NCBI GenBank assembly: GCA_040900055.1
Contig: JBBDZU010000006.1
Span: 19-64,018, forward strand
DNA length: 64,000 bases
Direction: 5' to 3'
Origin: Candidatus Saccharimonadales bacterium
Lineage (GTDB): Bacteria > Patescibacteriota > Saccharimonadia > Saccharimonadales > UBA10212
Shown: positions 1 through 64,000 of the stretch, in pieces
How positions within the stretch are numbered: the first letter of the stretch is position 1
How the letters are laid out: the number at the start of each line of letters is the position of its first letter
Notes under the pieces: model-generated
The model's input: only the letters and a program-made list of their open reading frames with translations
The model's database searches: none
What the model was told of the DNA's origin: nothing
Position numbers and translations under genes: made by a program

Positions 1-34
1 GAGGTCAAGGGTTCGAATCCCTTATGCTCCACCA
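1..34 (+). tRNA. 3' end of a tRNA (5' part lies outside the window); isotype undetermined
   Basis: T-arm AAGGG-TTCGAAT-CCCTT, then acceptor 3' strand ATGCTCC, discriminator A and encoded CCA ending at nt 34. Confidence 0.6.
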
Positions 35-37
35 AAA

Positions 38-65
38 ATAGCCGTCAAGGGACGGCTATTTTTTT
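38..65 (+). terminator. Rho-independent terminator after the partial tRNA
   Basis: Perfect 9-bp stem ATAGCCGTC/GACGGCTAT with loop AAGG, followed by a T6 run. Confidence 0.65.
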
Positions 66-164
66 CGCGCAGCCCACCCTGGGCCGAGGGACTGCTGTTT
101 GTTATTTTTTGTTTTAAGCAACCGAGGCCCGGTGCGCGAAACTGTTTATATTACACGCTTATGC

Positions 165-3121
<2,957 letters not shown>

Positions 3122-3133
3122 ACCTATATTATA
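3122..3133 (-). promoter_or_regulatory. -10 box TATAAT placed 6 nt upstream of the ATG (candidate leaderless promoter)
   Basis: Minus strand reads TATAAT-ATAGGT-ATG. No Shine-Dalgarno fits in the 6-nt gap. Confidence 0.4.
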
Positions 3134-3137
3134 CCTA

Positions 3138-3192
3138 GGAGTTTGGAGTTTGGAGTTTGGAGTTTGGAGTTTGGAGTTTGGAGTTTGGAGTT
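3138..3192. repeat. Heptanucleotide microsatellite (GGAGTTT), about 7.9 copies
   Basis: Seven perfect tandem GGAGTTT units plus a 6/7 partial unit. It starts 5 nt upstream of the -10 box of the 2189..3121 gene. Confidence 0.95.
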
Positions 3193-3374
3193 GGTAGGTT
3201 CGGACTTGAGGAAACAGAGGGAGCGAATAAAGAGAAGCCGGCAGAATCGAGGACTGTCCGAAGGAATGAGGACCGCTTGTCGTTCCGCAGATTCACCGGC
3301 TTTGAGGAGTGAGTGACCATCTTAAGTTCTCGAATGTCCGAGAGTTTTTACGCCACCTTGTCGGCACAAGGTGG

Positions 3375-3400
3375 CAAAAATTTGCTTCTTCGGGAAAGAA
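3375..3400 (-). terminator. Probable htpX terminator
   Basis: On the minus strand, hairpin GCTTCTT-TCCCG-AAGAAGC lies directly after the htpX stop, followed by AAATTTTT. Confidence 0.4.
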
Positions 3401-3401
3401 G

Positions 3402-4268
3402 CTAGAGCTTCATTTGCCGCAAATTGGCAATGCGGGATTCAACTGGCGGATGGGTACTGAAGAGGCCGGTGAGTGTCTTGCCTCGAAGCGGGTTAGCAAT
3501 GAACATGTGAGCCGTGGCAGTATTTTGATGTGTCTTTAGCTGACTTGCGCGGCCAATCTTTTCTAAAGCCCGAGCCAGACCTTCGGGGTAGCGCGTGGTT
3601 AAGGCGCCGGTAGCATCCGCCAAATATTCGCGGCGGCGGCTAATAGCCAGCTGCAGCATCATGGCGGCAATAGGGGCCAAAATAACCGCCACAATTGCCA
3701 GGATATAAAATAGCTGGTTGCCTTGCCGGTTGTCGCGTCCAAAAATTGTAATATGCCAGAAGAAATCGGCTATCATCGAGACAATCCCAACCAGGGCGAA
3801 TGCAATGGTGTTAACTCGCATGTCATAGTTTTTTATATGTCCCAGCTCATGGGCCATAACACCTTCCAGTTCGGTATCATCTAAGGCTTTAAGTAAACCG
3901 GTGGTTACACAAACAGCTGATTTATCGGGTTTACGACCGGTGGCAAAGGCGTTAAGCGCCGGATCGTCCATTATATAAACATTGGGCATCGGCAAGCCTT
4001 CGGTAATAGACAAATTTTCGACTATCCGCCATAAACGCGGGTCATCTTTTTTTTGAATTTCTTTGGCGCCGTTAATGGCCAGCGCCATTTTAGCGCCGGC
4101 AAAGTAGCTAAAGATAGCGTAGGCCAGTGAAAATAGCCCAATAAAAAATAGTAATCCTCGCTGACCGGTAGCTTGGCTGATAACGTAGGCAAAAGCCCAA
4201 AGCAGCAGCAAAAAACCGCTCAGCAGGAAGAATGTGCGTCGTTTATTGGCAGAAATCTGGTCGTACAT
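3402..4268 (-). CDS. htpX: Zn-metalloprotease HtpX (peptidase M48)
   Basis: 288 aa. 'HELGH' zinc motif between TM segments and a C-terminal 'STHPP' motif. Sits in a pair with lemA. Confidence 0.9.
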   Translation of the reverse strand: MYDQISANKRRTFFLLSGFLLLLWAFAYVISQATGQRGLLFFIGLFSLAYAIFSYFAGAKMALAINGAKEIQKKDDPRLWRIVENLSITEGLPMPNVYIMDDPALNAFATGRKPDKSAVCVTTGLLKALDDTELEGVMAHELGHIKNYDMRVNTIAFALVGIVSMIADFFWHITIFGRDNRQGNQLFYILAIVAVILAPIAAMMLQLAISRRREYLADATGALTTRYPEGLARALEKIGRASQLKTHQNTATAHMFIANPLRGKTLTGLFSTHPPVESRIANLRQMKL

Positions 4269-4291
4269 AAGCTTGGCCTTTCAGGAAGCGC

Positions 4292-4876
4292 TTAAGTTGA
4301 CTTGGAGTTTTTAGAGAAATCGGCTTTAACCGGCTGGCTAACCGCCGCAGCTTCGGCTTCCTCTACCTCGAAGAACTCGCGCTGTCTAAAGCCCATCAGC
4401 GAGGCAAAGATGTTAGTCGGGAACGACTGGATCTTAATGTTTAGGTCGCGGACGGCGCCGTTATAAAAGCGGCGGGCGGCTTGGATTTTATCCTCGGTAT
4501 CAACCAACTCGGCCTGCAGCTGCAAAAAGTTTTGGTTGGCTTTTAGGTCGGGATAGTTTTCGGCAACGGCAAACAAACTTTTTAAGGCCTGCTGGAATTG
4601 ATTGTCGGCCTCGGCTACCTCGCCCACGTTTTGGGCGTTCAGGGCTTGGGCGCGGGTTTCGGTAACTCGCTCAAAAACGGCTTTTTCGTGAGAGGCATAA
4701 CCCTTCACCGTGTTGATTAAATTGGGGATTAAATCGTAACGACGCTTCAACTGAACGGTTATGTCGCTCCAAGCTTCGTCAACTCGAATTTTAACTCTTA
4801 CTAAGCTGTTATAGATAAATATGACAGTAAGAATAACGACGCCAAAGACAATGGCTATGATGGTAGTAGTGGTCAT
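4292..4876 (-). CDS. lemA: LemA family membrane protein
   Basis: 194 aa. One N-terminal TM, then LemA-like helical repeats ('RRYDLIPNL', 'ENYPDLKA', 'RRFYN'). Confidence 0.85.
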   Translation of the reverse strand: MTTTTIIAIVFGVVILTVIFIYNSLVRVKIRVDEAWSDITVQLKRRYDLIPNLINTVKGYASHEKAVFERVTETRAQALNAQNVGEVAEADNQFQQALKSLFAVAENYPDLKANQNFLQLQAELVDTEDKIQAARRFYNGAVRDLNIKIQSFPTNIFASLMGFRQREFFEVEEAEAAAVSQPVKADFSKNSKST

Positions 4877-4958
4877 ATTGGTAATTATAACACTAATTTA
4901 CCCTGGTAACGCTGGTGTGCTACGTAAAACCTGTATCATATAAATAATTAGAGGGATT

Positions 4959-6131
4959 ATGGTCAAGAAACTATTAGCCACTTTTGTTGCAGTAGTTTTA
5001 GTCGTCGAGATAGTAGCTTTAGTTAGGCCTGCTCCTAAAATTATGCCCGCGGTTTTACAGCCTCAGCCGGCGGCTGCGGTGGCCGTAGATCTTCCCTGGC
5101 CAACTTACGGGCAAGCCGCTTTAGGGGCACAAGGGCATGGTCTACTGCAAACAAATGGTCAGCAAGCTCCGGTTCCGATCGCTAGCGTAACTAAGCTTAT
5201 TACGGCATTAGCGATATTAGAGAAAAAGCCTCTGGCTATTAACCGGCCCGGGCCATCAATCACACTCGATCAGGCAGACTTAGACTCTTTTAATTACTAT
5301 TACCTAAATGATGGCTCGGTCTCGGCTGTCAAAGCCGGGGAAACTATAACCCTGCAGCAGGCCTTATCGGCACTGCTTGTACCTTCGTCTAACAACATGG
5401 CAGACAGCCTTACACGCTGGGCTTTTGGCTCGCCTCAAGCTTACCTAGACTACGCCAACCAAATGGTCAAAAAACTGAACATGAAGCAAACAACTGTTAA
5501 AAGCGCGAGTGGGTTCTCTAACGAGACAACCAGCACCGCTACCGACTTGGTAACTTTGGGACAAGCTGTTTTAGCTAATCCGGTGCTGGCCGATATAGTC
5601 TCTAAAAAGAATGTCACTATCCCGGCGGGCGGAATGGTTAATAGCACTAATTGGCTTTTGGGGGTCGACAACATAATTGGCATTAAGACCGGCAACACAG
5701 ACATGGCCGGCGGCTGCTACCTCTTTGCAGCTAAACGGCCAATCCACGGGCAAGAGATTACTTTAATCGGAGCAGTTTTATCGGCTCCACAACTTACCGT
5801 GGCCATGCGTGATAGCCAGGGGCTTATCCGTTCGGCAAGCCAGGCCTTTAGTTTGGTAAAGCCAGTAGCCTCAGGTCAAGTTTTAGGGCAATATCGTACT
5901 CCCTGGGGAACTTCGGTCAAGGCTGTAGGCAGTAAAGATGTGTCGCTTTTAGTATGGCAGGGCCGAACGCCTAATGTAACTGTTGATATAGATACAGTTC
6001 GTCCCCCAGCAAAAGCTGGGCGGGCGGTTGGAACGGCGACCGCTGCTGCCGGCAGTCAGAGCTCAACCGTTCCTGTTATTTTAAAAGATGATTTGCCAGG
6101 GCCGGCCATAAGCTGGCGGCTCTGGCACTAA
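4959..6131 (+). CDS. D-alanyl-D-alanine carboxypeptidase (serine-type, PBP5/6 family)
   Basis: 390 aa. N-terminal anchor, SxxK ('SVTK'), SxN ('SSN') and KTG ('KTGNT') active-site motifs in canonical order. RBS AGAGGGA lies upstream. Confidence 0.85.
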   Translation: MVKKLLATFVAVVLVVEIVALVRPAPKIMPAVLQPQPAAAVAVDLPWPTYGQAALGAQGHGLLQTNGQQAPVPIASVTKLITALAILEKKPLAINRPGPSITLDQADLDSFNYYYLNDGSVSAVKAGETITLQQALSALLVPSSNNMADSLTRWAFGSPQAYLDYANQMVKKLNMKQTTVKSASGFSNETTSTATDLVTLGQAVLANPVLADIVSKKNVTIPAGGMVNSTNWLLGVDNIIGIKTGNTDMAGGCYLFAAKRPIHGQEITLIGAVLSAPQLTVAMRDSQGLIRSASQAFSLVKPVASGQVLGQYRTPWGTSVKAVGSKDVSLLVWQGRTPNVTVDIDTVRPPAKAGRAVGTATAAAGSQSSTVPVILKDDLPGPAISWRLWH

Positions 6132-6136
6132 ATATT

Positions 6137-6250
6137 TGGTGCCGCAGAGAGGACCTGCCTGCCGGCAGGCAGGCTCGAACCCCGCACCAAAATCTTGATG
6201 CTCCGCAATCCGATTACCGACTACTTAAGCTCAGGATTTGGTGCGGGGCA
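6137..6250 (-). other. Unresolved tRNA-like relic or nested hairpins
   Basis: Minus strand ends ...CTGCGGCACCA (acceptor/CCA-like) and contains a T-loop-like GCGGG-GTTCGAG-CCTGC. Also has a perfect 8-bp hairpin CCTGCCTG-CCGG-CAGGCAGG (6154-6173) and a 12-bp inverted repeat (6180-6191 / 6237-6248). I could not fold a complete cloverleaf. Confidence 0.3.
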
Positions 6251-6271
6251 AGACTCCACTGTTATTAATCA

Positions 6272-6356
6272 TGGTGGGGATGAAAGGATTTGAACCTTCA
6301 CGCCTCACGGCACACGCTTCTGAAGCGTGCGTGTCTACCAATTCCACCACATCCCC
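6272..6356 (-). tRNA. tRNA-Leu (anticodon CAG)
   Basis: Hand-folded. Acceptor GGGGATG/CATCCCC, anticodon arm CACGC-TTCAGAA-GCGTG, long variable arm, T-arm with TTCAAAT loop, encoded CCA. 85 nt. Confidence 0.85.
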
Positions 6357-6461
6357 AGAGAAGATGTATACCAACCTGCCCCGAAGTGAGCTTGCTCTAC
6401 TTTGGGGTTTCACCACTGCGGCTGGTCAAAACCTACGCTATTAACTTGTCATGTACTAAGC

Positions 6462-6538
6462 TGGTGGGCGCTGAGGGACTCGAACCCCCGACCCTCTCGG
6501 TGTAAACGAGATGCTCTAGCCAACTGAGCTAAGCGCCC
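6462..6538 (-). tRNA. tRNA-Val (anticodon TAC)
   Basis: Acceptor GGGCGCT/AGCGCCC, D-arm GCTC-AGTTGGCTAG-AGC, anticodon arm TCTCG-TTTACAC-CGAGA, T-arm GGGGG-TTCGAGT-CCCTC, CCA. 77 nt. Confidence 0.9.
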
Positions 6539-6550
6539 GAGCAAAAGAGA

Positions 6551-6556
6551 TTATAA
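6551..6556 (-). promoter_or_regulatory. -10 box (TATAAT) for the minus-strand tRNA-Val/tRNA-Leu transcript
   Basis: Minus strand reads TTATAAT-CTCTTTTGCTC-GGGCGC(tRNA-Val 5' end), so the box is about 11 nt upstream of the mature 5' end. Confidence 0.4.
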
Positions 6557-6597
6557 CAGATTGGATGATATAATTTATACTGCTGTTTCTAAAGTGG

Positions 6598-6685
6598 GGG
6601 CGAGTGGCGAAATCTGGTAGACGCGCTAGATTGAGGTTCTAGTGGCCGCAAGGCTTTGGAGGTTCAAATCCTCTCTCGCCCACCA
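6598..6685 (+). tRNA. tRNA-Leu (anticodon GAG)
   Basis: Acceptor GGGCGAG/CTCGCCC, anticodon arm CTAGA-TTGAGGT-TCTAG, long variable arm, T-arm GGAGG-TTCAAAT-CCTCT, CCA. 88 nt. Confidence 0.85.
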
Positions 6686-6712
6686 TTTCTACAGATGTTA
6701 GAATTAAATGAC

Positions 6713-6788
6713 GGCGCTTTAGCTCAGTTGGTAGAGCAGAGGCTTGAAGAGCCTTGTGTCCCCAGTTCGAGTCTGGGAGGCGCCACCA
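6713..6788 (+). tRNA. tRNA-Phe (anticodon GAA)
   Basis: Acceptor GGCGCTT/AGGCGCC, D-arm GCTC-AGTTGGTAG-AGC, anticodon arm GAGGC-TTGAAGA-GCCTT, T-arm CCCAG-TTCGAGT-CTGGG, CCA. 76 nt. Confidence 0.9.
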
Positions 6789-6789
6789 C

Positions 6790-6866
6790 GCGGGTGTAGC
6801 TCAGTTGTTTAGAGCGTCTGCTTGCCATGCAGAAGGCCGTGGGTTAGAATCCCATCGCCCGCACCA
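6790..6866 (+). tRNA. tRNA-Gly (anticodon GCC)
   Basis: Acceptor GCGGGTG/CGCCCGC, anticodon arm TCTGC-TTGCCAT-GCAGA, T-arm GTGGG-TTAGAAT-CCCAT (A instead of the usual C in the TTCGAAT-type loop), CCA. Only 1 nt separates it from tRNA-Phe. Confidence 0.88.
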
Positions 6867-8396
6867 AATATTAGAATTTGAGCCTGAAAGGGCTTTTTTC
6901 TTTGTTTCAACAATGGTTCTAAAGGGGTCATTCAGCACGTAATACAACTTTTTATCCTTTAGTTCAATGTTTGAAAGTAGATATTCCAGCAACTTTTGTC
7001 GTAGCCCGTCATCGCTCTCTTTAAACAGCTGTTCGGCTCGCTGAGCCAAATCTAACAGATAAGAGGCAGTTACTTGGAATGTCTTATTGTCGCTTGTTAG
7101 CAACTTTAGGCGGTCATTCAGTTCCTGCTGCTTCTTTTCTAGCTCAGTTGCAATTTCATCGTGGAATGTCTGTGTAATACGACCCTCAAGCAAGTCATAG
7201 TAAACCTTACGCATTTTTTCTTTGAGCTTGTCGTATTCGGCACGGGTTTGCTCAATGTTCTGCGTGTAATACTGCTGCTGGTCGTCGTGGCGGTTGCGTA
7301 GCTCGGCGATAACCTTGCTTAGCCATTGTTCGGGCACGTCTACAAATCCTATCTCAGTTGTAACGCCCTCTATAATCAGGCTCTCGGCTGTATTAGGATT
7401 ATCGCACTTGTTGTTAGCACAGCGTAAGTAAATCGTGTTGCGTGCCCTAAAAGGCGATACAGCACGCCCGCATCTGCCGCACTTCACTATCTTCTTGAAT
7501 GTGTAATCCTTGCTATCGTACTTGGTTTTTTCGTGCTTACGCTCATCACGGACACGCTGCACCTGATTAAACAATGCACGACTGATAAGCGGTTCGTACT
7601 TGTGCGGATACTTTCTACCAGCGTGAACCATAACGCCGTAGTAAAACTCATTTCCTAGTATTCGTTCAAGAAATGCCTTGCTCGGTGCTTTACTGCCAGC
7701 TATGTTGCTGCGAAAGCCCATTTTGCCTAGTTCCTTAGCGATAACGGCATACGAAACACTTCTTGCTCGCATCTCAAACGCTTTTACTATGTAGTGGGCT
7801 TTATCGGTATCAACCTCAATGTCCTTTATGGGTTTTTGCGGTGTACCGCCTTTTAGTACGTTTTTGTATCCAATCGGTGCTCGGTGTACCCATATACCCT
7901 CGCTTAACATCTGCTCAAAGCGGCGTTTGACGTTATCACGAATACTATCTGAGTAGTATTTTGCTAGTGCCATTCCGATACCAAGCCGAAACCAATCAGC
8001 AGCCGACGAGTTTTTATCAATGTACAAGCTATCGTGAGGAAAGTGCAATTCTATCTTGCCGAGCTTTACAAGCTGTTGTAGAGCTTTTACTTCTTCTTGG
8101 CTACTATCACGGGTAAAGCGGTCTATCTTGTCAAAGACGACATAGCATAAACCCTCTTGCTTTTTTATGTGCTCAACGAGCTGAGCAAACTTTTGCCGTT
8201 CTTCTTTATGAGCACTTTCATCAAACTCGTGATACTCGTAAGGCAGCTTCTTTTGCTCTGCGTATCGTTCTAACCGTAGCTTCTGAGCGGGCAACGCTTT
8301 ACGTTGCTCAATGTCTGAAACTCTTGCGATTAGGATTATCTTTGCTTCCATAGTATTACTCCTTATTAACTTAACATTACTTGCTACTATTTTCAA
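6801..8396 (-). CDS. Large serine recombinase (integrase)
   Basis: 531 aa. N-terminal resolvase catalytic domain ('ARVSD' serine, 'DRFTRD'), recombinase domain, Cys-rich zinc ribbon ('CGRCGR...LRCANNKCDN') and a C-terminal coiled coil. The last ~22 codons are read through the tRNA-Gly gene. Confidence 0.85.
   Translation of the reverse strand: MKIVASNVKLIRSNTMEAKIILIARVSDIEQRKALPAQKLRLERYAEQKKLPYEYHEFDESAHKEERQKFAQLVEHIKKQEGLCYVVFDKIDRFTRDSSQEEVKALQQLVKLGKIELHFPHDSLYIDKNSSAADWFRLGIGMALAKYYSDSIRDNVKRRFEQMLSEGIWVHRAPIGYKNVLKGGTPQKPIKDIEVDTDKAHYIVKAFEMRARSVSYAVIAKELGKMGFRSNIAGSKAPSKAFLERILGNEFYYGVMVHAGRKYPHKYEPLISRALFNQVQRVRDERKHEKTKYDSKDYTFKKIVKCGRCGRAVSPFRARNTIYLRCANNKCDNPNTAESLIIEGVTTEIGFVDVPEQWLSKVIAELRNRHDDQQQYYTQNIEQTRAEYDKLKEKMRKVYYDLLEGRITQTFHDEIATELEKKQQELNDRLKLLTSDNKTFQVTASYLLDLAQRAEQLFKESDDGLRQKLLEYLLSNIELKDKKLYYVLNDPFRTIVETKKKALSGSNSNIWCGRWDSNPRPSAWQADALNN
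6881..6899 (+). terminator. Weak terminator after the tRNA-Leu/Phe/Gly cluster
   Basis: 4-bp stem AGCC/GGCT with a 6-nt loop, followed by T6. It lies inside the 3' end of the antisense recombinase ORF. Confidence 0.35.
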
Positions 8397-9534
8397 TGTT
8401 TGTTAGAAAATCTGACATACGTGTAGGGGTAAATCGCTTTAATGCTTCATCAATATGGACAAAGGCGGTAAAGCGGTACGCTTTTGGGGACTTGAGCGAC
8501 GGCTTGAGACGATACCACGCTTGCTTGCCGTAGCGAGCTTCAAGGATATTCCGTAAGCCCACAGCACCAACTTGGCTGGTAATTACCAATCCAGCGACTG
8601 CCGCAAGTGCCGTCTGTGGCGTTACATCGTTATTTTCTTCAAGATAGTTTTGCAGCAGCTCATACGGCTGCTTTACGTCTAGGGCAAGCATATCTACCGA
8701 GCTTGTGAGCTTACGCCAATGCTTGAGCAATGTGTTTTGGCATAGTTTCTTTTTGTACAGGTTCTCAAATGTCCATTGCTCCAATTCTGGGTAGGCTCGT
8801 TTGATAGAAGCTCTACCGACAAAACGTACTTCGTATCTGAATACTTCCATTGGTCGGTAATCAGATAGCTCCTCAAGCAGGTTCAGCTGCAATAAGCCGT
8901 CTTTCTCAAAGGCTCGCTTGCCGCTTATCTTGGTCTTTAGCAGGTCAGCCATTTTGTCGTAAAAGGCTATATCAAGCGAGTTGGTGTGAATATGTACGAC
9001 GTGTCCATCACGAAAATCTGTTTTCTGTAAGTCGTACATTTTGCTCACATCCAGCTTACCCATTGTATTTAGTACGGTTTGGCAGGAAATGTAGTCAAGA
9101 AACACTATGTTCTTTGACGGATGCCAAGCCGCAACGTCAGCCTGAGCAAACTGCTGCTTGAAGAACTTATGACCTAACAACTCGTTGAGTGATGCCTGTA
9201 ATGCTGTTAGCAGTGCGTCAAAATCGCTTTCAGTTAGCTCATCAAAGTTATTGCTATACAACATCTTTGGTGCGGAAAACTCTACTGCCAGCTGATATGT
9301 AGCACCGTACTTTGATGCTCGTTTGTACATAGTTAGACGGGGCATATACTTGCCCATCTTTGCGTATGTCGGCGAGGGGTTAAGAAACGTTTTACCATAA
9401 CCTCTGCTGTTTACAAGTTGCTCCAGCGTAATCGGTGTGAACCTGCTGCCCTCAAAGCTAAGCGGGTTAAGCACGGGTATGAGTAGTTTTACTGTGTCTA
9501 CCATATTGTTCATCACTTCTTTCAAATAGCTCAA
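8377..9534 (-). CDS. Rolling-circle replication initiator, filamentous-phage gene II/X (Phage_CRI)-like
   Basis: 385 aa. By-eye resemblance to M13 gpII: 'MVDTVKLLIPV' vs 'MIDMLVLRLPF', 'EFSAPKMLYSNNF' vs 'IKASPAKVLQGHNVF', 'FRYEVRF' vs 'VRFEARI'. The true start may be an internal Met (around 9504). Confidence 0.5.
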   Translation of the reverse strand: MSYLKEVMNNMVDTVKLLIPVLNPLSFEGSRFTPITLEQLVNSRGYGKTFLNPSPTYAKMGKYMPRLTMYKRASKYGATYQLAVEFSAPKMLYSNNFDELTESDFDALLTALQASLNELLGHKFFKQQFAQADVAAWHPSKNIVFLDYISCQTVLNTMGKLDVSKMYDLQKTDFRDGHVVHIHTNSLDIAFYDKMADLLKTKISGKRAFEKDGLLQLNLLEELSDYRPMEVFRYEVRFVGRASIKRAYPELEQWTFENLYKKKLCQNTLLKHWRKLTSSVDMLALDVKQPYELLQNYLEENNDVTPQTALAAVAGLVITSQVGAVGLRNILEARYGKQAWYRLKPSLKSPKAYRFTAFVHIDEALKRFTPTRMSDFLTNIENSSK

Positions 9535-9778
9535 CGCACTTGGCGACTATGGCTTGCTCAATCAACTTGCCAGCCTCTTTAGTTACGGGATGGAAGTAGT
9601 TGAGTTGCCGTAAGCCAACTTTTTTGGTCGGGTATGTTATGCGGTAGCCCGTGCCATCTAGCCTTTGATGCACGCCGAGCGAACCGAGATACAGCTGACC
9701 ATCAATTACGCAGCTTGCAAAAGCCACAAGTCCGTCAGTCGGTTTGACTGGTGTTATGTTTACTTCGCTAACGTTCAT
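9467..9778 (-). CDS. SpoVG-family protein
   Basis: 103 aa. 'MNVSEVNI..TDGLVAFASCVIDG...HPV' matches the SpoVG pattern (MEVTDV..TDGRMRAIASITLD...HPI). Confidence 0.6.
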   Translation of the reverse strand: MNVSEVNITPVKPTDGLVAFASCVIDGQLYLGSLGVHQRLDGTGYRITYPTKKVGLRQLNYFHPVTKEAGKLIEQAIVAKCVELFERSDEQYGRHSKTTHTRA

Positions 9779-9852
9779 ATTTTTTACGCTCCTCAGCGGC
9801 TTTTTCGTGTTTATTTGCCCATAACCAAAGTGTCATAAGCCAATCAATCAGC

Positions 9853-10062
9853 TTACGTAGCGTTACTTGCAGAACTTTGTAAATCGTTGCCATCTTCATC
9901 ATTCCTTTCATTACGTTGTTTTAGTGCAAAGTCCATCTGAATGAGCACGTCAAAGAAACCCGTGAGGTTACGGATAGCCTCATCGCTCAACTCAGCAGCC
10001 ACGCCTTTGTTTGCGGCATTGTCCTGTGGTTCAATTGGTTGCTGGTTAGTTTTCCATGACAT
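9853..10062 (-). CDS. Small acidic hypothetical protein
   Basis: 69-aa ORF co-oriented with the neighbouring element genes. No recognisable motif. Confidence 0.35.
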   Translation of the reverse strand: MSWKTNQQPIEPQDNAANKGVAAELSDEAIRNLTGFFDVLIQMDFALKQRNERNDEDGNDLQSSASNAT

Positions 10063-10127
10063 AAAATAGCCTCAAGTAGAGGCTATCCTAACAGGGATAC
10101 CATTTATAACTAATTACCGTATGACGG

Positions 10128-10928
10128 TTATTTTCTTATCTTATTCTGTCTTCTAATTTTCTCTGTTGTAACGATTTTCTGAATTTCAACATAGCTAAAG
10201 ACATGTGAGGTATCAGGGAATTTCTCACTGACCATCGTCGCCAATCTATCGTGTGGTTCTAGTCTGTTTTGCCAAATGTAGTCAATTATTTCTAGGTCGT
10301 ACTTTCGCTTTCTAAATCGCGTGGCTTTGCCGTCTTCACTGTATTGACGTAGGCTATCTTCTATCAAATCCCAACGTTTATTTACGAAGTCTAAAACATC
10401 TCGTTTGCTCGCAAATCTGTGTAAATCAATACTTACTGGGTATGCTCGTATGTGGCTTTGTCTGCCAGTATCCATGAAGACAGGTACCGATTGATAGACT
10501 TCATTCAAATCAAGGTCATAATTGTCTGTAATTGTACAAAGGTCAAAAACGTAGGACTTTAGCAATTCTTCTTTTTGGGTCAAGTCGTAAATGAATATGG
10601 TAGAAATAGTTTCATAATCTATACCGTATTCCTCTGATAGGTGTTCAATGATCCTATTGTATTCATGCGTCAGTTTCTTGGATTGTTCGCGAACTTTATT
10701 TTCATATTCTATATATTTCTCATATATTTTATCCATGCCAACTTCTTCTTTGTTTGCTGTCTTTTCATGCCCCTCGGTTTGAACGAGTACCTTGAGCCTT
10801 TTAATCTTCTTCATAAAGTGCTCGTTACGTCTTAAATCTTCAACGTATTGACGAAGCTTAGCTTGGCTCTGGGTTTCTTTTGGGTTCATCACATCTCTAT
10901 CAACTAATGTATAGTTATAATATGCCAC
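10128..10928 (-). CDS. Hypothetical protein (element-encoded)
   Basis: 266-aa Lys/Glu-rich ORF followed by hairpin ATAGCCTC-N5-GAGGCTAT (10067-10087). No recognisable domain. Confidence 0.5.
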   Translation of the reverse strand: MAYYNYTLVDRDVMNPKETQSQAKLRQYVEDLRRNEHFMKKIKRLKVLVQTEGHEKTANKEEVGMDKIYEKYIEYENKVREQSKKLTHEYNRIIEHLSEEYGIDYETISTIFIYDLTQKEELLKSYVFDLCTITDNYDLDLNEVYQSVPVFMDTGRQSHIRAYPVSIDLHRFASKRDVLDFVNKRWDLIEDSLRQYSEDGKATRFRKRKYDLEIIDYIWQNRLEPHDRLATMVSEKFPDTSHVFSYVEIQKIVTTEKIRRQNKIRK

Positions 10929-11116
10929 AAAGAGGTAAAAAAGAACCGAAGCTGCTCACGCTCAAGCAGGCGTGCGAGCTGCTTAATTGCCATCCGAACA
11001 CTCTTAGGGCGTGGGACAGAAAAGGATATTTAGTAGCCGTACGTTTTGGCACTCGTCGTGATAGGCGGTATCGCAAAGAAGATGTAATGAAGTTATTAAA
11101 AAAGGAGCAAGGATGA
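10880..11116 (+). CDS. Excisionase/MerR-type HTH DNA-binding protein (likely start at ATG 10922)
   Basis: 'LLTLKQACELLNCHPNTLRAWDRKGYL' is a typical excisionase-family HTH. Divergent from the 10128..10928 gene. Start 10922 gives 'MPQRGKKEPK...'. Confidence 0.65.
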   Translation: MGSSHLYQLMYSYNMPQRGKKEPKLLTLKQACELLNCHPNTLRAWDRKGYLVAVRFGTRRDRRYRKEDVMKLLKKEQG

Positions 11117-11496
11117 AGACAATTTTAGTAGATGCAATAAACGGGTTGGTGCTAGAAGATGGCGGCATCCTTGAACCAATGCACAAATTGCTGGAAAGTT
11201 ACCCAAATAACAAGATAGTCCTAACGGGTGCTAATGATGAACAATTTAAGCACTTCAAGCTAGACCAGGTGCCTTATGAAGTATTTACCCTAAAACATAA
11301 TCCCGAAAAGACTGACCCTGAGTATTTCAAGATACTTCTTGAAAAATACAACCTTACAGCCAACGACGTAATTTACTTTGAGCACAACACAGAGGCAGCT
11401 AAAACCGCCCAATCTGTCGGCATTACTACGTATTTCTATGACCATACAAAAGAAGATATGGACGCACTAAAGCAATTCTTGGACGAAAATCTATAA
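11113..11496 (+). CDS. HAD-superfamily-like protein with degenerate catalytic motifs
   Basis: 127 aa. HAD-like layout ('ILVDAINGL' in place of DxDxT, 'VLTGAN', 'VIYFEHNTEAAKTAQSVGI' in place of GDxxxD). 4-nt overlap with the upstream ORF. Confidence 0.55.
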   Translation: MKTILVDAINGLVLEDGGILEPMHKLLESYPNNKIVLTGANDEQFKHFKLDQVPYEVFTLKHNPEKTDPEYFKILLEKYNLTANDVIYFEHNTEAAKTAQSVGITTYFYDHTKEDMDALKQFLDENL

Positions 11497-12038
11497 TGAC
11501 TGATGAGACTTTCGTATTAGCAATCACTGGCGCTAGTGGTTCAGGCAAAAGCACCGTAGCGGAGAAGTTGGCAAAGCAAATTGACCACTGTGTAAACATA
11601 GACGCAGACCACATTAAACATATGGTAGTCAGCGGTTTTTATAAAGACGAGAAAAATCCTGCTGGCTGGGGATTTAACCAATGGGGTTTGGTCGGCGATA
11701 GTATCGGACTTTTAGCAGATAATTTCCTCAAAGAGGGATATAAAGTTATTATCAATGGCTATCTTGACAAGCCAGCTTGGACTAACTTGCAGAAGCACTT
11801 AGCGATTACACACAGGGTATTACTGCTACCTAAGCTAGAAACCGTTACGCAAAGAGATGCAGGGCGTAGAGAAGATGCCAGAATGGGCGGCGAGGCAGTC
11901 GGTGAGCATCATTCTCACTTTTCTAACGACAACTTCTTTCAGGATTTTATAAAGTTAGATACTACTGACCACACGTTAGATGAAACTGTTAGCAAGATTT
12001 TGGAAATTGTGACTAAACCAAACAAGGGAAAGCAGTGA
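11496..12038 (+). CDS. P-loop kinase (AAA_33 / polynucleotide-kinase / zeta-like family)
   Basis: 180 aa. Walker A 'GASGSGKST' at the extreme N-terminus, followed by 'NIDADHIK'. Start overlaps the previous stop by 1 nt. Confidence 0.65.
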   Translation: MTDETFVLAITGASGSGKSTVAEKLAKQIDHCVNIDADHIKHMVVSGFYKDEKNPAGWGFNQWGLVGDSIGLLADNFLKEGYKVIINGYLDKPAWTNLQKHLAITHRVLLLPKLETVTQRDAGRREDARMGGEAVGEHHSHFSNDNFFQDFIKLDTTDHTLDETVSKILEIVTKPNKGKQ

Positions 12039-12316
12039 GCAGAACGATTGAAAAGAAAATCCTGCCTGAATACTTTGATAGGATTGCTGCTGGCGAGAAG
12101 ACGTATGAGCTTCGCTTAGCAGACTGGGAGTGCAGTAAGGGCGACACACTTGTATTGGTTGAGGTTGACCCTAAGTCCAAAAAGCCGACGGGTCGCACTA
12201 TGCAGCGTAGGGTAGGTTACGTTGGCAAAACAAAGGGTCTAGACTTTTGGACTGATAAAGAAATCGCCAAACACGGCTACCAAATTATATCTTTGCTAGA
12301 CGACACACCAGAGTAG
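12035..12316 (+). CDS. ASCH / DUF3850 (PUA-like fold) domain protein
   Basis: 93 aa. 'KKILPEYFDRIAAGEKTYELRLADWECSKGDTLVL' matches the DUF3850/ASCH N-terminal signature. 4-nt overlap with the kinase gene. Confidence 0.6.
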   Translation: MSRTIEKKILPEYFDRIAAGEKTYELRLADWECSKGDTLVLVEVDPKSKKPTGRTMQRRVGYVGKTKGLDFWTDKEIAKHGYQIISLLDDTPE

Positions 12317-12321
12317 CAAGA

Positions 12322-12555
12322 CTAAATACCATCAAAAAAGTCTGATAATCTGACCTGCAAACTCTTTGAAAGTATCAATAAGGTACTGAGTTGCGGTGCT
12401 CGTCTGCCCTGCTCAATATAACCGATTGAAACTCTATCAAGCCCAGAAACTGCTGCAAGGCTTTCTTGGGTATGACCTTTCCGTTTGCGTATATCCTGCA
12501 CACGTTTGCCGAGTTTAAGCTGCAAAATGTGTAGTTCTCTTGAATTACGTTTCAT
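12322..12555 (-). CDS. XRE-family HTH regulator, candidate R-M controller (C) protein
   Basis: 77 aa. 'GHTQESLAAVSGLDRVSIGYIEQGRRAPQLSTLLILSKSL' is a classic XRE HTH. Divergently transcribed from mod across an operator-rich 130-bp region. Confidence 0.75.
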   Translation of the reverse strand: MKRNSRELHILQLKLGKRVQDIRKRKGHTQESLAAVSGLDRVSIGYIEQGRRAPQLSTLLILSKSLQVRLSDFFDGI

Positions 12556-12558
12556 CTA

Positions 12559-12667
12559 CTGTTCAAACTACGTGTGCGTGAACAGTTAGACCACTAACAC
12601 TGTGTTAGCAGTAACAGATGAAGTATGTTATTTTTGATAACAGAGCAAATGCTAACGCAATGTTAGC
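12559..12667. promoter_or_regulatory. Divergent promoter/operator region with three palindromes
   Basis: CTGTTCA-N13-TGAACAG (12559-12585), CTAACAC-T-GTGTTAG (12594-12608) and GCTAAC-N5-GTTAGC (12651-12667). The last two share a GTTAG/CTAAC half-site. Confidence 0.5.
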
Positions 12668-12685
12668 GAATGGATATGAAAAGAA

Positions 12686-14446
12686 GTGATGACAAAAGCG
12701 TTAGAAGACTATACCAAAGAAGAACTTATAGAAGTTATCAAGGGTCTAAAACGCCGCAAAAAGTTCGGGCTGGTATGGGAAGATAAGCCAGAGGAAGTTG
12801 TCAGGCTGTGCGATGCAAACCTACCAGTTGTTGAACAAGTGCCGAAGCTGGCAATCCTAAAACTCAAAGATACTTCTAATAACATAATCATTGAGGGCGA
12901 TAACTACCACTCGTTATCAGCATTAAACTACACGCACGCTGGAAGGGTTGATGTTATCTACATAGACCCGCCTTACAATACGGGCAACAAAGATTTTATA
13001 TACAACGACCACTACGTTGATAACGAGGATACGTTCAGGCACAGCAAATGGTTGAGCTTTATGAGCGAACGGCTACGGCTGGCTAAAGAGCTGCTTGCGA
13101 GCAACGGTGTTATCTTTATTTCAATTGATGACAATGAGCACTCCTACCTACGGGTTTTGTGTAATCAGATTTTTGGCGAAGAAAACTTTTTGACCAATCT
13201 CAACATCCAAGTTCGCTATGCGGGTAAAAGTCTAAACGAGGAAAAGCCGTTTAAACCGCTATTGGAATACGTGCTTGTTTATGCAAAAAATGCTCGGTTG
13301 TTTCAGCCTAATCGCCCACAAGAACAGTACACGTCCGATAAGTTCATTTACGAAGTAGAGGAGCTTCATAAAGGTGCTGACATAGAAATCAACGGGCATA
13401 AGGTTACTGTATTCAAAAAGGGTCAGTGGAAGCTCATAAAACATAAAGAGGGGGCGAATAACCTTTTGAAAGAAACGTGGGTGTCGGGCAGCATCTACAC
13501 CACTATGAGCTACGGCAAGGTATTTCAAGCTGTTGTTGAGCCAAGAGTGGCAGAAGATGGGCTTGGCAGCCTCTATAAGGTACACGGACGGGGCGACGAT
13601 GGTTTGGGCTATCGTTATTACACCGCTCCTCAAAGAGCCAATGCCACAAGAGGCAAAATGTACTCTGGCGTGCCGCTGTCTAGGATTGAAGAAATGAACA
13701 CAGATGAGGGTGCTGTGCGTTTTGCACCAATTCCGAACTTCTATGATTTTAGTGCCGACTTTGGCAACATCAGGCACGAAGGCGGCATAGGGTTTAATAG
13801 CGGCAAAAAGCCAGTAAAAATGCTAAAACAGCTCATCAACTATCACAAAGGCAAAGACATAACTGTATTGGACTTTTTTGCAGGTTCAGGCTCAACAGGA
13901 CACGCCGTAATTGAAGCCAATAAGGACGATAGCGGTAATCGGCGTTTCATACTTTGTACAAACAACGAGAACAAGATTGCAGAGCAAGCTACTTACCCAC
14001 GCATTAGCAATGTGATAAACGGATATGCGGGATATAAAGGTATCCCTGCCAACGTAAGGTATTTCAGGACAAGCCTGCTTCCGAAAAAACAAACTGACGA
14101 CCAAACACGTATTGAGCTAGTTGCACGCAGCACCGATATGATATGCCTGCGTGAAGATACCTTTGAAAAGGCTATTGAAACCAAGAGGTTCAAAGTCTTT
14201 GGTAATAACGACCACTACACTGCAATCGTGTTTGAGCCAGAAGTGATTGTGCTTCTCAAAGATGCTCTGGCAAAACTCAAAGATGATAAACCCGTTCACA
14301 TTTACGTTTTTAGCCTAAGTAATGACACCTATGAAAGTGATTTTGCTGACCTTGAGCGTGCTCACGAACTAAGACCAATACCCGAAAGCATACTTGAGGT
14401 TTACCGACGTATACACAAAGAGCAGAACGTGAAGCTGGGAGCGTAA
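12686..14446 (+). CDS. mod: Type III restriction-modification methyltransferase (Mod), N6-A/N4-C beta class
   Basis: 586 aa. Motif IV 'DVIYIDPPYNTGN' precedes motif I 'VLDFFAGSGSTGHA'. Immediately followed by res. The ATG at 12689 is the likelier start. Confidence 0.85.
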   Translation: MMTKALEDYTKEELIEVIKGLKRRKKFGLVWEDKPEEVVRLCDANLPVVEQVPKLAILKLKDTSNNIIIEGDNYHSLSALNYTHAGRVDVIYIDPPYNTGNKDFIYNDHYVDNEDTFRHSKWLSFMSERLRLAKELLASNGVIFISIDDNEHSYLRVLCNQIFGEENFLTNLNIQVRYAGKSLNEEKPFKPLLEYVLVYAKNARLFQPNRPQEQYTSDKFIYEVEELHKGADIEINGHKVTVFKKGQWKLIKHKEGANNLLKETWVSGSIYTTMSYGKVFQAVVEPRVAEDGLGSLYKVHGRGDDGLGYRYYTAPQRANATRGKMYSGVPLSRIEEMNTDEGAVRFAPIPNFYDFSADFGNIRHEGGIGFNSGKKPVKMLKQLINYHKGKDITVLDFFAGSGSTGHAVIEANKDDSGNRRFILCTNNENKIAEQATYPRISNVINGYAGYKGIPANVRYFRTSLLPKKQTDDQTRIELVARSTDMICLREDTFEKAIETKRFKVFGNNDHYTAIVFEPEVIVLLKDALAKLKDDKPVHIYVFSLSNDTYESDFADLERAHELRPIPESILEVYRRIHKEQNVKLGA

Positions 14447-14447
14447 A

Positions 14448-16757
14448 GTGATTGAGCTAAAAGAGTATCAGCAGAATGCAGTCAACGAGCTTGTTAAACA
14501 GACAAGAGGCTTACTGAGCAGTTCAGGGAATAAGGTGTGCGTTTTCAAAGCACCGACTGGTTCAGGCAAGACGATTATGATGGCAGAACTGTTGCAGCGA
14601 CTTAGTGATGAAGACTTACCGAACGAGTATGTTTTTGTATGGACAAGTCTTTACGACCTACACTCGCAAAGTAAGGCAAAGCTCGCAACATACTTACTAG
14701 ATACCCGCTATAAGCTACTCAGTTTAGATGAAATAACTCAAGAACAGATGACTGCCAACAGCGTCTTGTTCGTAAACTGGCATAGCCTAACAACTACTAA
14801 ACAAAATGGCGACGGCAACGGGCGTGAATGGTCTAACGCATACGTCAAAAACCGTGAAGACGGCAGGAGTATTGTTGAGGTGCTTGATAAAACCCGTGAA
14901 GCTGGACGACAGATTATCCTGATTGTTGATGAAGCCCATCGCAACTACCTGACTGAAAACTCTCAACGTTTTGTAAACGAAGTTATAAAGCCGAAACTGA
15001 CCATTGAAGTATCTGCTACGCCACTGCTCAATGTAAGTGCCGAAGATATGATGAGCAAGAAAGCCGGCTATGTAAGTGTGCCTTTTGATGAAGTAGTAAG
15101 TTCGGGTTTGATAAAGCAAGAAACAGGCATCAATCAGGCAATAAGTAAATATGTTGATATTGCCAACTCTGCCGATGAGCTAGTTATAGAGGCGGCACTC
15201 GCCAAACGAACAGAGCTTGCTGAGCTGTACAAGCAAAACGATATACCTGTAAATCCGCTCGTTCTGGTACAGTTGCCAAGCGACAGTGAAAAAACATCAG
15301 CTCTTGATAAAAGCGTTCGTGAAGAAGTTGAGCAGCAGCTTGCTAAACACGGTATAACTTACGAAAATGGCAAGCTGGCAGTGTGGTTGTCCGAAGATAA
15401 AAAGAACCTTGAGTTGATTGAGAAAAACAGCTCAGAAGCTGAGGTTTTGATATTCAAAGAGGCGGTTGCTGTTGGCTGGGATTGCCCAAGAGCACAAATA
15501 CTCGTAATGCTCAGAGCTATCCGCTCACTGACCTTTGAGATACAGACTGTTGGACGCATTTTGCGTATGCCCGAAGCAAAACACTACGACGTACCTGAGC
15601 TAAACAAAGCGTTCGTCTATACCAACATTGCTGGCATAAACATTAACAATAAACCCGAAGACTTAGACTTTTTCAAAAATAAGTTCGCTCACAAAATGGC
15701 TGGCATAAAAGAAGTGCAGCTGCCGAGTGTTTATTTGCACCGTCAAGACTACGGCGACCTAACAGCCAGTTTCAACAACATCCTTGTAAAGTGCCTGAAT
15801 GAGCGGTTTGGCATAGCAGAGACTGATATGGTAAACGCCGCTTATAAAAAAACCGATAGAGAACTTGAACTATACGATGATGAGCTAAAAACCCCTCTTA
15901 TTGCCGACGTTTTGGTGCATAACCTAGACACCGTTCAGGATGAAATAGGAACGTTGAACCTTGAAAAAATCCAAGCTGATGTAAGCGATGCGAATATTCA
16001 AAAAGAGTTTGATTATCTGCTCAAGGCGTGGTGCTTGCCGTATGCCCCTGCTCGTTCGTATTCAAAAGTAAAGACGGCTATCTACAAGTGGTTTGGCTAT
16101 ATCGGCTACGACCAAAGCAGGTGGCACGAAGTGCAGCGTATCATTGCTTGTTCTGGCAAAAACCAGATTGTGTTTGACGAGGTAATAAAGACGGCGAAGC
16201 TAAAGTATGAGAAAATCAAGCCCGCCGAAATAGCCAGCAAAAAGACCACTACTTACAGCAACTTTAGCTTGCCTGAAACAGATATGTTCGGCGACAACTA
16301 TGAACTTGTTACTGCCAATAGATACCCTTACGAACAATGTTATCTACGTAAAGACCGTTCAGAGCCTGAACGATACCTTGAAAGAATGCTTGAGAACGGC
16401 GATAAAGTTGAATGGTGGTATAAGAACGGCGAAGCACAACAGCAATACTTCGCATTAAGCTATCAGACTGTTGACGAAGAAACCAAACTCACAAAGCTCG
16501 CTAACTTCTATCCTGACTACATCGTTCGCTACATAGATGGTGGTATTGGCATTTACGATACGAAAGCTGGTCGCACGGTTACTGAGCAGCCAACCCACGA
16601 TAAGTCAGATGCCCTACAAGCCTATATGGCGGAGCAGAACAAAAACGGTGCAAAGCTGATGGGCGGCATACTCAACAAGCGTGGCGACGGTATTTACGCC
16701 TTTACTGGCAAAAACTACACACCTGAACTGGACAACTGGCAACGCTTTTCGGTATGA
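14448..16757 (+). CDS. res: Type III restriction enzyme Res subunit (SF2 helicase plus C-terminal nuclease)
   Basis: 769 aa. Walker A 'KAPTGSGKT', 'VDEAH' box, and a PD-(D/E)xK-like C-terminus ('YPDYIV...IYDTKAG'). 1-nt gap after mod. Confidence 0.85.
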   Translation: MIELKEYQQNAVNELVKQTRGLLSSSGNKVCVFKAPTGSGKTIMMAELLQRLSDEDLPNEYVFVWTSLYDLHSQSKAKLATYLLDTRYKLLSLDEITQEQMTANSVLFVNWHSLTTTKQNGDGNGREWSNAYVKNREDGRSIVEVLDKTREAGRQIILIVDEAHRNYLTENSQRFVNEVIKPKLTIEVSATPLLNVSAEDMMSKKAGYVSVPFDEVVSSGLIKQETGINQAISKYVDIANSADELVIEAALAKRTELAELYKQNDIPVNPLVLVQLPSDSEKTSALDKSVREEVEQQLAKHGITYENGKLAVWLSEDKKNLELIEKNSSEAEVLIFKEAVAVGWDCPRAQILVMLRAIRSLTFEIQTVGRILRMPEAKHYDVPELNKAFVYTNIAGININNKPEDLDFFKNKFAHKMAGIKEVQLPSVYLHRQDYGDLTASFNNILVKCLNERFGIAETDMVNAAYKKTDRELELYDDELKTPLIADVLVHNLDTVQDEIGTLNLEKIQADVSDANIQKEFDYLLKAWCLPYAPARSYSKVKTAIYKWFGYIGYDQSRWHEVQRIIACSGKNQIVFDEVIKTAKLKYEKIKPAEIASKKTTTYSNFSLPETDMFGDNYELVTANRYPYEQCYLRKDRSEPERYLERMLENGDKVEWWYKNGEAQQQYFALSYQTVDEETKLTKLANFYPDYIVRYIDGGIGIYDTKAGRTVTEQPTHDKSDALQAYMAEQNKNGAKLMGGILNKRGDGIYAFTGKNYTPELDNWQRFSV

Positions 16758-16876
16758 AACCGATAATGTCGGTCAAGGAAGCTCGCAAGCTGCTTGGCAA
16801 AGAGGCAAAAAATATGACCGACCAGCAAGTTGCTGAGCTAGTGGAGCAGACGCACGAACTTGCAAAGATTGCCTAG
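16754..16876 (+). CDS. Possible 40-aa ORF translationally coupled to res
   Basis: ATGA start/stop overlap with res. Encodes 'MKPIMSVKEARKLLGKEAKNMTDQQVAELVEQTHELAKIA'. Below the ORF-track cutoff and has no known motif. Confidence 0.25.
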   Translation: MKPIMSVKEARKLLGKEAKNMTDQQVAELVEQTHELAKIA

Positions 16877-16956
16877 AGGTTGCTAGAAGAAAGAGGGGTA
16901 ATTGAAGTTACGTGTTAGAATTAAACCAGTGGAGTTAAGGGTGGGAGCTAAAGATT

Positions 16957-17433
16957 ATGAGCAATAAAACCGATAAAGCAATCATTGTCGCTCACTACTT
17001 TATGGCAAAAAGCAGAAAAAGTAAGAAGAGCGATTTTTCAAACAAAAAACTCCAAAAACTCCTGTACTATGCACAGGCTTGGAGTTTGGTTTTGCGTGAT
17101 AAAAAACTCCTGAACGATAGATTTGAGGCTTGGATACACGGAGCGGCAATTCCAGCAGTATATAGGCGATATAAGCCATATGGTTTTGACAACATTGAAG
17201 AAGACTTTGACGAAAGTGAGTTTTCTTCCCTGTCTGATGATGAAAAAGGGCTTCTTGACGAGGTATGGAATGTTTACGGTAAGTACGATGCTGATTACCT
17301 TGAGCTGCTAAATCATAGTGAAGAGCCTTGGCAGAAAGCAAGAGAAAACCTTTCGCCCTTTGAGCCTTCTGACGCAGAAATATCTGAAACCGAGATGAAG
17401 CGATTTTATGGGGCGAAGCTCAAAAAAGCGTAA
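16957..17433 (+). CDS. Panacea (DUF4065) domain protein, SocA/GepA/PanA-type antitoxin
   Basis: 158 aa. 'KLQKLLYYAQAWSLVL...FEAWIHGAAIPAVYRRYKPYG' is the hallmark DUF4065 core. Confidence 0.8.
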   Translation: MSNKTDKAIIVAHYFMAKSRKSKKSDFSNKKLQKLLYYAQAWSLVLRDKKLLNDRFEAWIHGAAIPAVYRRYKPYGFDNIEEDFDESEFSSLSDDEKGLLDEVWNVYGKYDADYLELLNHSEEPWQKARENLSPFEPSDAEISETEMKRFYGAKLKKA

Positions 17434-17902
17434 GGCTGAAAGAAAAGCACAACACAAACTAAATAAACAGGTCGCCGAGCTACACGATACTGGGCAAATA
17501 CCCTTATCGGTAGCTGCTGAACCATCTTTACCAGACACACTTTCTTATTTGGATGGCAACAACTATCAATTGATATTTGAGCGTTATAATCACAAAGAGT
17601 GCGAACTACCCAGCCTAGATGATAAGGGTATAAAGGCTCTTATAAGAAAGTTCAATGAAGTAACTAGAGTAAACAACCGCTCCATTGCTGGAACGAGCTT
17701 GTTGCGACATAAAATAAAAAACGAAGGTGATTATGCGTCTTTGTTTAAGGGACTAGAAGACGATATTGAATTGTATGAAGTTCAATATGCTGGCGAAGGT
17801 AGGATTATGTGTTACTTCATCAACCAATACCCTCACGGCAATGAAACAACATCAAACTACTGTTGCGTGATAGCGGTATTAAAAAAGCACCGACGTACTT
17901 AG
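17408..17902 (+). CDS. Uncharacterised partner of the Panacea protein, candidate toxin with a RelE/ParE-like C-terminus
   Basis: 164 aa, overlapping the upstream gene by 26 nt. The C-terminal 'LYEVQYAGEGRIMCYFI....CCVIAVLKKHRR' resembles the RelE/HigB strand pattern, by eye only. Confidence 0.4.
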   Translation: MGRSSKKRKAERKAQHKLNKQVAELHDTGQIPLSVAAEPSLPDTLSYLDGNNYQLIFERYNHKECELPSLDDKGIKALIRKFNEVTRVNNRSIAGTSLLRHKIKNEGDYASLFKGLEDDIELYEVQYAGEGRIMCYFINQYPHGNETTSNYCCVIAVLKKHRRT

Positions 17903-17974
17903 AGAAGTAGCTCGCTTGACAATCCAAATACTTCAACCAGATGTTTTAGTTTATAATCATCAACAGCAGAGATA

Positions 17975-18009
17975 GCCGATGTTTGAAATGCGTCAACTAT
18001 CCTGCACCA
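17975..18009 (+). other. Degenerate tRNA-3'-half-like sequence (candidate attR)
   Basis: T-arm-like GATGT-TTGAAAT-GCGTC followed by ...CCTGCACCA. It shares GCACCA and AT-rich downstream context with the tRNA-Gly end (CCCGCACCAAATATTAGAATTT vs CCTGCACCATCATAAAATTT). Confidence 0.3.
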
Positions 18010-18029
18010 TCATAAAATTTAGGAGAAAT

Positions 18030-18599
18030 ATGTCTAATAGATTTTTTATAATTATTATTTTGGCCTTACTTGTAGGTTTGGGCGGCTACATATTTAGTCA
18101 AAACTCAAAGCCCAAAGAAGCCATTATAGGCACTCAACACGCCGAGCAAAGTAGAGACCACATCGCAACGGGTCAGACCCATGAACCGTTCAATTCGGAT
18201 CCTCCTAGCTCTGGTCCCCATTACGCCGGCAGTAGCGCACCAGCGCCCTGGGGCGTCTATGTCCAGGAGGTCCCCGAAGAAGTGTTTGTGCATAACCAAG
18301 AACACGGCGGCGTCATTATTACTTATAAGCCCGATTTACCCAAAGACCAAGTAGAGAAACTCCAAAAACTGTTTGCACCGCCCTACAGTAACAAGTCCTT
18401 TAAACCAACCAGGGCCATTGTTACTCCTCGCCCAAAGAACACCAAAGCTATTCAGCTTGCTGCCTGGACATGGACGCTTAGCTTAGACCAATATGACGAA
18501 GACAAAATAATGAAATTCTACCTACAACGCGTTGGCAAAGGTCCAGAAAAAGGGGCAGGACCATTTAATGCGCCAATCAACCAAGCAGCTGACCAGTAA
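18030..18599 (+). CDS. DUF3105 domain membrane-anchored protein
   Basis: Track ORF is 17979..18599. The ATG at 18030 preceded by AGGAG gives 'MSNRFFIIIILALLVGLGG' (an N-terminal TM). 'DPPSSGPHY' and 'HGGVII' motifs are typical of DUF3105. Confidence 0.65.
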   Translation: MSNRFFIIIILALLVGLGGYIFSQNSKPKEAIIGTQHAEQSRDHIATGQTHEPFNSDPPSSGPHYAGSSAPAPWGVYVQEVPEEVFVHNQEHGGVIITYKPDLPKDQVEKLQKLFAPPYSNKSFKPTRAIVTPRPKNTKAIQLAAWTWTLSLDQYDEDKIMKFYLQRVGKGPEKGAGPFNAPINQAADQ

Positions 18600-18603
18600 A
18601 TAA

Positions 18604-18632
18604 AAATCTCCACTTTTGAAGCGGAGATTTTT
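18604..18632 (+). terminator. Terminator after the DUF3105 gene
   Basis: 8-bp stem AAATCTCC/GGAGATTT with an 11-nt loop, followed by a T-rich tail. Confidence 0.5.
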
Positions 18633-18653
18633 AATTAGAAAATTTTCTAAAGT

Positions 18654-18788
18654 TTAGCGGCGTCGTAGTTCAGAAACTTTGGCGTTGCCACTTACTAATG
18701 CGATGGCTACTCCAAGTAATACTAGCCCTGCGCCACACATAAGAACAAAAAGTCCCAGTGCGACTGGTGAGCTCCAAGTCCACTCCAT
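18654..18788 (-). CDS. Possible 44-aa single-TM peptide
   Basis: Encodes 'MEWTWSSPVALGLFVLMCGAGLVLLGVAIALVSGNAKVSELRRR', preceded by GAGAGGGAAACTAAATG (a good RBS). Below the ORF-track cutoff. Confidence 0.35.
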   Translation of the reverse strand: MEWTWSSPVALGLFVLMCGAGLVLLGVAIALVSGNAKVSELRRR

Positions 18789-18879
18789 TTAGTTTCCCTC
18801 TCTACCCACCGCTTACTTGTTACTCTCACACCATAGCTCTTCTTTGGCAATTTATCAACTCCTTTGCGACTTCTTATCT

Positions 18880-18887
18880 TGTATAAT
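18880..18887 (+). promoter_or_regulatory. Extended -10 promoter (TGTATAAT) for the tRNA-Cys/tRNA-Leu pair
   Basis: TG-T-ATAAT lies about 16 nt upstream of the tRNA-Cys 5' end. Confidence 0.45.
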
Positions 18888-18903
18888 TGTTACGGCCGTT
18901 TAC

Positions 18904-18977
18904 GGCACCGTGGCCGAGGAGTTAGGTAAAGGTCTGCAAAACCTTTTACGCGGGTGCGAATCCCGTCGGTGCCTCCA
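18904..18977 (+). tRNA. tRNA-Cys (anticodon GCA)
   Basis: Acceptor GGCACCG/CGGTGCC, 3-bp D-stem, anticodon arm AAGGT-CTGCAAA-ACCTT, T-arm GCGGG-TGCGAAT-CCCGT, discriminator U (a Cys identity element), CCA. 74 nt. Confidence 0.8.
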
Positions 18978-19063
18978 GGGCGAGTGCTGGAATGGTTTAC
19001 AGAGCGGACTTAAAATCCGTGCCCCGAAAGGGGTTGTGGGTTCGACTCCCACCTCGCCCACCA
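18978..19063 (+). tRNA. tRNA-Leu (anticodon TAA)
   Basis: Starts immediately after tRNA-Cys. Acceptor GGGCGAG/CTCGCCC, anticodon arm GCGGA-CTTAAAA-TCCGT, long variable arm (CCCC-GAAA-GGGG), T-arm GTGGG-TTCGACT-CCCAC, CCA. 86 nt. Confidence 0.85.
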
Positions 19064-19064
19064 G

Positions 19065-20852
19065 TTAGTTGGTGTCTTGCCGTTTCTGGCGAATCATCCA
19101 ATCGCTGACACTGTAAAACCTGTCTAAGTTACTGTTGGCGGCTTTTCGTTCCAAGCCAAAAACTGGCCCGCGAGTAATGTATAAGAAATTAGGCTGGTAA
19201 AGTGCCAAAGCCGGGGCGTCGTTTATCCAGGTCCGTAAAAAGGCCTGATATTTAACCGCCCGGATAGCCGGGTCCGAGCGAGTCCGCCCCTCGCCAATGG
19301 CTTGATCAGCGGCAGGGGATTTATATTCACTAAGGTTTAAGCGACCCTCGGATGTCAAAGACGCCTGAGAACTATGCCAGTAAGCATAAACATCCGGATC
19401 AACGCCAATACTGATACCGTAAAGCAAAATATCGTAGTCGTGGTTGCCAATAACCGTCGACTGCAGATCTTCACCGCTGTAATAATTAACCTCTACCTTG
19501 ACCCCTGCTCTAGCCCATTGCTCCTGTAAAAATTTGGAAACTTTGGAGTAATTTTGAGTATCTTGCGAACTTAAGTTAAGTATTAAGGGCCGCCCGTCTT
19601 TAAGGCGCATTCCGCCCTCGCCAATTTTAAAACCTGCATCATCTAGCAACTTGTTGGCTTGCTCCAAATTAAAGCCACCCTGGGTTAATGTTCTGTCGTA
19701 ACCGAGCTGGTCTTTTAGTAGGGGCCCATCGGCTAGGCGGGTGGGGTATTCAAATAACGAAGGTAGCCCCTTTTTATCGACAGCTGAAATTAAGGCGCGC
19801 CGAACAGATAGCTCGTTTAAGGGTTGGCGCGAATGATTAAAGAAAGCCATAACAGAACTTGCTAGTGGCGTGACGTAGGTTCGGACGTCGGCATCATTCT
19901 TAAGCTCGTCTGGTAGGGATTCGGGCCCAGAAATTGCGTTAACCTGCTTAGCGGCAAAAGCCCCAGTTAACTGGCGTTCATCGCTAAATGTAACTATGCT
20001 TAAGGCCTCTAGTTTCGGCGGCCCCCCGTAGTATTTGTCGAAGGCAGTTAAAGTAATTCGCTGCTGGCGTTCGGCAGGGTTGGCGCCGACCACTTCTACC
20101 GACAACCATTTAAACGGTCCGGTACCAATGGGGGCGGTGTTAAAGCTGGCGCTTCTAAGCTGCTCTGGGGGCGTAGCCGAAAGCAAGTGCTTAGGAATTA
20201 TGCCGCCAGTTAAAGAGTAAATAAACGGACTTAAGGGACCGGGCAAATCAAATTTAACGGAGTATGCGCTAACTATACTGACTTTAATGCCCCGCCAGCT
20301 GGCATAAAGCGGCGATTGAGCCTCGATATTTTGAATTGATTGGTAAGTAAAAACCACGTCGTCCGCATCAAATAACTCACCGTCATGCCAGCTTACCTTT
20401 TCTTTAAGGTTAACTGTATAGCTAGTTTTAGCATCGTTCACTCGCCAGTTTTTGGCTAGATCACCTACTAAATTATTGTCGTTATCGTATTTAAACAAAC
20501 CCGAAAAAACCAGCCGGCTAATGGCCGAGTCGGCGGTGCCGCTGGCATAAAGTGGATTAGCGTTAGAAAAGGTGCCAACTAAGCCTTCGTTATATAGCCC
20601 GCCAGGAATAGGTTGTAAGGCCTGGTAGTAATTAGATAAAGCTCTGAACTGCAAAACGCTGCTAAAAATTAGCAAAATAAATAAGGCCACCCAAAGCAGT
20701 ACAAATCGCCTGACTGACAATAATCTATCAAAACGCCTAAGCAAGAGCCGGTCTATGTTTTGGTCGGCTTGTTGGGATAACGCCGCCGCCTCACGGCGAC
20801 GGCGGCGAATACCTTTTCGCCAGCGCTTTTTAATTTCCTCAGTATCTGCCAT
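19065..20852 (-). CDS. ABC transporter substrate-binding protein, family 5 (peptide/nickel type)
   Basis: 595 aa. N-terminal TM anchor, then a family-5 SBP-like body ('WHDGELFDADDVVFTY', 'YGGPPKLE'). No permease or ATPase genes are adjacent. Confidence 0.75.
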   Translation of the reverse strand: MADTEEIKKRWRKGIRRRRREAAALSQQADQNIDRLLLRRFDRLLSVRRFVLLWVALFILLIFSSVLQFRALSNYYQALQPIPGGLYNEGLVGTFSNANPLYASGTADSAISRLVFSGLFKYDNDNNLVGDLAKNWRVNDAKTSYTVNLKEKVSWHDGELFDADDVVFTYQSIQNIEAQSPLYASWRGIKVSIVSAYSVKFDLPGPLSPFIYSLTGGIIPKHLLSATPPEQLRSASFNTAPIGTGPFKWLSVEVVGANPAERQQRITLTAFDKYYGGPPKLEALSIVTFSDERQLTGAFAAKQVNAISGPESLPDELKNDADVRTYVTPLASSVMAFFNHSRQPLNELSVRRALISAVDKKGLPSLFEYPTRLADGPLLKDQLGYDRTLTQGGFNLEQANKLLDDAGFKIGEGGMRLKDGRPLILNLSSQDTQNYSKVSKFLQEQWARAGVKVEVNYYSGEDLQSTVIGNHDYDILLYGISIGVDPDVYAYWHSSQASLTSEGRLNLSEYKSPAADQAIGEGRTRSDPAIRAVKYQAFLRTWINDAPALALYQPNFLYITRGPVFGLERKAANSNLDRFYSVSDWMIRQKRQDTN

Positions 20853-20875
20853 GGCTTAAAGCGGAGTACTTATGG

Positions 20876-21097
20876 TCACCGCCCGGCAATGCCGATAATT
20901 ATGCTGCCGCAAAAAATAAACACTAAAATTATGGTTAGCTGGTGCAGGGTTTTGTCCGAACCGCGACGAGTTACATTAACCTCACCGCCGCCACCTAAGC
21001 CGGCGCCCAAAGAAGCTCCCCGAGTTTGGATTAGAATTAGCACTATTAAAAGCAGAACCGAGACAATTGTAACGTAGTTCCAAAAAGTCAGCTGCAT
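20876..21097 (-). CDS. secG: Preprotein translocase subunit SecG
   Basis: 73 aa. Two TM segments flank a Gly-rich loop ('LIQTRGASLGAGLGGGG'), the typical SecG layout. Confidence 0.75.
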   Translation of the reverse strand: MQLTFWNYVTIVSVLLLIVLILIQTRGASLGAGLGGGGEVNVTRRGSDKTLHQLTIILVFIFCGSIIIGIAGR

Positions 21098-21120
21098 GAC
21101 CTTTATTGTACCAAGCTTAA

Positions 21121-22623
21121 CTATTTCTGACTTTTAACGCTTGATAGATGTTTGGACAGGTCCGCACCTTTTTTAGGACCCAAAATCGCTACTAAATCGG
21201 TGGGGTCAGCCGCGAAAATCCGGCGGGTCGACCCAAAATACCGCAGCAACTTTTTTTTAGTCAACGGGCCCACACCGAGAACTTCGTCCAGCAGGCTAGT
21301 TGTTTGGCGACGTCTTTTAAGAGTGCTGTGGTAGCTGAGGGCAAAGCGATGTGATTCATCGCGGATTCGCTGTAGCAGTTTAATTAAATGGCTGGAGGCT
21401 GGTAAAATCACCCGGATGAAGTCTTTGGTTTCAAAGGCATGGGCACCTAATGCCATGAACCGTGAGTTGGTTTGGCCGGCGACTTCGCTCTTGGCTAAGA
21501 TTATTTCTTCTTCACGCTTGGCCAGTCCTATCATTGGAAAATCCAAACCGCACTCATCCCTAGCAGCCAGGGCGGCGGCTAGCTGCCCTTTGCCGCCATC
21601 AATCAATACCAAATCTGGCAAACCCCACTTTTGACGATTAATCTCGCGCAGGCGGCGGCTAATAGTTTCTTTCATATGGGCAAAGTCATCATTAGCCTTA
21701 TATCTCATTTTGAATTTTCGATAAGCGGTTTTGTCGGGCAGGCCGTTAATAAAAACTACCATACTGGCAGCGGTATCAGTGCCTTGCATATGAGAAATAT
21801 CAAAACCTTCGATGCGCCGAGGCGGCTTTGGCAAATCAAGTAGGTTCATAATTTCAACTAAGGCTTTATCGTAACTTGCCGCAGCTATCTCGCGGTCGCT
21901 AAATAAAATTTGCCGCGATAGCTGCTGCAGAGCGGCAAGTTGGTTGCGGGCTATCGCGGCCTTTTCAAAATCTTGAGCCTTGGCGGCCTTTTTCATCTCA
22001 CGTTCAATCTCGCGGACTAAGCCTTTTCGACGACCGCTTAAATACTGCATTAATTTTCGCAAGTTAGTGCGGTAGGCTTCTAGCGATGTTTTACCCTCTT
22101 CCAGGCCGGGGTCAAGGCCCAAATGATAATGCAGGCTCACTCTTTTTTGAGCCACCGGCCGATTTTCCGCATATGGAAAAGCCCGGCGTAGGTACCTTAA
22201 CGCCCGCTTGATAGCAAAGCTGCTCTCGTAAGGGCCAAAATATTTGGCGCCGTCATCTAGCGGCCTTCGAACCAGCTTAACAGTGGGGTAGTCGCTGTTA
22301 ATATCAATCCTAATATATAGCTGCGACTTATCATCCCGTAGGAGTATATTAAACCGCGGTAAGTAGCGACGGACCAGCTCGGCTTCCAAAAATAAGGCGT
22401 CGGCTTCGGTTTCGACCGGCGTAAAATCAAGGTCGGCAATCTCGGATATTAAGACTTTGGTTTTAGGATCGCCTGTATGGTTTTTTTGAAAATACTGCTT
22501 GACGCGATTTTTAAGGTTGGCGGCTTTGCCAATATAAATAATCTCGCCGGTTTTATCTTTATAAAAATAGACACCTGGGCTGGCAGGCAATTTGGCTAAC
22601 TTACTTTTTAGGCGACTTTGCAT
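21121..22623 (-). CDS. uvrC: Excinuclease ABC subunit C (short form)
   Basis: 500 aa. N-terminal GIY-YIG ('GVYFYKDKTGEIIYIGKAANLKNR'), UVR-like helix, RNase H-like endonuclease region and a C-terminal HhH. Confidence 0.85.
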   Translation of the reverse strand: MQSRLKSKLAKLPASPGVYFYKDKTGEIIYIGKAANLKNRVKQYFQKNHTGDPKTKVLISEIADLDFTPVETEADALFLEAELVRRYLPRFNILLRDDKSQLYIRIDINSDYPTVKLVRRPLDDGAKYFGPYESSFAIKRALRYLRRAFPYAENRPVAQKRVSLHYHLGLDPGLEEGKTSLEAYRTNLRKLMQYLSGRRKGLVREIEREMKKAAKAQDFEKAAIARNQLAALQQLSRQILFSDREIAAASYDKALVEIMNLLDLPKPPRRIEGFDISHMQGTDTAASMVVFINGLPDKTAYRKFKMRYKANDDFAHMKETISRRLREINRQKWGLPDLVLIDGGKGQLAAALAARDECGLDFPMIGLAKREEEIILAKSEVAGQTNSRFMALGAHAFETKDFIRVILPASSHLIKLLQRIRDESHRFALSYHSTLKRRRQTTSLLDEVLGVGPLTKKKLLRYFGSTRRIFAADPTDLVAILGPKKGADLSKHLSSVKSQK

Positions 22624-22648
22624 AACTTAAAAGGGCCTAGTTAAAGAG

Positions 22649-23341
22649 CTACTGTTTTTCTGAGGCGCCAGGTTCGGCGCCCTCTTTTTCGGAGGCCTCT
22701 TTAGCTCCATCCGCATCGGCTTCGGTCGTCTCGGCTTCTTCGCCGGCTTCTTCTGGCGCTTCTTCAGCTTCTTCGGCCAGCTGAGCTTTGGTTTCAACAA
22801 CTGTAGCAATTGGGTGGTCGGCTTCTGTCAAAATAGTCACCCCCGCGGGCACGCTTAAATCAGCCACGGTAATTTTGTCGTGCAGCTCGGCCAGTTTTGT
22901 GGCGTCAGCGACCAATTGATCGGGTAAATCTTGAGGCAAAGCCTCTACTTGAACGTTGTCCAGTTGGTGAAGCACCATAAGTCCGATTTTTTCGGCCGGT
23001 ATTTCGCCTTCTAAGTGAATCGGCACTTCGGCCTCGACTTTTTCGTTGCGACGAATGGCTTGGAAGACTACGTGCTGCATCCTGCGCTTAACCGGATTAA
23101 AGTGAACGTCTTTAATAAGGGCTAAATAGTCTTTACCGCCGACGCTTAACTGCAACGGGTGATGTTTACCGGCAGCTTTATACAGTTTGGCGAATTCCAT
23201 CTCATTGCCCATTACATGAATAGATTCTTGGCCGTGATTATGAATAACAGCCGGCACTAGCCCTTCTGCTCGCAAGCTTTGAAGGCCTTTACGAATATGT
23301 GTCCGCTCTTTTAGAAGCACTGGTTCGTCCAGGCTGGCCAT
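22649..23341 (-). CDS. rplY: 50S ribosomal protein L25/Ctc with an acidic C-terminal tail
   Basis: 230 aa. 'LRAEGLVPAVIHNHG' and the two-domain Ctc form. The tail is Glu/Ala-rich. Confidence 0.85.
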   Translation of the reverse strand: MASLDEPVLLKERTHIRKGLQSLRAEGLVPAVIHNHGQESIHVMGNEMEFAKLYKAAGKHHPLQLSVGGKDYLALIKDVHFNPVKRRMQHVVFQAIRRNEKVEAEVPIHLEGEIPAEKIGLMVLHQLDNVQVEALPQDLPDQLVADATKLAELHDKITVADLSVPAGVTILTEADHPIATVVETKAQLAEEAEEAPEEAGEEAETTEADADGAKEASEKEGAEPGASEKQ

Positions 23342-23392
23342 AATTTTCTACTTACTTTCCTTTTAGCTCATTATAACAGATTGAGGCTGGCC

Positions 23393-23407
23393 TGTTAAAA
23401 TAAGCCT
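23393..23407 (+). promoter_or_regulatory. Extended -10 (TGTTAAAAT) 6 nt upstream of the dedA ATG (candidate leaderless promoter)
   Basis: Plus strand reads TGT-TAAAAT-AAGCCT-ATG. No Shine-Dalgarno is present. Confidence 0.4.
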
Positions 23408-24046
23408 ATGTTTGATGCCAGCGCAATTATCCAAACCGGTAGCCTGTTAATTTTAGCTGCAGTTTTATTTGCCGAAACCGGTCTCCTTGTTGGCATTATC
23501 TTTCCGGGCGATAGTTTATTGCTGGCGGCTGGTTTTTTTGCCGCCCAGCAAAATTATTCAATCCAGGCACTTTTAGTCGTGGCTTTTTTGGCAGTTACCC
23601 TTGGTTATCACTCCGGCTACCTTATTGGCCGCCGGGCTGGCCCTAGGTTATTTAAACGCACTGACGGCATCTTCTTCCGCCACGAGTATCTAGCTAAAAC
23701 CCAAACCTTTTTTGAGAACCACGGCGCCAAGACCTTGCTGCTGGCCCGTTACATTCCGATTATCCGGACTTTTGCCTCTTTTGTGGCGGGTATGGGACGA
23801 ATGGACATGCGCCGCTTTGTTTTATATAACATCTTAGGCGGCATGCTTTGGGTTGGCAGCTTGTGCTTGGCCGGCTACTGGCTAGGCACGGCCTTCCCCG
23901 ATTTTGAACACTATATAAAATGGATGCTGATACTTTTCGCCCCGGCATCGTTAGTTATTGCTCTAATACACGTCTTTAGGCACGCCGATGCCAGGCGACG
24001 CTTAAAAAAGGCACTAGCCGAAGAATGGCGGCACTACTTTAGCTAG
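23408..24046 (+). CDS. dedA: DedA family membrane protein
   Basis: 212 aa. SNARE-associated/DedA signature ('FPGDSLLLAAGFFA', 'ARYIPIIRTF'). Confidence 0.85.
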   Translation: MFDASAIIQTGSLLILAAVLFAETGLLVGIIFPGDSLLLAAGFFAAQQNYSIQALLVVAFLAVTLGYHSGYLIGRRAGPRLFKRTDGIFFRHEYLAKTQTFFENHGAKTLLLARYIPIIRTFASFVAGMGRMDMRRFVLYNILGGMLWVGSLCLAGYWLGTAFPDFEHYIKWMLILFAPASLVIALIHVFRHADARRRLKKALAEEWRHYFS

Positions 24047-24398
24047 AAGTTGCCTTAGGTTTTTCCTTAAATAACTCTACGAGCAACTTAGCTCTTCTGA
24101 CTCTTTCATCTAAGACTGTTTGAGTTATTCGAGCAGCTTCCAGGTGTCTTTCAACTAAGGATTGGCCCATGATCATTTTGCCAAGTAACTTTACTCGTGA
24201 CTGCTTTAGCCTTGGCAACGACCGCCGTTCGAGGATGCCTCGTCTAAGCATCTTCGGGTCACTCGCCTCGTTCTCGGCTTGCCTTAGTTCGGCTAAAAAA
24301 ACTTCAGTTCTATCATCGCGATAAATCTCGCTGGTTGGAGGAAAGCCAGTTCGGATATTGGTAAAATAGCGATCTTCTCCTGGTGCTTCAGGTGTCAT
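24039..24398 (-). CDS. Hypothetical protein
   Basis: 119-aa ORF downstream of and co-oriented with uvrA, convergent with dedA. No motif recognised. Confidence 0.4.
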   Translation of the reverse strand: MTPEAPGEDRYFTNIRTGFPPTSEIYRDDRTEVFLAELRQAENEASDPKMLRRGILERRSLPRLKQSRVKLLGKMIMGQSLVERHLEAARITQTVLDERVRRAKLLVELFKEKPKATSS

Positions 24399-24442
24399 AG
24401 TAGGTGTTTAAAAGCTAATTGTATCACTAATTACCTGTAGAG

Positions 24443-27262
24443 TCAAGAGGAGCTTAGAGTCTTCTTTAGAAATTGTCCAGTGTAACTGTCTTTCACCTTA
24501 GCAATTTGCTCTGGCGTGCCTTGGGCTACTACTTTGCCGCCGGCGTCTCCGCCTTCGGGACCCAAATCAATAATATGGTCGGCGGATTTTATAACATCAA
24601 GGTTATGTTCAATTACGATCATGCTATTGCCCCCGTCAACTAGAGCGTGCAAAACATCAAGAAGTTTGGCTACGTCGGCCATATGAAGGCCTGTAGTTGG
24701 CTCGTCCAATATATAGAGCGTCCGGCCGGTAGCCCGCCGGGATAGTTCGGAAGCCAGCTTAATGCGTTGGGCTTCGCCGCCTGACAACGTGGTAGCTGGC
24801 TGGCCCAAAGTTATATAAGACAGGCCAACATCGACTAGAGTTTGCAACTTTCTGGCAATTGCCGGTAAGTTTTCGAAAAGGCCCAGAGCCTGCTCGCAGG
24901 TCATATCTAGTACATCGGAAATTGTCTTACCTTTGTAGTGGATTTCTAAGGCTTCGCGGTTATAGCGTTTGCCGTGGCAGACTTCGCAAGTTACATAAAC
25001 ATCTGGCAAAAAGTGCATTTCTATCTTGATTACGCCATCGCCAGCGCAATTTTCGCAGCGACCGCCCTTAACATTGAAGCTAAACCGGCCGGGGGCATAA
25101 CCCCGCAACTTGGCCTCTGGCAGTTGGGCGAACAGTTCCCGAATAGGCGTAAAGACACCAGTATACGTTGCCGGATTGCTCCTAGGCGTTCGCCCAATGG
25201 GTGATTGGTCAATTACCACTGCCTTATCTAGGTGCTTGATACCTTCTATTTCATCGTGCCGACCAGGCGTAGTTTGCGCGCGCATTAGCCTAGCACTAAG
25301 TTCGCGGGCTAAGATGTCATTGATTAGACTTGATTTGCCAGAACCACTAACACCGCTTACCACAACTAGCTGGCCAAGCGGTATAGGTACGTCAATATTT
25401 TTTAGATTATTTTCACGCGCGCCGCGAACTATAAGCCGGCTGCCGTTGCCGGACCTGCGGGCTTTAGGCACTGGGATTAATTTCTCGCCGCGTAAGAACT
25501 GGGCCGTAGCACTCGATTTAGACTTGGCTACCGCTTGAGGCGCCCCCGTGGCTACAATCCGGCCGCCGTGAACACCAGCTCCTGGTCCAATATCGACCAA
25601 GAAATCAGCATTGCGAATAGTTTCTTCGTCGTGTTCGACCACTATGACAGAGTTGCCTAAGTCCCGTAACTTTTTAAGAGTGTCTAGCAACCGGGCGTTG
25701 TCGCGCTGGTGCAAGCCAATGCTTGGTTCATCCAGCACATAAAGTACGCCTTGAAGTCCTGAGCCAATCTGAGTTGCAAGGCGGATACGCTGGGCTTCGC
25801 CGCCGGATAGCGACACCGCGCTTCTGGCTAAGTTTAGATAATTTAGACCAACGTCTTGCAAAAACTGTAGCCGGGCTTTTATTTCTTTTAATATTTGACG
25901 AGCAATAGAAGACTTAGTTTCATCTAGTTTTAGCGAACTAAAAAAGTCCAAGGCGCTGTCGATATCCAGCTCACAAATATCCGTAATGGAGCTATTCCCA
26001 ACGGTCACTGCTAAAACTTCCGGCTTTAGACGCTTGCCTTCGCAAACATGACAAGGCCGTTCTTGCATAAAGCGTTCAATGTCACGGCGAATAAAATCAC
26101 TTTCGGTTTCTTTATGTCGTCGTTCCAGGTTTGGAATAACCCCCTCATAAGTTGTATTAAAATGCCGGCCTAGCCCTAGTTGGATTTTGTAAGCTTCCTC
26201 GCCGGTGCCGTACATAATTTTTTGCAAGTGGTCTTTGCTTAGCTGGGCAGTTGGGACGTGCAGGCTAAAGCCGTAGCGATCGGCTATAGCTTGAAGTTTC
26301 TTCATGTACCAGGTATCGGTTGATATTCGGTTGAACGGGCGGATAGCGCCTTCGGCTAAAGTTAAGCGACCATTTGGTATAACTAGTTCGGGATCAACCT
26401 CCAGGCGACTGCCAAGCCCAGTGCAGACCGGGCAGGCACCGTGCGGCGAATTAAAACTAAAGGTGCGGGGCTCTAGTTCTGGAATGGCCACATCCGGGTG
26501 GTCTGGGCAAGCGTAGCGCAAACTGTAGGTTTTATCTTCTTTTTTATCGGCATTATGGATAGTAAGTATGCCTTCAGTTATGTCAAAAGCCTGCTCGACG
26601 CTTTGAGATAGACGGCCACGGCTTGGTTCGTCGTTAACCAGGCGATCAACTACTACATCAATACTGTGCTTATATTTTTTATTAAGTGAAGGGAATTCAT
26701 CTAGGGCATAGACTACGCCGTCTACCCGCACGCGAGCGTAGCCGGCCCGCTGGTATTGTTCGGGGATATGCTCAAAAGCGCCTTTTTTATCGATGACAAT
26801 CGGCGCCAGTATCATTAATTTGGCGTTTGGCGAGCCGCTAATAATTTGGTCGACTACCGCCACGGAAGTTTGGCGGGTGACTGGTTTGCCGCAAACTGGG
26901 CAGTGCGGAGTGCCTACTCTGGCAAAAAGTAGCCTCAAGTAGTCGTAAATTTCGGTAACAGTCGCGACTGTTGAGCGCGGGTTGCGGCTGGTTGATTTTT
27001 GGTCAATGCTAATGGCCGGGCTTAAACCGTCGATTTGATCAACATCGGGCTTTTCCATAATGCCCAAAAACTGCCGGGCATAGGCGCTTAGAGATTCTAC
27101 ATAGCGACGCTGGCCTTCGGCGTAAATAGTGTCAAAGGCCAGTGACGATTTTCCAGACCCCGACAGACCTGTAAAAACTACCAGTTTCTCGCGCGGTATC
27201 TCCAAGTCTACATTCTTCAAATTGTGTTCGCGAGCTCCGCGAACAGAGATAAACTTGCTCAT
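24443..27262 (-). CDS. uvrA: Excinuclease ABC subunit A
   Basis: 939 aa. Two ABC ATPase modules ('GLSGSGKSS', 'GVSGSGKSS', two 'LSGGE' signatures) and Zn-finger cysteines. Confidence 0.97.
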
Positions 27263-27324
27263 GCAAAGGAGTGATTATACACAAAATCCGGCTTTTTTTC
27301 CAGTCCTACGCCGTTTACTTAAGT

Positions 27325-27336
27325 TATAATCAAACT
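27325..27336 (+). promoter_or_regulatory. -10 TATAAT 6 nt upstream of ATG 27337 (candidate leaderless promoter)
   Basis: Plus strand reads TATAAT-CAAACT-ATG. Confidence 0.4.
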
Positions 27337-27615
27337 ATGGATGCTCTCAAACAGCGCTGGCAAAGAGTACCTAAAGCAGTCCGCAAGCCCTTAGTATTTA
27401 TGGCTGGCACCGTAATAATTATCATTGGTCTAATTTTATTGCCCCTACCCGGCCCCGGCGGCTTAATTATTTTCTTAGGTTTAGCCATCTTGGCTACGGA
27501 GTTTGTAGTGGCCGAAAAAGCTCGTGATTGGGTAATGATTAAAGTTAAACAAGCCTTTGCAAAAATTCGGCGGGGCACCCCGCGACCTAAACCTAAGACT
27601 AAGCTTAAGCCTTAG
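27337..27615 (+). CDS. PGPGW-domain small membrane protein
   Basis: Track ORF starts at 27271. The in-frame ATG at 27337 gives 'MDALKQRW...LLPLPGPGGLIIFLGLAILATEF', the PGPGW-family pattern. Confidence 0.6.
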   Translation: MDALKQRWQRVPKAVRKPLVFMAGTVIIIIGLILLPLPGPGGLIIFLGLAILATEFVVAEKARDWVMIKVKQAFAKIRRGTPRPKPKTKLKP

Positions 27616-29029
27616 GCAATATAGATAAGCTATAGGCTTCTAACTCATTTACTAGATATTGGTGCTCTTTGGTCAGGCCTGGTGTAGCAGCTATTTCTTG
27701 TAACCTTTTTTCAAAGACGGCCGCCGGACTTAAACTACCGCCGGCAAGTAATTTACGGCGGCGATAATCTTGCCACCAGCGTTTTTCTTCTGCATTTAAA
27801 CTTTCTGGAAAATTGCGAGCTTTAAAAAGTGGAAATAGTAGTTTAAGACGTTGGTCTTTAAATTTAGGGTCAAGTGAAGGCAGGTCGGAAGGATTAGCTG
27901 CGTTGACCGCGCTCATTTTTGGTTTATCGACGTCCTGGATAAAGCCATCGTAAAGGGCCCCGTCCACGGATAGATCATCAACTACCAGTTGAGGCTGGTA
28001 AGCCGAGCGTTTAATTTCTAGAGCCTCCAGCAGCTTATTGCCAAAATTATTTAGAGACTTTAGCTTTTTAGAATGATTCTCAATCAACTCAAGCCGTAGG
28101 CCCAAGCGTTTTTGGCTAGCCTTGTCCATGACCGACAAGGGTGCTAGGGCTGGGCAGCGGTTATAAGACAGCTCCTTAACCGGGAAATAGGCCGCATCTT
28201 CACCTCTGGCCGCCCAGCGACTAGCCAGTTCCGTAGGGGCCATATCCGCAAAAGGTTCCGGATCGATTCTAAGGTCGTACATTAAGGCCGAGGCTCTTTT
28301 GGGATTTTGGATAACCATGGCGGCTACCGTAGTCTTTTGCCAATCACCTAGATAGCGGCCGCTGGTATACACTAGCGGCTGGCCCTTGCCGACCAAAACC
28401 GCCACTTTATTTTTATTTCGAAGATTAAGCAGATAATCAAACAGCTTCGGCTGGCTGGTCTTTAGAAGTCGAGCAAAGCCGATCGATGCCATAACATCGG
28501 ATAGCGCATCGTGCGCAGCCGAATGATCAAGTTTGTTAATAGACGCCAGTAATTCCAGTTTATTGCTGGGTCTACCATCAGAGGCGTACGGCCACTTTAT
28601 ACCTTCTGGCCTAAGTGCCCTGGTCATGCGACCAACATCCAGCAAGTCCCAAGTGGAGCAGCCGTTTTTCCAGCTCCATTCATATGGGTCATAAAAATTG
28701 CGCCATAGGCTAAACCGGATAAACTCATTATCAAAACGTAAGTTGTTATAGCCGACTAGGATTGTGTCATCCGTAGATACTTGACTTGTTAAGTATTTAC
28801 AAAATGCGGCTTCGGAGATACCACCAGCCAAAGTAGCTTGGGGAGTTATGCCAGTAATTAAAATGGCGTCTGGCTGGGGCAGCACATCGCTGCTCAGCTT
28901 TATCAATAAATTGTCTGGTGGGCCAATGGGCTTAAAATCCATGTCGGTACGCTGACCAGCAAACTGCATTATCCGGTCGGCCCGCGGTTTAAAGCCGCTG
29001 GTCTCGACATCAAAAAAATAAAAAGTCAC
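27605..29029 (-). CDS. sbcB: Exodeoxyribonuclease I
   Basis: 474 aa. DEDDh exonuclease motifs ('FFDVETSG', 'YNNLRFDNEF', 'AHDALSDV') and SbcB-like length and C-terminal domain. Confidence 0.85.
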   Translation of the reverse strand: MTFYFFDVETSGFKPRADRIMQFAGQRTDMDFKPIGPPDNLLIKLSSDVLPQPDAILITGITPQATLAGGISEAAFCKYLTSQVSTDDTILVGYNNLRFDNEFIRFSLWRNFYDPYEWSWKNGCSTWDLLDVGRMTRALRPEGIKWPYASDGRPSNKLELLASINKLDHSAAHDALSDVMASIGFARLLKTSQPKLFDYLLNLRNKNKVAVLVGKGQPLVYTSGRYLGDWQKTTVAAMVIQNPKRASALMYDLRIDPEPFADMAPTELASRWAARGEDAAYFPVKELSYNRCPALAPLSVMDKASQKRLGLRLELIENHSKKLKSLNNFGNKLLEALEIKRSAYQPQLVVDDLSVDGALYDGFIQDVDKPKMSAVNAANPSDLPSLDPKFKDQRLKLLFPLFKARNFPESLNAEEKRWWQDYRRRKLLAGGSLSPAAVFEKRLQEIAATPGLTKEHQYLVNELEAYSLSILPKA

Positions 29030-29030
29030 T

Positions 29031-30311
29031 CTACCCGCCTTCTAGTTCGTCTATCTTCGGGTCACCGATAATAATTTTCTGGTCAGGTTCCCAACCCTGG
29101 CGGGTTAACTCTCGGGTAATGCCCATTTTACCCATAATGTCCCGTAAGCGCTGGCGGCCCCAGTAGTCGTCAAAGCGGGTTCGTTTGGCAAAGCGTTCAA
29201 TTTTTGTGCCAGTTACTAAAAAGGCCCTGTCCATTTTTTTGACTTGCCAAGCAGCTTCATCTGGCCGCAAGCCAATGACTGGTAGCGATGCTTTAAGTTT
29301 CTTTTTGGTAGCCTTTTTTTGGACTCCTGTGAGCTGTTTTTTGGTGGTGCGCAAGAGTTCGGCTAAGCCCATCCCGGAAAGAGCCGAGATAGCTATTACC
29401 GGAGTACCTCGGGGAGCTAATTTTTTTAATGTTTTTAAATGTTTAGCCCTGGTTTTTTCATCTAGCCCTTCGATTTTTGTCAGCACTACTAGTTGAGGGC
29501 GCTTAGATAAGTCGACTTTATAAGCGGCAAGCTCAGCCACAATGGTTTTATAGGCACCGGCAATGTCCTCGGCGTAGGCGTCAATCAAATGGACTAAGAC
29601 GTTAGTTCGCTCAATGTGGCGCAAAAATTCATCACCCAGGCCCTTGCCGGTATGGGCCCCAGCGATTAAGCCGGGTATATCGGCAAATAATAGGCTGGTT
29701 GTTTTATCAATATCAACTACTCCCAAGTTGGGGGTCAAAGTAGTAAAGGGGTAGTTGGCAATGGCTGGCCTGGCGTTAGAAATAACCGAAAGCAGCGTAG
29801 ATTTGCCAGCATTGGGCAGCCCCACAATGCCAATATCGGCAATCATTTTCATCTCGAAGACAGTTTGAGCGACTTGGCCCCTTTCGCCTTTTTCCGCCAC
29901 CATTGGCACCTGGCGCCGCGAACTAACAAAATGAGCATTACCAAACCCACCCTTGCCACCCTTGGCCGCTACCACCGATTGCCCATCTTCGGTTAGGTCG
30001 GCTAAAACTTCGCCGGCGTCATCGGTAATAACTGTGCCAACTGGCACAGCGATCTCTAGGTCTTGGCCGTTTTTGCCATGCCTACGCCTACGGCCTCCGG
30101 ACTGCCCGGCTTCGGCTCTTAAAACTTTTTTATAGCGCAGCAAAGCCAAGGTATTCAGGTTGCGGCTAGCCTTAACAATAATGTCGCCGCCGTTGCCGCC
30201 ATTACCACCGTCTGGCCCGCCCTTATCTACAAACTTTTCGCGACGAAAGTTAACAATACCATCACCACCATTGCCGGCTTCTAGCCTTACTGCGACCGTA
30301 TCAACAAACAT
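29031..30311 (-). CDS. obg: GTPase Obg/CgtA
   Basis: 426 aa. Gly-rich Obg fold ('GGNGGNGGDI'), G1 'GLPNAGKST', G3 'DIPGLI', and a C-terminal TGS-like/OCT domain. Confidence 0.95.
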   Translation of the reverse strand: MFVDTVAVRLEAGNGGDGIVNFRREKFVDKGGPDGGNGGNGGDIIVKASRNLNTLALLRYKKVLRAEAGQSGGRRRRHGKNGQDLEIAVPVGTVITDDAGEVLADLTEDGQSVVAAKGGKGGFGNAHFVSSRRQVPMVAEKGERGQVAQTVFEMKMIADIGIVGLPNAGKSTLLSVISNARPAIANYPFTTLTPNLGVVDIDKTTSLLFADIPGLIAGAHTGKGLGDEFLRHIERTNVLVHLIDAYAEDIAGAYKTIVAELAAYKVDLSKRPQLVVLTKIEGLDEKTRAKHLKTLKKLAPRGTPVIAISALSGMGLAELLRTTKKQLTGVQKKATKKKLKASLPVIGLRPDEAAWQVKKMDRAFLVTGTKIERFAKRTRFDDYWGRQRLRDIMGKMGITRELTRQGWEPDQKIIIGDPKIDELEGG

Positions 30312-30356
30312 ACTTATAGCTTAAAGCTAAAAGCCTAAAACTCTAGCGATAATTAA

Positions 30357-31400
30357 TCAGCGGTAAATATAGTGGTGGTATTTGGTAGCTGGTACCCAGT
30401 CGACTGTTCGACCCACTCGGTTCCAGCCAGCCAGCCCGTTCATGTCGGAATATTTAATCATTAGCCCGTCGTCTGACACTGCTTCGACTAGACCAACATG
30501 ACCTAATCCGCCGTCGCGCTGGGCGATCGCCCCCGCTCTTGGTAAAATGCTGACCGTCCAGCCAGACAACCTTGCATAGTTATCCCAGGTGCTTGCATTA
30601 CCCCAGTTATTGGGTACGCTAATTTTATTAGCTACATACCATGTGCAGTAACCGTAGTCATAGCCGTTATAGCCGCTGCTGCTTGGTGAGAAGGCTACAA
30701 ATGAACTAAAGGTTATCACTGGTGTCAACCGACCGTTAGGGATAATTATTAGTTCGCCAACTTTTAGTCCGCGAATTTCGGCATCATTATAGGTAACTAT
30801 TTGACTTTCAATAGACTGGTATTTGCGAGCTAAGGAAGCAGGAGTATCGCCGGCTTTAACCTCATAAACAATGCCGTTAACCGGAGGGACGCGCAGGCTA
30901 CGACCGGCTGCCACAAAATTACCGGTAAGGTCGTTAGACCAACGAATGCTGTCTGCCGAGACCCCAAACTTTTCGGCCAAGCTGGCAACAGAGTCGCCAG
31001 CTTGGGCCTCATAAATAATGATGTCGGCTTTAGATTTTTGGGCAGTTGCTACGATTTGCGGTTTGGACAGCGTGGTTGAGTCGTTAGGGACTATAGATAG
31101 CAGGAGCGTGTCTGAGTCGGCTTGGTTTTTAATAGCAGTTAGCTCCGGCACCCTCGTTAACTGGGCGGCACTTAAGGCAATCTGCGCCGAAGACAGCCTA
31201 TCCAGGGGGTTAGTGACGGAACTAGCAGTAGTGGTCGCACTATTTAAAGTGCTGCTCCTAATAGTCTGGCTAGCCGAGCGGTTAGTAAAAATAAAGGCAG
31301 TAACAGCTACTAACAGTAAGCTGTTACCTAAAATTAGACCCCAGCGAAACATTTTACGCTTGCTACGTCTGCCTAATTTGCCGGGCAAACTCGGCAGCAT
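30357..31400 (-). CDS. Peptidoglycan hydrolase with two LysM repeats and a C-terminal CHAP domain
   Basis: 347 aa. LysM repeats ('YEAQAGDSVASLAEKFGV', 'YEVKAGDTPASLARKYQ'). CHAP catalytic context 'GYCTWYVA' with a later 'GHVGLVEAV'. Confidence 0.8.
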   Translation of the reverse strand: MLPSLPGKLGRRSKRKMFRWGLILGNSLLLVAVTAFIFTNRSASQTIRSSTLNSATTTASSVTNPLDRLSSAQIALSAAQLTRVPELTAIKNQADSDTLLLSIVPNDSTTLSKPQIVATAQKSKADIIIYEAQAGDSVASLAEKFGVSADSIRWSNDLTGNFVAAGRSLRVPPVNGIVYEVKAGDTPASLARKYQSIESQIVTYNDAEIRGLKVGELIIIPNGRLTPVITFSSFVAFSPSSSGYNGYDYGYCTWYVANKISVPNNWGNASTWDNYARLSGWTVSILPRAGAIAQRDGGLGHVGLVEAVSDDGLMIKYSDMNGLAGWNRVGRTVDWVPATKYHHYIYR

Positions 31401-31539
31401 ATCAAAAGAACCGCTGGCTAATAACTTAGGCTGCGCTAAGAGGCGTTTACGAATTTATGGCTCCTGGTCAAAATCGTTAAAATGTGTAGTATCAAAGGCG
31501 TATTCAAGAAGTTGTCTGCCATAGCCTTTTACTACAGCC

Positions 31540-31548
31540 CCATTATAA
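31540..31548 (-). promoter_or_regulatory. Extended -10 (TGTTATAAT) upstream of the LysM-CHAP gene
   Basis: Minus strand reads CTTGTTATAATGGGG about 140 nt upstream of the ORF start. The leader has no function I can assign. Confidence 0.35.
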
Positions 31549-31610
31549 CAAGCATTAAGCTATGTTTAGGGTCGGCTTATCTGTTAATAAGCGTGTTGAC
31601 AAGCTACAAT

Positions 31611-32615
31611 CTAGCGACATTTTTGGGTACAGTACCGTGCTACGGCTGCCTCGTGCTCAGCTTTGGTTTTAGAAAAATGGATTACGTCATCATCGCCAGC
31701 CACAAAGAATAAATAGTCGGTTTTGGCGGGATTGGCTACGGCCTTAAGCGAAGAATCTGTTACGTTGCTAAGCGGTTTAGGCGGTAGCCCCTCGTTCTCA
31801 TAGGTATTAAATCGACTGGTAGTGGCATCGGACTCAAGTTTTATGCCCTGACTAAGTCGTTTGTAAAAAACTTGGGCCACCGTTGGCTGGGCTTCGGGGT
31901 CATCTGTTTCCTGATAAACTATCGAAGCCAAAATAATGGCCCGGTAAATACTTAGGCCCCTTTTGGCAAAAGCTGTGGTGATATCTGGTGTTAAATACTT
32001 GTTCATTTCATCTAGTGAAGCCCTAATAATTTGCCGAGGAGGGGTGTCAGCTAGTTTCTGGAAGGAGTCAGGGTAAAGATAACCCTCCAAAGTAGCACCC
32101 CTGGGCAAACTGGCCAAGGCTGGATGGCCTGCGTAGTTAGCCGGCTTAAAAGCCTCTTCCACTTGGCCTTTAGAATAGCCTTCATGTAAAAAGGCTTGTT
32201 TAATCTCGTCTAAAGTTTTTCCCGGTAAAATCGTAAAAAGGTTTTTTGCCACTTCGCCCTCCACCATTTTATTAACGATTTGCGACACGTTCATCGAAGG
32301 ACCAAGAACATAGGTACCGGCTTGGAGTTTGTCATTATACTCTTTGCTCCTGACATAGGTTTCAAATGCTTTGGCATTACGGATGAGCTTGGCCCACTCT
32401 AAATCGACGGCAATTTTATGAACGCTACTGCCAGATGCTACGGTGAAGTACCGTGTTTCTGAGCTAGAATGATTGACTGGTTCTAGATTGCGGTTATACC
32501 AATCCCTAACAGCAACAATACCAACTATAGCAATTAGTCCAGCAACTACGGCGGCTATTAACCACACTTTAGAAGGTCGTTTTTTAAGCCTAGGAACTCT
32601 TTTTATCACCTTCAC
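31611..32615 (-). CDS. mltG: Endolytic murein transglycosylase MltG (YceG-like)
   Basis: 334 aa. N-terminal TM and YceG-like signature ('ILASIVYQE', 'YNTYENEGLPPKPLSN'). Confidence 0.85.
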   Translation of the reverse strand: MKVIKRVPRLKKRPSKVWLIAAVVAGLIAIVGIVAVRDWYNRNLEPVNHSSSETRYFTVASGSSVHKIAVDLEWAKLIRNAKAFETYVRSKEYNDKLQAGTYVLGPSMNVSQIVNKMVEGEVAKNLFTILPGKTLDEIKQAFLHEGYSKGQVEEAFKPANYAGHPALASLPRGATLEGYLYPDSFQKLADTPPRQIIRASLDEMNKYLTPDITTAFAKRGLSIYRAIILASIVYQETDDPEAQPTVAQVFYKRLSQGIKLESDATTSRFNTYENEGLPPKPLSNVTDSSLKAVANPAKTDYLFFVAGDDDVIHFSKTKAEHEAAVARYCTQKCR

Positions 32616-32641
32616 AACCTACCTGGGTAGCTGTCGGCCTG

Positions 32642-33052
32642 TCAAGCTGACTGCCGCTGCTCTTTAGGTGTATTAAAAAAATCTTCTAAAATTATGGCGG
32701 CAGCCAGCGCGTCGATCCCGGAAGAGCGCCCTACTTTGCTAGTTTCTGCCGCTTTGGATGTTAAGGCTTCGTCTTGTAAGTAAAGCGGTATGTCAAATTT
32801 GGTTTTTAGCTTTTTTGCCCACTGGCGCACCGAAGCCGTTTGGGCAGTATCTTGACCTTCCAAGTTACGCGGTAGGCCGATTACGATGGCCGCCACCGGC
32901 TGGGTCTGTACAAGCTTTTCGATAGCGGAAAATGCCTCGGATACATTAACAGTCATTAAGGGTTCTGGAAGTTTTGCTAACGCAGAGGCCCGAGCAATAC
33001 CAACACGCTTAGTGCCCACATCCAGCGCTAGAATTTGTTCAACGGGGCTCAT
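32642..33052 (-). CDS. ruvX: Putative pre-16S rRNA nuclease / Holliday junction resolvase-like protein YqgF
   Basis: 136 aa. 'LALDVGTKRVGIA' and 'IVIGLPRNLEG...DEALTS' are RuvX/YqgF motifs. Confidence 0.85.
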   Translation of the reverse strand: MSPVEQILALDVGTKRVGIARASALAKLPEPLMTVNVSEAFSAIEKLVQTQPVAAIVIGLPRNLEGQDTAQTASVRQWAKKLKTKFDIPLYLQDEALTSKAAETSKVGRSSGIDALAAAIILEDFFNTPKEQRQSA

Positions 33053-34742
33053 CGGCGGCGGCAGTTTTATCGGCCGTGACAGTAACTGTAACTTTGCTAG
33101 CCTTCTTTGGCACCTTAGAAACCCAAAAAGGACTCAAGTGCACATCTACTTTTGTTACACCAGGTATCACGCCAATAGTGCTTTTAATATAACCGCTCTT
33201 TTGGCCCATCACCTGCTTTTCAACTGCATTTTTGTCGATGTTTGGTAAAACGTCGGTTTCAACGCCTATAGCTAGCACCGCCACGGTTGGTGACGATTGG
33301 CTTTGAACCGTTATATTAACGTCTTCCAGTACATTACCGCTTAATTGCTGATTATCTTGGTCTATTTGATTTTTAAGGTTATGGGTAATGGCTTCTTTAA
33401 GATGGTCTTTAGTAACCACTAAAACGCTATAGCTAACTTTAACCGTCACATTCGCTGTGCTGGTTTGTTGGCCAACGGCTGGCGTCGCGGTTACTTCGGC
33501 GTCAGAAATTTTTAAGGTTGGGATAATCACAAAAAACCCTTCATCGCTTAATGACTTTTGGAAATCCTGGGAGAATTTGTCGGAGGCGGCTGAGGTAATT
33601 TCTTCCTTAACCTTGTCCACATCCTGTTGGCTTAAAACCGTCACGTTATTGTCGGTCCCTCCCGACAATGCACTAGGGTTGGTGGCCGAGACATTGCTAT
33701 AACCAACCACTGCAAATGAAGAGTTAGCACCAACATTATAGGCGCTACCGCCTTGCTGGGCGACAATATCGGTAGAGCTAGTCGAAGGATAGTTTATACA
33801 GCTGTCACTGACAGTGCCTGATGAGCTGAAGCTGGTATTTTCTTGGGTTATAAATGTCAGACCCTTGGTGGTGAGCCCGGTGCCCGCAGGGACGCTCGAA
33901 GGCGGCTGGATAGTTCCACAAACCTGGTAGGTCATATTAACGGCGCCAGTGGCTTTTTTGCCTAAATTCTGTTGGCCAGTTGCCTGGATGTCTTTTTTGG
34001 CAGTTTGGTCTGATTTTTTAAGCTGCACAGGAATGATGCCCTGCCCTTTGTCTAGTTCTTTAGCAGTGTCGGAGGTGGTTAAGTTAAAATTACCCGAAAA
34101 TGGTGTACTGGTAGTCTGAATGGCGATAGTCGCTTTAGGCAGCACAAAAATCGCAAATATAATAAAGGTAATTAAGGCGATCAGTCCTAGAATACCTAGG
34201 CCCAAAAGCAAGCGAAAACGGTCAAAATTAGGCACTTTTAACTTTTTATTTTTGGGCGGTTTAACGGGAGTTTTATCTGTTTTTGATTCGTCATCATCGG
34301 CAAGCGCAATAGCCTCTGACGCATCATTGGAGTAGGATGCCGCAAGCTCGCCAATCGGGCGCTCATAGTCAATTTTAGCCGGCATTTCTTGGTCAGGATC
34401 CGCCGGCGTAGACGGGCTGGGGGTAGCAGCTTCGGGCTGGGATGGAACATGGGCAGAAGCTTCCAAGCTTTTGGCTACCGGCAAACCGGCCGCTCCGGCC
34501 AGCGGCATCAGGGCTGACTCGCTAGTAACCAAGACTACTTTTTTGTTGGCGTTTTTGGCGCTACGGGCCAGTAAGCGCATGTTAACTATGCTTTGAAGGA
34601 CAACGGCCCGTTTTGGTAATACTAAAGCAATTTCTTTGCTGCCAGAGGCTTCTACTTTAGAGATAATAGAGGTAATATCATCTTCGACATCTATGTAAAT
34701 AGTGTCTTTGGCTGGTTTGGGTGATGTTTTAGCTTCAGTCAT
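33039..34742 (-). CDS. Large single-pass membrane protein, function unknown
   Basis: 567 aa. Cytoplasmic N-domain, Pro/acidic linker, TM ('LLLGLGILGLIALITFIIFAIFVL') and a Thr/Ser-rich exodomain. 4-nt overlap with the ftsA-like gene suggests a division or envelope operon. Confidence 0.5.
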   Translation of the reverse strand: MTEAKTSPKPAKDTIYIDVEDDITSIISKVEASGSKEIALVLPKRAVVLQSIVNMRLLARSAKNANKKVVLVTSESALMPLAGAAGLPVAKSLEASAHVPSQPEAATPSPSTPADPDQEMPAKIDYERPIGELAASYSNDASEAIALADDDESKTDKTPVKPPKNKKLKVPNFDRFRLLLGLGILGLIALITFIIFAIFVLPKATIAIQTTSTPFSGNFNLTTSDTAKELDKGQGIIPVQLKKSDQTAKKDIQATGQQNLGKKATGAVNMTYQVCGTIQPPSSVPAGTGLTTKGLTFITQENTSFSSSGTVSDSCINYPSTSSTDIVAQQGGSAYNVGANSSFAVVGYSNVSATNPSALSGGTDNNVTVLSQQDVDKVKEEITSAASDKFSQDFQKSLSDEGFFVIIPTLKISDAEVTATPAVGQQTSTANVTVKVSYSVLVVTKDHLKEAITHNLKNQIDQDNQQLSGNVLEDVNITVQSQSSPTVAVLAIGVETDVLPNIDKNAVEKQVMGQKSGYIKSTIGVIPGVTKVDVHLSPFWVSKVPKKASKVTVTVTADKTAAADEPR

Positions 34743-36055
34743 ACCTTGAGGACCTTATTTAAGCGGGTTTTAAGCGAGATATCGGCGGGGGCCGCCCCCG
34801 AGTTAATGGTGTCCATGCCCACTCTAAGTAATCCCATGGCTGTTATAAAGGTATGATCAGTAACGTCGCCGGTGCTGTCTTTTATACCAACGACTTCGTC
34901 GGGCCGAATGTGCTTAACCGTAGGCTTACGGGTAAAAGGCAGGCTACGATACCAGTCGCCAGTCTCTAGCCTGTCCATAAGCATTTGTAAGGATGAGCCA
35001 CCGCCACATAGCAGTATCCGGTGGGGTAGATGATCTAATTTTGTAAATTCGGCCAGGGCTAGCTCTACCCCTGAAATCCAAACATTCAAGGTCTTCTCCA
35101 AGGCCTTTATAACTTGCTCTTTTTGGGGTGAGGCGGGCCCATCGGAGGCTAAATCTAGCTTTAAGGCCTCGGCTTTAGCAAAATCGACATCTAAATCACG
35201 CTCTATAGCGTGACTGTAAGCGCGGCCGCCAATGCCAAACATTTTAGTACCTTCTACGCCGCCTTCATTAACCACTGCAATATCGGTAGTACCCCCACCA
35301 ACGTCCATAAGCACGGCGCTAACAGAGGTATTAGGGTCGTCACCAACCATAGAGCGGGCCACTGCAAAAGGCTCAGCTGCTACTGCCAAAAGTTCCAAGT
35401 CAAGCTCTGTAGCGGTTCGTTCCAAAGCCCCAATATGGATCATTGGCGCAAAGGCCGTGTACATTTCTACCACCAAATCACGTCCCTGAAACCCCACAGG
35501 GTTAGTCACTTTATAGCCGTCAATTTCCATGCGGGTTAGAGCGCTGTTAACTAGTCTAACCTGCACATCTTTGCCACCTAGTTCCCAGGCTAGGTCGTGA
35601 CGGGCTTTGGCTTCGGCCCGTTCCTGGACTAACTCAATAATTCGCTCCATCTCATCAATAGAAAGCTCCTTGGTAGGGTTGCTACGCGTAAAACGTACTG
35701 TAGAGGTGGTACCTTTAACTAGCTCGCCGGCTATCCCAATTACTACTGAGCGGGAACTTACCCCCGATTGCTCTTCGGCAGCCGCCAATGCCTTATCGCA
35801 GTTGGCGGTCACAGCAGCAATATCGGCAATAGCTCCAGCTTGCATGTCTGTTAGTTCCTGGTGGGCGCGGCCTACCCCTATAATTTCTACCTCGTTGCCA
35901 ACCACTCGACCAACTAAAGCTTTAATAAATTCGGTGCCAATGTCTAAGGCTACCATATACTGTCCCACCGGACGGTTGCTTCGAGCATGGGAACTAGTTG
36001 GTATCTTGTCCTTTAGCGTGCTGTTTAGGTCTTTAAACTTATCCAGTATGGCCAT
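34739..36055 (-). CDS. ftsA: Actin-like ATPase of the FtsA/PilM family
   Basis: 438 aa. Phosphate-1 'VALDIGTEFIKA' and phosphate-2 'DVGGGTTDIAVV'. FtsA-like size, but no obvious C-terminal amphipathic helix. Confidence 0.7.
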   Translation of the reverse strand: MAILDKFKDLNSTLKDKIPTSSHARSNRPVGQYMVALDIGTEFIKALVGRVVGNEVEIIGVGRAHQELTDMQAGAIADIAAVTANCDKALAAAEEQSGVSSRSVVIGIAGELVKGTTSTVRFTRSNPTKELSIDEMERIIELVQERAEAKARHDLAWELGGKDVQVRLVNSALTRMEIDGYKVTNPVGFQGRDLVVEMYTAFAPMIHIGALERTATELDLELLAVAAEPFAVARSMVGDDPNTSVSAVLMDVGGGTTDIAVVNEGGVEGTKMFGIGGRAYSHAIERDLDVDFAKAEALKLDLASDGPASPQKEQVIKALEKTLNVWISGVELALAEFTKLDHLPHRILLCGGGSSLQMLMDRLETGDWYRSLPFTRKPTVKHIRPDEVVGIKDSTGDVTDHTFITAMGLLRVGMDTINSGAAPADISLKTRLNKVLKV

Positions 36056-36112
36056 CTGTTATAACCTTGGTTAATTGTAGCACAGGGGGTTATAGCGTCG
36101 ACGCGGCAACTA

Positions 36113-36141
36113 TTGACAAATGTAATCATAAGTTGTATTAT
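36113..36141 (+). promoter_or_regulatory. Near-consensus sigma70-type promoter TTGACA-17-TATTAT
   Basis: TTGACA at 36113-36118, a 17-nt spacer, TATTAT at 36136-36141. Oriented toward the high-GC ORF at 36234. Confidence 0.55.
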
Positions 36142-36233
36142 CTGCTAGTTCAAGGCCAAGAAAGTTTTGGACGCACATTTCATTTTCAAGTCCCTAGACT
36201 TCAACCGTCCACTGGGCGAGAAAGGCAGGCTTC

Positions 36234-36572
36234 ATGTCTGCTAAGAGCAAGAGAAACCGACTGGCCACAGCCCTCGGCTTGATCTGGATCTACGCCGAGC
36301 TCATCATCGAGCGCAACGAGGAGCTGATGGCGCACATGGCCACCTTCGGCCGCCGGCTGTGTGTCGGCGGTCTCGTGTCCCTCGCGGTCCTCGCATTCCT
36401 GACCGTGCCCGACTTCCAAGGCGGCGACATCTTGCTGCCGGCGACCGCCATTGCGTGGCTCGTGACGTCGTTGGCGCTCGTGGGTTTGGGGGTCCTCATC
36501 TTCGCCTACTCCCAGATCAAACAGGGAGGCAAGGCCAAGCAGCAAAAGCGGATCCAGGCCCAACAGCAGTAG
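36234..36572 (+). CDS. Small two-TM membrane protein encoded in a high-GC insert
   Basis: 112 aa. Nearly every codon ends in G/C (high GC3). Two hydrophobic helices and a Lys/Gln-rich tail. The overlapping ORFs in other frames are Arg-rich, as expected for high-GC antisense artefacts. Confidence 0.6.
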   Translation: MSAKSKRNRLATALGLIWIYAELIIERNEELMAHMATFGRRLCVGGLVSLAVLAFLTVPDFQGGDILLPATAIAWLVTSLALVGLGVLIFAYSQIKQGGKAKQQKRIQAQQQ

Positions 36573-36584
36573 TCCGCAGCATCC

Positions 36585-36624
36585 GAGGTGGAGGGTCGAG
36601 CGCGAAAGCTCTCTCCTCCACCTC
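36585..36624 (+). terminator. Strong GC-rich hairpin after the high-GC ORF
   Basis: Perfect 10-bp stem GAGGTGGAGG/CCTCCACCTC enclosing an inner GAGC-GCGAAA-GCTC hairpin. Only a weak T-tract follows. Confidence 0.45.
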
Positions 36625-36704
36625 AAGAGTTTGCTATCTCGGGACGGTACTCGCGCCAAGCGTCGCGACAATAGGGTGAGGAGCCCTAACGCCAGGAGGC
36701 AGCC

Positions 36705-36780
36705 ATGTCTTCCAGTGAACCGAGCACTGGTTGGCCACCTCCCCCCATTCCTGAGCTTATTGCGCGGGAATGGGGTATTT
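36705..36780 (+). pseudogene. Possible 5' gene fragment truncated at the right edge of the high-GC insert
   Basis: RBS-like CCAGGAGGCAGCC-ATG, then high-GC codons ('MSSSEPSTGWPPPPIPELIAREWG'). The frame then runs antisense into the alaS 3' end at normal GC. Confidence 0.25.
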
Positions 36781-36782
36781 TT

Positions 36783-38660
36783 TTATTGCAAAACAGCTTT
36801 TATACGACGTACACCGGCGGACGAAGCTTCTTGTTTTATAATCTTAAACTGCCTGCCACTCTCACCTATTTGGCCGGTATGTTCCACATGTGGTCCGCCA
36901 CAAATTTCACGACTAAAAGGGTTTGCGGGGTCGCCAATGCTATAGACTTTCACGGTATCGCCATATTTATCACCAAAGGCTCCGCTGGCACCGCTATCTA
37001 ATGCTTCTTCGGTTGGTTCTTCCCGCCACGTGACGGGTAGATCTTGCTTTATCTTTTCGTTTACTAGCTCTTCGACATCCTTAACTTGCTCCGGCGTTAA
37101 CTTTTCCGGATGGGCAAAGTCAAAGCGAATACGCTCTGGCGTAATATTGCTGCCGCGTTGGGTTACCTTAGGCCCCAGTACGTCTTTTAAGGCTTGGTAC
37201 ATCAAATGAGTAGCCGTGTGCAGTTTAACTACCTCGTCGGAATGGTCTGCCAACCCACCCTTAAACATCCCTGCACTAGCTGTTTGAGAGCGGATACGCT
37301 GATGGGTCATTGCGGCTTCAAAATCTTGGTCAAAGTCTCCTGCAATTTCTATACCGCGCTTCTTAGCTTCTTCTTTTGAAAGTTCAATCGGGAACCCGTA
37401 GGTGTCATATAGCTTAAAACCATCATAACCCATAAAAATTTTCTTTTTTTCATGCTTACCATCAAGACTATGAACGTCATACAGAGTGCCTGTCATTTTT
37501 TCAAATTCTTTAAGACCTTTTCGGAGGGTTTGGCGGAACAGTTTCTCTTCTTTAGAAAAAGCAGCGAAGACGACTTTTTCTTGGGCTTTAGTCTCAGGAA
37601 AGTCTTTAGCGTAGGTTTCGATGACTATTTTTGCAACTTTTTCGCATAAACCGTGCTTTAGCCCCAGTTCGTGGCCATAGCGAATGGCTCTGCGGAGCAA
37701 GCGACGCAAAACATAGCCTTGAGCCTTGTTGCTTGGCACAACCCCGTCTGCGGTCAACCAAGTGGCAGCTCGCAGATGGTCGGCAATCACACGCATGCTG
37801 ATTTGATGATCTGCATACTTTTTGCCGCTTTGTTTTTCTAATTCATCTAGTATCGGTTTTATAAGACTGATTTGGAAAATATCTGGATTGTCGTTCTTGG
37901 CAGCTGCTAGCCGCTCCAAACCTCCACCAAAATCGACATTTGGTTTAGGTAGCTCCTCAAAGCCTTTGGCATTTTTTTTGTATGCCATAAAGACACTGTT
38001 GCCGATTTCTAAAAAGCGGCCGCACTCACAGTTCGGGTGGCAGTGCGCACCAAATTTATTGTCGTGCTCAACTTGGGTAAATTCATAAAATACTTCACTA
38101 TCTGGACCGCCTGGCTCACCTTCGCGCATATTGGCTGGCTCGCCTTCACGGCTCCACCAGTTTTTATCCGCACCATAAAACTTAATTCTGTCTTTAGGAA
38201 CACCTAATTCTTCCCAAATGGCCGCCGATTCCTCGTCCCGCGGCAAATTAAGTTCTTTATCCCCTTCAAAGCAGGTTACCCAAAGTTTTTCCTTCGGTAA
38301 CCCCAATTCTTTAGTCAGAAATTCCCAAACCCATGGTAGCTGTTCGGCTTTGTAATAATCCCCCAAGCTCCAGTTACCAAGCATCTCAAAAAAGGTAGTG
38401 TGGCGATTGTCGCCAACCTCGTCCATGTCTTCGGCTCTAAAGCAGGTTTGGCTGTTAACCAGGCGCGTACCCTGCGGGTGCGTCTGGCCAAGCAGGTATG
38501 GAATTAGCGGCTGCATGCCGCTACCTGTAAACAAAGTGGTGGGATCGTCCTCGAGTACTAAAGACGCTCGCTGTATAACCTTGTGTTTTTTATCAGCAAA
38601 AAACTCTAAGTAAGCTTTCCTGATTTCCTGTGCCGTCATTAGCCTTATGTTAGCAAACAA
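36783..38660 (-). CDS. alaS: Alanine--tRNA ligase (short form lacking the C-Ala domain)
   Basis: 625 aa. Class II catalytic core ('FTGSGMQP', 'RHTTFFEMLGNWS') and editing-domain motifs ('HTATHL', 'CGGPHV'). Ends right after the editing domain. Confidence 0.95.
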   Translation of the reverse strand: MFANIRLMTAQEIRKAYLEFFADKKHKVIQRASLVLEDDPTTLFTGSGMQPLIPYLLGQTHPQGTRLVNSQTCFRAEDMDEVGDNRHTTFFEMLGNWSLGDYYKAEQLPWVWEFLTKELGLPKEKLWVTCFEGDKELNLPRDEESAAIWEELGVPKDRIKFYGADKNWWSREGEPANMREGEPGGPDSEVFYEFTQVEHDNKFGAHCHPNCECGRFLEIGNSVFMAYKKNAKGFEELPKPNVDFGGGLERLAAAKNDNPDIFQISLIKPILDELEKQSGKKYADHQISMRVIADHLRAATWLTADGVVPSNKAQGYVLRRLLRRAIRYGHELGLKHGLCEKVAKIVIETYAKDFPETKAQEKVVFAAFSKEEKLFRQTLRKGLKEFEKMTGTLYDVHSLDGKHEKKKIFMGYDGFKLYDTYGFPIELSKEEAKKRGIEIAGDFDQDFEAAMTHQRIRSQTASAGMFKGGLADHSDEVVKLHTATHLMYQALKDVLGPKVTQRGSNITPERIRFDFAHPEKLTPEQVKDVEELVNEKIKQDLPVTWREEPTEEALDSGASGAFGDKYGDTVKVYSIGDPANPFSREICGGPHVEHTGQIGESGRQFKIIKQEASSAGVRRIKAVLQ

Positions 38661-38704
38661 GGAGTTTTATAGACAAATGCATTATTTTATGATGTGATAT
38701 AGCA

Positions 38705-39043
38705 GTGAAAGAAGCATGTAAAATTAGCTGCCCCTTTCAACTGGAGTGTGAGCAATTACTTGCCAAGGGTGTTAGATTACGCAGCGAATCATATTCCCTC
38801 CTCCTTGAATCGTTGGATTGGTCTGAGGAAAACCTGGGTATCCAAGATCGTTCAGAATTCAATACAATCCTCCGACCGGCTCGCGAGGAGCTGATAGAAC
38901 GGATTAATCAAAATGACAAAGAAATTGATGAATTACAGAAGCTAGCCCGCAGGGCAGGAGCCCTATGTCTTTTTGGACCGATCAAAATGAAACGGTTCTT
39001 AATATTTGGTGAAGAAGTTGTACGGTGCTCTAGTCCCGTTTAG
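38705..39043 (+). CDS. Hypothetical protein
   Basis: 112-aa ORF with a GTG start, between alaS and mnmA. Contains several Cys residues. No motif recognised. Confidence 0.35.
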   Translation: MKEACKISCPFQLECEQLLAKGVRLRSESYSLLLESLDWSEENLGIQDRSEFNTILRPAREELIERINQNDKEIDELQKLARRAGALCLFGPIKMKRFLIFGEEVVRCSSPV

Positions 39044-40116
39044 ACGACTATTCCACCGCCTAGACATTCGTGGCCGTAGTAGATGACCGCCGACTGTCCG
39101 GGTGTTAGGGCTCGGACCTCTTCTTCCAGTTCCATAGAGACTGTCTCATTACTTAACACGTTAAGTTTTTTGATAGGAATTAGCGACGCACGGTGTCTTG
39201 TTCGCACGGTAAGCTTTTGGCCAACTTTTGGCTTTTCATTTATCCAGTGAGTGTCGGTCAGTTTTATTTCTTTGCTCCATAGTTTTTCGTCATCTAATTC
39301 TGTGGTTACGTAAACTTCGTTTTTGGTCATATTCTTCTCTGTTACGTAATACGGTAATCCGCCACCAACATCCAGTCCGTGTCGCTGGCCAATGGTGTAG
39401 AAAATTGCTCCGTCGTGTTCGCCGATGATTTTTTTATTTTGATCAATAATAGCCCCGGCTTTGGGCTTAACAAACTGCATTAGAAAATCCTTGATACCCA
39501 CTTTGCCTACAAAGCAAATACCCATACTTTCTTTTTTCTCGGCTGTGACTAAACCATTTTTAGCAGCCAGCTGCCTTACCCTGGGCTTGGTCAAGTCACC
39601 CAACGGAAAAAGAGTTTTGGCTAGAGCTTTTTGGGTTATTCGATACAAAAAATAAGTCTGGTCTTTGTTGGCATCTCTGGCCATCATTAGTTGATTTTGG
39701 TCTTTGAAGTGCTTAATACGGGCATAGTGCCCCGAGGCAATAAAATCGGCCCCGTCGTCTAACGCCGTTTCTAAAAATAATTTGAATTTAACTTCTTGGT
39801 TACAGATAACGTCGGGATTGGGCGTACGCCCAGCCTTAAACTCACTAATCATGTAGTCCACCACTTTCTGGCGATAGTCTTTTTCGAAATCGTACATTTT
39901 AAAATCTATACCGAGCTGGACGGCTATACGCTTAGCGTCTTGGTAATCGTCCATCCAAGGGCAGGGCATGCCAGGTAGGTCCTGGCTCCAGTTCTTCATA
40001 TAGACGCCAGCAACGTGGTAGCCCTGCTCTTTTAAAAGCATGGCCGACACGGAGCTATCAACGCCTCCGCTTAAGCCCACATACACCTTTAAAGGTCTTG
40101 TTGCGCTCATCGCCAT
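39040..40116 (-). CDS. mnmA: tRNA-specific 2-thiouridylase
   Basis: 358 aa. PP-loop 'GLSGGVDSS', catalytic Cys context 'NPDVICNQEVKF' and 'GICFVG'. Confidence 0.95.
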   Translation of the reverse strand: MAMSATRPLKVYVGLSGGVDSSVSAMLLKEQGYHVAGVYMKNWSQDLPGMPCPWMDDYQDAKRIAVQLGIDFKMYDFEKDYRQKVVDYMISEFKAGRTPNPDVICNQEVKFKLFLETALDDGADFIASGHYARIKHFKDQNQLMMARDANKDQTYFLYRITQKALAKTLFPLGDLTKPRVRQLAAKNGLVTAEKKESMGICFVGKVGIKDFLMQFVKPKAGAIIDQNKKIIGEHDGAIFYTIGQRHGLDVGGGLPYYVTEKNMTKNEVYVTTELDDEKLWSKEIKLTDTHWINEKPKVGQKLTVRTRHRASLIPIKKLNVLSNETVSMELEEEVRALTPGQSAVIYYGHECLGGGIVV

Positions 40117-40130
40117 ATGATTCTAACAGA

Positions 40131-42533
<2,403 letters not shown>

Positions 42534-42537
<4 letters not shown>

Positions 42538-43973
42538 GTGTGGGCTACCTCCTGGCCTGATACCTGAGCTTGCAGGCGAGCTTGAGCGGCCTGGTAGTCT
42601 TGCTCAGTTTTAATTTGTGAGGTGCTCTCGGTAACTAATTTTTTTAAATTGCCAATGTCTAGCTGAGCAGATTTATCAAAATCAAAAACTACATCTAGCA
42701 TCATTTGTTGAGCCAGCAGACTAAAAGTTTCAGTAGGTGGCTGACTAAATAGTTCGTAAAGCCGCGTACCTGCCAACATATCGGTCTTAGCATTTAAGGC
42801 CAGCTCGGAACCAAAATGGGAAAATTCTTTAGCTTGGGCGAAAGCCGCCAGAGTCTGAAATATCTTGGCGTTTTGAGCTTTCTGGCGGGTATTGTGGCCC
42901 CTGCCGCCAATACGAGTGACGCTCAAGCCAGAACTAACCGCCGGCCTAAGGCCCTCACGGAACACATCCATATCAAGTACCCACTGTCCGTCTGTGATAG
43001 ACATAATGTTTGTGGGCAAAAAGCCAGTGATATCGCTACCGTCTGCCAGCACTAATGGAATGGCCGTTAAGCATTTGCCGTTTTTGGCTAACCGCCCCGC
43101 CCGCTCTAGCAAACTAGCATGGGCGTAAAACATATCACCTGGGTATGAATCTCGACCGGGGCTGACTCCGGATAACAAGGCAATTTCTCTTGATGCGTGG
43201 GCGTGAGTAGTAAGGTCATCGTAGATTACAACTGCGTCAATGCCAAGAGATTGCCATAGGTATTCTGCCAAGGCACAACCCACATAAGGCGCCAAATAGC
43301 TTAGTACCAAAGACTCAAAAATCGTCGAAACAACTACTATAGTCTTTTCCAGCGCACCGCTTTCACTTAACCTGTTAAGCAATGTGTCAATATCGCTGCG
43401 GCGTTTGGTGATTAGTACGTAAACAACAACTTGGTCGGTTTGACGCTGGTTTAAGGCTATCTGGGTAGCAAGCGTAGATTTGCCAGACTTAGCATCGCCC
43501 AATAGAGCCAGTCTTTGGCCGCGCACTATTGGAAACAAAGCGTCAATAATTGTAACGCCAGTTTCTAGCTGATCAGACAATTGCTGCCGCTCATAAATTG
43601 GCGGAGCTAAGTTAAAAATTGGCCAGCTCATGTCAGCCGCTACCGCACCTTTGCCGTCTAGCGGCTCGCCAGTTACAGAAATAACTCGGCCAATTAAATC
43701 TTTGCCGACTTTAGCTGCTAGCTCGGAGTGTTGGACAACCGCCAAGCTACCCACCCGCAGACGTGTCGTACCCATATGCAGCACCAGCACCCGATCTTCT
43801 AAAACATGCTGCACAAAACCTTTGCTGCCATCGTCAAAACTAACTAGGGCATGAGCATTAACTGGCTGTAGGCCAGAAAGTGTTATTAAAAATCTATTTA
43901 CGGCCACCACCTCACCTACCGGCAGACCACTGTCCACCAAACGCTGAAAACCGCTCTTGCTTTGAGCGCTCAC
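42534..43973 (-). CDS. atpA: F1 alpha-like subunit (divergent)
   Basis: 479 aa. P-loop 'GDAKSGKST' (canonical is GDRQTGKT), 'VIYDDLTTHA', 'PGRDSYPGDMFYAHASLLERA', and Arg-finger context 'GLSVTRIGG'. Confidence 0.8.
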
Positions 43974-44452
43974 TTAATGGCTCCGGCGATAAGTTTGGCT
44001 AGGTAGGGTTCCTGGTTTTTTAGCCGAGCCCTAAGGCTCATATCAAATAACTTATTTGGCGTTCTCAGTATGCAGCCGGCAGCAATTGTTGGTTGCAGGC
44101 CCACTTTAACAAGTACATTCGGATCTATATTTTCACGAAGCCAAATTAAAATACGCTCTAAGGCTTTAGGCGGAGGATCGACTGCAAAGCTAATATGCAA
44201 AGCTGGAGCCACTTTAAGCAAGTTTTGCAGTTTTGCTTCCAGATCCTTCCTGCCAGCCGCGTCAAGCAGATTAATTTGGTTTTCTTTCGCTAAGCTGTCA
44301 AGCAACCTGGTCAAACGAGGTGGAGTGGGCGATGCACTACCACTTTTTCTGGCGGCTGCCCCAGCAAAAAAATCATCAAGGCTATTTAGCTCTCTAATTA
44401 GCCGGGTAACGTCAGCCGGACTAACCACGGCGAGCGGTATTTTAAGCTCCAC
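43970..44452 (-). CDS. atpH: Delta/OSCP-like subunit
   Basis: 160 aa. The C-terminal 'LQPTIAAGCILRTPNKLFDMSLRARL' resembles the OSCP C-domain. The N-terminal half is not recognisable. Confidence 0.55.
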   Translation of the reverse strand: MELKIPLAVVSPADVTRLIRELNSLDDFFAGAAARKSGSASPTPPRLTRLLDSLAKENQINLLDAAGRKDLEAKLQNLLKVAPALHISFAVDPPPKALERILIWLRENIDPNVLVKVGLQPTIAAGCILRTPNKLFDMSLRARLKNQEPYLAKLIAGAIK

Positions 44453-45083
44453 GCTTTATATCCTCCGTAATAGCGGCTTTATTAGCCTCTAGCTCCGACA
44501 ATATAAAATCCAACTGGTCGGATAAATCTATCTGGTTGCCAATAGCTCGCAAAATATAGTGATTAATAATCGAGGCCATGGATATTTCAAATTGCTCGAT
44601 AATATGGGCTTTTTGGGCTTCGGACTGAGTTTGCATTTGGGTCTGGAGCAACTGACGCTGCTGGTCTATAGTTGCTATGGTTTTTTCGATTGAGCCCAGA
44701 GCAATTTGCTTGGCATCGGCAATAGATTGCTCATACTTTTTAAACTCAATCTGCAATGTACGAGTAATTTCCGTACGCATATAGTCGTTAAGTTGAGTGG
44801 TGGTCTGGCGAAGGTCTTGCTGCAGGAACATGGCGTTTTCGCCAAGAACTTTTTCAAAGTGCAAGCGACCGCGGTTTCGCAGCTCTTCCCTAAAATTAGC
44901 GTCAAAAATATGCTCGACTTGCTCTTTGGCTGCCGCATCTAGTCTATCAAGTGCCGGCGGGGCCGTCGCTAAAGGGGACTGCTGCTTAGTAGCTGGCGTT
45001 CGCCTAACCACTAGCCAAATAATGGCTGCTGCTACTGCGCTTGCTATGGCGCCAATGACTAAAATTAGCCCACCGCTATTCAT
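44442..45083 (-). CDS. atpF: b-subunit-like peripheral stalk protein
   Basis: 213 aa. One N-terminal TM ('LILVIGAIASAVAAAIIWLVV') and a long predicted helical, Gln/Glu-rich rod. Assigned by position and architecture only. Confidence 0.5.
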   Translation of the reverse strand: MNSGGLILVIGAIASAVAAAIIWLVVRRTPATKQQSPLATAPPALDRLDAAAKEQVEHIFDANFREELRNRGRLHFEKVLGENAMFLQQDLRQTTTQLNDYMRTEITRTLQIEFKKYEQSIADAKQIALGSIEKTIATIDQQRQLLQTQMQTQSEAQKAHIIEQFEISMASIINHYILRAIGNQIDLSDQLDFILSELEANKAAITEDIKRGA

Positions 45084-45092
45084 TTTTTTCCT

Positions 45093-45902
45093 TTATATTT
45101 TCAGTACTAAATATACCCCTAAAATACCCAAGACAAAAACCAGCCCGGAAGCTGCAATTACTTGCCCTAAACCTCGGTAAATTGATGTCCGGCTCAAAGG
45201 ATTTCGACCAATAGCTATCATAGCGTTACGGACGCCCACCCAAAGTAGGCTAAGCGCGGAAAGTACTGCCACAAAAAAGATCAAGGCAGCTGCGTAAACC
45301 CGTAGCGGTGAGATATTTTTACCGGCAATTTGCTGGCTAATGTCTGCCAGCACAGAAGGCACATTACTTTGGCTGGCTGGATTTTTGGCTATTGAAATAT
45401 CGGCATTTACTCTACCGATATTCCAGTTGTCCGATCTAGTTAAAACGTCTTGCCGACCGTCAAAATCTTGCAGCGCCCGACCAACCACGCTAACAGCCAG
45501 GCGCCCAGCATTAGCCCCTACACCATCAATGGAAGATATCGTTATATAATCGCCAGCTTTTATGGTGCCTTTTTCGTCGCTGACAAGTATGGGATAGGTT
45601 CCGCCAGTGGCCACTAAGACCTGGCGGTCTTGGCCGCTAATGTAAGCTGACGAACGCTCTGCTTCTACTACCACCCCATGCACACGAGACGGGTTGCTGG
45701 CGGGTGCAGCCTCCACTGTGGTGGCATCGTTGGTAGTTACGGCAGCTATCATACCGGTTTGTAGATCACCACGACCTTGGTAACCCTGTACAAAAGTTTC
45801 GGAAGCATAGGTCTTGAGCCCGGCAGTTAAGCCAAAGAGCAGAACAGCAACTGCGCCAAAAGGTAGCCAGGCTCTCTTCAACCCTCTTAATTTAAGTCGC
45901 AT
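45093..45902 (-). CDS. Secreted-domain protein with a C-terminal c-subunit-like two-helix hairpin (first gene of the ATPase operon)
   Basis: 269 aa. Signal-peptide-like N-terminus ('...LTAGLKTYA/SE'), a hydrophilic domain of about 190 aa, then TM-'AIGRNPLSR'-TM, resembling the c-subunit hairpin with its RQPE-type loop. Neither helix contains Asp or Glu. Confidence 0.4.
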   Translation of the reverse strand: MRLKLRGLKRAWLPFGAVAVLLFGLTAGLKTYASETFVQGYQGRGDLQTGMIAAVTTNDATTVEAAPASNPSRVHGVVVEAERSSAYISGQDRQVLVATGGTYPILVSDEKGTIKAGDYITISSIDGVGANAGRLAVSVVGRALQDFDGRQDVLTRSDNWNIGRVNADISIAKNPASQSNVPSVLADISQQIAGKNISPLRVYAAALIFFVAVLSALSLLWVGVRNAMIAIGRNPLSRTSIYRGLGQVIAASGLVFVLGILGVYLVLKI

Positions 45903-45956
45903 ATATAACGGTAAGTATAACCTTTTTAGACGGATAAGACTATCTGTTAAAGATAG

Positions 45957-47102
45957 CTATTTGCCTGTGAGTGTTCTAAGTCGAGCTAAGGTTACTTTAA
46001 TGTCTTTTGGCGTAGTGTTTTTGCCGAAACTAAAGCGCAGTGACGACCGAATGGCGGATTCTGCCAGTCCCATAGTCGCCAACACATGGGAGGCCTCATC
46101 TTTGGCAGCACTGCAGGCACTGCCCACAGCGCATTGAATGCCGGCTTCATCTAACTCCATCATTAACCTTTCGTTATCAAAACCAGGAAATGTCACGCTT
46201 AAAATATGCGGAGCGTGTTCGGTAGGATGGCCATTGATGATGGCCGAAGGCACAAATTGAGAAAAGCCATTGGCCATTTGATCTCGTAAATTGCTGACGT
46301 GATACTTTTGGACCTTTCGCCTATCCTTTGCCAAGGTTAAGGCCTTAGCAAAACCAACAATTGCTGCCATATTTTCCGTACCGCTGCGTCGACCGCTTTC
46401 TTGTCCTCCGCCTAAAATCAACGGCTTTAATCTGATGGTGCGATTAATATACAAAGCGCCGGACTGTTTAGGCCCGTAAATTTTGCTGCCGTTAAGGCTC
46501 ATTAAGTCAACGCCTAATTTGTGGACGTTTAGATCAAAATAATTGGGCGCTTGGGCCGCGTCGGTATGAAAAAATAGCGGAAGCATATTTTTTTGACTAA
46601 GCCTTGTTCTTCTAATCTCTTGGGCTATTTTAGCCAAGTCACGCAAAGGAGATACTGTGCCAGTTTCGTTATTAACAAAAATTACGCTTATTAGAATTGT
46701 GCGGTCTGATATTAAATTACTTAACTTGTTAAGTATTACTTGACCGTACCTGTCAACAGGTATCCGGCGATGTGTAAATAAACTGGCTGGAGCCAAAACA
46801 GAATCATGCTCTGTGGCGCTAACTAAGACTTCTCCATCTTGATAGCTTCTCATTAGCCCTTGTATGGCAAGGTTGTTGGCTTCGGTTGCTCCGGCTGTAA
46901 AAATAATTTCCGCCGGACGAACGCTCAAGACACTCGCTACATCTTGGCGAGCTTGCTCCAGTGCTTTGCGGATTCGGCGACCAGCCAAATACGTGGCTGA
47001 AGGATTATAAAAATCCTCTGACCAATAAGGCTCCATAGCATCCTTAACCTTAGGGTCAAGGGGCGTCGCGGCAGCATAGTCTAAGTAGATGTTATTTGCC
47101 AT
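45957..47102 (-). CDS. Cysteine desulfurase (class V aminotransferase, NifS/IscS-like)
   Basis: 381 aa. PLP-lysine context 'SLNGSKIYGPK' and catalytic Cys 'VGSACSA'. Confidence 0.85.
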   Translation of the reverse strand: MANNIYLDYAAATPLDPKVKDAMEPYWSEDFYNPSATYLAGRRIRKALEQARQDVASVLSVRPAEIIFTAGATEANNLAIQGLMRSYQDGEVLVSATEHDSVLAPASLFTHRRIPVDRYGQVILNKLSNLISDRTILISVIFVNNETGTVSPLRDLAKIAQEIRRTRLSQKNMLPLFFHTDAAQAPNYFDLNVHKLGVDLMSLNGSKIYGPKQSGALYINRTIRLKPLILGGGQESGRRSGTENMAAIVGFAKALTLAKDRRKVQKYHVSNLRDQMANGFSQFVPSAIINGHPTEHAPHILSVTFPGFDNERLMMELDEAGIQCAVGSACSAAKDEASHVLATMGLAESAIRSSLRFSFGKNTTPKDIKVTLARLRTLTGK

Positions 47103-47107
47103 TGCCG

Positions 47108-47884
47108 TTATAGCTTAAATAAATTAATAGCGTTATTAGTAGTGGCTACAGCTAAATTATCCAGTGACTCAGCTCTGAGGTCGGCTAAAAACTTAGCAAT
47201 ATCAGCAATATGAGCTGGCTGGCACACCTCCCCACGGTGAGGGTGCGGCGTCAGAAATGGAGCATCGGTTTCTAAAAGCAATTTATCAATTGGCACGGTC
47301 TTGGCAGCCTGGAGTTGCAGCTCATCCTTTGTAAAAGTCATTATGCCGTTTAGCCCAACATATAGTCCGCGGCTAAGTATCTGGTCGAGTTCTTCCGGAC
47401 CGGCACTAAAACTATGAACTACGCCGCTTAAAGCGCGTGGCTGGTTATATTCATCAAGTATTGCGAAGAAATCCTCCCAAGCTTCCCGTACGTGGAAAAC
47501 ATATGGTAAGCCTCGCGTAAGACCGGCTTCGATTTGCTGCCGGAAAGCCAGCTGCTGGTTTTCTTTAGATGACCGGCGACGAAAATAATCAAGCCCAGTT
47601 TCGCCAACAGCTACTACTTTAGGCATGCTTAATATCTCTGCCAGCTTTACGGCAGAAGCTTCATTCGCCATAAAGGCGTTTGCATCATGCGGGTGGCATC
47701 CGGCTGCTGCCCAGATATTGTCATAATCTGAAGCTAGTTCAATGGCTTTGACGCTATCTGGAAGAGTTGTGCCGACTAAGAGCAGCCGGGTCACACCGAC
47801 CTGCTTGGCAGTGGCTATAACATCGCCCGGTTCTAACGGGTAACTTTTAAAATGAATATGGCAATGGGTATCAGCTAGTTCCAT
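47108..47884 (-). CDS. tatD: TatD-family metal-dependent hydrolase/DNase
   Basis: 258 aa. 'DTHCHI' N-terminal His pair, 'GETGLDY', 'HSF', and 'ETDAPFL'. Confidence 0.9.
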   Translation of the reverse strand: MELADTHCHIHFKSYPLEPGDVIATAKQVGVTRLLLVGTTLPDSVKAIELASDYDNIWAAAGCHPHDANAFMANEASAVKLAEILSMPKVVAVGETGLDYFRRRSSKENQQLAFRQQIEAGLTRGLPYVFHVREAWEDFFAILDEYNQPRALSGVVHSFSAGPEELDQILSRGLYVGLNGIMTFTKDELQLQAAKTVPIDKLLLETDAPFLTPHPHRGEVCQPAHIADIAKFLADLRAESLDNLAVATTNNAINLFKL

Positions 47885-47896
47885 GGGCGATTTTCT

Positions 47897-49354
47897 CTAA
47901 ACGGCGGTTTTAGTGGCTTTAGGGAAAAGTGGCGGTGGCAGCGACTCTAAAACTCCACGGGCAAAGATTTTTTGGATTTTGCCGGCAGTATCTGGCATAA
48001 ACGGCGCGAGCAAGTCGGCGATCTCTAAAAGCGAGGAGCTTAAATAGGCCAAAACTTCCTGCAAATGGGCATCGTCGCGACCGCCAGTCTTAGGAGTCGC
48101 TATCTCCCACGGTTTAGTCTCGTCTATATATTGATTTAAGCCTTTAACCTGCTCCCACACTTCGTCTAGGGCCTTATCAAACCGGCAATTGGCCATGGCC
48201 TGCTCATAGCCGCCTACATCGTGTTGACCGCCGGGCATATTTCCAATTACACCTTTTTGATAACGGGCAATCATGGCTACAGTTCTAGACACAGCATTAC
48301 CTAGCTGGTCGGCTAGTTCGGAATTATAGGCCTCCTCTAGCCGCTGCCAAGAGAAGTCACCGTCGCTATAACTAGGGATATGTCGCAAGCAAAAATAGCG
48401 GAAAGTATCGGCGTTATATTTTCTAACAATGTCGGCTGGCGCAACCACATTGCCTAGCGATTTACTCATTTTACGACCTTCTACTTCTATAAAGCCGTGC
48501 ACATACAGCACCTTTGGCAGAGGTAGCTTTAACGCAATTAGCATAGCCGGCCAAACAGCCGCATGAAACCGCAAAATATCTTTGCCCAATATCTGGACAC
48601 TGGCCGGCCAAAACTGCTTAAAATCTTTGTGCTCGGGGTAGCCCAGCACGGTAATGTAGTTCATTAGGGCCTCAAACCAAACATACATCACTTGGTTTGG
48701 GTCGCCGGGCACGGCAATTCCCCAGGCGATTTTGTCTTTTGGCCGACTAACAGAAATATCTTCCAGCCCGCTGTTAATTAACGACAGGATTTCGTTTTTG
48801 CGAGTTTTAGGGATAATTAGTAAGGCATCAGTTTCAATTAATTTTTTGAGCTCAGCAGTAAACGCGCTTAGTTTAAAAAAATAATTATCTTCTTTTAGCT
48901 TCTCGTAGGGCCGATTATGTTCAGGACAAACGCCTTTATTTTTTTTAACTAATTGATCAGGAAAATACTCCTCGTGTCCAGTGCAGTACCAACCCTCATA
49001 AGTACTTTTATGGATGTAGGCGCTTAAAGCTTTCCAAATAATTTGCGCTCGTTGCTCGTGAGCTTTGTCGGTCGTCCTCACGAACCGGTCGTGGCTAATA
49101 TTTAGATCGGTTAGCAATTTTTTAAAACTCTCGGTCATTTTGTCGGCAAATTGCTGGGGGGTCAGTTTGGCCTCAGCTGCCTTTTCGGCAATTTTGCCGC
49201 CATGTTCGTCGGTACCAGTAGAAAATAGAACCGAGTATTTACGTTGGCGCATATAGCGGGCTAAGACATCGGCCATTACTAGCTCCCAACCAAAGCCAAT
49301 ATGCGGCTGGTCATTTACATACGGAATAGAAGTAGTGATATAGAAGTTAGCCAC
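47897..49354 (-). CDS. metG: Methionine--tRNA ligase (short form)
   Basis: 485 aa. A HIGH-equivalent 'PYVNDQPHIGF' and KMSKS ('KMSKS'). No C-terminal tRNA-binding extension. Confidence 0.95.
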   Translation of the reverse strand: MANFYITTSIPYVNDQPHIGFGWELVMADVLARYMRQRKYSVLFSTGTDEHGGKIAEKAAEAKLTPQQFADKMTESFKKLLTDLNISHDRFVRTTDKAHEQRAQIIWKALSAYIHKSTYEGWYCTGHEEYFPDQLVKKNKGVCPEHNRPYEKLKEDNYFFKLSAFTAELKKLIETDALLIIPKTRKNEILSLINSGLEDISVSRPKDKIAWGIAVPGDPNQVMYVWFEALMNYITVLGYPEHKDFKQFWPASVQILGKDILRFHAAVWPAMLIALKLPLPKVLYVHGFIEVEGRKMSKSLGNVVAPADIVRKYNADTFRYFCLRHIPSYSDGDFSWQRLEEAYNSELADQLGNAVSRTVAMIARYQKGVIGNMPGGQHDVGGYEQAMANCRFDKALDEVWEQVKGLNQYIDETKPWEIATPKTGGRDDAHLQEVLAYLSSSLLEIADLLAPFMPDTAGKIQKIFARGVLESLPPPLFPKATKTAV

Positions 49355-49425
49355 TGCTTTTATTGTATCTCAGGGCGCTTAATGTTCGTATGCGTTTAAA
49401 ACAGCGAGCCTTGCGGTGTGGCCCC

Positions 49426-50697
49426 TCATTTATCGATAAAATCTCGGCAGAGCCGCTCAAAAATGGCATTAGTCCAACCAAAACCTGTTTGGCTGGGGTA
49501 AAGGCCTTTTAGCGGCGGCCGGCCAGGTTGCACCACATTATATTTTTCTAAAAATACACCGTGCTTATTAAACCAGGCTAGGTTGGTTTTAAGCCATTTG
49601 TTGGCAATTCTTTTAGCATCTTCGTGATAGCCGTAGCGTTTTAAGCCTTGGATGACTATAAAGTGAAGCGGCGCCCAGCCATTGGGGTAAGCCCATTGCG
49701 TTGGCAAAGCCCCCGGAACTAGCTGGCCAATCGGCATCGCGTCGGTAGCTGCTAGTCCACCTTTATTTTCGAATTTTTTTAAAGAGCTAACTAATTTAGC
49801 GGCTTGTTTTTCACTGGCTATCCCAGCCCACATTGGGTAGTAGGCTGCTAATGATGCCACATTGCCGCGGTCGCCCTTAACATAGTTATAGTCAAAATAA
49901 AGGCCCCTTAAGTTACTCCACATTAAGTGGTTTATAGTCATCCGGCGGTGATGAGCAGCTTGCTCCCACGCTACCGCCTCGGACTCATTACCAAGTAGTC
50001 GCTCACAGTAGGCAAAATCACGTTCATATTTATAAAGTAGGCTGTTTAAGTCTACGGGCAGATAATTTAGGCTTTTTCGGCCAAAGCGCGGTGTTAAGTC
50101 CCAACCGCTTTCGGTTTCGGCTAAGTCGTTATTGTAATTTACGTCAAAATAACGGCTTAATCCAGAGTGGACTTGGCGAGCATTTGGTTTGGTACGCCCA
50201 AGCCAAACCGTGTGATATTCGGCCTGGGCAATTTTAATGACGCGGGCCAGCCACTGCTTATCCATGTGGTAGGTTTTGTAAACATCCAAAATAAAGCTGG
50301 TCAAAAATGGTGGCTGTGAGCGGCCCATTAAATAGGTGCGTGAAGCATTAGGAATAATCTTAAATCTTTCAAATAGATAAAGCAGATTCTCCAATATACC
50401 GATGACTAGATCTTTATTCTCAGTATCTAATAAGCCCTGGGCCATAAAATAACTGTCCCAGTAATACATCTCGTTAAAGTCAAATTCGTGGTTTGGCTCA
50501 TAGGCCGGCACTAAGTAAGGATGGGACAGGCCTATTAGACTATCGCTATCATTGGGGTTATAACGAGTAAGTTTGGGCCAAAAAATTTTGATGTAGTGGC
50601 GAGCAGCAGCGACAGTCTCGGCATTAAGATCTACATGGTTTCGGCGGGGTAATGTAGTTATTTTGGTTTTAAGACGTTCAGAACCAATTAGCGCCAT
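49426..50697 (-). CDS. treA: Trehalase (glycoside hydrolase family 37)
   Basis: 423 aa. Matches to both GH37 signatures ('NEMYYWDSYF', 'QWAYPNGWAPL') plus 'SQPPFL', 'ESGWD' and 'GFGWTN'. Shorter than typical trehalases. Confidence 0.8.
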   Translation of the reverse strand: MALIGSERLKTKITTLPRRNHVDLNAETVAAARHYIKIFWPKLTRYNPNDSDSLIGLSHPYLVPAYEPNHEFDFNEMYYWDSYFMAQGLLDTENKDLVIGILENLLYLFERFKIIPNASRTYLMGRSQPPFLTSFILDVYKTYHMDKQWLARVIKIAQAEYHTVWLGRTKPNARQVHSGLSRYFDVNYNNDLAETESGWDLTPRFGRKSLNYLPVDLNSLLYKYERDFAYCERLLGNESEAVAWEQAAHHRRMTINHLMWSNLRGLYFDYNYVKGDRGNVASLAAYYPMWAGIASEKQAAKLVSSLKKFENKGGLAATDAMPIGQLVPGALPTQWAYPNGWAPLHFIVIQGLKRYGYHEDAKRIANKWLKTNLAWFNKHGVFLEKYNVVQPGRPPLKGLYPSQTGFGWTNAIFERLCRDFIDK

Positions 50698-50741
50698 TCC
50701 TCAAGACTAGGCCAAGCGTAAGCACTAGTCAATAAAACACT

Positions 50742-51638
50742 TTATATATCTAAGTGCCTGGGGTCTTTATACGGGTCCTGCCCGACCATTGTTCTTAAAA
50801 TAAGTTTGCCTATTGCTATTGAACTTAAAATTCTATGTGTAATCTTTTCATAGCGTTCATCAGATATAGAGTCCCAGACAATCTGAGATAATTCGGGGTT
50901 TTTATCGATATCCATTTGTTTTTCTATTTCATCGATTTCTGACTGCAATATTTCTTGGCAATGCATTACCACTTGTTTAACACGCCACGGGTATTCAGGG
51001 TCTGCATCTTCGGTTAGAGAATCTACGTACTTTTTAAGTCTGGGTTCCTTAGAAAGATAAAAAACTAGCCTATTGATATTTTGTTGTTTACCCTTATCAG
51101 TGCCAGTAATCATTTTCAATAGTTCACCCTCGTCGAAACCTGCTTCTTGTAAATATCGCGAGGAGGTAAACAGTTGCCCTCGGTGTATGCTATCTGGGTC
51201 TAACCCTTGACGATAAGCGGCTTTCACATAACTCCAAATGTGCTCGGGTTCAATATATTGAAGCCCGCCTAACCACCTACGCATTCTATTAAAAACTTCA
51301 AAATAAAGACTCTCAGCTGTATATGGGTTTAGTTTGCTTAAAATCTCGGGTCCTAACTCCTTAAGATGGTCGAGAGATATATCATCGGCTCGATGTAGTC
51401 CAATCCTGCCTAGAGCTTCTGTTATTCCTTCAGCTAATTCTGACAGGGATCTTTCATTTTCACTATCTATATCAGCTCGGTATAAAATACTAAGATCATC
51501 ATCTCTAGATCCTTCTGGCAGGTCGCCCGTTTGCGCTAACGCTTCGTCAACTCTTTCAATATCGGGCCTAACGTCTTCCAACGAATCGCTATCAGAATCG
51601 CCCGCAGGCTCCTGGGGAGAGCCGTTTCCTCTTTCCAT
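50742..51638 (-). CDS. Acidic hypothetical protein
   Basis: 298-aa ORF with an Asp/Glu-rich N-terminus. No motif recognised. Confidence 0.45.
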   Translation of the reverse strand: MERGNGSPQEPAGDSDSDSLEDVRPDIERVDEALAQTGDLPEGSRDDDLSILYRADIDSENERSLSELAEGITEALGRIGLHRADDISLDHLKELGPEILSKLNPYTAESLYFEVFNRMRRWLGGLQYIEPEHIWSYVKAAYRQGLDPDSIHRGQLFTSSRYLQEAGFDEGELLKMITGTDKGKQQNINRLVFYLSKEPRLKKYVDSLTEDADPEYPWRVKQVVMHCQEILQSEIDEIEKQMDIDKNPELSQIVWDSISDERYEKITHRILSSIAIGKLILRTMVGQDPYKDPRHLDI

Positions 51639-51869
51639 TATAATATTATACCAAATTCTGGTATAAATTGCAAGTTAGTAGTGCGACCGGACTAGACTTT
51701 GGGTTTTTTAGGCTTTTTCTTCTCTTTACGGCCTTTATCTTTAGCCATCTTCGAATCCTTTTTTCGCTTATCCTTAAATTATAGCCCAAAAATGGTTTGC
51801 AGTTGTAATAATTCTAACTGTTGGGATTTGCATCTGCCGTAAAGTTAAAATATAGAGGGAGAAGCGGCC

Positions 51870-52136
51870 ATGATTTTACTAAAGAACCCACCCCAGCTAG
51901 ACGATGTTAGAAACTTTATTGCTAAAGTGCCTCAATATCCTATTTCCGCCCAACAGGTCTTAGCACTGGCCAAAAACAGCCGGGCACCACAAGAAGTTAT
52001 TGAGCTTTTCTCCATCTTCCCGGCCGATACCGTTTTTACCGACAAAGATGATTTGACCAGCCGTTCCGAGCTAGTTTCTATTTTAGAGAGCCAAGACGAA
52101 GCCGAGAACGACGCTTTCAACCCGGAAGAAGACTAA
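51870..52136 (+). CDS. DUF2795 domain protein
   Basis: 88 aa. 'YPISAQQVLALAKNSRAPQEVIELFSIFP' fits the DUF2795 pattern. RBS AGAGGGAG lies upstream. Confidence 0.55.
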   Translation: MILLKNPPQLDDVRNFIAKVPQYPISAQQVLALAKNSRAPQEVIELFSIFPADTVFTDKDDLTSRSELVSILESQDEAENDAFNPEED

Positions 52137-52147
52137 CAAGGTTAACC

Positions 52148-52705
52148 ATGAGCCGCCTCGACGAGGCTTTTGCCAAGATAGATCGGCGCCATTTTGTTGT
52201 TCCGGAGTATAAAGAGTCGGCTTATGCTGATGTACCTTTGCCTATTGGCCATGGCCAAACCATTAGCCAGCCTACCACCGTTAGAATGATGCTAGAGTGG
52301 CTGGACGTTCAAGCCGGCTTTCATATTTTAGATGTTGGATCCGGCTCTGGCTGGACTACGGCCTTGTTGGCTTACTTGGTCGGTCCGCGCGGCCATGTTT
52401 ATGCCGTTGAGCGGATCCCGGAACTGGTCGAGTTTGGTTCGGATAACTGCGAAAGGCTTGGAATCAAAAACGTCACATTTTCTCAGGCCGGGATGGATTA
52501 TGGCTTGGAAGATTACGCTCCTTATGACCGTATCTTAGTTAGCGCTGCTGCCGATAAAGTCCCAAGCGATCTCCTGTACCAGTTAAAAAGGGGCGCCAAA
52601 ATGGTTATCCCGGTCCATAACGACATTTTGGAAATCACCAAACAAACTAGCGGCAAAACCGTTACCAAAACCCACCACGGTTTTGTTTTTGTGCCTTTAA
52701 TTTAG
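52148..52705 (+). CDS. pcm: Protein-L-isoaspartate O-methyltransferase
   Basis: 185 aa. 'GHGQTISQP' and SAM motif 'ILDVGSGSGWTTALLA'. Confidence 0.85.
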   Translation: MSRLDEAFAKIDRRHFVVPEYKESAYADVPLPIGHGQTISQPTTVRMMLEWLDVQAGFHILDVGSGSGWTTALLAYLVGPRGHVYAVERIPELVEFGSDNCERLGIKNVTFSQAGMDYGLEDYAPYDRILVSAAADKVPSDLLYQLKRGAKMVIPVHNDILEITKQTSGKTVTKTHHGFVFVPLI

Positions 52706-53893
52706 CTACTTACTTAACCGCTGCAGACCGAAGGGCTGTGCGTCTGGTGTAGACTCGCCCAGAATTTGACTGGTGATTATTTGGGCAGCTGCCATAGCCC
52801 AAGCCAACCCCCAGGCTCGAAAGCCAAAGGCGACATAAATATTGGGGTGCTTGGGATAAGCCCCAATGTAAGGCAAGCGGTCATAGGTCATATTATCGCC
52901 AGCTATCCAGTGATAGACTGCTTTTTTAACTTTAAATTTTTGGTTAACGTCCATTAGCAGATTCTGGTAGTGCTCATCTTTATCGTAATCCTTAGTCATT
53001 TTGTGGCTTTCTCCACCAAAAATTAATATTTGGTCGTTTTTATATGGGTGCGATCGAATCGAGCGAATTGGATCGTCGGTCGTGATATACATGCCTTGCG
53101 GATAATGCCCGTCAATTATTACCCCCAGCGCGTAAGACAGTTTGGTCCAGGTAGCGTCTGCAAATATATTTGGCTGCCAAAAAGGATACTTGGTAGCCTC
53201 AACTAGGTATTTAGCCGTAACTTTTCCATTTTTGGTCTCTAGGGTGATTGAGTCACCTGGCTGGATAGCCACCGCCTCGGTCTGCTCAAAAATCTTGCCG
53301 CCGGCACTTACTAGCTGATCGGCTACACCTAGTAGGAACTTGCGCGGATGAAACTGGGCTTGATTAGTAAATTTAATGGCGCCTTTAACTTCAAATGGTA
53401 AATCGGTTTGGGTCTCGAAACTGGCCGGTAAACCAAGGCTTTTGGCCGACTCTACTTCTTTTTTAATATCGTCGACCTTGTCTTCTTCATTACTATAAAC
53501 ATAGGCATCACGGCGGGAGAAATCACAATCTATGCTTAAGTCTTTGGATAAATTTTCAATATCATCAATCGCTGTTTGGTTGGCGTTGGCAAAGGCTAAA
53601 GCTGTCGTTTTGCCGAATTTATGAATTAGGTAGTCATAAATTAAGTAATGCTGGGAGGTTAGCTTGGCAGTGGTATTGCCGGTAGTGTTCGCAATTATGC
53701 GGTCTTTTTCCACAATGGCCGTCGACAAACCTGCCTTTTGTAGAAACCAAGCCGCCAAAATGCCCGTAATGCCGCCGCCAACGATAGCCACATCGTAGTT
53801 ATTGCTAGTTTTAGGCAGCTTTGGATAGTTGGTGTCGCTGGTGGTATCTATCCAAAGCGAAGTATCTTCGCCTATAGAATGCTTACTCATCAT
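52706..53893 (-). CDS. FAD-dependent oxidoreductase (DAO family)
   Basis: 395 aa. N-terminal dinucleotide fold 'DVAIVGGGITGILAAWFL'. DadA/glycine-oxidase-like length. Confidence 0.8.
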   Translation of the reverse strand: MMSKHSIGEDTSLWIDTTSDTNYPKLPKTSNNYDVAIVGGGITGILAAWFLQKAGLSTAIVEKDRIIANTTGNTTAKLTSQHYLIYDYLIHKFGKTTALAFANANQTAIDDIENLSKDLSIDCDFSRRDAYVYSNEEDKVDDIKKEVESAKSLGLPASFETQTDLPFEVKGAIKFTNQAQFHPRKFLLGVADQLVSAGGKIFEQTEAVAIQPGDSITLETKNGKVTAKYLVEATKYPFWQPNIFADATWTKLSYALGVIIDGHYPQGMYITTDDPIRSIRSHPYKNDQILIFGGESHKMTKDYDKDEHYQNLLMDVNQKFKVKKAVYHWIAGDNMTYDRLPYIGAYPKHPNIYVAFGFRAWGLAWAMAAAQIITSQILGESTPDAQPFGLQRLSK

Positions 53894-53958
53894 TTAAAGA
53901 TATAAAATGGCTGCTCTTGTAACAGTTAAAAACCGTACAGCTTAAACTCAGGCTTATT

Positions 53959-53977
53959 TGGTGGAGCTGGTGGGTAC
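53959..53977. repeat. Second copy of the ssrA 3' terminus (19-nt direct repeat of 54138-54156)
   Basis: TGGTGGAGCTGGTGGGTAC occurs identically at 53959-53977 and 54138-54156. A 10-nt inverted partial copy, GTACCCACCA, lies at 54086-54095. Confidence 0.85.
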
Positions 53978-54137
53978 CCGCAGCTATCGCTGCTTCACTT
54001 TTAGTGATTAACATATTACGAGCAGAGCCCGTATCTGTAATCACTCTTGCGTATTGCCTCTGGCAATCCTCACCCTCACGGGGCAGTACCCACCAATCAG
54101 GCCAACAAAAAAACACCAGTATAGACTGATGTTTTTG

Positions 54138-54529
54138 TGGTGGAGCTGGTGGGTACTACCCCCACGTCCGATTGATAACAGGCTAAGCGACTACAGGTTT
54201 ATATCGTTTAAAGTTTCTTTGCTTTATAAGCCCTTGGAACGATCAAAAAAGGCTTTAAGCGCAGTCCAATAAGCTTAGCTTCTCGCGGCGGACTACCACG
54301 AATAAGCGCAGTCAGAAATATGACACACTGCTAGCCTATCTGACATTGGTTAGAGTATGGCTCTAGACTTAAGCTAGAGCTGGTGCGAAAACCGGCATGC
54401 GAAACATGCTGGCTACGCGATCAAATGCTTTGGCATTTAATGTTGTTGCACTCGGCTAACGTGCAAGTGCGAACCGACCTGCCGCAAAAGCTTGTTAAAG
54501 TTCAACCGTCGAGCTTAAAATTCAGCCCC
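54138..54529 (-). ncRNA. ssrA: tmRNA (ssrA)
   Basis: Minus strand starts GGGGCTGAATTTTAAGCTCGAC and ends GGACGTGGGGGTAGTACCCACCAGCTCCACCA. The acceptor GGGGCTG/CAGCTCC includes a G3:U pair. An internal tag frame GCC AAA GCA ... CCA GCT CTA GCT TAA encodes ...PALA. About 392 nt. Confidence 0.8.
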
Positions 54530-54537
54530 GTTCGAGC

Positions 54538-54566
54538 ATTATATCATCTGGTATAGTACCAGTCAA
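54538..54566 (-). promoter_or_regulatory. ssrA promoter TTGACT-17-TATAAT
   Basis: Minus strand reads TTGACT-GGTACTATACCAGATGA-TATAAT-GCTCGAAC-GGGG(tmRNA 5' end). Confidence 0.6.
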
Positions 54567-54591
54567 GACCTCAAACAGCCCTTTTGTCAAG

Positions 54592-55023
54592 CTATAGGCG
54601 TTTGGAGAGTTTTTGGACAGCGTAGTCTAGCATTTCGGCTTCGCCCTGGTTTAGCAATTTCATAAATTCGGACTGCTGTTTTTTGAGTATTTTTAAGGCT
54701 TTATCGTAGCGGGATTGGCCCTTGCTGGTTAAAATAACGTCCCGCCGCCGACCGTCTTGTTTATTTTTAGTGATTTTAACTAAGCCGGCCTGCTTCATGG
54801 CTTTAAGCTGGCGGCTAATATTGGCCTCGGTTTGGTTGAGGTAAAAGGCGGCAGCCCGTTGGGACATAGCAGAGTCAGGTGATAGTACACTCATTATCCG
54901 GGCCTGCGACAAACCTATGCCTACCTTCGAGCTTAAAAGCTCATCTGATAAATGTTGTAAAACATACGTCAAGTGGAGCAGGGGAGGAAAGGAGCCACGC
55001 TGGCCGGATCTAATATTTGCCAT
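54592..55023 (-). CDS. MarR-family transcriptional regulator
   Basis: 143 aa. Winged-HTH pattern ('MSQRAAAFYLNQTEANISRQLKAMKQAGLV...DGRRRDVILT'). Confidence 0.8.
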   Translation of the reverse strand: MANIRSGQRGSFPPLLHLTYVLQHLSDELLSSKVGIGLSQARIMSVLSPDSAMSQRAAAFYLNQTEANISRQLKAMKQAGLVKITKNKQDGRRRDVILTSKGQSRYDKALKILKKQQSEFMKLLNQGEAEMLDYAVQKLSKRL

Positions 55024-55086
55024 AACGCTAATGCTATCAGGTAAATACTTAACAAGTCAAGTAATTAGCGGGCAGGGGGCTAAATT

Positions 55087-55887
55087 TTAAAGCAGGCTGC
55101 GTAAATCTTTCTGGACAGCGAATTCAATATACAGTTTGTACCACTGGGAAAAACTTAGAGCCTCTGCCCTAAGGTCGCCGTTCACCTCGGCTTTTGCTAG
55201 TATTTCGTCGGCTTGAGCCTTTTTAATATTGAGTCCGCCAGCTAAGCTGCTCCGCAGTTTTTTGCGGCGAGCCGAAAAACCGGCCTTAACTATTTGAAAA
55301 AATAACTTGCTATCTAGTTTTTCGAAAAGTGGCTTAGGGCGCCGAGTTAAGATTAGTAGCTGCGAATCAACTTTGGGAGGCGGTTCAAACAGTTCGGCTT
55401 TAACCGTTAGCCCTAGCTGGCAGTCATAATAAAGTTGGGCACTAACGGATAGCAGGCTCATTTGGCCGGGCTTGGCGCAGACCCTTTTTGCGACCTCTTT
55501 TTGGACTAACAGCACAATCAAAGCCGGCGGATTAGCCGCTTCGGCCAAAGCCCTTAGCAAGTGGCTAGTGAGGTAGTAGGGGATATTAGCCACAACCTTG
55601 TAGCCAGCCGGCAAGCTGCCAAGATCAAATTTTAAGATATCGGCGGCAACAACTTTAAGCTTTGGTGAGCGAAAATTATGCGCCAGGCCTTTGGCTAGCC
55701 GTTCGTCTAGCTCTACTGCTACCACCTGCCCGGCTCCCTCGACTAAATGTTTAGTTAAAAAGCCTAAGCCCGGGCCGATTTCTAAAACCGTATCATTTGA
55801 GGTGAGTTTGCCAGCCTTGGCGATTTGAATCAGCACCGAATTGTCTTTGAGCCAGTGCTGACCAAGCGATTTTTTAGGATTCTCCAT
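55087..55887 (-). CDS. rsmA: 16S rRNA (adenine1518/1519-N6)-dimethyltransferase
   Basis: 266 aa. 'KSLGQHWL', SAM motif 'VLEIGPGLGFLT' and 'NIPYY'. Confidence 0.9.
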   Translation of the reverse strand: MENPKKSLGQHWLKDNSVLIQIAKAGKLTSNDTVLEIGPGLGFLTKHLVEGAGQVVAVELDERLAKGLAHNFRSPKLKVVAADILKFDLGSLPAGYKVVANIPYYLTSHLLRALAEAANPPALIVLLVQKEVAKRVCAKPGQMSLLSVSAQLYYDCQLGLTVKAELFEPPPKVDSQLLILTRRPKPLFEKLDSKLFFQIVKAGFSARRKKLRSSLAGGLNIKKAQADEILAKAEVNGDLRAEALSFSQWYKLYIEFAVQKDLRSLL

Positions 55888-55894
55888 ACTGAAA

Positions 55895-57112
55895 CTACCT
55901 GTTACTCGGTGGGAATTGGCTTAATCCTAATTTTTTATAACAGCCGGGGTGTTGGGTGGCTAACCCGCCGGATGAGCGGTTGGTGTTAATAATCACAGCA
56001 CGGTCTTGAACAGACGGTGGGGCCAAATCGGCCCGTGCGTAACCGGTGTTTAAGCTATTCCAAGTTGAAGACGCAAACTGATAAGCTCCGTAATAACCGT
56101 TACCAGTATTTATTTGATAGTTCCCGCCGGCTTCACACTGGCGTAGTTTGAGCAGCCAAGTTTGTAAAGAGCCGGCAAATTCCGCTGCCCCAACGGCCAA
56201 AATCCTGGGTACTGGATTGGAAATAACCGTAACTTGCAGACGCTCCCGGCTAATCTCTCTGCCGCTTCTAGTCTCTATCTTGTAGGTGACCACCCGTTTG
56301 CCCGGCACGCCGTCTTGGCGGACAGCAGTAGCCCCAAAGGATAGCCTTGCATCGTTAACAGTCTGGGTTGGGGCCGCTATAGTCTCTTCTACCGTAATTA
56401 CTTGAATGCCGTTTCTAATCAAAGAGATGGTCATATTGGCAGAAATGGCGGTATTTAAGGCTGGCTCGATGGTGTCGCCTTCGGCCGGTTTAACGCCTTT
56501 TTCGGATAATAGTTCGCCAACAGTTTTTTTATGACTACGGACAACAAGTTCCTGGCCGTAAAGCTTTAAATTTACAGGCGTAGCACGCTCGATAACTACT
56601 TTCTCGCCAATTACGTTCTCGGAGACTGAGCCTTGCTCAAAGCGAACGTTGTCTTCTGGGTAGAGATTAACGCCGGCAGCTTGGGCAGCCACCCGCGGAC
56701 TTTTTTTAGCCGTTAAAGTAACATTTTTTAGGCCGCCCTCTACAACTGTTACCGGGCGAGCGCGGTATACGTTAATCCTAAAGTTATCTTCCGAAATAGG
56801 TGTAGTCAGCGATGGCTCAACGACATCCTCGGAGATTAGGTTTAGGGGTAGCTTGTTTATCAAGTCACCGACTGTACCTTCTTTAGTTGTCAACGTACGG
56901 GTTTGACCACTGTCCGATAAAAAAACTACGTGCGATTGGCTCGGCCGACTTAAGCTATCGCCACGTGTTAACCAGATGCCGCCAATTAGGACTAAGCCTA
57001 AAAGCAGCCCAAAAACTGGGGCAATGTATGGTCGCCTGTGAATATGTTGCCCGCTAGTTGCTCGAGCCGACTCGTAATGCTTGACTAGTTTTTTACGGTG
57101 GAAAAATCTCAT
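55895..57112 (-). CDS. rpfB: RpfB-like protein: DUF348 repeats, G5 domain and a C-terminal Rpf-type transglycosylase-like domain
   Basis: 405 aa. N-terminal TM and a G5-like segment ('DGVPGKRVVTYKI'). The C-terminal 'CEAGGNYQINTGNGYYGAYQFASSTW' matches the Rpf motif (CESGGNW..NTGNGYYGGLQF). Confidence 0.75.
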   Translation of the reverse strand: MRFFHRKKLVKHYESARATSGQHIHRRPYIAPVFGLLLGLVLIGGIWLTRGDSLSRPSQSHVVFLSDSGQTRTLTTKEGTVGDLINKLPLNLISEDVVEPSLTTPISEDNFRINVYRARPVTVVEGGLKNVTLTAKKSPRVAAQAAGVNLYPEDNVRFEQGSVSENVIGEKVVIERATPVNLKLYGQELVVRSHKKTVGELLSEKGVKPAEGDTIEPALNTAISANMTISLIRNGIQVITVEETIAAPTQTVNDARLSFGATAVRQDGVPGKRVVTYKIETRSGREISRERLQVTVISNPVPRILAVGAAEFAGSLQTWLLKLRQCEAGGNYQINTGNGYYGAYQFASSTWNSLNTGYARADLAPPSVQDRAVIINTNRSSGGLATQHPGCYKKLGLSQFPPSNR

Positions 57113-59298
57113 GAATCTTCCAATTTCTTTAAAGGAGCAAAACCGATGTCTAGTTTTTTGGCGCCTTTGCCTTTAAAAAAGACCGTCGCAATATCCCCCT
57201 CCAGATCTAAAACTGTCCCCTGCCCAAAAATTTCGTGCAGAACGCCGTCGCCGGTTGCTAAATCCGGTACGTAACGAGGCTCGTCGCTTAGGAGGGTATT
57301 ATCGCTGCGCTGTTCGCCGCTACCAATTGCTGTCTTTGAGCTATCAATATCGGCTAAAAATCGGCTTGGAGGATTGCTCGTCCGACCGCCGAATAGCGTT
57401 CTGGAGGCTGCATAAACTAGATAAAGCTCCTGCTTGGCACGGGTCATACCAACATACATCAGCCTCCGTTCTTCTTCCAGTTCGCTCATATCGTAAAGTG
57501 CCCGCGAATGCGGCAATACGCTTTCTTCCAGCCCCGTGATAAAAACCGTAGGGAATTCTAAGCCCTTGGCCGAGTGGAGAGTCATTAATGTTACGGCATC
57601 AGGACGGTAGTCACTGGTATCTGTTTTTGTGGCAGCGGTGGTTAAATTATCCGACTTTTTCATATTGACCGAATCAAGATCACTAACCAGCGCCACCTCT
57701 TCCAAGAAGCCAGCCAGTCCCACATCGTGATAGTCGGCGGCTACGGAGGTAAGTTCCTTAACGTTCTCGATGCGGGCTTCGCCCTGGGGAGTGCCGTCTG
57801 TTAGATAATGGAAATAGTCAATTTTAGAAATTAAACCTTCAACTAGATCTTTAGGCGAGAGGTTATCCATTTGGGCTCTAAACTGAATAACTATCTCGGT
57901 TAGTTCGGCCAAACCTTTGCGGGCCTTTGGCATTAGAGCATCGCAGGAATTAACCTCCATCAAACCCTGCAGCAAACTATGCTTGGCTTGCCTGCGCCAA
58001 TCGTCAAAAACCTCTAGCGATTTGGCACCTATGCCGCGCGCTGGTACGTTAACAATTCGCTCAAAGCTAATCTGGTCTTCAGGCTGATAAATTAACCGCA
58101 AGTAAGCCATAATGTCTTTGATTTCTTTGCGGTCATAAAACCGCACGCCTCCCACGATTCGATAAGGCAGGCCGTAATGGATAAAAGCTTCCTCAATTGC
58201 GCGGCTTTGGGCATTGGTGCGGTAAAGTACGGCAAAATCCCGCAAGTTCTTGGCACCCGCATCAATGACAGACTTGATAATACGTACCAGCGCCTCGGCC
58301 TCGGCCCGCTCGGAATTAACTTGGATTATTTGCAAGGGCAAGCCTTCGCCGGCGGCCGTCCAAAGTTTTTTCTTGCTGCGCTGTTTGTTATGGCTAATCA
58401 CGTCATGGGCGGCGTCTAAGATATTTTTGGTGCTGCGATAATTTTGTTCCAGTTTTATGACGGTGCAATTTTCGTAATCGCTTTCAAAATTAAGAATGTT
58501 ACGAAAATCGGCGCCGCGCCAAGAATAAATGCTTTGCCAGTCGTCGCCCACCACGGCTATGTTGTGATGCGGACCGGTTAGCAATTTGACTAGTTTATAC
58601 TGAGCCGAGTTGGTGTCTTGGTACTCGTCTATCAACACGTAAGAAAATTGGTGCTGCCATTTGTCTCGGATAGTTCGCTGGCTATCCAGCAGGTCTACAG
58701 CCCTGCCAATTAAATCATCAAAGTCCAGCGCGCCGTTTTCTCGCAGCAGGCTTTCGTAAACTGGAAAGACTTTTGCGGAAGTTTTTTCTGCAGGACTGCC
58801 GGCAATGGCCGCAAATTCGTGGGGCGTAATCATCTCGTTTTTGGCGCCGCTTATCATAGCCGCTAACAATCTGGCTGGAAATTTCTTTTCATCGACATTT
58901 AAACGGCGGCAAGCTTGGCGGATGCCGGCTAACCGGTCGGCTTCATCCCAAATAATAAAGTTGCGTGGTATGCCAATGTGCTCGCCATCCTGCCTTAAGA
59001 TACGCACGCAAATACTGTGGAATGTACCCATAAAAGGCAGCAGGTTGCGGTTGCCGTGGCTGCCGCCTAAAAGTTCCGTAATGCGGTGGCGCATCTCGCC
59101 GGCAGCTTTGTTGGTAAAAGTCACTGCCAAAATATTAAACGGCGTAGCTTTTCGGGTCGCTAAAATATATGCGATTCGGTGAGTTAAGGTTTTAGTTTTG
59201 CCCGACCCTGCCCCAGCCAATATTAATAGGGGGCCCTCGGTAGTCTCTACCGCCCGCCTTTGCTCAGGATTTAAGTCCTTCAATAACTCCTTCTGCAC
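57109..59298 (-). CDS. pcrA: ATP-dependent DNA helicase PcrA/UvrD
   Basis: 729 aa. SF1 motifs 'AGAGSGKT', 'VLIDEYQDTN', 'LEQNYRS' and 'LMTLHSAKGLEF', with a C-terminal Tudor-like tail. Confidence 0.93.
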   Translation of the reverse strand: MQKELLKDLNPEQRRAVETTEGPLLILAGAGSGKTKTLTHRIAYILATRKATPFNILAVTFTNKAAGEMRHRITELLGGSHGNRNLLPFMGTFHSICVRILRQDGEHIGIPRNFIIWDEADRLAGIRQACRRLNVDEKKFPARLLAAMISGAKNEMITPHEFAAIAGSPAEKTSAKVFPVYESLLRENGALDFDDLIGRAVDLLDSQRTIRDKWQHQFSYVLIDEYQDTNSAQYKLVKLLTGPHHNIAVVGDDWQSIYSWRGADFRNILNFESDYENCTVIKLEQNYRSTKNILDAAHDVISHNKQRSKKKLWTAAGEGLPLQIIQVNSERAEAEALVRIIKSVIDAGAKNLRDFAVLYRTNAQSRAIEEAFIHYGLPYRIVGGVRFYDRKEIKDIMAYLRLIYQPEDQISFERIVNVPARGIGAKSLEVFDDWRRQAKHSLLQGLMEVNSCDALMPKARKGLAELTEIVIQFRAQMDNLSPKDLVEGLISKIDYFHYLTDGTPQGEARIENVKELTSVAADYHDVGLAGFLEEVALVSDLDSVNMKKSDNLTTAATKTDTSDYRPDAVTLMTLHSAKGLEFPTVFITGLEESVLPHSRALYDMSELEEERRLMYVGMTRAKQELYLVYAASRTLFGGRTSNPPSRFLADIDSSKTAIGSGEQRSDNTLLSDEPRYVPDLATGDGVLHEIFGQGTVLDLEGDIATVFFKGKGAKKLDIGFAPLKKLEDS

Positions 59299-59311
59299 TA
59301 AGAATATTCTA

Positions 59312-60442
59312 TCAGTTGGTGGTAACTGATTGGGCGACTTTTTGCACTAACGATTTTAATTCTGTTTTTGCATTATCAACGGCAACCGCTACACCGGGAT
59401 AGACGGCTCCATCTGTATTCACTACGACTTCATATACGGAGACCGCATCAAGCCCGGTATGCGTAACTGCTAAATATTCACTCTGATCATATTTAAGTTC
59501 TTGAGCATCTTTAATTTGATTTTTATCAGAAATCCAATTTGAATAAAATAGATTACCTTCTTTACGATAACCTGCTCCATATAAAACACTGGCCCCGCCT
59601 ATAGGCGCTTCAAAATCAGTCGTCCAAGACTTCATTTCTACATCTTCTGTAGCTGCAAATACAAAACTCACTAAGCGGCCATTTGTGCCATCAAGCTCAT
59701 CCAATTCAACCTCCCCCCATTCTTCTGGATAGGCGAATTTAAAACCAAGGTCTTTATTCTCGTACCATACCCAGTTTGCTGGGAGCTCAAATTCTTCCTC
59801 CGCAGGAGTAATAACAGGCTGCTGGGCTACCGGTGTAGATTTTTTGAAGAATTCATAAGGGAGTTTGGTGCTGGTGAAGGCATCTACAGCAGCGTAAGCT
59901 CCAGCCAAAATTATCAAAACCAAAACACTCCAAAGCAATAATGTGCGAAAGCGTCGCTTTTTACCGGCAGGCAAGCTAGAGCCTGACGCAAAAAGTGGGT
60001 GCGATTCAACCTTAGCTTGCAAATCTGGTGCGGGCATAGGTTGGTGAGGGACTGCAGCGACCGCGGGAGCTGTGGACCCTGGAGCGATCATCCCGCCTGG
60101 CAATGCGGGTGTTTCGCTGGCAATTGTTGGCTGAGTATCAAGCTGCGGCAAGTTCTCACTTGGCATTTGAGGCATGGGCTCTGGGATGGGGGCTGGAATG
60201 GTTGGCTCAGCAGGAACAGCAGGCGCTACAGACACAGGAACATAATGGGTTGCCGAATCATCACCCACGTTAACCGGCTGGGGAGCGTTTTCCCGCACCA
60301 TGGGATCGTTCATTATGGGCTGGTGGCCAACTATAATTGGGCGGCTAGTTGGGCTTGGTTCAACGTTAGCCGGACGGCTAACGTCAAAAACCTGTGATTT
60401 GTCGTCATCTTTTGGCACTAGCCCTCCCCTTTGCGCTGCCAC
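59312..60442 (-). CDS. Pro-rich single-pass membrane protein, function unknown
   Basis: 376 aa. A disordered Pro/Ala-rich N-half, a TM ('LLLWSVLVLIILAGAYAAV') and a C-terminal exodomain of about 190 aa. Confidence 0.45.
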   Translation of the reverse strand: MAAQRGGLVPKDDDKSQVFDVSRPANVEPSPTSRPIIVGHQPIMNDPMVRENAPQPVNVGDDSATHYVPVSVAPAVPAEPTIPAPIPEPMPQMPSENLPQLDTQPTIASETPALPGGMIAPGSTAPAVAAVPHQPMPAPDLQAKVESHPLFASGSSLPAGKKRRFRTLLLWSVLVLIILAGAYAAVDAFTSTKLPYEFFKKSTPVAQQPVITPAEEEFELPANWVWYENKDLGFKFAYPEEWGEVELDELDGTNGRLVSFVFAATEDVEMKSWTTDFEAPIGGASVLYGAGYRKEGNLFYSNWISDKNQIKDAQELKYDQSEYLAVTHTGLDAVSVYEVVVNTDGAVYPGVAVAVDNAKTELKSLVQKVAQSVTTN

Positions 60443-61194
60443 TTATATACTGCGTCTACAATATCTGTAAAGCTTTGATAATTCAAACTGGCGTTTCCGA
60501 CTAAAAACCCGTCAATGCCGGGGATTTCCAAAAAGCCGCCGACGACATCGGCCGTAACACTACCGCCATATAGAACCCTCACGCCACGGGAGGCTTTCTC
60601 GCCAAAAACATCCTCTATAAAACTATTTATGTATTTAACGGCTCGTTCCACATGAGCGGGTTTGGCCACCTGCCCTGTACCAATAGCCCAAACAGGCTCA
60701 TAAGCAATGACCATATCGCGAACTTGAGCCGAGGTAAGGTTACTAAGACCAGTCATTAACTGATCGTGCAAGACCTGGCGGGACTCATTTTCGTCGTGCT
60801 CGTGTTTGGTCTCTCCCACGCAAAGAATGGGGGTAATTTCGTTACGGGCAGCGGCAGCTACTTTGTCTCGGACTATTTCTAGACTCTCATGAAAGTTGCG
60901 GCGGCGCTCACTGTGACCAACAATGGCGTAATGCACTAAATCACGCAGCATAGTAAAGCTAACTTCGCCGGTGAATGGGCCTTCGTCGACATGGTAGGCA
61001 TCTTGGGCAGCCAGGCGGAATTTGCGCCGGTCAATTTGCAGGCTGAGCGGCTGCAGAGTAAGCATCGACGGCGCCAAAACTACCTCAATGTCATTATGAA
61101 TACGAATGCGCTCCTGCAACCGATGCAGTAACAGGCTGGCTTGGCTAGCATTGAGATGCATTTTCCAGTTGCCGACTATTAGGATCTTACCCAT
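60418..61194 (-). CDS. tpiA: Triosephosphate isomerase
   Basis: Track ORF extends to 61257. The internal Met at 61194 gives the canonical 'MGKILIVGNWKMH' N-terminus. Also has 'VGHSERR' and 'AYEPVWAIGTG'. Confidence 0.9.
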   Translation of the reverse strand: MGKILIVGNWKMHLNASQASLLLHRLQERIRIHNDIEVVLAPSMLTLQPLSLQIDRRKFRLAAQDAYHVDEGPFTGEVSFTMLRDLVHYAIVGHSERRRNFHESLEIVRDKVAAAARNEITPILCVGETKHEHDENESRQVLHDQLMTGLSNLTSAQVRDMVIAYEPVWAIGTGQVAKPAHVERAVKYINSFIEDVFGEKASRGVRVLYGGSVTADVVGGFLEIPGIDGFLVGNASLNYQSFTDIVDAVYKWQRKGEG

Positions 61195-61234
61195 TATTTT
61201 GCCCACATTGCTCTTACGCTTATTGTAACAGTAA

Positions 61235-62536
61235 TCATTTATCTTGTAACACCTCAAGGCCAGGGAGTTTGTGCCCAGCCATCAGCTCCAGGCTAGCTCC
61301 GCCACCAGTGGAAATATGGTCAAAATCTTCCAACCAACCTTGGCTTTGAATGTAAGCTACGGTATCGCCACCGCCAGCTAAGCTATAGGGTTTACGGCTG
61401 CCACCAGCGCCTACTGCCGCTTCGGCAACTACGCGCGTACCGTGCGCAAAGGGAGCCTGAGCTCCCGCTATACCTTTAACCTCTGCCATGCCGCAGGTAC
61501 CATTCCAAATAATCGTTTTGGCTAATTTAATAGTGCCGGCAATTTCGGCGGCGCTTATCGGCCCAATATCTAAAATTATTTCATTTGGTGCAACTTCGTA
61601 AGCCGATGGCGCCGGCAAACCAGGGTAGGCTTGAATGTCGGCAATAGTGTGGCTGGCAATATCAACAAGCCTGGTTGGAGCCACGCCAGTCTTTGCTGTA
61701 GACACCACTACATCTACTGGGATTAAAAAATTAAAATTGCGAACTTTGGAGGTTTGCTCAACTTTATGCAAAATATCGTTGGTTAAATCCAAGGCTTCGG
61801 GCTCTACCAGGCTTTTCCCTAATTTGATTTTTTGAGCCAGTAAAAAGTTATTGGCCAGGGCACCAGCTACCGCTACACAGTCGGCTGTGTCGATTAGATA
61901 CTTTAAGACGTCAATTTTATCGCTAATTTTGGCGCCACCAATGACGGCGACCAGCGGTCGCTTTGGACTTTTAATGACGCCTAAAATAGTATTCACCTCT
62001 TTTTCTACCAATAGGCCGGCAACAGCCGGCAATTGTTTAGCGATAGCCTCTGTAGAAGCATGGGCCCTGTGAACTACTCCAAAGCCGTCTTGAATAAATA
62101 CTTGGGCACCGGCCGCTTCGATAATTGCTTTGGCAAAATCCTTGTCATTAGCCTCTTCTTCGGAATGAAAGCGAACATTCTCAAATAGCAAAATCCCGCC
62201 CGCCGGAAGGTCTGCAGCAGCCTTTTTAGCGGCCTCGCCAATGCAATCTCCAGCAATACTGACTTCTTTTGATAATAGATGCGCCAGTCGTTTTGCCACC
62301 GGAGCCAGACTTAAATTTGTATCCCGATTATTTTTTGGTCGCCCTAAATGAGAAATAATAATTAGTGCAGCTGGCTTTTGCTTAAGAATAAATTCGATGG
62401 TGGGCAAGGATTGGCGGATGCGATAATCATCAACAATCTGGCCGTTTTTATGCGGCACATTATAGTCGGCCCGCAAAAGTACTCGTTTGCCGGCTAAATT
62501 AATATCGCGAACGGTTTTTTTGGTGAAGAAGCCCAC
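61235..62536 (-). CDS. pgk: Phosphoglycerate kinase
   Basis: 433 aa. 'RADYNVP', 'SHLGRP', 'GGAKISDKI' and 'STGGGASLE'. Confidence 0.95.
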   Translation of the reverse strand: MGFFTKKTVRDINLAGKRVLLRADYNVPHKNGQIVDDYRIRQSLPTIEFILKQKPAALIIISHLGRPKNNRDTNLSLAPVAKRLAHLLSKEVSIAGDCIGEAAKKAAADLPAGGILLFENVRFHSEEEANDKDFAKAIIEAAGAQVFIQDGFGVVHRAHASTEAIAKQLPAVAGLLVEKEVNTILGVIKSPKRPLVAVIGGAKISDKIDVLKYLIDTADCVAVAGALANNFLLAQKIKLGKSLVEPEALDLTNDILHKVEQTSKVRNFNFLIPVDVVVSTAKTGVAPTRLVDIASHTIADIQAYPGLPAPSAYEVAPNEIILDIGPISAAEIAGTIKLAKTIIWNGTCGMAEVKGIAGAQAPFAHGTRVVAEAAVGAGGSRKPYSLAGGGDTVAYIQSQGWLEDFDHISTGGGASLELMAGHKLPGLEVLQDK

Positions 62537-62583
62537 CCCTTGCCTTTTTGCTTTTATCTCAAGTTAAAGTATGGCAAAAACTC

Positions 62584-62868
62584 TTACCTAATACTATAGC
62601 CAGCCTCGTCGTCCCGCTCGACTTCGTGCCCCTCGTCGATATGTTTTTTGACTAATAAAAGTCCCGTCAATATTAATCCGCCCGACCATAACAGCATAAT
62701 CCCCGAGAAAAAACCTAAAATCATCGGTCCTATGCTGCTCGCGCCAACCATTACTTCGGCGGCCTGGCTGTCTAAAGATCGGTACCAAATAATAGCCGCT
62801 ACCAGCCCGATAAGACTCATCGGAAAAGCCACAATGGCTGACAGGACTGCGCTGCGTTCTTTGCCCAT
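62584..62868 (-). CDS. Small membrane protein
   Basis: 94 aa with three hydrophobic segments. No motif recognised. Confidence 0.45.
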   Translation of the reverse strand: MGKERSAVLSAIVAFPMSLIGLVAAIIWYRSLDSQAAEVMVGASSIGPMILGFFSGIMLLWSGGLILTGLLLVKKHIDEGHEVERDDEAGYSIR

Positions 62869-62965
62869 ATAAAAAGTTTAGAACGGATTAGTTTTTTACT
62901 ATGTGAGATTGCTTACTGCTAAAGCGTCGGTTTAGTTTTAATATTTAATCTTGAAAGGAGAGTTT

Positions 62966-63082
62966 ATGGCAGATTCAGATGAATTAAAAGAAAAAGAAGA
63001 AAAATTAAGAAAGGCCAAAGAGCACGCCGAGGAGGCAGAGCGCCTGGAGAAGGAAGCCGAAGGCACCAATACCTGGCTCTAA
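62966..63082 (+). CDS. Possible 38-aa charged helical peptide
   Basis: Strong RBS GAAAGGAG 6 nt before the ATG. Encodes 'MADSDELKEKEEKLRKAKEHAEEAERLEKEAEGTNTWL', followed by a 13-bp hairpin. Confidence 0.35.
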   Translation: MADSDELKEKEEKLRKAKEHAEEAERLEKEAEGTNTWL

Positions 63083-63100
63083 AAAGCAAAATCCTTAACT

Positions 63101-63131
63101 AAATAAGCCACGCCGCCAGCGTGGCTTATTT
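63101..63131 (+). terminator. Hairpin terminator
   Basis: Perfect 13-bp stem AAATAAGCCACGC/GCGTGGCTTATTT with loop CGCCA. Confidence 0.5.
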
Positions 63132-63171
63132 AGTACTTAAGATGTTCTATGATAAAATCTCATCTGTTAAC

Positions 63172-63247
63172 GGCCCCATCGTCTAGTGGCCTAGGACACC
63201 AGGTTTTCATCCTGGAAACGGGGGTTCGATTCCCCCTGGGGTCACCA
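63172..63247 (+). tRNA. tRNA-Glu (anticodon TTC)
   Basis: Acceptor GGCCCCA/TGGGGTC, D-arm GTC-TAGTGGCCTAG-GAC, anticodon arm CCAGG-TTTTCAT-CCTGG, T-arm GGGGG-TTCGATT-CCCCC, CCA. 76 nt. Confidence 0.9.
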
Positions 63248-63265
63248 TTACATTAATAATTTTAG

Positions 63266-63336
63266 ATACCAAAAATCCCCCTTCATCCGCCAACCGGCGG
63301 ACTGCAGGGGGACTTGTTGGTATTTTTATTTTTTAA
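63266..63336. terminator. Long compound hairpin plus T-run (bidirectional terminator between tRNA-Glu and the convergent surface-protein gene)
   Basis: ATACCAA...TCCCCCT...(TCCGCC-AACC-GGCGGA)...AGGGGGA...TTGGTAT, followed by TTTTTATTTTTT. Confidence 0.5.
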
Positions 63337-63410
63337 GAGCGGTCAGTCACGATTGCTCATCTGTTACCGTAGCACAAAACGGTTGATTCCGCAAGTGCTT
63401 ATCCGTTGGC

Positions 63411-63998
63411 TTACAGACGTCGACGAGTGACTAAGTAGTGGGCAATAGCCGCACTACCACCAACACCGGCAAAAATGCCTAAGGCACTAGCCGGACCAGT
63501 GGTTGGCAAGGCTGCAGGTCGGGGGGCTTCCTTGGAAACCGGAGCCGCTGGGCAGTTTACCTTAGCCTGGAATTGAACGAAACGCTTCTCGCCAATCGAT
63601 ACTCCAATGCTACCTATGTTCACGCCGGATCCCACAATGGCGTCGGGCAAGGTTTGTAGGAATTGGCCGTTAGCACCCAGTAACTGGGCGCTGCCGCTAA
63701 CGTAGTTTACGCTCTGGGCTGAAGACAAATTGACTCGAGCCGTATCAGAGGTGCTGTTAGGTTCGCCGTTGGAAGTCCGGACGATAATGCTGGAGATGTT
63801 GTCAGTAGTTGCAGAGCTCTGGAAAGATGCCTGCACAGTGACATTGTGAAGAGTCTCAGTCGGTCCGGGGTTGTGCAGCCAGACTTTGTACTGCAGCGTG
63901 TCACAGGCATCGGCGTTAACCGGATCGGTAAAGTCCGTGCCTTTAGTAACGTTTTTAACTTTGTAGATGTTGCCGCCTTCAATAGAGCTGTTAACCAC
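63411..63998 (-). CDS. Cell-surface protein with an LPXTG-type sorting signal (N-terminus probably beyond the window end)
   Basis: The C-terminus 'ALPTTGPASALGIFAGVGGSAAIAHYLVTRRRL' is an LPxTG motif plus a TM and a positive tail. The upstream part is a Thr/Ser/Asn-rich, beta-type domain. Confidence 0.65.
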   Translation of the reverse strand: MVNSSIEGGNIYKVKNVTKGTDFTDPVNADACDTLQYKVWLHNPGPTETLHNVTVQASFQSSATTDNISSIIVRTSNGEPNSTSDTARVNLSSAQSVNYVSGSAQLLGANGQFLQTLPDAIVGSGVNIGSIGVSIGEKRFVQFQAKVNCPAAPVSKEAPRPAALPTTGPASALGIFAGVGGSAAIAHYLVTRRRL

Positions 63999-64000
63999 AG

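Follow-up and report, generated by a model that had tools for sequence, protein, structure and literature searches.

Patescibacteria frequently undergo horizontal gene transfer and often carry genomic islands (PMC12455944), and in aquifer members of this phylum 83% of the detected transfers took place within the phylum (PMC12455944). The naturally competent Saccharibacteria use Actinobacteria as the hosts on which they grow, and the cultivated members integrate DNA by recombination (PMC10633639). The described systems that come closest to the locus presented here are genomic islets in hotspots of horizontal transfer, the gene cassettes of integrons, which are read from a resident Pc promoter, and transfer from host to epibiont in Saccharibacteria. 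For the encoded protein, the closest counterparts are class II holins and DUF202/YidH proteins. We analysed a 64-kb stretch of DNA (hereafter the window) from a Candidatus Saccharimonadales bacterium, in which a short GC-rich island lies between alaS and an ftsA-like gene. Our main reading, to which we give a probability of roughly 0.7, is that a segment of about 0.5-0.55 kb was acquired horizontally from a much GC-richer pool into a variable slot between these two genes.

The island was the strongest GC outlier of the window, with a GC content of 0.64 against 0.467 ± 0.041 for the window. Measured in steps of 300 nt, GC content was 0.60-0.64 across positions 36151-36750 and never exceeded 0.58 in the rest of the 64 kb. 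At a scale of 60 nt, it climbed from about 36185 and fell steeply past 36775, which is 8 bases before the stop codon of alaS. A preliminary description of this DNA, made from the sequence, had placed a jump in composition between the ftsA-like gene and alaS. Sliding-window profiles of GC and GC3 confirmed the jump at that place, and the hand counts given there (27/60, 35/60 and 39/60 G+C) proved exact on recount. The same description had called all six reading frames open, which was roughly right: stop codons were sparse in the six frames of the island (1-7 per 500 nt), compared with up to 19 in control stretches. A second GC bump (59951-60350) was considered as foreign DNA and rejected, because it falls in a Pro/Ala-rich N-terminal stretch of a native ORF (376 aa). 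Elsewhere in the 64-kb window, the island has neither paralogues nor repeats. The features of the locus are listed in Table 1.

Table 1. Features of the alaS-ftsA slot and its flanks, with positions counted from the first base of the window
Feature	Coordinates	Strand	Evidence and remarks
ftsA-like gene (actin-fold), left flank	34739..36055	-	Pfam FtsA, E 2.8e-11; GC3 0.48
Candidate ftsA promoter TCGACG-16-TACAAT, extended -10 TG	36074..36101	-	Promoter scan
Candidate divergent sigma70-like promoter TTGACA-17-TATTAT	36113..36141	+	11/12 consensus positions; points into the island
High-GC island	36185..36775	.	Composition profiles; without counterpart in relatives
Weak Shine-Dalgarno-like GAAAGGCAGG	36220..36229	+	4-8 nt before ATG 36234; read from the sequence
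orf112, orphan gene, predicted 112-aa two-TM protein	36234..36572	+	GC3, periodicity, hydropathy and charge, AlphaFold
Stem-loop	36585..36624	+	Repeat search; dG -28.6 kcal/mol, z -5.3
Non-coding spacer, GC about 0.6	36625..36742	+	About 118 nt; no codon periodicity; no Rfam match
Intrinsic terminator, hairpin 36743-36775 followed by UAUUUUUUUAUU	36743..36787	+	dG -24.1 kcal/mol, z -4.5
alaS, right flank	36783..38660	-	Pfam tRNA-synt_2c, E 2.6e-121; GC3 0.44

The island contains one complete ORF, orf112 (NCBI MEX2006856.1, locus WD877_01670, on an 80-kb contig of a Candidatus Saccharimonadales metagenome-assembled genome), which supports the earlier claim that the fragment carries one intact gene. 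The GC contents of its first, second and third codon positions were 0.60, 0.41 and 0.87, respectively, so that nearly all codons end in G or C, as had been described. In 40 native ORFs of at least 200 aa, GC3 was 0.464 ± 0.040 and never higher than 0.535, which places orf112 about 10 standard deviations higher; both the composition and the codon usage of the island thus deviate strongly from those of the recipient genome. A three-base periodicity of GC, with third positions at 0.83-0.97, was restricted to the span of orf112. The excess of GC3 over GC1, the low GC2 and the strict periodicity indicate that orf112 encodes a protein and took shape in a genome with a much higher GC content; they do not reflect amino acid composition. 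Leucine was encoded by CTC (eight codons), CTG (five) and TTG (four). This preference is compatible with Actinomycetota, although 112 codons do not discriminate among phyla. A leucine preference of this CTC/CTG/TTG type also fits several other high-GC phyla.

In the orf112 protein, residues 42-58 and 66-92 are clearly hydrophobic, and these two segments are linked by a short acidic loop, PDFQGGD, which would lie outside. Its N-terminus (four K/R) and its C-terminal tail (five K/R) are basic, and residues 10-25 form an amphipathic helix of borderline hydrophobicity. According to the positive-inside rule, this pattern fits a predicted hairpin of two transmembrane segments with both termini inside; the two-TM protein of the preliminary description thus agrees with both the hydrophobic segments and the distribution of charges. 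AlphaFold, run on the single sequence, returned an all-helical model with three helices and a pLDDT of 72. The product is a predicted small inner-membrane protein with a putative two-TM topology. The protein has no relatives and is probably an accessory or near-neutral membrane cargo.

The stem-loop that follows orf112 starts 12 nt past the stop codon. It had been described as a perfect 10-bp GC hairpin; the hairpin was confirmed, with 11 bp in an outer stem and 4 bp in an inner stem. It has no U-tract and is possibly the terminator that the transferred gene brought with it. The ribosome-binding site (AGGAGG, 36694-36699) and the ATG (36705) of a supposed second high-GC gene, broken off at alaS, also exist. 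Only 11 of the 24 codons after this ATG, however, end in G or C (GC3 0.46; P = 2e-6 under the codon style of orf112), codon periodicity is lacking, and codons 13-24 are the stem of the intrinsic terminator. We rejected the truncated gene on these grounds, and the stretch past the ATG is better explained as a 3′ UTR with the intrinsic terminator. The terminator has the two parts expected of a rho-independent one, a hairpin and a run of U (UAUUUUUUUAUU), the latter being what the stem-loop behind orf112 lacks. The U-run overlaps the stop codon of alaS (36783-36785), and the hairpin has no U-tract on the minus strand.

The whole stretch 36570-36790 folds far better than shuffled sequence (z -4.4). 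Folding of this kind could mean that the island is a resident feature that was never transferred, either a structured RNA or a native gene made GC-rich by mutation bias or selection, and high-GC3 genes without donors do recur at this locus in relatives (see below). We consider such an origin scarcely credible. No Rfam family was found in the island at gathering thresholds nor even at E ≤ 10, and the three-base periodicity, the low GC2 and the agreement of the ORF with the positive-inside rule argue for protein coding. GC3 was not elevated in native genes with high expression, for example those of ATP synthase. Repeats of the TR/VR type, a sign of diversity-generating retroelements, were not found, and the feature is absent from more than 90% of the relatives.

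Four promoter-like sites were found in the region where 0.4 were expected. Two of them stand back to back: the putative promoter of ftsA itself, the TGnTAYAAT box of which is conserved in three relatives (L001, L004 and L012) and in an alignment, and the divergent promoter that points into the island. The latter has sigma70-type hexamers at a spacing within the usual 16-18 nt, and the local GC content (0.35-0.45) is that of the host. A near-consensus promoter in DNA of normal GC had been pointed out in the preliminary description and taken as native, and the comparison with relatives bears this out. The block GCAAC..TTGACAAnTGTAAnCAnAAG..GTAT is common to the window and L002/L084, while L001 (TTGACT-17-TATTAT) and L011 (TTGACG-17-TATAAT) have divergent promoters of their own in the slot. 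In all of these, the distance from the divergent promoter to the ftsA start is 41-57 nt, as in the window, and the position is thus conserved. Judging from these homologous or equivalent sites, the candidate promoter at 36113-36141 is resident DNA. The ATG of orf112 is preceded by a leader of 85 nt with a weak Shine-Dalgarno element (AAGG/AGG).

To compare the locus across the order, relatives were collected via the FtsA-like protein, giving 80 species-level genomes and 80 metagenome contigs with 62-81% identity. The alaS→ftsA synteny was kept in 128 of these 160 loci, and the two genes lay between 35 bp and 5.9 kb apart (median 677 bp). Gaps of at least 250 bp carried unrelated ORFs, the majority of which had no detectable relative in another gap. 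The alaS-ftsA junction is therefore a hypervariable hotspot. Neither tblastn nor blastn found orf112 in any of the 160 Saccharimonadales loci, the closest of which has 81% FtsA identity; orf112 is thus absent from the syntenic site in the relatives. Deviant composition together with this absence upholds the earlier claim of a foreign segment.

The slot of the closest relative (L001) is 263 bp long and runs from the promoter through GGAGGTG and a 35-aa acidic ORF to a GC hairpin and the alaS stop codon. To judge from this order of elements, the architecture of the slot is conserved between L001 and the window and the cargo is different. Because the architecture is common to both, the terminal hairpin adjoining alaS may also be resident. 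This would narrow the foreign segment, which most likely extends from about 36190/36240 to about 36742 (about 0.5-0.55 kb).

We then surveyed 0.96 Mb of sequence (±4-6 kb around ftsA) for GC islands, with a threshold of +0.14 over the local median. All three islands at or above the threshold, those of the window, of L011 (a complete 669-kb chromosome) and of L050 (an 810-kb contig), were within the alaS-ftsA gap, which makes up 7.8% of the surveyed sequence (P about 5e-4). Analogues with weaker contrast were found in L034, L110, L117, L121, L143 and L155. The analogous cargo lies on the strand opposite to ftsA and consists mostly of small multi-TM proteins with raised GC3. For opposite-strand ORFs of the gap with at least two TM segments, GC3 differed from that of host genes by +0.16 on average, whereas the offset of same-strand gap ORFs was about -0.02 to -0.07. 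Overall, roughly 10 of the 128 relatives carry high-GC3 slot genes that are analogous but not homologous to orf112. This recurrence of high-GC3 genes in the same slot and on the same strand is not predicted by purely random illegitimate insertion.

A 174-aa ORF of L011, with a GC3 of 0.95 in a genome with a GC3 of 0.42, had no homologues beyond itself. A profile of the cargo of L110 and L117 likewise found nothing beyond the pair. The two cargo proteins are 26% identical, compared with 78-79% for the FtsA and AlaS proteins of the same two loci, and their genes have a GC3 of 0.79-0.84. Since high GC3 persists at such a distance, repeated entry from a related pool, rather than vertical descent, is likely for this cargo. 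Kinship of orf112 with the architecturally similar 111-aa protein of L110 was also considered and rejected, as neither that protein nor the L110/L117 profile proved related to it when compared. Neither BLASTP nor hhalign detected similarity between orf112 and other slot cargo. The preliminary description had named, among others, a finding that would speak against a foreign origin, namely homologues of the same high GC at this locus throughout the lineage with no high-GC donor match. This condition is touched in part: analogous high-GC3 genes without donors do exist in about 10 of 128 loci, but they are not homologous. The presence of such analogues at the same locus indicates that the event in the window is one instance of a recurrent property of the slot, not a one-off.

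The recurrence could also be explained by a cassette-like pool that circulates among Saccharimonadales, with the slot as a dedicated exchange site whose promoter and terminator are resident. Transformation, with recombination in the conserved flanking DNA, would replace one small gene by another, most of these genes encoding membrane proteins. In this case, orf112 would stem from another member of Saccharimonadales or its mobile elements rather than straight from an actinobacterial host. The GC3 offset confined to opposite-strand ORFs with at least two TM segments, the examples listed above (L011, L050 and the six weaker analogues), the divergence of the L110/L117 cargo at undiminished GC3, the architecture shared with L001 and the predominance of within-phylum transfers in aquifer Patescibacteria (PMC12455944) all agree with such a pool. 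We nevertheless regard it as an unlikely source of orf112. The protein resembles no other slot cargo. The GC3 of the cargo (0.87-0.95) lies above the clade maximum of host genes (0.76), which puts the ultimate source outside the sampled Saccharimonadales, and the locus shows no recombinase, attC site or repeat signature. Moreover, the pattern is seen in only about 10 of 128 loci, in a survey that spans ±4-6 kb around ftsA only.

The window comes from a metagenome-assembled genome and the protein was found on a single contig, and so an artefact, in which a high-GC fragment of the same metagenome was spliced into the contig during assembly, has to be weighed. It would require two chimeric joins within 600 bp, placed exactly between the syntenic alaS and ftsA genes. 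The island also forms a coherent unit, in which a resident promoter is followed by a leader, the ORF and a terminator whose U-run belongs to the native end of alaS. Equivalent islands occur at the slot in the complete L011 chromosome and in the 810-kb L050 contig. An assembly artefact is very improbable in light of these observations, and acquisition by transfer remains our preferred reading.

The searches for homologues and for a donor covered proteins and DNA. A word-indexed search of 5.8 billion (5.8e9) protein clusters and an exhaustive phmmer search of 1.84 billion (1.84e9) representatives returned orf112 itself only. There was no record in a contig look-up by exact sequence, tblastn and blastn searches of plasmids and phages gave no matches, an exact 33-mer of the island was absent from GTDB species genomes, and the hairpin pattern of the island was absent from JGI metagenome contigs. 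Two candidates on viral contigs were rejected as chance matches, with seeds of 24 residues, DNA of 36% GC and a stop-containing frame. In Pfam, PHROGs and NCBIfam nothing reached threshold: DUF202 scored 16.9 bits against a cutoff of 23.4, phrog_5405 had an E-value of 0.043, and the NCBIfam matches were noise. Neither the protein nor the DNA searches thus identified a donor or a homologue elsewhere. Because the homology searches returned only orf112 itself, we name no donor, and the evidence that the island is foreign consists of its composition and its phyletic pattern.

Composition does constrain the source. In the 160 Saccharimonadales relatives, the GC3 of host genes (ftsA plus alaS) spans 0.28-0.76. 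The GC3 of orf112 (0.87) exceeds this maximum and indicates a source pool that is GC-richer than the sampled Saccharimonadales and lies outside them. The Actinobacteria to which Saccharibacteria attach have a high GC content, and Saccharibacteria acquire DNA by natural uptake, which makes the unameliorated orf112 a candidate for transfer from a host to its epibiont or from a mobile element. An actinobacterial host, the candidate of the preliminary description, may be hypothesized as the donor on this basis, but none of the protein and DNA searches supports it. The acquisition was probably recent, as suggested by the lack of amelioration, with the nearest relative at 81% FtsA identity.

With its promoter and terminator, orf112 forms a compact putative transcription unit and is the only plus-strand gene amid a run of minus-strand housekeeping genes. 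Its neighbours on the minus strand are uvrA, an exonuclease gene, obg, a gene for a CHAP/LysM protein, mltG, ruvX, a 567-aa ORF and the ftsA-like gene on one side, and alaS, mnmA and the ATP synthase genes on the other. Within 9 kb on each side no mobility genes were found, housekeeping genes only, and Pfam scans of the ORFs between 24.4 and 44 kb revealed no intI tyrosine recombinase. On neither strand of 36150-36800 were there paired attC cores of the R'' (RYYYAAC) and R' (GTTRRRY) types. The tRNA and tmRNA genes are all distant, the nearest tRNA gene being more than 17 kb from the island. Direct or inverted repeats flanking the island as insertion scars were at chance level only (e.g. an 11/13 repeat at 36203/36718). 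The island thus lacks the mobility signatures of an integrase or transposase, a tRNA target and direct repeats; with no recombinase, tRNA gene, attC pair or above-chance repeat, site-specific integration is not indicated.

Under the preferred reading of horizontal acquisition, the segment would have entered by DNA uptake through natural competence and would have been integrated by illegitimate recombination or by recombination facilitated by homology in the flanks. We prefer this integration route because there was no sign of a recombinase, a tRNA gene or an attC site and the flanking repeats were not convincing, and together with uptake it would be the most economical one. The slot would then have provided a resident divergent sigma70-type promoter, back to back with that of ftsA. 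Transcription is predicted to start near 36148, to pass through the 85-nt leader and orf112 and to end at the terminator (36743-36787), so that little antisense transcription would reach alaS. The predicted 112-aa product would insert in the inner membrane with both ends inside.

Taken singly, the event is a horizontal acquisition and belongs to the ordinary dynamics of bacterial genomes. The comparative result is more useful, as it makes the alaS-ftsA gap a recurrent landing place for high-GC orphan genes across the order and a defined locus for studying how CPR bacteria acquire foreign DNA. For genetic tools, the gap may also be of use as a natural and neutral site of expression. A further interpretation, which we put forward tentatively and consider doubtful, is that the slot works as a recombinase-free site of capture and expression that repeatedly takes up small high-GC orphan genes, mostly for membrane proteins. 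Its two ends would be the conserved divergent promoter and the hairpin at the alaS stop codon. High-GC hosts of the epibionts, or their mobile elements, could then be the source of the cargo, with entry via natural transformation, and if this is true, the cargo could bear on the envelope interaction between epibiont and host.

Compared with the known systems, the orf112 protein shares with class II holins and with DUF202/YidH proteins a pair of TM helices with both termini inside and a basic C-terminal tail, all as predicted. Unlike in these families, the matches are below threshold and no lysis genes are nearby, and the likeness is one of topology only. The locus resembles integron cassettes with a resident Pc promoter in its foreign ORF, which in cassettes is often an orphan as well, in its stem-loop, in the promoter supplied by the recipient site and in the different cargo held at one site across lineages. 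In contrast to integrons, there is no intI within ±9 kb and no R''/R' attC pair, and only one cassette rather than an array would be present. The island was rejected as an integron cassette for lack of intI and of paired attC cores. Host-to-epibiont transfer in Saccharibacteria (PMC10633639) differs in that the searches with orf112 found no actinobacterial or other homologue, and agrees in the recipient lineage, in a plausible route of DNA uptake and in a high GC content compatible with actinobacteria. Genomic islets in HGT hotspots (in Patescibacteria: PMC12455944) differ in several respects. The orf112 island is tiny, contains a single gene and lacks an integrase, a tRNA gene and direct repeats, its slot supplies a conserved promoter, and its cargo is GC-richer than the recipient, whereas most genomic islands are AT-richer. 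As in such islets, the composition of the island is atypical, it is absent in relatives, its cargo is an orphan gene, and it occupies a site between core genes whose content varies widely by lineage.

Throughout the 23 kb of window:24443-47102 all the substantial genes are encoded on the - strand, and orf112, the window's gene for a 112-aa protein with two transmembrane (TM) segments, is the lone gene on the + strand. The slot between alaS and ftsA has the same architecture in the closest relative, L001, but its cargo is different. There, downstream of a divergent promoter (TTGACT-17-TATTAT), GGAGGTG precedes an ORF of 35 aa, whose product is highly acidic (MRFEDDAPDSNYPDDDRPDTSPTGEDPSDDHPTND); beyond this ORF, a GC hairpin adjoins the alaS stop. 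A block around the -35 box is conserved between the window and L002, another of the related loci. It includes a near-palindrome, which reads ACAAATGT in the window and ACAATTGT in L002 and could be a regulator binding site common to both divergent promoters.

Coordinates of features in the window and in related Saccharimonadales loci
Feature	Coordinates	Strand	Remarks
L001 slot	L001:80-340		263 bp; closest relative, FtsA identity 81%
Conserved block around -35 box	window:36106-36141; L002:5895-6003		GCAAC..TTGACAAnTGTAA
Homologous cargo pair	L110:2849-3184; L117:2505-3041	opposite	high GC3
L011 island	L011:5176-5950		OZ246413.1, complete 669-kb Saccharibacteria chromosome
L050 block	L050:3700-5800		DATFHW010000025.1, 810-kb contig
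tmRNA gene	window:54138-54529	-	Rfam RF00023, 79 bits
Eight tRNA genes	window:6272-6866, 18904-19063, 63172-63247		ARAGORN

High-GC DNA was also found beside ftsA in other loci. The island of L011, on the strand opposite to ftsA and 150 nt upstream of that gene, comprises 0.65 kb with a GC content of 0.68-0.71 (0.45 for the genome). Within it, a 174-aa ORF (5333-5857) has a GC3 of 0.95; its product looks soluble, and a protein database search returned no homologues for it. In L050, a 2.1-kb block with a GC content of 0.63-0.69 fills the alaS-ftsA gap and carries opposite-strand multi-TM ORFs of 217 aa (three TM segments) and 102 aa (two TM segments). The frame of GC3 periodicity changes at about 4600 and 4950 in this block, suggesting several small genes, or decaying ones.

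Among the opposite-strand cargo of high GC3, the proteins of L110 and L117 were the sole detectable homologues. They share 26% identity, against 78-79% for the FtsA and AlaS proteins of these lineages, and both were orphans in a database of 5.8 billion clusters. Several opposite-strand proteins in the gaps of L024, L050, L073 and L155 (about 160-220 aa, three TM segments) seem, on visual inspection, to have a common architecture: an outer loop of 35-50 aa bearing two cysteines separates TM1 from TM2, and a cytoplasmic loop separates TM2 from TM3. These proteins may represent a fast-evolving family; BLAST comparison detected no similarity among them.

Two lesser GC bumps in the window (34300-34600 and 59951-60350; GC 0.58-0.60) were rejected as foreign DNA; they fall in Pro-, Ala- and Ser/Thr-rich stretches of ORFs of native composition (567 aa, 33039-34742, and 376 aa, 59312-60442, respectively). 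The start of the 567-aa ORF overlaps the stop of the ftsA-like gene by 4 nt (34739-34742). The longest alaS ORF begins with TTG (MFANIRLMTAQEIRK..., in the region of 38640-38660). AlaS of the relatives begins with MTAQEIRK, so translation probably starts at the ATG seven codons further on (~38639). ARAGORN, which did report the tRNA genes, missed the tmRNA gene.

The slot also houses a family of native composition encoded on the same strand as ftsA. Its members, of about 330-380 aa, occur in 17 loci (L002, L003, L007, L008, L016, L020 and 11 others) and not in the window. They carry one TM segment at the N-terminus and another at the C-terminus, and their motif GGxxPYxxxxxWGDG resembles, as judged by eye, PKD or Ig-like domains.
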